DNA of 58,487 bases, filler included, from Dimargaris cristalligena (lineage: Eukaryota), in the NCBI GenBank assembly GCA_003614675.1. It is 2 parts of 2 records of this genome, joined end to end, with 100 filler letters (N's around TTAATTAATTAA, not from the genome) between each part and the next. Parts side by side here need not be neighbours in the genome. Positions count along the whole stretch, not along the records: positions 1 to 29,200 come from ML002488.1; 1 more part is not named here. One strand, given 5' to 3'. Positions 1 through 58,487 of this stretch are shown in pieces. Within the stretch, counting starts at the first letter, position 1. Each line of letters begins with the position of its first letter. The position numbers were made by a program, and so were the translations under genes. The notes under the pieces were generated by a model that had not been told where the DNA came from, did no database searches, and saw only the letters and a program-made list of their open reading frames with translations.

Positions 1-14944: not shown

Positions 14945-16374
14945 GCTATTCTCGTTTGGACCAGCATCCATTCTTTCTTTCCTTGTATATTTATCCAAGT
15001 CCTCCGTGACCGATACATATCTGCCCATCCCATCCCCTTTGCGAATTGTATCGTTCTCTTCTGTGCTGTCCAAAAAATTGTTAATTATTATTTTACCTCT
15101 CTCCCTTCTTCTCATCAGCGGTGTTTTTTTTTATTAACTCATTTCTTCTTCACTCACATTGTTTTGTAATCCGACCTGTCTATTCTCTTCTATTTATTTA
15201 TTCATTCCCTCGACTATCTGTTTAACTTTTGGTCTGCCTTTATGTATCCCTTCATTTCTGTACCAGACCCGTTTGATACACGCGTACGCATACTTTTTCC
15301 ATTTTTCTAAAAATACTTATTCGTATTTAATATTGCTCTCCACTGGTACTGGTTTGGATAAATCCCAGGCTATACCTTATTCCTCGTTCTTATCGCATCT
15401 CCGAGGTATCTTCGATGTAGTTATTAAAAGCATGCAGTTTGGCTAATTTCCCCCACACTTCCACCCTATAATCGCTTCACTTAATTGAGGGTTTGCAGTA
15501 GATTACACCTTCTCGACACTAGCATGAAATGAATTGCTGACTGTAAAATCGAACAAGCCATTCATTGGGTTGTATAGTTCATAGGTGGTCAGAATACTAG
15601 GGGGTTTCATCCACAAAGCATGTAACAGAACAGTGGCGTATGGATGAATATCATGGGGCCACATGCATTGCTAGGACAGAGGGCTGCCGGATAGAGGTAA
15701 GTCCCGTACTTGGTTTGATGCGTCAATCTTATTTTGGATTATACCTTATCAACGGGTTATATGAGACGTGTTAACAATGCTAATTTCATAGTTAGTGGAC
15801 AGACATACCAGTTCACCCCCTACTATTTACGTAATGGGATATTATGTGGGAGACTCATATTTAACCAATATTATTTGCCGTATCCAACGTATGTTGCGTT
15901 ATACAGCCTGGTTAAACCTCTCCCGTATATAATATAATAACCAATACAATTATAGTCATGGGGTCGGGAAAGTCATGCCACCTCACCAAGAGAGAGAGAT
16001 ATATATATATAAACTTCCACTAAGGCCAGGAAGTTCCTTCTAATCAAACTGCCAAACTATTTTTGTCCATGATCTGCCCAAACTCCGAATAGCTGCGGAA
16101 TGGGTGGGTCGGTGGTAGAGCGGCTCCCAGACTAAGAAAAGGATCGTCGGTGGTGCTCTAGGCTAATTGGACCCGGGCCTCGTGCTCTAAAAACTTTTAA
16201 TTATATGGAATACCTTGCCTATAGGCCCAACTGGTATACCGCTTGGGTAGACCGCGATATTCTAATCTCAACAGGGTATTTGGCCCACCACCAGGCATTT
16301 ATGGAGGATTAAAGCCGTTGAATACCAATTTAAATTATTTTAGTATAATTTAAAATATAAAATCCAGAATATGA

Positions 16375-16447
16375 GCCCGGATAGCTCAGCTGGTAGAGCG
16401 TGAGGCTTTTAACCTTAATGTCGAGGGTTCGAGCCCCTCTTCGGGCG
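16375..16447 (+). tRNA. tRNA-Lys (anticodon UUU), intronless
   Basis: Acceptor stem GCCCGGA/TTCGGGC, D arm TAGCTCAGCTGGTAGAGC, anticodon arm TGAGG-CTTTTAA-CCTTA, T arm GAGGGTTCGAGCCCCTC. A Pol III T-run follows at about 16452-16457. Confidence 0.97.
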
Positions 16448-17510
16448 AATATTTTTCTTGGATATTTAAAATACCTATTTTATTTTACGTGTTCATTTTT
16501 CTCTATTAATTAATGAAGAGGAATTCAGTCTAGCGGTGTACTGAAGACAGCCCTTAAGTAATGCTGATATTTATAATGAATAATACAACATTTTCTACAA
16601 ATGAGATGGATATTTCCTCAGGATATTAGAGGTTGTGGTTTTTGGGCCAAAACTGAATAATCTACAGTAGCAGAGAGGGTCTCTAGTATATAGCTGCTAC
16701 ATAATATCAACCAGGGTGATGGGGATCGTCATCCATTGTGAGGACGTGCGAAAATGATATAATATAGAAAAGGGTGGTGAGTAACATAAATCTGGAATCT
16801 AAATGATCTGATATGGGGGTTATTATGAGTAACCGGGTAGGGCACATGCGGATCCAGGCAAAAATAATCATTTATTGTCTTGTTCATAATAGTGTTGATT
16901 AGGGTGTGTAGAAGGAATGTGGTAAGGGCGTGGACAATTGATGGTTTATATAGTCGATGATTAAGCGGAGTGCTTCTTGACTGGGATGAGGGGACTATAC
17001 TCTATTGCTATATTATTTGGTGCAATTGGAAACGGCCTAAAGTGCCATTGCTTTATTTTTTCACTTTTATGCCGGGCAGAGGTGGTGTGGGAAGTAAATC
17101 TGGGGTGGTGCAGGGGAGATGGGCGAATGGGGCGCTTTAAGGCATGTGATAGGGGAGAAGGCTCCTCCTTTCGTTTGCCCCAACAGGCGGGGATGGATAC
17201 TATGTTATATGTTATGTAGCACGGGATAGTCGAGGCTGCAGCTGGTTGGCTATATATTGAAGTACATTTATATAGGAGGAGATATGGTGGTTGTTAATCA
17301 TGGTAGCAACTTTCTGGATTACTATAAAATACATCCCGTCCATACCATACCATACTGCCCATTTGGGATCACTGGTATGCTCTTCACGTGCTGTGGGTGC
17401 CCTCCTCCTTACACGGCAAACTCCGTTGCTATGGTATCCGAAAGACATGTGTTAAGCAGCAGAATAGGGTGAGCGGGTTATTCGGCCGGACATTTCCACT
17501 CGCTCTATAA

Positions 17511-17585
17511 TAGTAGCTCTCTCTCTCCCAGTAGTAGTAGCTCTCTCTCTCTCCCAGTAGTAGTAGCTCTCTCTCTCTCTCCCAG
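17511..17585. repeat. Three-copy compound tandem repeat (TAG)2-3(CT)n CCCAG
   Basis: TAGTAGCTCTCTCTCTCCCAG, TAGTAGTAGCTCTCTCTCTCTCCCAG, TAGTAGTAGCTCTCTCTCTCTCTCCCAG read directly from the sequence. Confidence 0.9.
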
Positions 17586-18433
17586 TGCAGTGCCATTTAA
17601 TCTGATCCCCCCCTTTCCCTCCTTATACAACACGCATACAATAGCGCACAACTTGCTAGCCAGCGGCAATCAATCAATCAATCAATAGTATGTCCATGGC
17701 ATCTTTTTTTAAAAAAAGCACCAATCGCGGTGGTTGGAAATGGGACCCTGTCTAATTGGACCTATCCACTACTTCTTATATCCCCCATGTACGGTGGCGT
17801 CCTTGGCAGCTGAAAATTCGCCCACTCCAATAATACCTCCTCACTCTCTATATGCTATATGCGCATATAGAGTAGACGTGGTATTATAATAAATAAGTAT
17901 AATAGTAATAATAATTGATGATGGTCAGGCCATTATTATCAACAGCTCTTTCTTTCTCTCTCTGCCTGGTAAAACATCCCGCACCTTTTATGTCTTTTGA
18001 ACCACTCATTTACTCTAGAATAGTCGTGACTTTCCAGTCAGAAGCCCGCTCAGTCAGCCTTTCTTTCTTCATTTCTTCTTTCTCTAATTCTCCGGCCAAA
18101 CCTTTTCTATTCTTTTACTCTCTTTGGTCTTTCTGCTGCCTTCGTTTCTTGGTGACGACTATTCCGCATTCGTTCCTACATAATAGTCCTATAATTGCCC
18201 CGACGATCCACGCATTCTTTCCTGCTACTCTCCAGCCTGCGCAGTCCTTTATTCTTACCCGCTTGCCTATTATATATCTATATCATACATAGCGCTGGCT
18301 CCTCCTCCCCTGGGCCCTGAGACTCGTGCTAACCATAGCCGGTAGAAGAGAAGAGTCCTGCCCCTTTCCTTTTAACCTATACTACAACCGCCCCTCTCTC
18401 GCCTGCCGTAAGTGTGGTACAGACTGTATCCGT

Positions 18434-20838
18434 ATGGCCGCCTCCCCCACAGCTCCCCCCCGCACAAGCCCACCGGCTTCACCCAAAGAGGACTTTGCCA
18501 CCTCCCGTCGCTCCCCCATCCAGGTTTTAACCCTGGCGTCCGAGGGTGTCCCGGCTTCTTCCGCTTCCTCACCCATAGTTTCCGCCAAGTCCCGCATCTC
18601 CGTCATGGACCTATGCCACGCCTCCAATAGCCTGCCTTCCACCCTTTCCACAACTGCCCCTGTCTTCTTAGATACAACTACCCATCACGATGCCGAGGTC
18701 CAGCTGGCCGCCCAGGCCCTAGGCCAACTAGGTGGGTGTGCTACCGTCCTACCTGCCGGCTGTAGCGACGACTTCATGTCCCGCGTCTCTAACTATCCCT
18801 TGGTTAACACGGCCCTTCGTTTCTACCAGACTTCGAAAGCGAACTCGCGCGTGGTCAAATACGGCGCCGAGACTATGGAATACTCCGTTAAGTCTATTTG
18901 CCGGCCGGTCCTTGATCGATTTGAACCCAATTTGGCTGACCTGGACGATTTTGCTTGCAAGCAGTTAGATAAGGTAGGTTCCATACACCCTTCTCGATGT
19001 AATAATTCTTCGCGGGGCACCTTTGTATCAACTGAAACAGCCCGTCGTTCCTGGCTGCTCTTCTGGCCGAGTCCACTTATAGTGTTCCCGACGCCCCTCC
19101 CCCTCCCCTGCCGGCATATTAATAATAGTTGATATTTATATTTATAATTGCATTAAATATCTGCGCTTAGATTGAGCGGCATTACAGGACCAACTCTACC
19201 TCCGAGGTCGTTGCATTGGACCCCGTCCCTATATCACAGGCGGTCTCCACCGCCACGAGGTCTCCCCCGATGGGCCCCGCCAATATCCGAAAGCGCACCA
19301 ACCTCCGGCGGGCCCAGGAGGAAGACGAAGCCGCCCGGTATCACCCACTGAATCACTTCCCGACCACCTCCACAGTAGGAGAAACGTTGATGGACACAGA
19401 TGAACCCCAACAGGCCCTAGTCACTCGGTTCCCCCAAGACCCGGCCCACCGCCACACGGAAGGCGACCACCGGGATAGTAACCCATCGAACCAGCCGCGC
19501 ACCTGGTGGCAGCAAGTACTCGTGGGAGCGGGTACCGGCGCCTTGGTCTTCAGCGAAGATAGCATGCGTCGCATCAAATACTGCTTAGACTGGCTACAGT
19601 ACGCCGCCAACCATATTCAACTACAAATCAATACTCTGCGGGAGGTAATCCTCACTCTCCAGCAAACCCTGATGGGCAACCCCGCCCCAGCTCCTCAAGG
19701 CGAAGAGGACGATCACCCGGGCGCCGTAATGCGCCGAACCATGTCGCCCGTGTTGTCCCGATTAGCCAAGACTAAACGGGAAATTGTCATGACCATGAAG
19801 AAAGTCATTTCAATTATGAGCCAGTATGCCGGGTCGGCCCTCCCTGCCGAGGCCAGGCGTCACGTACGCACCTTAATTATGAGTCTGCCCAATCGGTGGG
19901 CCGTCATTGACCCCCACTCCGCTCCCGGTTCACGGTCCGGCTCTGCTTCACCCGCCTTTTCCGCCTCCCCCAGTTTGTCACCTGCCTTTTCCTCCCACCT
20001 CCACCCGGGTGCTCGGATAAACCCTATTGCCCACTCGGAAGCCAATGCCCGCAAAATCCTGAATTTTGCCACTGAGTCGCAAGTCGTGCTCAATAACGTA
20101 ACGGGTGTCTTCACCGATATTTTTGAAGGGGCCCAGGGCTGGCGCCAGACTTTCCGCGGTCTAGGGTTTAATGTGAGTGCCGAAGAGGGGGGTATGGACA
20201 CTGAATTATCCCATCTTTCATCATCTTCGGGGGTACCGACGACCTCCACTCCGCCAGATAAGCGTAAGTCACCTTCATCGGTCTGTTCCGGATCTTCTCA
20301 GTACGGCACTCCGCTGGCCACCCCGACTTATTCACAGCCGGGTCCCACTAATGGTAATGGGTACCGTCCACCTGGGCACGACGCGGTTAACTTACCCGCC
20401 ATCGCCTCGGTGACCGCTTCTACCTATGCATCGGGGTCGGCGGAAATGGGGCACCGCGAAAGCGACGACGGCGACCATGATATTATGGCCAACAACCACC
20501 CCAAGCGTAACAAGACTTCTGGCTGGTCCAGCAGTACTGGCCTATCTAACAAGCGCCTAAGTCCCCGAGTGTCACATTCATCCCTAACGATGAACACTGG
20601 CTCAATGGCGGGTCCTTGTGCTATGGCCAACGGCAGTCGTAGCCCCGGTGCTTCAACCACCACCACTACTCTAAGCCGCCCAACCCCCCAATGGGCCACG
20701 GACTCTTTCCATTGCGATACTCCCCACCAAAGTTCTACTGGCCTACCGTCGGCTTCCCTAACCAACCCCCACTTACCCACTCTGACCCCTGGCGTTTCTC
20801 GGTCTGCCGATATGCAAACTGATGGGTTGATGCGCTAA
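18434..20838 (+). CDS. OPI1: Opi1-family transcriptional repressor; 2 exons
   Basis: Exon 1 18434-18973 (donor GTAGGT); exon 2 19171-20838 (acceptor CTTAG), phase 0. Opi1-family motifs AAQALGQL, FMSRVSNYPLVNTALRFYQTSKANSRVVKYGAETME, LDDFACKQLDKIE, SEDSMRRIKYCLDWLQYA, KREIVMTMKKVISIMSQYAGSALPAEARRHVRTLIMSLPNRW. Confidence 0.9.
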
Positions 20839-23237
20839 AGGTGGCGAGGTTAAGGGACCTGGCCTTAATCCTTGTCCGTTATCTATACCCTTTTTATATA
20901 CTAAGCCGCAGTTGCCTGATGCTTTTCTTTGAGGTTTTCCCCAAACAAGTCAGTACATACCCTATACACACACATATATACAATCCAAGGGAATCCACCT
21001 GCTTTATTCCTATTTTTGGCAAACTTTTGTACAGCTGACTTGGATTATTGGCATTTTGCTATTCTCACCTTACTTGGTTGCCTCGTCTTCTCTACATACC
21101 AACTATTGCCCCCACCACATACGCATATACCTGTTAATGATGATTAGTTATGTTGATTTTTCTCCCACTCTCGGACACTCCTCTCCCACCTCCTACCTTT
21201 CATCTTTTAATATTTACATATATATATATATTTATGTCCTTATAGCCCACCTGCCCTTCCTTCTCTCTCTCTCTCTTCCTTATGCTTTTCTGTTGATTAA
21301 GCGTATGTATTCTATCTGTGACCTGTTCAGCCTCGGGCGATTGCGATGAGTCTCAAACCGAGAACACCTATTGTTAATCACGGACCTCGTCATCTTATTT
21401 TCCCACAATTTTGGACCCTAGCTATAAACCACCAAGTTCTATCTGTATACATGGTATGGCTGAATACGCCCGGCGCTTATTCGAAGATGAAGGGGGGCGG
21501 GAGTGGGCATATACCCTCCTATACAATGTGTACATGCTCAAGTGCTCCATTGATTATCTGCCATTTGGTTGACCTACAAGAGTGAACCAAGACAGTCACA
21601 ATGATGTCGACCCATCGTTTAATAGAGCAGGTAAATCAGCGATCAACATGCGGGGGAGGGGGAATTCACTACAACGCCCTGCCCAAATCATATTTTCCTA
21701 TACTATGATCCCTTTCGGTGACTATTGGTTCTCAATTGAGTCTACATTACGCCGAAGTAAAAATGGATGAGGAGGAAGGAGGTCACTTTCGTTCATGCGG
21801 CTACTCCGAATCAATTGATTATGCCTGCCCATGACCCATCCCGGAGTCTAGGGTATTTTAGGGCTGTTCTTGTTTTTTTACTGTTTGCACCATAGATTTG
21901 TTTTTCGTATTGATAAGGTAGCAGGCCATTGTCTAAACCTCGTCAAGGTTAAACCTTCTACTAACTGACAGGAATGGCAACTAGGATGCCTCTGTAGGTA
22001 CGTGCGGCAGACTCACTGCGGCTCAGTACCATCTATTATATATTACGCACCACTCTTTCTACATACACTAACCTCTACGGGTTTTATAACCATGGCAATG
22101 GGGCACTGCCGAAAAATAATAATACACAAGGTAATAAGGTGGGCATGAAACACACACACACACGCACACGCACCAGCCACATTCGGGTGAGCGGTAATAG
22201 TATAAATATGTATAGGTGTAGATAATCGTAGTATGCGGGGAATTACGGCCGGCCTCATCCTTCCCATCCTACATCCGGGTCGGTTATTAGGTGAATCATT
22301 CTTGGCTAAATCATTATTTATTCCATGGGTTGTTCAAAGAAGGTAATTTGTATTACTTTATTCTCCACTCCACTCCACTCCCCTTATCTTTCCTTCCCTC
22401 TGCCCCTTCCCTCTCGCACTGTACAGGGTATAAATGACTAAGTCCTGCTGTGCAATGTAAACCAGATTTAATGGGCCCGACTTAACTGGCACTAAATAGA
22501 ATCCCCGCCTATTTGCTTGGGTTGGTTTATTCAATATTATTCACACAAGTGGGTTTAGGGCCAATTGGTGTATGCTTAACGAAGCTATATAGTCGAAAAT
22601 AGCGATGCCCATCCTTTTACTCACTCACTCACCCACTAAATCTAATAGAATTTATTTATTTAAATACGGGCTATGGGAGTTGGTAGAGCAAGGCTTTCGA
22701 TGGTCACCCGTATAACAATGATGCGGATATTCCCCCGGTCTTTGTTACTACATAAACATACCTGTTGGGATAATGGCCAAGACAGACTGTGGATCGTCCC
22801 TTTCGGATACGATGGTTTTATCCCAGGGAGATTATTGGCCCTAGCACAAAACAGGTGGGGCGGGACTGCGCCCAAGTGTCTCTTCGCGATGACCGCCGCC
22901 GGCTCCTCCTCCCCCTTCAACTATTACTATCTTACACTGGCCTTTTAGTGATGGCAGATGGACTGTTCGCCAAGATCTCCCGCCTCCCCGAGACTTTTCC
23001 CGTAGGTATATTTATATTTAAAGCCGGTCGGCCGGTCCGTTAACTGGCATGTACCATTCATTTCATTGCATTTCATCTCTAAACTCTCCCCCACCTTTTC
23101 GCTCCCGTTATATCTTGGATAACACATTTTATACAGAGTAATATATATATATATATATATATAAATTCTATTCGACCCGTTCATTAATTTGGGATCCTTC
23201 CTACACTACACTACGCCCCTACTCCTACGACTTCGCC

Positions 23238-23435
23238 ATGAACCTCGTATTTCGGCACCAGCTCATTATCCTGGTAGTCTTGTTCGTCTGCTTAAGCCAT
23301 GTCATGGTTGTGCATGGTGGAATTATCAGCGGGATTAAGTCCAAATTCACTACCATGAAGACGGATTGGAAAAAAATAAGAGCCGATAGCAATAGACGCC
23401 ATAGTGCAAATATGGACAAGTACGCAAATTACTGA
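23238..23435 (+). CDS. Small secreted peptide precursor (signal peptide + cationic amphipathic helix); C-terminus may be spliced
   Basis: GCCATG start downstream of an (AT)n-ATAAA TATA-like element (23141-23165). Hydrophobic core LIILVVLFVCL with a V-H-G signal-peptidase site. A possible intron 23420-23572 (GTACGC..TTTATAG) would alter the C-terminus. Confidence 0.6.
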   Translation: MNLVFRHQLIILVVLFVCLSHVMVVHGGIISGIKSKFTTMKTDWKKIRADSNRRHSANMDKYANY

Positions 23436-24278
23436 GCCTGATATTACCTTTCGGATTCTATTGACCCATTTTCGCATACACCCGCTCTCTTCGCTTCTTT
23501 TCACCCATGTTGGCTGATTTAGTTGCCCTCCTTCCCATATATCCCCCCTTTTTTTTCACTCGGCCTTTATAGATCATTTAACAACGTAGCCATAGATATC
23601 TCCGCACATTACGGCATATCCCTAGTATCATTTTTCAATAAACTCCGATTAGCAATTGTCTGTGGTGGTCGTTGAACTTGGTCTAGTGTACGCTCCCTCC
23701 ATTCCTACAAATCACCAATTCAAACAAGGAGTACTCCTTCATGATACCGGCGAGGGCCGTCTGAATGTAACCGGCTCTCTTTAAGTCGCCACCTCCTAAA
23801 GCACGAGTCAAACTGAACCCATATATCACAGCTCAGTGTATGCTACTGCGCCACCGCCCCTCTCTCACCAGGCATAGTAGCTCCAACTCTAGGCCCAATT
23901 CACTTGTAAGCTGACTTTGGGCCTCGCTGGATTCCTCCTACCCTGGTCTACATTTCGCCTCCCTTCTTCTCCAAGACTAATTTGTTCTCATATATATATA
24001 TATATAAATTCTCTATTGACGCGATTGCTCTGGGCTTACCCAATGCCCGACCGATCAGAAAACACTCCTACGTAATATCTACACCGTGGTTGAGTCCCAT
24101 GGACGGTCCCAAATAGTTGCTTTTTCTGGAGTCTAGTTCACTACCTTTTTACAATTCCCTTTTTTTTTAAAAAAAAATAAATAGCTACTCTCATTGCATA
24201 ATTTTCCCCTTTATTAAGACCGGTTGCTGCCAGTATCCTCCCGCTCCACCCGACGCCTCTACAACCCTCACCCCAGCC

Positions 24279-26023
24279 ATGGCCACCCATTCCCATACCC
24301 TGCTCTGCCGCATGAAGCGGGAGTGGGAGATACTGACCCGGAATCTCCCGGCTGGTATTATATGCCACCCTGAAGGGGATTCACTAGTGCGTTGGAAAGC
24401 CCTGATTAAAGGCCCTCGCGATACCCCTTACGAAGGCGGCCGGTTTGAACTCCGCGTCAGTATACCCGACAGGTAAGCAAATAACAACGCCTGGCTCCTT
24501 CAAGACAAACCGGCGAGCCATGTGTTGTCTTAGCCTGTGGGCGCTTTAATCTATTATACAGAGGGTTGTTGCCCTGAATGGGGTGCCGTATCATCTAGTT
24601 TTGTAGTGTAGAGTAGTAGGGACGATCTTTTCCGTGGTCCAGTTAGTTATATACCCGGCCTTCGCATTGATATCTGATATATCTCATGTGGACGGAACAT
24701 GCATGCTTCGTTATCCCCCGCGATCACAGGTATCCGTATGTGCCCCCACAAATCCAATTCGTGACCTCAGTCTACCATCCCAACATCGACCGGGAAGGCC
24801 GCATCTGTCTCGACCTTCTTAAAATGCCCCCCAAGGTAAGCACAGCCGATCCCTGACCATAGTGATTGGTCACCAGCAATTGAATACATGATTGCGAATG
24901 CTCAAGAGGTAGAGCTTTACCCGTACATATCCCTCGACCACTCATCACTATTATGAATCATATCCCTCTATTCGTGAATCGCCATGTAGGGAGGCTGGAA
25001 GCCGGCATTAAATGTATCAACTGTCTTGACCTCCCTCTACCTGCTTCTGTCCGAGCCAAATCCCAACGATCCACTTCTGGCCGATGTGGTAAGTAACCAT
25101 GTATTCTTTCGCATTTTAGCTGGGGTTCAGTACAATGAGATGTGGCGGACTAGTTTTTGTCTCGATTTATAGAATTCTTTATATCAGCCATTCGCCACAG
25201 TGTACCATCTTGGTGTCCCATAATCTGGATGGCTAACCCGGGAGCGACAAATCAAACTGCTTTACTTTATATATGACATTGCTTACCGGTGGATTTTTAT
25301 GACTAGGCGGCTGAATTTCGGGAAAACCGGCCACTGTTTAATGAAAAGGCGCGAAGATGGACTTCGCAATACGCCACTATCCAGGATGATGAAGAATCGA
25401 CAGCCCCAGCTTCTGATGAAGTGGGCATGAAAGAAAATCTAGAGGCCCCGACCGCTGCAGTCCCACCACTAATCCCTGCGGACCCGCAATTGCCTGCCCA
25501 AGTTGCTAAAGACCGAAAGCACTCGAACCTCAAGCTTAAGCGTTCGAAAAATAATACGGCGTCCTCTATGCCTTCAGCCAATAGCCCGGCGAAGAAGGGT
25601 CAGCCGGTACCTCAAGCTGCTACGCCGATGGCCACTCCCGCCAAACGGAAATCTAAAGCCTGGAAAGTCACCGCTGTGGACCCCCCTAAATCCCTTAGGA
25701 AACCCAAAAAAGCATCACCAGCTCCCTTGAAAACCACAGAAATAGTAATTCCAGCCACGTCTTCCCCCAGCCCACCCACAGCGGAACAACCCAAACCTCC
25801 AGGGCTACCGTTGCCACCTCCCACTATTTCTCCAATGCCCCCGACTTCGGAGGGACCACTTGGTACTCCAGTTCCCAAGCCCATGGTTCGCTCATACAGC
25901 TATGAGAATTTAAAAGAAGAATTTGGTGATATTCCCGACGTTTTACCCGCAACCGTTCGAGGTAAGCGCCATATTTTTAAGCGAGGCTCCTACGACCAAT
26001 CCAAGAAACCACGTCCTGATTAA
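24279..26023 (+). CDS. UBE2T: Ubiquitin-conjugating enzyme E2 T-like (UBE2T/FANCT) with long Pro/Lys-rich C-terminal tail; 4 exons
   Basis: Exons 24279-24472, 24730-24835, 24990-25088, 25307-26023 join in frame. E2 core [47 protein letters not shown]; the LK.PPKG.W insertion after the catalytic Cys is characteristic of UBE2T. Confidence 0.88.
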
Positions 26024-26817
26024 TTTCTGGTGAAATTGGCCTTGAATGGTTTACTTTACATCCACCCCCACACTCTTACGTCCCCATTTCATCAATCATT
26101 GTTGTACGATTCGTTAGTTGCTTGATCGATAGCTTCACCTGTACTATGTGATACGTCTGATTGTCGTCCACCGCATTCTAAACTCCTGTTATTGCCCCAC
26201 CATTTTATAACCGCCTCTTTGGTACTAAAGCATTGCGTGGTTAGTTGTAATTTTTTTTTACCATTGGCAATTCATTAATAAATCTTCCTGCAGTAACTTC
26301 TATGAAGACCATACTGTACTGCTTTGGTTTAGGAGAGACCTCCATACCGACACGAGCTGGCATTATGTCCTGCAATACTTAGTATGGCGTTGTTGTTTTT
26401 GAACAGTAGCTTGCAGAACTCCCGTCTAAAAATCCTGGCATCGGACCTCGCTTAACCAATACAGCTTTAGCATGCTTGCAACTTTACCAGCTTGGTATTC
26501 GTCGGGGGCTTTACAGTTTTTATTAGTAACCGAAATTTACCTGCCCTTTCCCAGTTCCTTGCCCTCTGCGCTCCGGTTTACATTTCGGCTGTAATGGTTC
26601 GCGAATGCGTCGGCTCATTCCGCCTCTTATAGCACCGTTGCCCTTTTGCAACTGTATTCGAGTTCGCGCCTGAGACCGTGTCTGTACAATATTAAACACC
26701 ACCTCTCTCTCTCTCTCTCCCTCGAGCTTCCCCCTCCTTCCCCTCCATCTCCCTTCCCCATTTCCCTCAATACACCTTCCTCTCTTCTTTTTTTTTTTGC
26801 TTCGAAGGTTCTTGTTC

Positions 26818-27582
26818 ATGGATGCCGCCCACCAGAAACGCGAACTCCAGGGGGCGCTTTATAAATATGACACGTGTTTGAAGTCCCACACGATTGTTCC
26901 TATAGCCCAACTCCGCCCAGCGCAGAATTGCTCCTCCTGGCCGGCCCGGCATGGGACCGAAGTCCCCCATTTCGCCGCCTGCATTACATTACTCGAAGGC
27001 CCTGAACTTTGGGTAATCGTGGGAACCGACGGTTACCAGGTGAGTGTCACGGGTTTAGTTTAATTGATTTGGTATTGACCTGGTGTTCACCTCAGGTTCG
27101 TTTTTTTAATATATATTTATATGACTGGCCTTAACTTGACGATGGGTCGAAAAACCCAATAGTGCTGCTCTCTCAATCTAATCGATTCAACCGGTCCCGT
27201 GACCATACTAAATGGCAACTAGCTTATAGTGAACCCTGTGCTAATTCGATCTTTTTATTAATTTGGTTGATTTGCGTAGGTTATTCATACAACCCTACTT
27301 GAGGAGAACCAGGGGCAAGTCCCGGAAGTAGAAGTCAACCCGTCTACGATTGATCTCCCGCGGGGATTCGGAGGAATTTCGCCCCAGCGCTGTGCGTCGC
27401 CGGACCAGCCGGATGGTAATGATCCGGACATTTCCGATACTAAATCAGACCCGGAGACGGCGTGCTACGAAACCATGGAAGATCTGCTACGCAAATACAG
27501 CCCAGAGTTTGACTTGGCACGGTTCGCTTATATAACCCGGCAACTCGAGGCGTTCCGTGATGAACAATCGGAGCTGCCGTAG
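26818..27582 (+). CDS. GSKIP / DUF727-domain protein; 2 exons
   Basis: Exon 1 26818-27039 (donor GTGAGT); exon 2 27280-27582 (acceptor CGTAG), phase 0. ITLLEGPELWVIVGTDGYQV and YETMEDLLRKYSPEFDLARFAYITRQLEAF resemble the GSKIP domain pattern YET...LL...SP.Y...F...L...LEAL. Confidence 0.75.
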
Positions 27583-28226
27583 CCTATTCGGAATCAATCC
27601 ATGAAGATAATTTTTCAGGCCTTTGGGATGATAACTCTATACCTATTAATCTATATATACCCATCTATTAAAAGTGGTGTCAATGTACTGATATTATTGG
27701 GGGGGGGACGTTGGACCGAAAACCCCCTGAATTGGTAAATGGGGGGAGGGGGTCTTTTTGGCGGAGTGGGGGGTCAAATGGGTCGTACCATTGCGTTAGT
27801 AGGAATAGTGGGTCCCACAGCCATCACTTGTCCGAAATAATGGCGTGGATATTGGCTGACTTAGGTCATTTAATCGATAAAAAGCAAGTATTCGCTTTGA
27901 GCTTTGTATGTTACCTGTGTCACATCGCTTCTTTAACTTTGTAGATACATTTTTGTAGCTAACCTTTATCCGCCTCCTCTAGTATTCCTTATCATTCCCC
28001 ACACCGCGCATCTCATCACAATTTCCTCACCAAAAAGCACCACGGCTCCTTTGTTTATCAAGTTATTGATTTGATATTGTATTTCCTCTTTTCAACTACC
28101 CACTCTGTAAGCAACATAACTGGGATAGGTGGGATAATAGCAAACCCGTATACCAGATTTAGCCAAGCAGACCACCGCCTACTGGCGGTTTAAAACGATG
28201 ACGGGCCTATACAAACAGTTGCTCAT

Positions 28227-29200
28227 TTATAGCATCAGTTTCTCTCTCTGTAAGTGCCCAATGAATTCCACGGCCGGATTCGGGTTGGGTGTAGTGAACG
28301 GTTCCGCGACCCCTTTGCCCTCAAACCCGAAGTGATGGTCCGAAAATGATAAAGCCACGTCCCCATTCGGCAGCACCTGAATCCACCGACTACCCAAATA
28401 CGACTCCGAGCACTCCTCCAGGGGTTTCACTTCTTTCCTATACGTAACGTCCCAGAAGGCCTTAAGGTACGTCGCATGGTGGCCGAGCCCATTGACCGGC
28501 AAACAATTGAGAAAGTCCTGCTGGTCCGGATGGGCAGCCTGCGTGGCGGCGGTCGGGAAATCAGGAACTAACCAACGCTGGGTGATGATACGCAGCGTGG
28601 CTTCATCCCGTTGGGTGGTGGCCAGGGTAAGCAACCAGTACATGGCCTGGCGCAGCAGGTCACTGTCGTACACGTCAAAAGGTCGACTGCCCTGGGGGTC
28701 ATTCGCCTTGCCGAAGTCCCGGGGGGATTCCGCAAGGTCCAGCAGTACGGCTAGTTCCCCGCGCCGAACTACGCCGTTGTCGTCGTCGCCATGGTGCTGC
28801 TGTTGGCGGTGGTGGTGGTAGTACAGGTGCCAGACGGCCACGGCCATGCCCTGCTGGATAACCAGCGGAGCGAGCCGTTGGAAGTGCGACTCGGCTTTTA
28901 CCGCTTTTAAAGCACCGAACTGTAGGCCGGTATGCAGGACGCCCAGGTCCACCTCAATGGGTTTACTCCGGTGCGACCGTCCACTCGCGCGGTGGTAGAT
29001 TTCGGCCAACTGGGTCAACCGGTTGGCATCCGCCGTGTAGGCCAAAGGGAAATGTCGGGCAAACTCTTCGGCGGGCATATGGGCCAGGTTAACGTTCTTC
29101 CAATTGCTCATTTGGAACATGGCGTGGTCCCGGTTCTGTTGAATGAACCGGGTGATTTCGCCGTATAGTTCCTGGGGCACTTGCGGCCACTCAGTTGGCT
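28227..29200 (-). CDS. Orphan protein, 5'-truncated by the assembly gap; F-box-like motif at the visible N-terminus
   Basis: Frame is open from the gap edge (PTEWPQVPQELYGEITRFI) to the stop at 28227, more than 320 codons, with GC-rich third positions like neighbouring real genes. No other recognisable domain. Confidence 0.7.
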
Positions 29201-29300
29201 NNNNNNNNNNNNNNNNNNNNNNNNNNNNNNNNNNNNNNNNNNNNTTAATTAATTAANNNNNNNNNNNNNNNNNNNNNNNNNNNNNNNNNNNNNNNNNNNN
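29201..29300. other. Artificial scaffold/contig linker (N44 + TTAATTAATTAA + N44)
   Basis: Exactly 100 bp and symmetric; the central 12-mer places stops in all six frames. Both flanking ORFs run open into it. Confidence 0.95.
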
Positions 29301-31567
29301 CCATCCCCGGGGCCACCCTGAACGATGGGTCGCCGATCGCCACCGTAGGGCGACGAATAGGCCGGCATCCCGGGTGCGTAAGCGTCGGGAACTTGCCCAT
29401 GGGGAGGTGGTCGTTCAGCGGCCGACGCGGAAGGCGGCATCGGGGCATTGCCAGCCCCGGGGTGTGAATAACCGCCGGGCGGGCCTGGTGGTTGTTGCCG
29501 GGGGTGGTTACGCGGGGAATGGGTGGCATGCGAAGGTGCCGAAGGTGGTGGTGGTGGTGGTGGTGGCTGTTGTAGATGTTGTGATTGTGGTGGTCCTCCG
29601 CGGCCCGGGAAATGATCGACGGTCGGTGACTGCAAGGGCCGCATTCCACCGGGGGGTTGACGGAACCCCGAAGCGGCGGATTGGTGCGGTTGGGGAGCAG
29701 CGGCTCCATGGGGATGGTAGTGTTGGGCGGGGGCACCGGGGGGTGGTCCATTGGGACCGGGGGGAGCGCCGTAGCCGGGCGGGTGACTACTGTACGGGCT
29801 GGGGGACGGACCGTGGCCCGGGTGGGAGTAGTAGTTCCGTTCAGTCGCTGGACCTCCTCCTCCTCCCTGGGGCGGGCCGTAGGGGGAGAGGGCCCCGGGG
29901 GCTTCCCGGCCGTACCCTGGGGGAGGTGGTGGTTCACGGCCATAGTTACCCGGGTGACCAGGCATGGGCGGCGGATGCCCTGCCGATAGTGGTGGTGGAC
30001 CCGGGGGCGGTTGCGGCTGATGATGCGGTGCCAGAGGTTGGGGGCGGCCGCCCACCGTTGAGGGACCAGGGCCACTGGAAACGGCGGCTGCGGTAGTAGT
30101 GCCAGCGGCAGAAACAGCGACCGCAGCGGGGGACAGGGAATCTAGACTACCGTTGGGACCCGGAACACCGTTATTCAGTCGAGGTGGCAATTGGGCCACG
30201 GCTTCGTCCTCTTGGCGCGACGGCGGGGAAGGGTTCTTGGCGGGCTGAGACTGGGTGTGGGCCACCGCGGGGTCCTGGGGATGGGGTATTTCGGAGGCCA
30301 AGTTGGCCGAATTCCCGGTGGACTGGGCGTGCTGAAGCACCCTTAGGCGCTGCTTAACCTCCTCGTTGCCGGAATCATACTCCAGGGCCCGGCTATAGGC
30401 GTTGATGGCATCGTCGACCTGGTTGTTACACGTTTCGTACAAGGTCCCCAGATTATGCCACACTTCACTTAGCTGGGAGTTGAACCGGAGGGCCCGGCTG
30501 TAGGCGTCCAGGGCATCCCGGTACTGGGAAATCTGGAAATAGAGGACCCCGATGGAGCACCAGAACTGGGCATTGTTGGAATCGCGGAAGACGGCTTGTT
30601 GGTAGCAATCGTACGCCCCGGAGTGGTTGCGCGTGAGCATGTTGCAACGGCCCAGGAGGTACCAGGACTGGCCCTCCTTGTCGTCCTTGGTGATGGCGCG
30701 ACTCAGCAGTTCTTCGGCCTGTTTGGTATCGGTGAAGGAGGTACCGGGCTGGGCGTACAGCCAACCCAGTTGCTGGAGCACTTTGATATGGTCGGGGTTG
30801 ATGGCCAGCACCTTTTCGTAGGCCTCGCGGGCCCGGCTGTAGTCCTTGGCCAGTTCGTGGACATGGCCAATCTGGAACCACAGGTCACATTTGGTCAGCG
30901 GCGGGGGTGGGTTGGCTATGACATAGTCCAGGCACTCCAGACTCTTGTCGAAGCGGGACTGGCCCTTGTACAGCATACTGAGCCGGAAGTAAATCTCGTT
31001 GGCCTTATCGAACTTGGCGTCCAGTTGCATAACGGTCGAAAAGGCCTCCTCGGCGAGGTCGTAGGAGCCGAACTGGTCGTATAAAATACCGATGCCGTAC
31101 CATAATTTAGGGTCCCGCTTGTTGGCGGTGCATTTAAACGCATTCTGATAGGCCGAATAGGCGAGGGCCAACTGGTCAGTCACGAGGTAGCAGTGGGCCA
31201 CCGCCTCCCAGACGTCGCTAAGGCCGGGTTCGAGGCTGAGGACCCGTTGGAAGAATTCGATGGCCTCGTCGTAGTTCTCGAGGGTCCGACAGATATGGGC
31301 GTACTTGGTTAGGGCTGAGACGGAGTGGGGGTAATGGGCCAGAGCCTTCTCATAGGCCTTCAGGGCCATCTCCGAGCTGCCCATTTGTTCGTGTAGATCA
31401 CCGATTTGAATCCAAATGTCCACGCGTAGCCGCATGACGTCAGGTAAGGGCGGGGTGCGTGGGTTGGCCGTAGCCGGGGCGGGCTGGGAGAGGGAGGTCT
31501 TCTCCATACCCAGAGGCATCGGGAGGCCCGGGGCCAGCGGAGGGGGCCGATGGATAGGAGTTGCCAT
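29301..31567 (-). CDS. CYC8: General corepressor Cyc8/Ssn6 (TPR repeats + Pro/Gln/Gly-rich tail), 3'-truncated at the gap
   Basis: TPR array with Ssn6 signatures DPKLWYGIGILYDQFGSYDLAEEAF, EIYFRLSMLYK, LWFQIGHVHE, GQSWYLLGRC, AYDCYQQAVFRD, FWCSIGVLYFQISQYRDALDAYSRA, EVWHNLGTLYETCNNQVDDAINAY. Intronless in the visible part. Confidence 0.95.
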
Positions 31568-34201
31568 GCGGGGGGATAAGCGACAGGGGATGGGGAGGGA
31601 ATGAGTGGAAGGCTAAGGTTCGTCGCGGAGGGGGGAGAACTGCAGGGCTGAGTAACTCGGCTAAAAACGGGGCTAGCTCGTCACCTATAATAGAACCGCA
31701 GTTGGCTGAAGGCGTGTTGCGGGGAGGGAGTAAAGTATATATAATATGGCCTCAAAGAGCTTCAAGGAGGCGAATAAGGAGGGACACTCTGGGTTCAGAC
31801 AGCAAGCAGCTCGTATCGATAAAAAGACCGAGGCCAGGCTAGAACGCTCGAGTAGGGCAACTGAGTATCTCCAAAGCAAAAAGAATTGACACGAACACGA
31901 CAAAGCGCAGGAGATGGAATGTATAATAGAGACCAAGTAAGTAGAGGGAGGGGAGGCCGACTGAGTAGGAGAGGAACTAAACCTGGGGATAGCGGTAAGT
32001 CGGAGGATTCGGTGACACCCGAAATGACGGTGGCGCATCCAGGAAATCACAGAGTGAAAAAGACCCTGATGACTGTGGGGCTCACGCAGGCGGTTACGGT
32101 AGGCGAGTTGGGGGAAAGCGGGCAGTGAGTGTGCGTGAGAGACAATTGCTTGAGTGGAGTAACTGAGTGTAATGAAGCCCAGCCAGTGCGTATATATATA
32201 TACATATTTGAATATAAATGGATAGATAGATATAGATGGAAGTTTAGAAAAAAGCTAACCTAAAATACAACAAGAAAGAGACACAAAATGGTGGCAGGCC
32301 TTGGGCTGTTTATACGGGCAGGATGCAGGGGGGACTTAGGGGCCTTTTACAAAGGCAATTAAGTCCGCCCATCCCAACTAGAATCTACGGCCATTCAATT
32401 CAATTATACTACACTTACCAGCACAATGGACGCCCCGTCAAAAGCGCTGCTAAAGTCTAATCGGCTTCTTTAATTAGCCGCCCCCATTATGCCCCCCCCC
32501 GTGGGTTCTCAAAAATGGCTGAGTTTCAGCTCCAATACTCATAGTGATCTTCATATATGAAAGCGCCTGTATATATATAAAGATATTAATGTGAATATTG
32601 GCCACCTTGGAAGTCCGTCATGAAACCCCCGCCCTTCATCCATTATTACCAGTCCCTTACACATCTTTCTTGGAAGCACTACCCCCCTCTCTTTTATGAA
32701 TCCCTCCACTCAGCCTTTCATGGCATTAGTAGTGGAACCCCCCCCTACTGATTTATATGACCTTCCCATTATATTTCACGGAAGCTGGGGCAAGCACTCG
32801 TCCACTTGGAATAGTCGAGGGTTCGCATGGGTGAAGAACCTCGATTCCATCCCCCCTCTCAGGCACTTCTTACTCCCCCGGTCGCCGGGAGAATACACAC
32901 CCCCTTGCCAACCCGAATCCAACTGATGCTTTCCAGCCCCGGCCGAACGGATGGGGAATACCTTGTGCTTCCAGTTCGAAAGTGCATGAGAGAACTGGGA
33001 AAGTAGACCAAGGGTGCGATCGTCGAGGCCTTGAAAGTCCGCGTGGATGATCTTGTGTTTCGGTTTCCTAATTAGTATCGGCCAACCAAGAATAGGGCAG
33101 TCCGGAAATTGGGCTATTTTAAAGGGCGTAATTGACGGCGATACGCAGAGATACGCTTATTGGACGTGATTGTCCCCTCCCACTAAAAGTAAGACTGGCT
33201 TACTTACCCCTCTTCTTAGACGGACACCAGATTGGCTTGATTGCCACACGGTTCGTGGAAAGAAACGGATGGGATGGAAAGAGGTGAAGCCAATCTAGCA
33301 ACGGCCCAACCAGTCAGTCGATCAGTTGAACCGCAATTGCACACCGTTAGTATCCGACTATCCGGATGAATCTTTTCCCCTCAGCATTCCACTTATTGAG
33401 CGCCAATCCAATTTATCTTTTTAATCTGGTCCACCGGAAAGTGTATTACACAGGGCTCTGCTCCTGTGGCGGTTTCAATAAAAGGCGCGAGCATTAATAG
33501 CAGTGTATTGTGGTTTGAGATGATAAGCTAGGTATCACGATAGCTGATAAACTGTGGCCACACGGTTCCCATTTTGGACCCAACTGTGCATTCCCGCTAC
33601 TCAGATACGAGGGATGTCATTTCGGGTGCCAAATGAAGACTGCGTAAGGTGGATATCAAACGAGTGAGATGACCCATCAGTGCGTACCATTTGAAACCAA
33701 TTCTATAATTAGAGTGTTTATAGCACCGTGTACATCGATTCGTCGACGGGCAAGAACCATGTCCATCCTTCATTCGGAGAACACTATAAGCCCATCCTTG
33801 TGGATAGGCGCGCCGCCCCCTAGTTCATCTACTTAGCTTGTCAACCGTGAATTTAAAAATAATGGGAAGAGCAGCCGAGGGAAACGCGGATCTCAGCTCC
33901 CCACGGGTAGGATTTAAGGCTATAGTAACCGCCCATGCCGCGATTCCCCCTGCCCACCCTCTAACCCAATATGGACTGGCCATTTTGAGATATTGAGGGT
34001 CTATGTTGTGCGGTCAGTGGAGATATCCATGGCGAGTCCCCTAAATCCTTTAGCTATGGGTTGCTTCTGGGTTTAGCATGCCATGGCGATATCTATTGGA
34101 CTACTGCTGGGGGTTGAATTCCCGTAACGGACAAACTCTACCTGAATCAGTGTGAGATGATGTTGATTAGACACGCTATGTTGACCAAACTGACTAGATT
34201 A

Positions 34202-34213
34202 AATCACGTGATT
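34202..34213. promoter_or_regulatory. Palindromic E-box (AATCACGTGATT), Cbf1/bHLH-type site upstream of EBP2
   Basis: Perfect 12-bp palindrome containing TCACGTGA, about 310 bp upstream of the EBP2 ATG. Function is inferred. Confidence 0.45.
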
Positions 34214-34525
34214 ATTTTCCATTTTTAATAGGCATTGCGTTTTATTTTTTTACCGCCCGGCAAGTCTCTCGGAATGGTCTCATACACAGTTGCTGAGGCT
34301 CCTGTTTTTCGAGCGGAATCTCGTCGGCCCTTACCATTTTTTTCTCCCTGAAACGAGCGTTACGCTTTGCATTAAACCAGGCTAAACACCACTCCATCCT
34401 TCAACGTATTGGCTATACTTGTCTCCTACTTACTCGCTTGTCTCGGAATTCCGTACACACATATTGCTATTATTTCCCTACCTCGGCCCGTCCATTCCCC
34501 CGCCAATTCCTCACTTCTATTCACC

Positions 34526-35550
34526 ATGGTCGTCAATAATGTAAGTAGCCCAAGTCCCAGTGGCCAAGTGCGGCATGGCGCGACCCGGTTCTAGTTCCAG
34601 GAGAAAAGCAAGGAATGGGTACAGTTGTCCTTGAAGCGCATTCTCTGGGTCCACCGCATATACCACCAACTTCCACCCCACCCCAACCGCTTTCCTAACC
34701 CCTTTCCGGCCGACCGTATGCTTATTGATTTTCTATTTGATTTTTCTACTCCAATGACCGCCCCTAAATTATATCCCCTTAGGGTGCGCTGAGCGCTTAC
34801 ACACGGGACCTGACCCTTGACTTTCCGTGGATCGAAACCATGGATATCGTCGCCAAAGTCGACCACAGTGGACTCGACCCCGAGGACGAACTTAAACGCG
34901 AACTAGCCTTTTACAGCCAGGCCCTCGAATGCGCCAAATTGGGACGGTCCCGATTCCAAGAGGCCGGCGCCCCGTTCAACCGTCCGGACGACTATTTCGC
35001 CGAAATGGTCAAGTCGGACGACCAGATGCTGCGTATCCGTAAGCGTCTGTTGGAGCAAACCAAGACCATTGCCGCCTCCGAAGAGGCCCGCCGACAGCGC
35101 GACCTCAAGAAATACGGTGGCAAGATCCAGGCCGAAAAACTGCTGGACCGCCAGAAGCGCAAGTCGGAGGCCCTGGATAAGATCAAGGCCCTTAAGCGGA
35201 AGCGGGGCGATGTCTCGGGCCATCCCGGTACGGAGGGGGCCGACGACATGGTCGACTACGACGATCAGTTTGATATTGCCCTTAGCGATAACGAGGACGG
35301 CGAGAGCCGCCCGGCTGCCAAGAAGGGCACTAAGGTCCGGGGTGGCAAGGCGAGTGGTTCTAGAAAAATGCCCCGGTCCAGTCGGGACGCTAAATACGGC
35401 TTCGGGGGTAAACGGCGGCACGGCAAGTCCAACACCCGGGAAAGTCTGGGTGACCTCGAGGGCAATAAACCCGGTCGCCCGGGTGCGGGTGGTAAGGGCA
35501 AAAAATCCAAACGGCCCGGCAAAATGACCCGTCGGCACTACAAGAAATAG
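34526..35550 (+). CDS. EBP2: rRNA-processing protein Ebp2; 2 exons
   Basis: Exon 1 34526-34540 (MVVNN, donor GTAAGT); exon 2 from 34783 in frame. Motifs EDELKRELAFYSQAL, PFNRPDDYFAEMVKSDDQM, RRQRDLKKYGGKIQ, RDAKYGFGGKRR, KRPGK. Confidence 0.95.
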
Positions 35551-36580
35551 CCGCCCTTCGAATGGTCTATTTAATACCGTGCGTGTATTATCGGCATGAC
35601 ATGCGACGGTGTAGAGATTCCAACGACCGGTTCTATAAAACACCCCTCCTGCGTTCGACTTTTTTTCTTTTATTTCCGGATCATCGCCCATCTGCAAAAT
35701 AACATTTACTTCATTCTATTTGGTATTGGACGAGTATTTTATATAATCCGTATTAACTGGGGGGGTTCTATATAACCACTGCCATTAGCATCCGCCTCCC
35801 CCGGTCTATTCGAAAATAAAGACATGGCGATATTCAGTCATGTTGAGTGAGTAATAGAGTATATAATATTATTATTTAGCCTTAGTTGTGGCCCCCCTTT
35901 GGCATGCCGACCACTGGTGGTGTTAATAGGATATGTGGTCTGAGTTTAGGGAACGATGAAAGAAATACCAGCACATTAAGAAAACCCTTGTTTTTATAGT
36001 TATGCATCCCGATGATTAGTTATGGGCAATCTGGTGCCACAAAGTGCGTGAGGTGTTGTACATCAATTGATTTGGCGGGCCATCTTTCAGGCACTGTTGG
36101 AGTGGCTGGCTTGTCGGCGGTTTGCTCCGATTTTCGTCAAATCGGCCGCAGTCGTCTATCTGCTATTTGGTGGGGTTTTCGGGTGGGTGGATAGAGGGTA
36201 TATGCAGTACAGAGCAGAGGATGAGGAGCGCGTGGCCCAGATTAGACGACATTGGTTGACAATCCAAGTCGCTTCCAAAGCCTTCCTTTTCTATTTGCTT
36301 TGTTAAGGCGCATTTCCATTTTCCACTTGGTGGTCACCACCACTCCCCCCTACATTACCAATAGAAGACCACTATAAAAGATTCTTACATCTTGCTTCCT
36401 ATATTAGTCTATATTATTTTATTCTATTTTATTTGCGGCTTCTTCAATTCATTTCCTCAACTTGAGTTCTACGCTTTCTCTGTAATTGCCGTTACTCCAT
36501 ACCCCCCTCCCCATTAACCCCCTCCCAGTCACACAAGCCGCACGTCCCTTTCCACGCTTTGGATTGAAGCAACCGCCCCG

Positions 36581-39559
36581 ATGCCCGAATCCGTGATAGA
36601 CCTGACCGACACCATCCTCGAGGCCTCCAGGGACACCGGTGTTCTTAACCTGGACCCCCAAGCCAATAAGTTTGTCCAACAGTTGGTCGAAGGGGTTCAG
36701 CGTCCGCTCGTCACCACCCCCGTTACTTCCCACCAAGTATTCTCCCCCAGTGGCCGTCCCCGCCGTGCCCATAAGGAGGTGAATTATGCCGAAGCTCAGT
36801 GGTTGAATCCCACCTCCGAAGAAGTAGCAACTCCTCGGAAGACCCGCGGCTCCCGAGGTCGTGGGAGGGGCCGCGGAAGATCTACAGCCACCCCCCGTCA
36901 GTCTAGTAGGGTTCTCGCGCGAAAGAACTCGGCTGAGTCGGAGGAAACGGTGGCGGCATCGGCGGCCGGCGATATATCACCTGAGAATCCGGACTCGGCT
37001 GCCATGGCCTGCGATAAATCGTCGGCTACCCCACGGCCTATTAGGGTACCCCCCAAGCCCATGGAACTCATATGGTCCAAGCTGCCAACTGTCGATCTCC
37101 AAACCGCCCAACGGGAAAATGCCGCAAAATGGCACGAGTACATGCGTAGTATTGCCCATATAAAACTACCTTGCCATTCCAGAAGTCAGTCGGTATTCGA
37201 AGTGTATACGCCCCATACCCCAATACCCATACATATGGACAAGTTTGATTTTTCGACTGTCGTTCAAAGTGGGTCATGCCTAGCGTCTAAAATCCACTTA
37301 TTCCCGCAGTGCCGCACATGTACCAACCGGAAAGGCGATGTTTGCCGTTTTCAAGGAATCCGTGTATTCCGTGATTCGGACCAGGGCCTTGAATTCGGCC
37401 CCTACTTTCAATCCCAGCCAAAGTTATCCATGCAACCATACCAGGCCTGGTGCCCGGTCCGGCGAGATCCCTCCTCTCAGACTGACCACCCCAACGAAGT
37501 TTATCTCCAGCGCCTTACCAATGCGGCTATGCACCAATTAGTCACCCACCAACTAGCATTTTGCGACGATCCCACATCCCCTAGTTACTTGAGGGTTATG
37601 GCTGGATCGCGTCAATCGTGCGATCAGTGTCTCACATCAATCTTTAACGGCTTCTGGCTATGTTCCGCGGCCGGTTGCGAATACTGTGAAAATTGCTATC
37701 AGGACCTCACCAAAAGCCCGCAAATCCAGTCCAAGTCGACTGCCACCCATAGCACCCCCGAGTCTGATAGCAAAAGAGAATCGGCAATGGATCTTCTGGT
37801 AAATTGCAAGAAAGTCGTCGGCAAGGTTCGGTATTCGCATATTCCCGAACAAATGGTCCGAGTGCGTCGCCTGGACTTAGACGACCTTCGCCAGACCCAG
37901 ACGGCCATTGAAAGTCGAATGAATCAGTATTCCACTTTACCTCCGCTGATATCGGTACCCGATTCACTTCCCGAGGGCATCTACCGGGTGCCCGAAAGCG
38001 AGACTTCCATATCGTACATCCGAGGCGACTACAATGTCTTCTCCCGTGAACTATTCCAGGCCATCTGGCGGGAAGGCCGTCCGGTGGCCGTCGAGAATCT
38101 CCTGGGCCGGCTGAACCTTCCCTGGGATCCTGCCCATTGGCAAAACCAGCCGATTCAGGACGATATCCAGATTATTGATTGCTGCACCGGTTTGATCGTA
38201 CAGCAGCATCAATCCTTGGCCGATTTTTTCCGCGAATTCGATAAACTAGATGATTCGATTTGGTCTACAAGGGCCCCCACCCCGCCCCCCCAGGAAGCCA
38301 CTGACGAAAACGAGTCCGCAATGGATCCTGCCACTGATAAGCCAGATACCACCGGTACCGACCTGGGGCAAGACCAGCAACCCCCTCCTCTTCCGCAAAT
38401 GACCCCGTTTGCCAAGATGTTACGACAAACACATCAGGTGATCCCTAAAATCAAAGACTGGCCCCCCAACGCCGATTTTAAAGACGTTTTCCCGGACCAT
38501 TTCGCCGATTTCATGCAGGCCCTTCCCTTTCCCGAATATACTCTCCGCGATGGTCAGCTAAACCTGGTCAGTCGACTTCCGGGCTGCTTTATTCCCCCCG
38601 AACTTGGGCCCAAAATGTATATCGCGTACGCCTCCAGCGATCAACCTGGGAGTAAAGGAACCACCAATCTCCATCTGGATATGGCCGATGCCATTAATCT
38701 GATGGTATATAGTCCACCGGTTGACGATCCCACCGGCCCTGATGCACCACCCGCCGCGGCGGTCTGGGATATCTTCCCGTTCGAGGATTTGCCCAAGATC
38801 CGCAATTTCCTCCGTAACCGGGCGCAAAGGCTGAACATAAGCTTTGACGATCCTATCCACGACCAGTCCATCTACCTTCACACGGGGCTGCTGGCCCAGC
38901 TGTTCGAAGAGGAGGGGGTCCGACCCTGGCGCGTCCTGCAAAACCCCGGGGACGCCGTGTTTGTGCCCGCGGGCTGTGCCCACCAAGTATGTAACTACGC
39001 CAACTGCATCAAAGTGGCCATGGACTTCGTCAGCCCCGAGAACATCAGCCGGTGCTACCAGCTCACCACCGAATTCCGACTCCTCAAACACCGTCACCTT
39101 CGCAAACCCGATTTACTGCAATTGCAGAGTATCCTGTACCACGCTTGGCTGGACTCTGAAGTGGTCATGAGCGAACAGTTGGAGGATTGGCAACGGGCTA
39201 CGCAAGCCCCACCCGCGCCCCTACCCCCGTCATCCGTAACGGCCCATAAAAATGCCAAACGCAAAACCAGGAGCAGTTCAACTACGGGTGACCACGAGGA
39301 GGATACTAATGATTCGCAGGTGGTGGGTGAAAACAACAGCGAAAGGGGTAGCCCACCTCCGGCCAAAACACCCCGGAAACGAGGTCGTCAACCTAAGTCC
39401 ACCCTCTCTTCCACTTCCACTCCCACATCGACCCCTGCCGTCAGTACCCCTCCGACTAATGGTAGGGGCAATCCCACTAGGCGACGGAAACGCTCGGCTC
39501 TAAGCATCGACTCGGATGGCTCCTTTAGTACGTCGTCGTCGCCTCCCGATGTGTCATAA
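36581..39559 (+). CDS. KDM3/JHDM2-like JmjC histone (H3K9) demethylase, intronless
   Basis: CRTC..CRFQGIRVF; zinc finger CDQCLTSIFNGFWLC..CENCY; FQAIWREGRPVAV; JmjC core KIKDWPPNADF, ALPFPEYT.RDG.LNL, ELGPKMYIAY, GTTNLHLDMADAIN (HxD), DPIHDQSIYL, QNPGDAVFVPAGCAHQV, IKVAMDFVSPEN. Confidence 0.92.
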   Translation: MPESVIDLTDTILEASRDTGVLNLDPQANKFVQQLVEGVQRPLVTTPVTSHQVFSPSGRPRRAHKEVNYAEAQWLNPTSEEVATPRKTRGSRGRGRGRGRSTATPRQSSRVLARKNSAESEETVAASAAGDISPENPDSAAMACDKSSATPRPIRVPPKPMELIWSKLPTVDLQTAQRENAAKWHEYMRSIAHIKLPCHSRSQSVFEVYTPHTPIPIHMDKFDFSTVVQSGSCLASKIHLFPQCRTCTNRKGDVCRFQGIRVFRDSDQGLEFGPYFQSQPKLSMQPYQAWCPVRRDPSSQTDHPNEVYLQRLTNAAMHQLVTHQLAFCDDPTSPSYLRVMAGSRQSCDQCLTSIFNGFWLCSAAGCEYCENCYQDLTKSPQIQSKSTATHSTPESDSKRESAMDLLVNCKKVVGKVRYSHIPEQMVRVRRLDLDDLRQTQTAIESRMNQYSTLPPLISVPDSLPEGIYRVPESETSISYIRGDYNVFSRELFQAIWREGRPVAVENLLGRLNLPWDPAHWQNQPIQDDIQIIDCCTGLIVQQHQSLADFFREFDKLDDSIWSTRAPTPPPQEATDENESAMDPATDKPDTTGTDLGQDQQPPPLPQMTPFAKMLRQTHQVIPKIKDWPPNADFKDVFPDHFADFMQALPFPEYTLRDGQLNLVSRLPGCFIPPELGPKMYIAYASSDQPGSKGTTNLHLDMADAINLMVYSPPVDDPTGPDAPPAAAVWDIFPFEDLPKIRNFLRNRAQRLNISFDDPIHDQSIYLHTGLLAQLFEEEGVRPWRVLQNPGDAVFVPAGCAHQVCNYANCIKVAMDFVSPENISRCYQLTTEFRLLKHRHLRKPDLLQLQSILYHAWLDSEVVMSEQLEDWQRATQAPPAPLPPSSVTAHKNAKRKTRSSSTTGDHEEDTNDSQVVGENNSERGSPPPAKTPRKRGRQPKSTLSSTSTPTSTPAVSTPPTNGRGNPTRRRKRSALSIDSDGSFSTSSSPPDVS

Positions 39560-39854
39560 ATTTTCCCGGGTGGTGGATTTTCCTTCGGAAATGGCATCCT
39601 GTTTTTTATACGCCCCCCTTGGTGGATTTTTTAAACCACCTTCCATCACTACTACTACCACTACACCTATTGTTTTTGTCCTCATACCTCTAGTTTCTGT
39701 GCAGTAAATGGTTTATTATGAATTTGTCCGACTATCATTAGCTTTTTTTTATATTTAATATTGGCACCGCTCCAGAGATTTTAGAATTATTCGGTCTTTT
39801 AATTTGTTTCTATTAGACTGTATTATAAGGATCTGTCAGGGCAAATATACTACT

Positions 39855-39881
39855 ATTATTATTATTATTATTATTATTATT
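39855..39881. repeat. (TAT)n microsatellite
   Basis: About 9 uninterrupted TAT units between the convergent JmjC and PMI40 genes. Confidence 0.9.
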
Positions 39882-40245
39882 TGCACTCTCTAGCACTCTG
39901 CTTTAACGACTCTTTAGTTTCATTGATCATTAATTTATATTAAATTTCGCAAACGATTGAGGACACTGAGTAACTAACTGTGGGTTGGTGGTTCATTTAG
40001 GATGGTATTGAACAGGGCCCTTCTTGGACAAAATCAGGAATCCCTTGGTTTTGGACTAAGGGCCGCAAAGTATAAGTAAGCAGTGTAGCGTACCAAATGA
40101 GGAAGTATGTATGTATGCTATTATGAACAGCTGCTAAGGTAAAAATAAGAAAATAAACAAGAATCCAGTGAGCTTGACACTCATAAAATCTAATCAGTGG
40201 GTAAATAAGGGGGGAGGTGAGTAACAAGTTCCGAAATAGCCAAAA

Positions 40246-41619
40246 TCAATGCTCCACGGTACAGAAAGCGCGGTAGAAAACCAGATCGGTGTTGTCCGCG
40301 GCGAGATTGGTGATGGATATAGGGGTATCGGCACCCACAAAGTAGACAAGGCCGGGCTGCAGAAGATGGGGGGTAGTGGTGTGTTCACCGAGTACCCCGC
40401 CTCCCATTGCGATCTGTCCCTGGCCTTCCGTCACTAGAATAATCGAGGGACCGGGAATGGGGTCTAGCTCATGGCTAATTGCGGAACCACCGGAGGCCAC
40501 ATTGACTCTAGCCACAGTAAATTCGGGGATGGGTGGGTCGTAGACGGTGACGTGGACCTGGGGATCACTGCCGGCGGGGGCCGGAGTACCCTCCATGATA
40601 TGATCCTGGGCCTCACCGTACGTGTAGGTTAGCATATTGACCAGGGTATTGACGTCGCGGAATTTCGGGGTAAGCCCAGCGCGGACCACATTATCGCTGG
40701 TGGCCATGCATTCAATGCAGTCTCCGAACAGGTAGGCGTGGGGCTCGTTGGCGCCCAGGAAGATGGCTTCACCGCGGCGGAGGCAGAAGTAGTTGAGCAC
40801 GAAGATGCACAGACAACCCACGTCACCGGGGTACTGGTGGTTGAGCCGGCGGAGCAGCTCCAGGATATCGACGGGGTGGTCGGCGGGTTGTTTGATGGCC
40901 AAGAGGGCGTCGATACACTGGCGTACGGGTTCGGGTTCCTGGGTCATGAGGCCGTGGAAGAGGGCCTGTAGGGCCTCCCGACCGCGCTGGCGATGCTGGT
41001 CCGCTTGGAGATGCAATGGAGTGACCCCTTCGACTTCAGTCGCCGCGGCATCTTGGAGGTCCTGAACGATGGTTTCGCCGAGCAGTTCGGCCAGGGGCGG
41101 GTAGTCCCGGAGGAACCGCACAATCACGGGGAGGTTCCGGAAACCGCAGAGCATCTCAAAGGGGGTTAAACCGATGGCCATTTCGGGCTTATGGTTGGCG
41201 TCCTTGTAGTGCTGCGGGAATTGGCGGTGGAGCTGTTCGGCTAGCTGTTTGTCCGGGTGGGCCTGGATCGAAAGGGCCTGGGCGACGGAAAGGACCTTGA
41301 AGAGAAAGGGGAGTTCGCCGCCGAACTTTTCGTAAATGGGAGAGCCGAGGAGCACCCGGGCGTTGCTGTTCAGGGCCAAATAGGAGGCCAGGGTGGGGGC
41401 ACTGGCACTGGTAGAGTTGTTGGTGGTGGTCTCCCGCAGCCGGGAGGGGGCGTTGGGATGGGTGCCCATCCAGAGCTCGGCGTAGGGTTGGGAGGGGTCA
41501 ATGGCCACGCCATTGTTTTCGACGTACTGGGCGACTAGACTGGCGGAACCGACTTTTCCCCAGGCGTAGTTCTGGGCCTGGCAGTCGAGCCGGAAGAGGC
41601 GTTGGGGTTCGGCGAACAT
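40246..41619 (-). CDS. PMI40: Mannose-6-phosphate isomerase (type I PMI), intronless
   Basis: QNYAWGK, PYAELWMGTHP, LPFLFKVLSV..ALSIQAHPDK, YKDANHKPEMA, GEAIFLGANEPHAYLFGDCIECMATSDNVVRAGLTPK. Confidence 0.97.
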   Translation of the reverse strand: MFAEPQRLFRLDCQAQNYAWGKVGSASLVAQYVENNGVAIDPSQPYAELWMGTHPNAPSRLRETTTNNSTSASAPTLASYLALNSNARVLLGSPIYEKFGGELPFLFKVLSVAQALSIQAHPDKQLAEQLHRQFPQHYKDANHKPEMAIGLTPFEMLCGFRNLPVIVRFLRDYPPLAELLGETIVQDLQDAAATEVEGVTPLHLQADQHRQRGREALQALFHGLMTQEPEPVRQCIDALLAIKQPADHPVDILELLRRLNHQYPGDVGCLCIFVLNYFCLRRGEAIFLGANEPHAYLFGDCIECMATSDNVVRAGLTPKFRDVNTLVNMLTYTYGEAQDHIMEGTPAPAGSDPQVHVTVYDPPIPEFTVARVNVASGGSAISHELDPIPGPSIILVTEGQGQIAMGGGVLGEHTTTPHLLQPGLVYFVGADTPISITNLAADNTDLVFYRAFCTVEH

Positions 41620-42379
41620 GGTTGAGTCGACGCGGGAAATAGAAAAGGGGAATGGAGAGACAATGGGGGGTGAGGTTATAGCTAAAGAATAAGAGAAAAG
41701 AGTCGTGGACCAGCGGAAGGTTCAGGAAGGAAGAAGGAAATAGGTGGGAACGGTCCTAAACCACGCTGGTGTTTCAGTAGGGCGGGGCAGGAAAGACAGT
41801 CTCACGTAGTAAGGACAGGACAAGGAGTGAATGCGCATTTAGTAGTGAGGTCAATGAGAGCGAGCGGCAATCATTAAGTAATATGCCTTTTTGGGCCGTC
41901 GTTAGCGCCGGTCGCAGTCTTTGTTTGGTTTCCTCTTGACGAGCAGGAGACTGGTCGACGACCTTGCTCTGCTCTACTCAGCTGACTGGGTATCGTTCGG
42001 CTCGTGCACTTTTTTGGGTTTCATTCTCCGCTTGGATAGATGAGCCTCTTTACTTCTATTTCATTTTATTTTATTCTATTTTATTTATATATGCCCTTCT
42101 CTCCCCTACTAAACCCCCTCTAGCCTCCCATTTCGCACTTGCATAGCCCTACGGCAATATCTCCACAAACACATACTCCTTGTTTTACTGTTATTATTAT
42201 TATCCCCTCCAGGTGAGAGAACCCGTCCACAGCCGCGTCCCATCTCGCTGGAATCGGCCCAGCGCCCACTGCTAATGCCCATTGGCCCCCAACTCCTTAC
42301 CCAGCGCGCATGCATCGCCGTACTTAATCGTCTAATTCACACTCTCACGTCCACTGCTCCGCCTTTCCCATCCCGCCCG

Positions 42380-44223
42380 ATGCCTACCGCTGCTCTATGC
42401 CCGCGGCCCTCCTCCCCTACCGGTCGGGCCTTCAAAGTGGCCCGAATCGCTCTGCTCTCCCGGGTCATTGTGATTGTCTTGGCCGTCCTCTCCAACCTCT
42501 TTGTGGATGATTATGACTCCTCCTTCGATTTGGTATATGATACATCCCATACCCGGACCTACTCCCCCAACTGGTCCAAAATGCCCCTTACCGACGGGCC
42601 CTCGGCTAATCTAGTGCGGTTGACGCCATTGAATCCAGTAAGCACATCCCCCGACGGAAATTCGCATTCGGACCCGCGGCTCCCTGAGGTATGCCCCCCT
42701 CCACCCCTGGCCATTACTTACTCGTCCATATCTGATCAATACCCGCCCACGCCTCTGGCTGGCCCGGATATTGGGTACTGGATGTCTATTACACCCTTGT
42801 GTAACATACCTTTGGTACCTGGTCCCACTGTACTCACACTATTCAATTTGGCTCATTACGCTACTACCCCAACCCATACCATTCCATGCCCTAGCCGCCC
42901 GATACCATGGCTTCGCACTTGCGTCAGTCCACGGGTACGATCTCAGCGACCGATGATCACTTTAACCATGACCCCGCACCACTCCGCTACTGGCTTAAGC
43001 CCTGGCTCCGGGTTTTCGTACGCTGGGATGCCATTTACTTTGTCCACCTGGCCGAGGAGGGCCACTACATTTACGAACAGGAACACGCCTTTTTCCCCAT
43101 GTTACCCATGCTGATGCGCTTTTTTGCCACCTACGTCTTGTTCCCGTTAATACCCGCCCTAGGGTACCGCATCACCATTATTTTAGCCGGCATCCTGGTG
43201 TCGAATGCCGCCTTCGTGGGATCGGCCGTGGCCCTCTACCAACTGGGATGCGAGGTAGTGGGGAACACCAGTTTAGCCTACCTGGCCGCCCTCTGCTACT
43301 GCTTCACCCCTTCCAACGTATTCATGTCGGCCATCTACACTGAAAGTTTGTTCGCACTGTTTAGTTTCGTCTGTCTACGCCTAGTAGCCCGGCGCCGGTA
43401 CCTAACTGCAGCCTACTTCGTATTCCTCAGCTCCCTAACCCGGTCCAATGCCATCACCTATTGTGGGTTTTTTCTATACGACTTCCTGGTTCGTCCATTA
43501 CGGCGGGTCCGACCCCAGCTTAGCTGGCTAGTCGGGTATCTCTGGGGTTCCTTCCGGGCCGTCTTCTACTGCCTGGTGGCCCTGTCCGGTCTAGCCCTGT
43601 TCCAGGTTTACGGGTACCAACTCTACTGCACCTCCCCCCTAGTAGATCGGCCTTGGTGCCACCACCGGATACCACTCATGTATAATTTTGTGCAGAGCCA
43701 CTACTGGAACAACGGATTCCTTAAATACTACGAGCTCAAGCAGATCCCCAATTTCCTTTTCGCCAGTCCCATGGTGATTCTGTCCTTCGCCGGGATTATC
43801 AGTTACGCCCGGTACGATTGGCTCCGATTTCTTACCGTCGGGTTGTGGCAGGGTGCACCCAGCGACCTAATCCAACGATCTTCCGGAACCACCACCACCA
43901 CACCTCCTCCTTCTCCGGCCACCCGTAAGACGGAAGTGTCCCCTTATTTCCGCGAATCTTTATTACCCCATGTTTATCTATGGCTTGTCATGTTGCTCTA
44001 TACCCTATTGAACATGCACGTCCAAATCATTACCCGGTTTTTCTCTTCCCAGCCCTTGGTCTATTGGTACTCCGCCCACTTGTTCCTCCAGTCCGATCAG
44101 ACAGCCGCGTCGAGCCGGAAGGGTCAGCGTCTGACCGGTTCCGCCACCTGTCTACTGTATTACTATTCCCTTTACGGCTTCATCGGCGTCGTACTATTTA
44201 GCAATTTCTTTCCTCCTGCTTAA
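42380..44223 (+). CDS. GPI18: GPI mannosyltransferase II (PIG-V/Gpi18); 2 exons
   Basis: N-terminal TM segment followed by DDYDSS. Intron from 42638 (GTAAGC) or 42689 (GTATGC) to 42894 (CCTAG), phase 0 in both cases. Motifs RWDAIYFVHLAEEGHYIYEQEHAFFP, FMSAIYTESLF, RSNA, YNFVQSHYWNNGFLKYYELKQIPNFLFASP, MHVQIITRFFSS, FSNFFPPA. An upstream in-frame ATG at 42275 is an alternative start. Confidence 0.93.
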
Positions 44224-45432
44224 TGGGGGAGATATCCCCACCACCACCCGTCCCTTCAGGGATTCGAGGGAAGACGGAAGCATACATGCCCAACCATTAC
44301 ACGCAGACTAGCGAGCATTCCTAAGGCCCAACCCGTGTCCTTCTCTTCTCATCCTTGGTCACTTCTTTTTGTTTGCGCTTTCTTTTTACCCCTCATATCC
44401 ATTCACCCGTTTGCGTTTAACCATGCTATTTTATGATCAATTATCCACTACCACCACCACTTGCCATCCTTCGCCATAGACCAACTTTGTTAATGCCTTT
44501 CATATAGTTTTTTTTACTTTGCCTTCGTTGTATCGCTTTTCGTATTTTCCTCTTCTTTTTTTCCTTGGGGTTGGTTTCGTCATCCATTAATTTTCCGGTG
44601 GTCCGTGGAATCAAGTATACGCGTCGGCGGTTCCAAGTGATCTTGTCGCCATTTAAAAAAACATCCCTCGGTGAAATCATATGTAGCAGCAGCTACAGAG
44701 CCATGGCATATCGATGTCGAACAGCTTATTACCAATTTTTTACCGATGCGACTATATATATAGTATTTCATTATTCGTTTGGTTATTTATCTCAAATGTT
44801 TTTTTTTTTTCAATTTCTTACCCGACATTTACCAGCCTATTTATTCACTATTGACTTGCTCTAATCCCGCACCCGTTGTGTAGCATCGGGTCGATTTCCA
44901 TCATGCGACCGCCCTTCTAGCGAAGGGGAGGTATACGGGGGGACAGTCATGTAAATTATTTCTAAAGTAACAATAAATGATTTTTAACCACATTCGACGA
45001 TAGACGGGCGATTTCAGTTCCCTTCCGGTCAAATTATTTCAGTAAGAGGTCTCATTAGCCCGATAACATAGTCGGCTAGTCAGTCACTTCAGCCTGTGGT
45101 ACTTGTTGGTATGGACAACCAGTCTGGTTTATTTTACCAGGTAATTTACCAGGCTATACACTTATTTTTTGGCATTGTCCAGAAAAAACAAATGACCACC
45201 ATAATTAAATGGTGGGCCCAGAAAGGCTGACGGAGTAGTTGATCAAGACATTTTTTAAAATTAATCATAGGAGGGGGGGCGAAAGTGCGGGAGAGTAAAA
45301 GGACTAATCCACATTGGCGAACTGGCAATAAAAAACCGAGCGTATTTACATCGTCAGTATTAACGACCTTCCGAGTACAGAAAATGTGAATCCACGACAT
45401 GGCTCCCAGGGTCCATTGGCCCAAATATGGAT

Positions 45433-48103
45433 TTAATCATCTAATAAAAAGTCCTGAATCGACGCTTTCATGGCCTCCGAACTCATCAGGGCCCCTCCTG
45501 TCCCGTGTTCCTCCGTTAAGCCGAGCTGGCCCAACCCCGCGATGGTCTCCTCGAAATAGGTGGGGGGCACTAGAGTGGGTAAATCGACACCGGGCGCCAA
45601 CTCGCTGAGGGTGTTTTGGCAGGCGTAGCACAGATGGGAAGTCAAGTTGAGCGTGGACGGGCTAGAAGGGCCCTGCGCATCCTTCGTCGATTGGCTATCC
45701 GTATTTGTCCGCACTGTAATGTCGGACTTCCATTGCGGAATGTCGGTTTCCACGGGCCTGGAGGGTGGGAATTAGTAAATGATGGGGGGGGAGGGCAGGG
45801 ATTCAGTAAGTAGGGCGAGTGGGGGAAATGAATGACTATCACCTGAATAACATTCAAAATAAATTGATATATATATATAATGTTTCTGCAGTACTTACAT
45901 CAAGCACAGCAGGCATTGCTTTCGGAGATCTAATCCATCCCTGGGGGTTAATTTGGCTGCCGTCCGGGTAACAGCGCTGGTCGTCGAAGGGAAATCGCGA
46001 TCCAAGCCAACGATAAAATCTAGTCAGGATAATTGCGATAAGGGTTGGGTGGGATTTTAATAACTGTGTCCCATTTACAAATATTATTGGCCGATTTAAA
46101 CAGCCAGTTGTGCCCACCGTCATCACCAGAGGAAACAGGAGGGAACATCCTATGATTGATGATGCAGCAGGGGATTCTCGGAGTAAACTCAGAAAAAAAC
46201 ATAGGTGCTCTTACCTTCAGTTAATCTGTCGATACTGGCCTTCACCGGGAGACCAGTAGTGAAGGACGGCGGAGTCACTACTTCTAGGCGGTGGAAATGA
46301 TTATAGAGCCCCGGCTCTTTGACGATGCACTCGCGAAGGGGTCGGATCAAATGAAGGTCTAATTATTTCAAAAATGGGGCAGACATGCAAGGAAGGCAAT
46401 CAGGAGTAGATGGGTGAGTCAAAATATAACCCAGTAATCCGAATAATCTTTAAGACCAGGGTTAATCCGTCTCTGGGGAATGAATGGGCCAACATGAAGG
46501 CTCAAATATTAGCCACACCTACCTTTAAACCATTGCGAACCGTCACCAAGTTCGACGGGCAGAGAGTAGCCCCGGCCCCGGCTAGTAAGAGCAATCACCC
46601 GGATGGCCAGCCGGGTGCAGGTGTCACCGAGGAAAACCAGCTCGCAGCCGTGTTGGCGGGCTCGTTGGAGCAATAGGCTGGTGCGCAGATCAGCCAAGAG
46701 TTCTTCCTTGGCCGTTAGTTTCTTGGTGGCGGCGAACAGGGCCTGCAATTTCGCACGGAATGACTCCTCGGACCGGCTTAGCGTAAACAAATACTCTATA
46801 GATGGGTGTATTTAGGGTAAGTGTGGTGTATGGTTAATATTAGAAAATATGGGTGATTCGACCAGGTGAGGGAGGTAAATGGGTACGCGGTTTAAAAATT
46901 GATTTGATTTAATGGGGGGCTTACCACTGTCGACATAGCTGCTCCCTTCGTTGATCCGCAGGAGTGGGGCAGGGATGCTGTCGTTTGATTCCGTATCGCC
47001 CACATGAAAAGCACTTTCAAGTGGCACTTCATCGTATGTCGGACCGTCATACGCCTCAACCATTCCTCGAAGAATATCCGCATTACCGGTCTAGGGTAGG
47101 CGATGCGATCAGCCGTAAATCAATAATCCGGTTTTATGAAAATGCCATACGGCTGGTTAGGTCGGGTGGGTGTGTGAACGCAATACACGTAATGAGTGGG
47201 GTTGTGACCATGGGTCATGTATGGGATTCGTGGCATACCATATTATATACTTACAGAGTTGGGGAAGAGGGCGCTCTCATTGATGTGACAAACAATGAAT
47301 TTTTCGAATTTTTGGTTATTGGCAGTGGGGTAGTCCAGTTTGCTGAAATTATAGACCAGATCAAGCAGGGCTCTGTAGAGGGGGGTGGATGGGTATGTGA
47401 GGGATGCGGGGAATACATAGTGGGATTAGAACGAGATGCACCGCACCGGCTTTTATCGGAGCAGCTAATTTGCAAGCCTGGTGTTTTAGATGGGCGACGA
47501 ATGTCTGGTGCATTACACGTTTCGGATAATTCTGGTTCAGGAGATCACTTAACCTGGACGAAGTGCCTCCGGAGAGGGCTAGAAAAACCCGGGGTTTACG
47601 ACGCGGGCTTAGCTTCAGGGCCTTGCCGACCTGGGCACGGAATTTGTTACCAAAGGCGACTTCAAAGCAGGGTCTGTGTGTGTGTGGAGAGGGGGGGGGT
47701 TGAATTCAATGTGTAATTTGGGGCATGGATGGGATCATTAGCCTGGGTGAAGAAGATACGGATAGTTGGGCAATCGCCAATGTACCAATGGCCTGGTAAG
47801 AAGTAGTGATATTCAGATAACTTACTGGCAATAATAGGTATGTCTGGACTTTAAAGTCGGCTTGGCCACGTTGCACTTATGGCAAATATGGTTGTTGCGC
47901 TTAGGCAACCGACCTATATGGGGAGTTGGGTATGGGGCATTGGTAGAGCAAATGGACGACACTTTCGTTAAACCGACTGGTCGGGTTTGTGTGGAATGGG
48001 TGGTTAGAGGCATAGTAGGGTCAATGGGAAATGGTTGGACGCGAATGTTATTCGGCAGCAGCACCCCCTTACCTTGGGAGACGGGGGGGTTCACGTCGCA
48101 CAT
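45433..48103 (-). CDS. NCS2: Cytoplasmic tRNA 2-thiolation protein 2 (Ctu2/Ncs2); about 9 exons
   Basis: MCD start; CHKC..YYCQPCF; VFLALSGGTSS; ARQHGCELVFLGDTCTRLAIRVIALTSRGRGYSLP; IRPLREC; SIDRLTEDFIVGLDRDFPST; CLLC; LCYAC; IQDFLLDD. Exons approx. 48103-48073, 47913-47826, 47673-47553, 47373-47255, 47090-46926, 46796-46523, 46358-46215, 46019-45899, 45757-45433. Confidence 0.9.

Positions 48104-58487: not shown

What the first reader, a model, noticed from the sequence alone, without database searches (positions are those of the whole stretch)
23238..23435. Micro-gene encoding a secreted cationic amphipathic peptide ending at a dibasic site (cytolysin/antimicrobial-like)
Seen: a 27-aa signal peptide ending VHG, then GIISGIKSKFTTMKTDWKKIRADSN-RR. 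Hydrophobic residues at mature positions 2, 3, 6, 10, 13, 17, 20 give i+3/i+4 periodicity. Residues 1-21 carry 6 K/R against 1 D. The mature part has no Cys. It has its own TATA-like element and a GCCATG start. Established: Gly-initial cationic amphipathic helices typify membrane-active peptides, and dibasic Kex2 processing releases the fungal peptide toxin candidalysin. Inference: an undescribed membrane-active effector or antimicrobial peptide of about 25 aa, short enough to be missed by annotation.
Basis: partly seen in the sequence, partly recalled or inferred. Interest (0 to 1): 0.7.

Follow-up and report, generated by a model that had tools for sequence, protein, structure and literature searches.

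The report
Unannotated 65-codon helical peptide ORF
A 65-codon reading frame between two ordinary genes of a mould-parasitic fungus looks, on several independent sequence tests, like a real but unannotated gene for a small secretory or membrane peptide, though nothing yet shows that it is expressed or toxic.

Summary
It lies in a 3.4-kb gap between an Opi1-like gene and a ubiquitin-conjugating-enzyme (UBC) gene of a Dimargaritales fungus.

ORF length and the RR site are at chance level. Three features are not:
- a signal-peptide-like N-terminus;
- a cationic helix whose seven hydrophobic residues all fall within a 100-degree arc;
- a gene-type start, with GCC before the first ATG and an ATG-free, pyrimidine-rich leader. 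Only 8 of 1,848 ATGs in the window share this signature, and three of them are independently established gene starts, a fourth probably.

Against this, codon usage is not gene-like. No homologue or paralogue was found, although the nearest sequenced relatives are too distant for that to count for much. Expression and synteny could not be tested.

My estimate is about 0.55 that this is a real lineage-restricted micro-gene and about 0.4 that it is a chance ORF. If it is real, the product enters the ER, and its amphipathic helix binds a membrane surface. Whether it is secreted or stays anchored is open. The candidalysin-like reading, a 25-mer released by Kex2, is unsupported (about 0.06).

The parts
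23141..23169 (+). (TA)11A followed by AATTCT: a TATA-like element 68 nt before the ATG
   Evidence: The 15-mer ATATATATAAATTCT occurs only here and at 23998-24012, 266 nt before the UBC ATG. It appeared in 0 of 100 shuffles. However, 14 TA runs of at least 10 nt lie in the window, so the run itself is common.
23170..23237 (+). Putative 5' leader: ATG-free, pyrimidine-rich, ending in GCC before the ATG
   Evidence: There is no ATG on the + strand from 23101 to 23237. Positions -40 to -1 are 72% pyrimidine, the top 2.8% of 1,851 ATGs. RCC plus at least 70% pyrimidine holds for 8 of 1,848 ATGs. These include the UBC, PMI and ubiquitin-S27a starts and the probable Ebp2 start.
23238..23435 (+). 65-codon ORF plus TGA stop
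   Evidence: No Pfam family matches. AlphaFold2 on the single sequence gives one helix over residues 3-64, mean pLDDT 88.9.
23238..23318 (+). Codons 1-27: an n-region with R6, then a hydrophobic core from L9. Either a signal peptide or a signal anchor.
   Evidence: The Kyte-Doolittle 19-residue mean peaks at 2.58. T occupies 67% of second codon positions. Possible (-3,-1) cleavage sites follow residues 20, 27, 31, 32 and 35.
23319..23393 (+). Codons 28-52: cationic amphipathic helix, net charge +4
   Evidence: The seven hydrophobic residues lie in a 100-degree arc. Resultant 0.81, p = 0.00025. Fauchere-Pliska moment 0.39-0.46, p = 0.03-0.04.
23394..23399 (+). RR codons (residues 53-54), the proposed kexin site
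   Evidence: Read directly from the sequence. A KR or RR pair appears in 52% of shuffled tails, so the site carries no weight.
23420..23572 (+). Hypothetical 153-nt intron (GTACGC ... polypyrimidine tract, TATAG)
   Evidence: Its use would replace the last four residues by 34 others. That second exon has a codon score of -0.43, which is non-coding-like. The three UBC introns next door, read by eye, use GTAAGC, GTAAGC and GTAAGT. The intron is not needed for an intact ORF.
23637..23642 (+). AATAAA, a possible polyadenylation signal 202 nt after the stop
   Evidence: It is the only AATAAA between 23401 and 24000. Weak evidence on its own.

Best explanation
This is a real, unannotated, lineage-restricted micro-gene.

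Proposed mechanism (all steps inferred unless marked):
- A TATA-like (TA)n element drives a short mRNA.
- A scanning ribosome starts at the mRNA's first ATG (23238), which sits in this genome's typical RCC-ATG, pyrimidine-rich context. The context is shown; its use is inferred.
- The 65-residue product is all-helical.
- Its N-terminal hydrophobic helix takes it into the ER membrane.
- The following cationic helix (residues about 28-48) has a narrow hydrophobic face flanked by lysines and lies on a membrane surface.

Two fates remain open:
(a) Signal peptidase cuts after residue 20 or 27. A 38-45-residue peptide of net charge +6 is secreted, and in a haustorial mycoparasite it could act on host membranes. 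About 0.28 overall.
(b) The helix stays as an N-out/C-in anchor, giving a small membrane protein with a juxtamembrane amphipathic helix. About 0.22 overall.

Only the sequence features are shown. Transcription, translation, targeting, cleavage and activity are all inferred.
For: Start context:
- The start has GCC at -3 to -1 and 72% pyrimidine at -40 to -1.
- 8 of 1,848 ATGs in the window combine RCC with at least 70% pyrimidine; 3.5 would be expected if the two traits were independent.
- Three of the 8 are independently established starts (UBC 24279, PMI 41619, ubiquitin-S27a 49329).
- A fourth (34526) is followed after 5 codons by GTAAGT and fits the Ebp2 gene.
- Other probable starts are also pyrimidine-rich: Ssn6 0.82, PIG-V 0.68.
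- 23238 is the first ATG downstream of the TATA-like element.
- That element shares its 15-mer with the UBC upstream region.

Protein-level features:
- Signal-like N-terminus: 2 of 84 real-sequence ORFs and 9 of 1,919 simulated ORFs pass.
- Amphipathic arc: p = 0.00025 by shuffling; 3-28 of 3,788 simulated ORFs reach it; no simulated ORF had both traits (0 of 1,919).

Composition:
- GC3 is 0.57 against 0.40 and 0.31 at codon positions 1 and 2.
- The GC3 excess ranks 2nd of 82 unmasked ORFs. Others near the top are a known exon (UBC exon 2) and 50677-50958(-), which also tops the codon score and may be one.

Structure:
- AlphaFold2 gives one helix over residues 3-64 at pLDDT 88.9.
Against: Codon usage:
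- The whole-codon log-odds score is -0.10.
- That lies inside the range of 103 unmasked ORFs (mean -0.19, sd 0.20; 66th percentile).
- It lies below all 135 65-codon chunks of the window's Pfam-supported genes (0 of 135 as low). The two UBC exons, not used in training, score +0.17 and +0.16.
- Synonymous-only score is -0.07. About 4% of the 135 real chunks are as low, and 80% of the 103 unmasked ORFs are lower.

No relatives:
- phmmer against 1.84 billion representatives: 0 hits at E <= 0.001.
- Word searches over 35-2000 aa: none.
- Metagenome contigs: none.
- No paralogue in the window: best non-self tblastn E = 0.32.

Chance origin is plausible:
- The + strand of the gap is T- and C-rich (T 0.31, C 0.26), and such DNA readily encodes hydrophobic helices.
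- The antisense ORF 23295-23480 also passes my signal-peptide heuristic and also folds as a confident helix over residues 2-35.

Limits of my tests:
- My heuristics and thresholds were set after seeing the candidate, so the chance rates are optimistic.
- At least 2 of the 8 signature ATGs (44423, 11094) look like false positives.
Confidence: 0.5

Rival explanations
1. It is a chance ORF in intergenic DNA and no gene at all. On this view the T/C-rich + strand of the Opi1-UBC gap happens to give an open frame. T-rich second codon positions mimic a signal peptide. An A-rich continuation mimics a lysine-rich helix. The (TA)n run is one of many microsatellites.
For: - ORF length is at chance (94% of simulations).
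- Whole-codon score is indistinguishable from non-coding ORFs and below 135 of 135 real chunks.
- Synonymous score is at about the 4th percentile of real chunks.
- No homologue was found anywhere and no paralogue in the window.
- 14 TA runs lie in the window.
- The antisense ORF is also signal-like and helix-forming.
- About 3.5 of the 8 start-signature ATGs are expected by chance.
- Published work reports that T-rich intergenic DNA of yeasts is enriched in potential to encode transmembrane segments (PMC7005711 and PMC10063215; titles and starts of abstracts in a search listing only).
- Loosely defined, the signal-plus-amphipathic combination is expected roughly 0.1-2 times per 30-Mb genome. 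This is my extrapolation.
Against: - The coincidence of four separately rare traits: RCC plus pyrimidine-rich leader, first ATG after a TATA-like element, signal-like N-terminus, and an amphipathic arc at p = 0.00025.
- GC3 excess ranks 2nd of 82.
- The lack of homologues has little power. Even the housekeeping PMI is only 62% identical to its nearest named relative (Tieghemiomyces), and 51-53% to Dispira spp. and Dimargaris xerosporica.
Confidence: 0.4
2. Signal peptidase cuts after VHG (residue 27). A kexin cuts after RR (residue 54) and a carboxypeptidase trims the arginines. The result is a secreted 25-residue Gly-initial cytolytic or antimicrobial peptide, as with candidalysin.
For: - A (-3,-1)-compatible site lies after residue 27, and RR lies at 53-54.
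- Residues 28-52 are cationic (+4) and amphipathic.
- Kexin plus Kex1 processing yields candidalysin in Candida (PMC5784256, abstract and passages).
Against: - RR or KR is expected in 52% of shuffled tails.
- Four other cleavage sites fit equally well.
- Candidalysin comes from a 271-aa precursor with seven KR sites; here there is one 65-aa ORF with no KR.
- No similarity to Ece1 or any lytic peptide: one search gave 0 hits, and PDB phmmer at E <= 10 returned only two ferric-reductase chains at E = 1.2.
- Mean hydrophobicity is low and the hydrophobic face is narrow.
Confidence: 0.06
3. The ORF is only the first exon of a longer product. Splicing of 23420-23572 would give a 94-residue protein with a different C-terminus.
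For: - GT...AG bounds with a long pyrimidine tract before TATAG and a CTGAT branch-like site.
- The reading frame stays open for 34 more codons.
- The length of 153 nt equals that of UBC intron 2.
Against: - The donor GTACGC differs from the three neighbouring donors GTAAGY.
- The second exon scores -0.43 on codon usage.
- No annotated protein of 35-2000 aa shares words with the first exon.
- The ORF has its own stop 13 nt past the putative donor.
Confidence: 0.08

Closest known systems
Candidalysin / Ece1p of Candida albicans (PMC5784256; abstract and passages read)
   Same: A fungal, ribosomally made, Cys-free helical peptide behind a signal peptide. A dibasic site lies at the proposed C-terminus.
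   Different: Ece1p is a 271-aa precursor with seven KR sites, and the toxin is an internal, very hydrophobic 31-mer. Here there is a single 65-aa ORF with one RR, no KR and a lysine-rich, weakly hydrophobic helix. No sequence similarity was found.
Linear cationic amphipathic host-defence peptides of animals (cecropin, magainin, melittin types; recalled, not from a call)
   Same: A signal sequence followed by a 20-40-residue Cys-free cationic amphipathic helix. Net charge is +4 to +6 and the Fauchere-Pliska moment is about 0.46.
   Different: There is no Pfam match and no PDB peptide match. No acidic propiece is present. The source is a fungus, where such gene-encoded peptides are, to my recollection, rare.
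De novo or proto-gene membrane ORFs arising from thymine-rich intergenic DNA (PMC7005711, PMC10063215; titles and starts of abstracts in a search listing only)
   Same: An orphan ORF in a T-rich intergenic strand, with a predicted transmembrane-type helix and codon usage close to non-coding.
   Different: Those were defined in Saccharomycotina with translation and fitness data. Here there are no expression data. The start context and amphipathic segment are more gene-like than expected for a raw intergenic ORF.
Yeast Pmp1/Pmp2 plasma-membrane proteolipids (recalled, not from a call)
   Same: They match fate (b): a tiny single-pass protein with a cationic juxtamembrane tail on the cytosolic face.
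   Different: No homology. This protein is longer (65 aa), and its topology is only inferred from flank charges.
Ustilago maydis Rep1 repellents, small amphipathic peptides (seen only as a reference title in PMC5784256; that kexin releases them from the Rep1 precursor is recalled)
   Same: Fungal secreted amphipathic peptides released at dibasic sites.
   Different: The repeat-precursor architecture is absent here.

Membership tests
Protein-coding gene (generic) | Translation-start context typical of the genome | tested here: met
   GCC-ATG with 72% pyrimidine at -40 to -1. It is one of 8 of 1,848 ATGs with this signature, 3 of which are established gene starts and a fourth probable.
Protein-coding gene (generic) | Codon usage like the genome's genes | tested here: inconclusive
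   The whole-codon score is below 135 of 135 real chunks. The synonymous score lies between the two distributions. GC3 excess ranks 2nd of 82.
Protein-coding gene (generic) | Conservation of the frame in relatives | not testable with these tools
   No eukaryotic genome DNA is held. Protein searches gave nothing. The nearest named relatives are only 51-62% identical in PMI.
Protein-coding gene (generic) | Transcript and translation product | not testable with these tools
Candidalysin/Ece1-type toxins | Polyprotein precursor with several KR-bounded peptides | tested here: not met
   A single 65-aa ORF with one RR, one KK and no KR. Compare PMC5784256.
Candidalysin/Ece1-type toxins | Sequence relationship to Ece1 | tested here: not met
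   0 hits at E <= 0.001 among 1.84 billion representatives.
Linear cationic alpha-helical antimicrobial peptides | Cys-free cationic amphipathic helix of about 12-40 residues | tested here: met
   Residues 28-48: net charge +5, hydrophobic arc of 100 degrees, p = 0.00025, moment 0.46. Predicted helical.
Linear cationic alpha-helical antimicrobial peptides | Cleaved signal peptide and secretion | tested here: inconclusive
   Only a crude heuristic passes. Five candidate sites exist, the hydrophobic stretch is long, and flank charges of +1 and +5 favour an N-out anchor. SignalP or DeepTMHMM were not available.
Linear cationic alpha-helical antimicrobial peptides | Membership of a described peptide family (Pfam or PDB) | tested here: not met
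   No Pfam family even at E <= 10. PDB phmmer gave only chance-level ferric-reductase hits.
Linear cationic alpha-helical antimicrobial peptides | Membrane-permeabilising or antimicrobial activity | not testable with these tools
   This needs a synthetic peptide and assays.
De novo proto-gene from T-rich intergenic DNA | Orphan ORF with a transmembrane-type helix encoded by T-rich sequence | tested here: met
   No homologue. T occupies 67% of second codon positions in codons 1-27, and the + strand is 31% T.

The most novel reading that the evidence does not exclude
A zoopagomycete mycoparasite makes a gene-encoded, linear, Cys-free cationic amphipathic peptide from a stand-alone 65-codon gene. 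It secretes the peptide at the haustorial interface to permeabilise the membranes of its Mucorales host. To my recollection this would be the first peptide toxin of this kind outside Dikarya, and it would have evolved de novo from T-rich intergenic DNA.
Probability: 0.1. Interest if true: 0.7.

Novelty: new member of a known kind. Interest (0 to 1): 0.35.

Why it matters
If the gene is real, it would be an orphan micro-gene that standard annotation missed in a poorly studied, early-diverging mycoparasite. Its product is short enough to synthesise and test directly.

It could bear on how haustorial mycoparasites attack host membranes. It could also serve as a clean example of a secretory or membrane micro-protein born from T-rich intergenic DNA.

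If it is a chance ORF, it is a useful caution: T-rich fungal intergenic DNA can mimic a signal peptide followed by an amphipathic helix.

The start-site signature found here (RCC-ATG after a pyrimidine-rich, ATG-free leader) may help re-annotate short first exons and small genes in this genome.

Tried and rejected
- Public sequencing runs for 23100-23750, kind rna: no RNA holder listed, so no reads could be laid.
- Whole genome of the window: not held. Genome-wide paralogue and synteny searches were therefore impossible.
- Earlier-finding look-ups by place, by sequence, by relatives and by a first set of words: nothing for this locus. The genome-wide look-up supplied only the organism's name and a note on long ATG-free leaders. 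A second word search listed other genomes only.
- Metagenome contigs searched with the peptide and with the Opi1 C-terminal part, to look for synteny: no relative.
- ESM Atlas: no usable hit. Recognition was 2208, below the 2300 that most known-family proteins reach. The tool itself says this does not show whether a gene is real.
- Rfam on 20500-24500: one sub-threshold snoRNA-type match at 23807-23866(-), 19 bits against a gathering score of 38. Rejected.
- Pfam on all 62 stop-to-stop frames of at least 35 aa in 20839-24278, to look for pseudogene relics: three sub-threshold matches (E = 0.016, 0.15, 3.9) and none in the candidate.
- PDB phmmer: residues 29-57 align to the C-terminal dehydrogenase region of a NOX5-type ferric reductase (8cak, 5o0x) at E = 1.2. 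This is chance level, has no Pfam support, and was rejected as a gene-relic reading.
- AlphaFold2 as a test of whether the gene is real: rejected. The antisense chance ORF also gives a confident helix over residues 2-35.
- Eisenberg-scale hydrophobic moment first suggested no amphipathicity (p = 0.18-0.25). I kept this result in the report, but it is outweighed by the positional test.
- The ORF as a long leader or upstream ORF of the UBC gene: rejected. Six further ATGs lie between the ORF's stop and 24279 (23507, 23741, 23765, 23840, 24043, 24099), and the UBC gene has its own copy of the TA-motif.
- Literature searches for a Dimargaris transcriptome or secretome found no expression data for this species in the passages read.

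Full report
WHAT IS THERE

The window is fungal nuclear DNA. Pfam places an Opi1-like gene at 18293-20838 (+) and a ubiquitin-conjugating-enzyme (UBC) gene starting at 24279 (+). Read by eye, the UBC gene has three introns with GTAAGY donors.

Earlier notes of this scan name the organism Dimargaris cristalligena. I checked this only indirectly. The window's phosphomannose isomerase (PMI) has its nearest named relatives in Dimargaritales: Tieghemiomyces 62%, Dispira 53% and 51%, Dimargaris xerosporica 51% identity.

The finding lies in the 3.4-kb gap between the Opi1-like and UBC genes.
- residues 1-27 ending in VHG;
- the 25-mer followed by RR;
- 6 K/R against 1 D in mature positions 1-21;
- no Cys in the mature part;
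- a TA-run upstream and GCC before the ATG;
- GT at 23420 and AG at 23572.

WHAT IS AT CHANCE LEVEL

- ORF length means nothing. 94% of 2,000 Markov copies of the gap contain an ATG ORF of at least 65 aa, and the unmasked 35 kb of the window holds 39 such ORFs.
- The dibasic site means nothing. With 9 basic residues in a 38-residue tail, KR or RR appears in 52% of shuffles and some dibasic pair in 91%. There is also a KK at residues 45-46.
- TA runs of at least 10 nt occur 14 times in the window.

WHAT EXCEEDS CHANCE

(i) Signal-like N-terminus. I used a crude heuristic of my own: a basic n-region, a 10-residue uncharged core with mean Kyte-Doolittle value of at least 2.5, and a (-3,-1) site. 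It passes 2 of 84 unmasked ORFs of at least 50 aa. These are the candidate and, tellingly, its own antisense ORF. It passes 9 of 1,919 ORFs in 3 Mb of second-order Markov sequence.

(ii) Helical periodicity. The seven strongly hydrophobic residues of the proposed mature peptide fall between 100 and 200 degrees on a helical wheel. The resultant is 0.81, shuffle p = 0.00025. Of 3,788 simulated ORFs, 28 reach the candidate's value under loose side conditions, 13 when at least 4 K/R are required, and 3 under strict conditions.

The graded moment is less striking because the lysines flank the hydrophobic face and Ser, Thr and Gly fill the polar face:
- Fauchere-Pliska scale: 0.46, p = 0.03;
- Eisenberg scale: 0.35, p = 0.18.

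(iii) Start context. I noticed that the candidate and the UBC gene share a C/T-rich leader ending in GCC-ATG. I then checked other genes.
- PMI (ACC-ATG) and ubiquitin-S27a (ACC-ATG) show the same pattern.
- Of 1,848 ATGs on both strands, 87 have RCC before them and 74 have at least 70% pyrimidine at -40 to -1.
- Eight have both traits, against 3.5 expected if the traits were independent.
- The eight are the three established starts; 34526, where 5 codons are followed by GTAAGT, probably the true Ebp2 start; 52989(-), which is plausible; 44423 and 11094(-), which are doubtful; and the candidate.
- 23238 is also the first ATG after the TA element.
- The 15-mer joining the TA run to AAATTCT occurs only before this ORF and before the UBC gene.

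(iv) GC3. GC is 0.57 at third positions against 0.40 and 0.31 at first and second positions. The GC3 excess ranks 2nd of 82 unmasked ORFs. The low GC at positions 1 and 2 partly restates the amino-acid composition.

WHAT SPEAKS AGAINST A GENE

Codon usage:
- A codon log-odds model was trained on 4,960 codons of Pfam-supported genes of the window.
- The candidate scores -0.10. That is inside the spread of 103 unmasked ORFs (mean -0.19) and below all 135 real 65-codon chunks (mean 0.34).
- The untrained UBC exons score 0.17 and 0.16, a working positive control.
- This score mixes in amino-acid composition. On synonymous choice alone the candidate (-0.07) lies between the real chunks (0.20, sd 0.17; about 4% as low) and the unmasked ORFs (-0.21, sd 0.17; 80% lower).

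No relative was found:
- two word-index searches covering 35-2000 aa;
- phmmer over 1.84 billion representatives;
- metagenome contigs;
- the window itself;
- Pfam and PDB.

The exact sequence is not in the 15-billion-protein collection, whereas the window's PMI is. So the ORF is indeed unannotated. This absence has little power, given relatives only 51-62% identical in a housekeeping enzyme.

AlphaFold2 predicts one helix over residues 3-64 (pLDDT 88.9). The antisense control ORF also gives a confident helix over residues 2-35. The model therefore shows helical propensity only.

WEIGHING

Loosely defined, the signal-plus-amphipathic combination should arise by chance about 0.1-2 times in a 30-Mb genome. 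This is my extrapolation. On its own it is therefore no proof.

The gene-type start context is largely independent of the protein-level traits and shifts the balance towards a real gene. The poor codon usage shifts it back somewhat, and it also fits a young gene. My thresholds were chosen after seeing the candidate.

I put a real gene at about 0.55 and a chance ORF at about 0.4.

MECHANISM IF REAL (INFERRED)

The hydrophobic N-terminus is the only targeting feature and points to the ER. Two fates cannot be separated here.
- Cleavage. Sites after residue 20 or 27 are the most signal-like of the five (-3,-1) sites. Cleavage would release a 38-45-residue peptide of net charge +6.
- Anchoring. The core is long, 17-25 uncharged residues. 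The flank charges are +1 on the N side and +5 on the C side. By the positive-inside rule (established knowledge) these favour an uncleaved anchor with the N-terminus outside and the C-terminus in the cytosol. The amphipathic helix would then lie on the cytosolic face.

In either case the lysine-flanked narrow hydrophobic face suits binding at a membrane interface. The proposed intron is optional and poorly supported.

COMPARISON WITH KNOWN SYSTEMS

- The ORF works, at most, like linear cationic amphipathic peptides. It is not a member of any described family.
- It does not share candidalysin's architecture, a 271-aa precursor with seven KR sites (PMC5784256, abstract and passages).
- It resembles the proto-gene membrane ORFs described from T-rich intergenic DNA of yeasts (PMC7005711, PMC10063215; search listing only).

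VERDICT

This is a plausible but unproven orphan micro-gene. The specific toxin and Kex2 story is speculative.

Noticed in passing
window 23155-23169 and 23998-24012 (+): The same 15-mer (end of a TA run plus AAATTCT) precedes both the micro-ORF (68 nt before its ATG) and the UBC gene (266 nt before its ATG). It occurs nowhere else in the window and in none of 100 shuffles. It may be a shared core-promoter element.
   Followed up: partly
window, all ATGs; e.g. 24279(+), 41619(-), 49329(+), 34526(+): Gene starts in this genome carry RCC-ATG after a pyrimidine-rich leader. Only 8 of 1,848 ATGs combine both traits. This could help find short first exons and small genes.
   Followed up: partly
window 34526-34540 (+): An ATG followed by four codons and a perfect GTAAGT donor lies about 250 nt upstream of the Ebp2 reading frame (34783-35547). 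It is probably a 5-codon first exon of that gene.
   Followed up: partly
window 52858-52989 (-): A 44-codon ORF with the gene-type start signature and a balanced, protein-like composition. It may be the first exon of an unexamined gene.
   Followed up: no
window 23295-23480 (-): A 61-codon ORF antisense to the candidate also passes the signal-peptide heuristic and folds as a confident N-terminal helix. It shows how readily this AT-rich stretch mimics such features.
   Followed up: yes
window 29201-29244 and 29257-29300: Two 44-base runs of N (masked or withheld sequence) lie at the 3' end of the Ssn6/Cyc8-like TPR gene and next to the adjoining ORF.
   Followed up: no
window 16375-16447 (+): tRNA-Lys(UUU) gene, the only tRNA in the window.
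   Followed up: no
window 50677-50958 (-): A 93-codon unmasked ORF with the highest codon score and the highest GC3 excess among ORFs of 50-110 aa in the unmasked sequence. It is likely an exon of a gene I did not identify.
   Followed up: no
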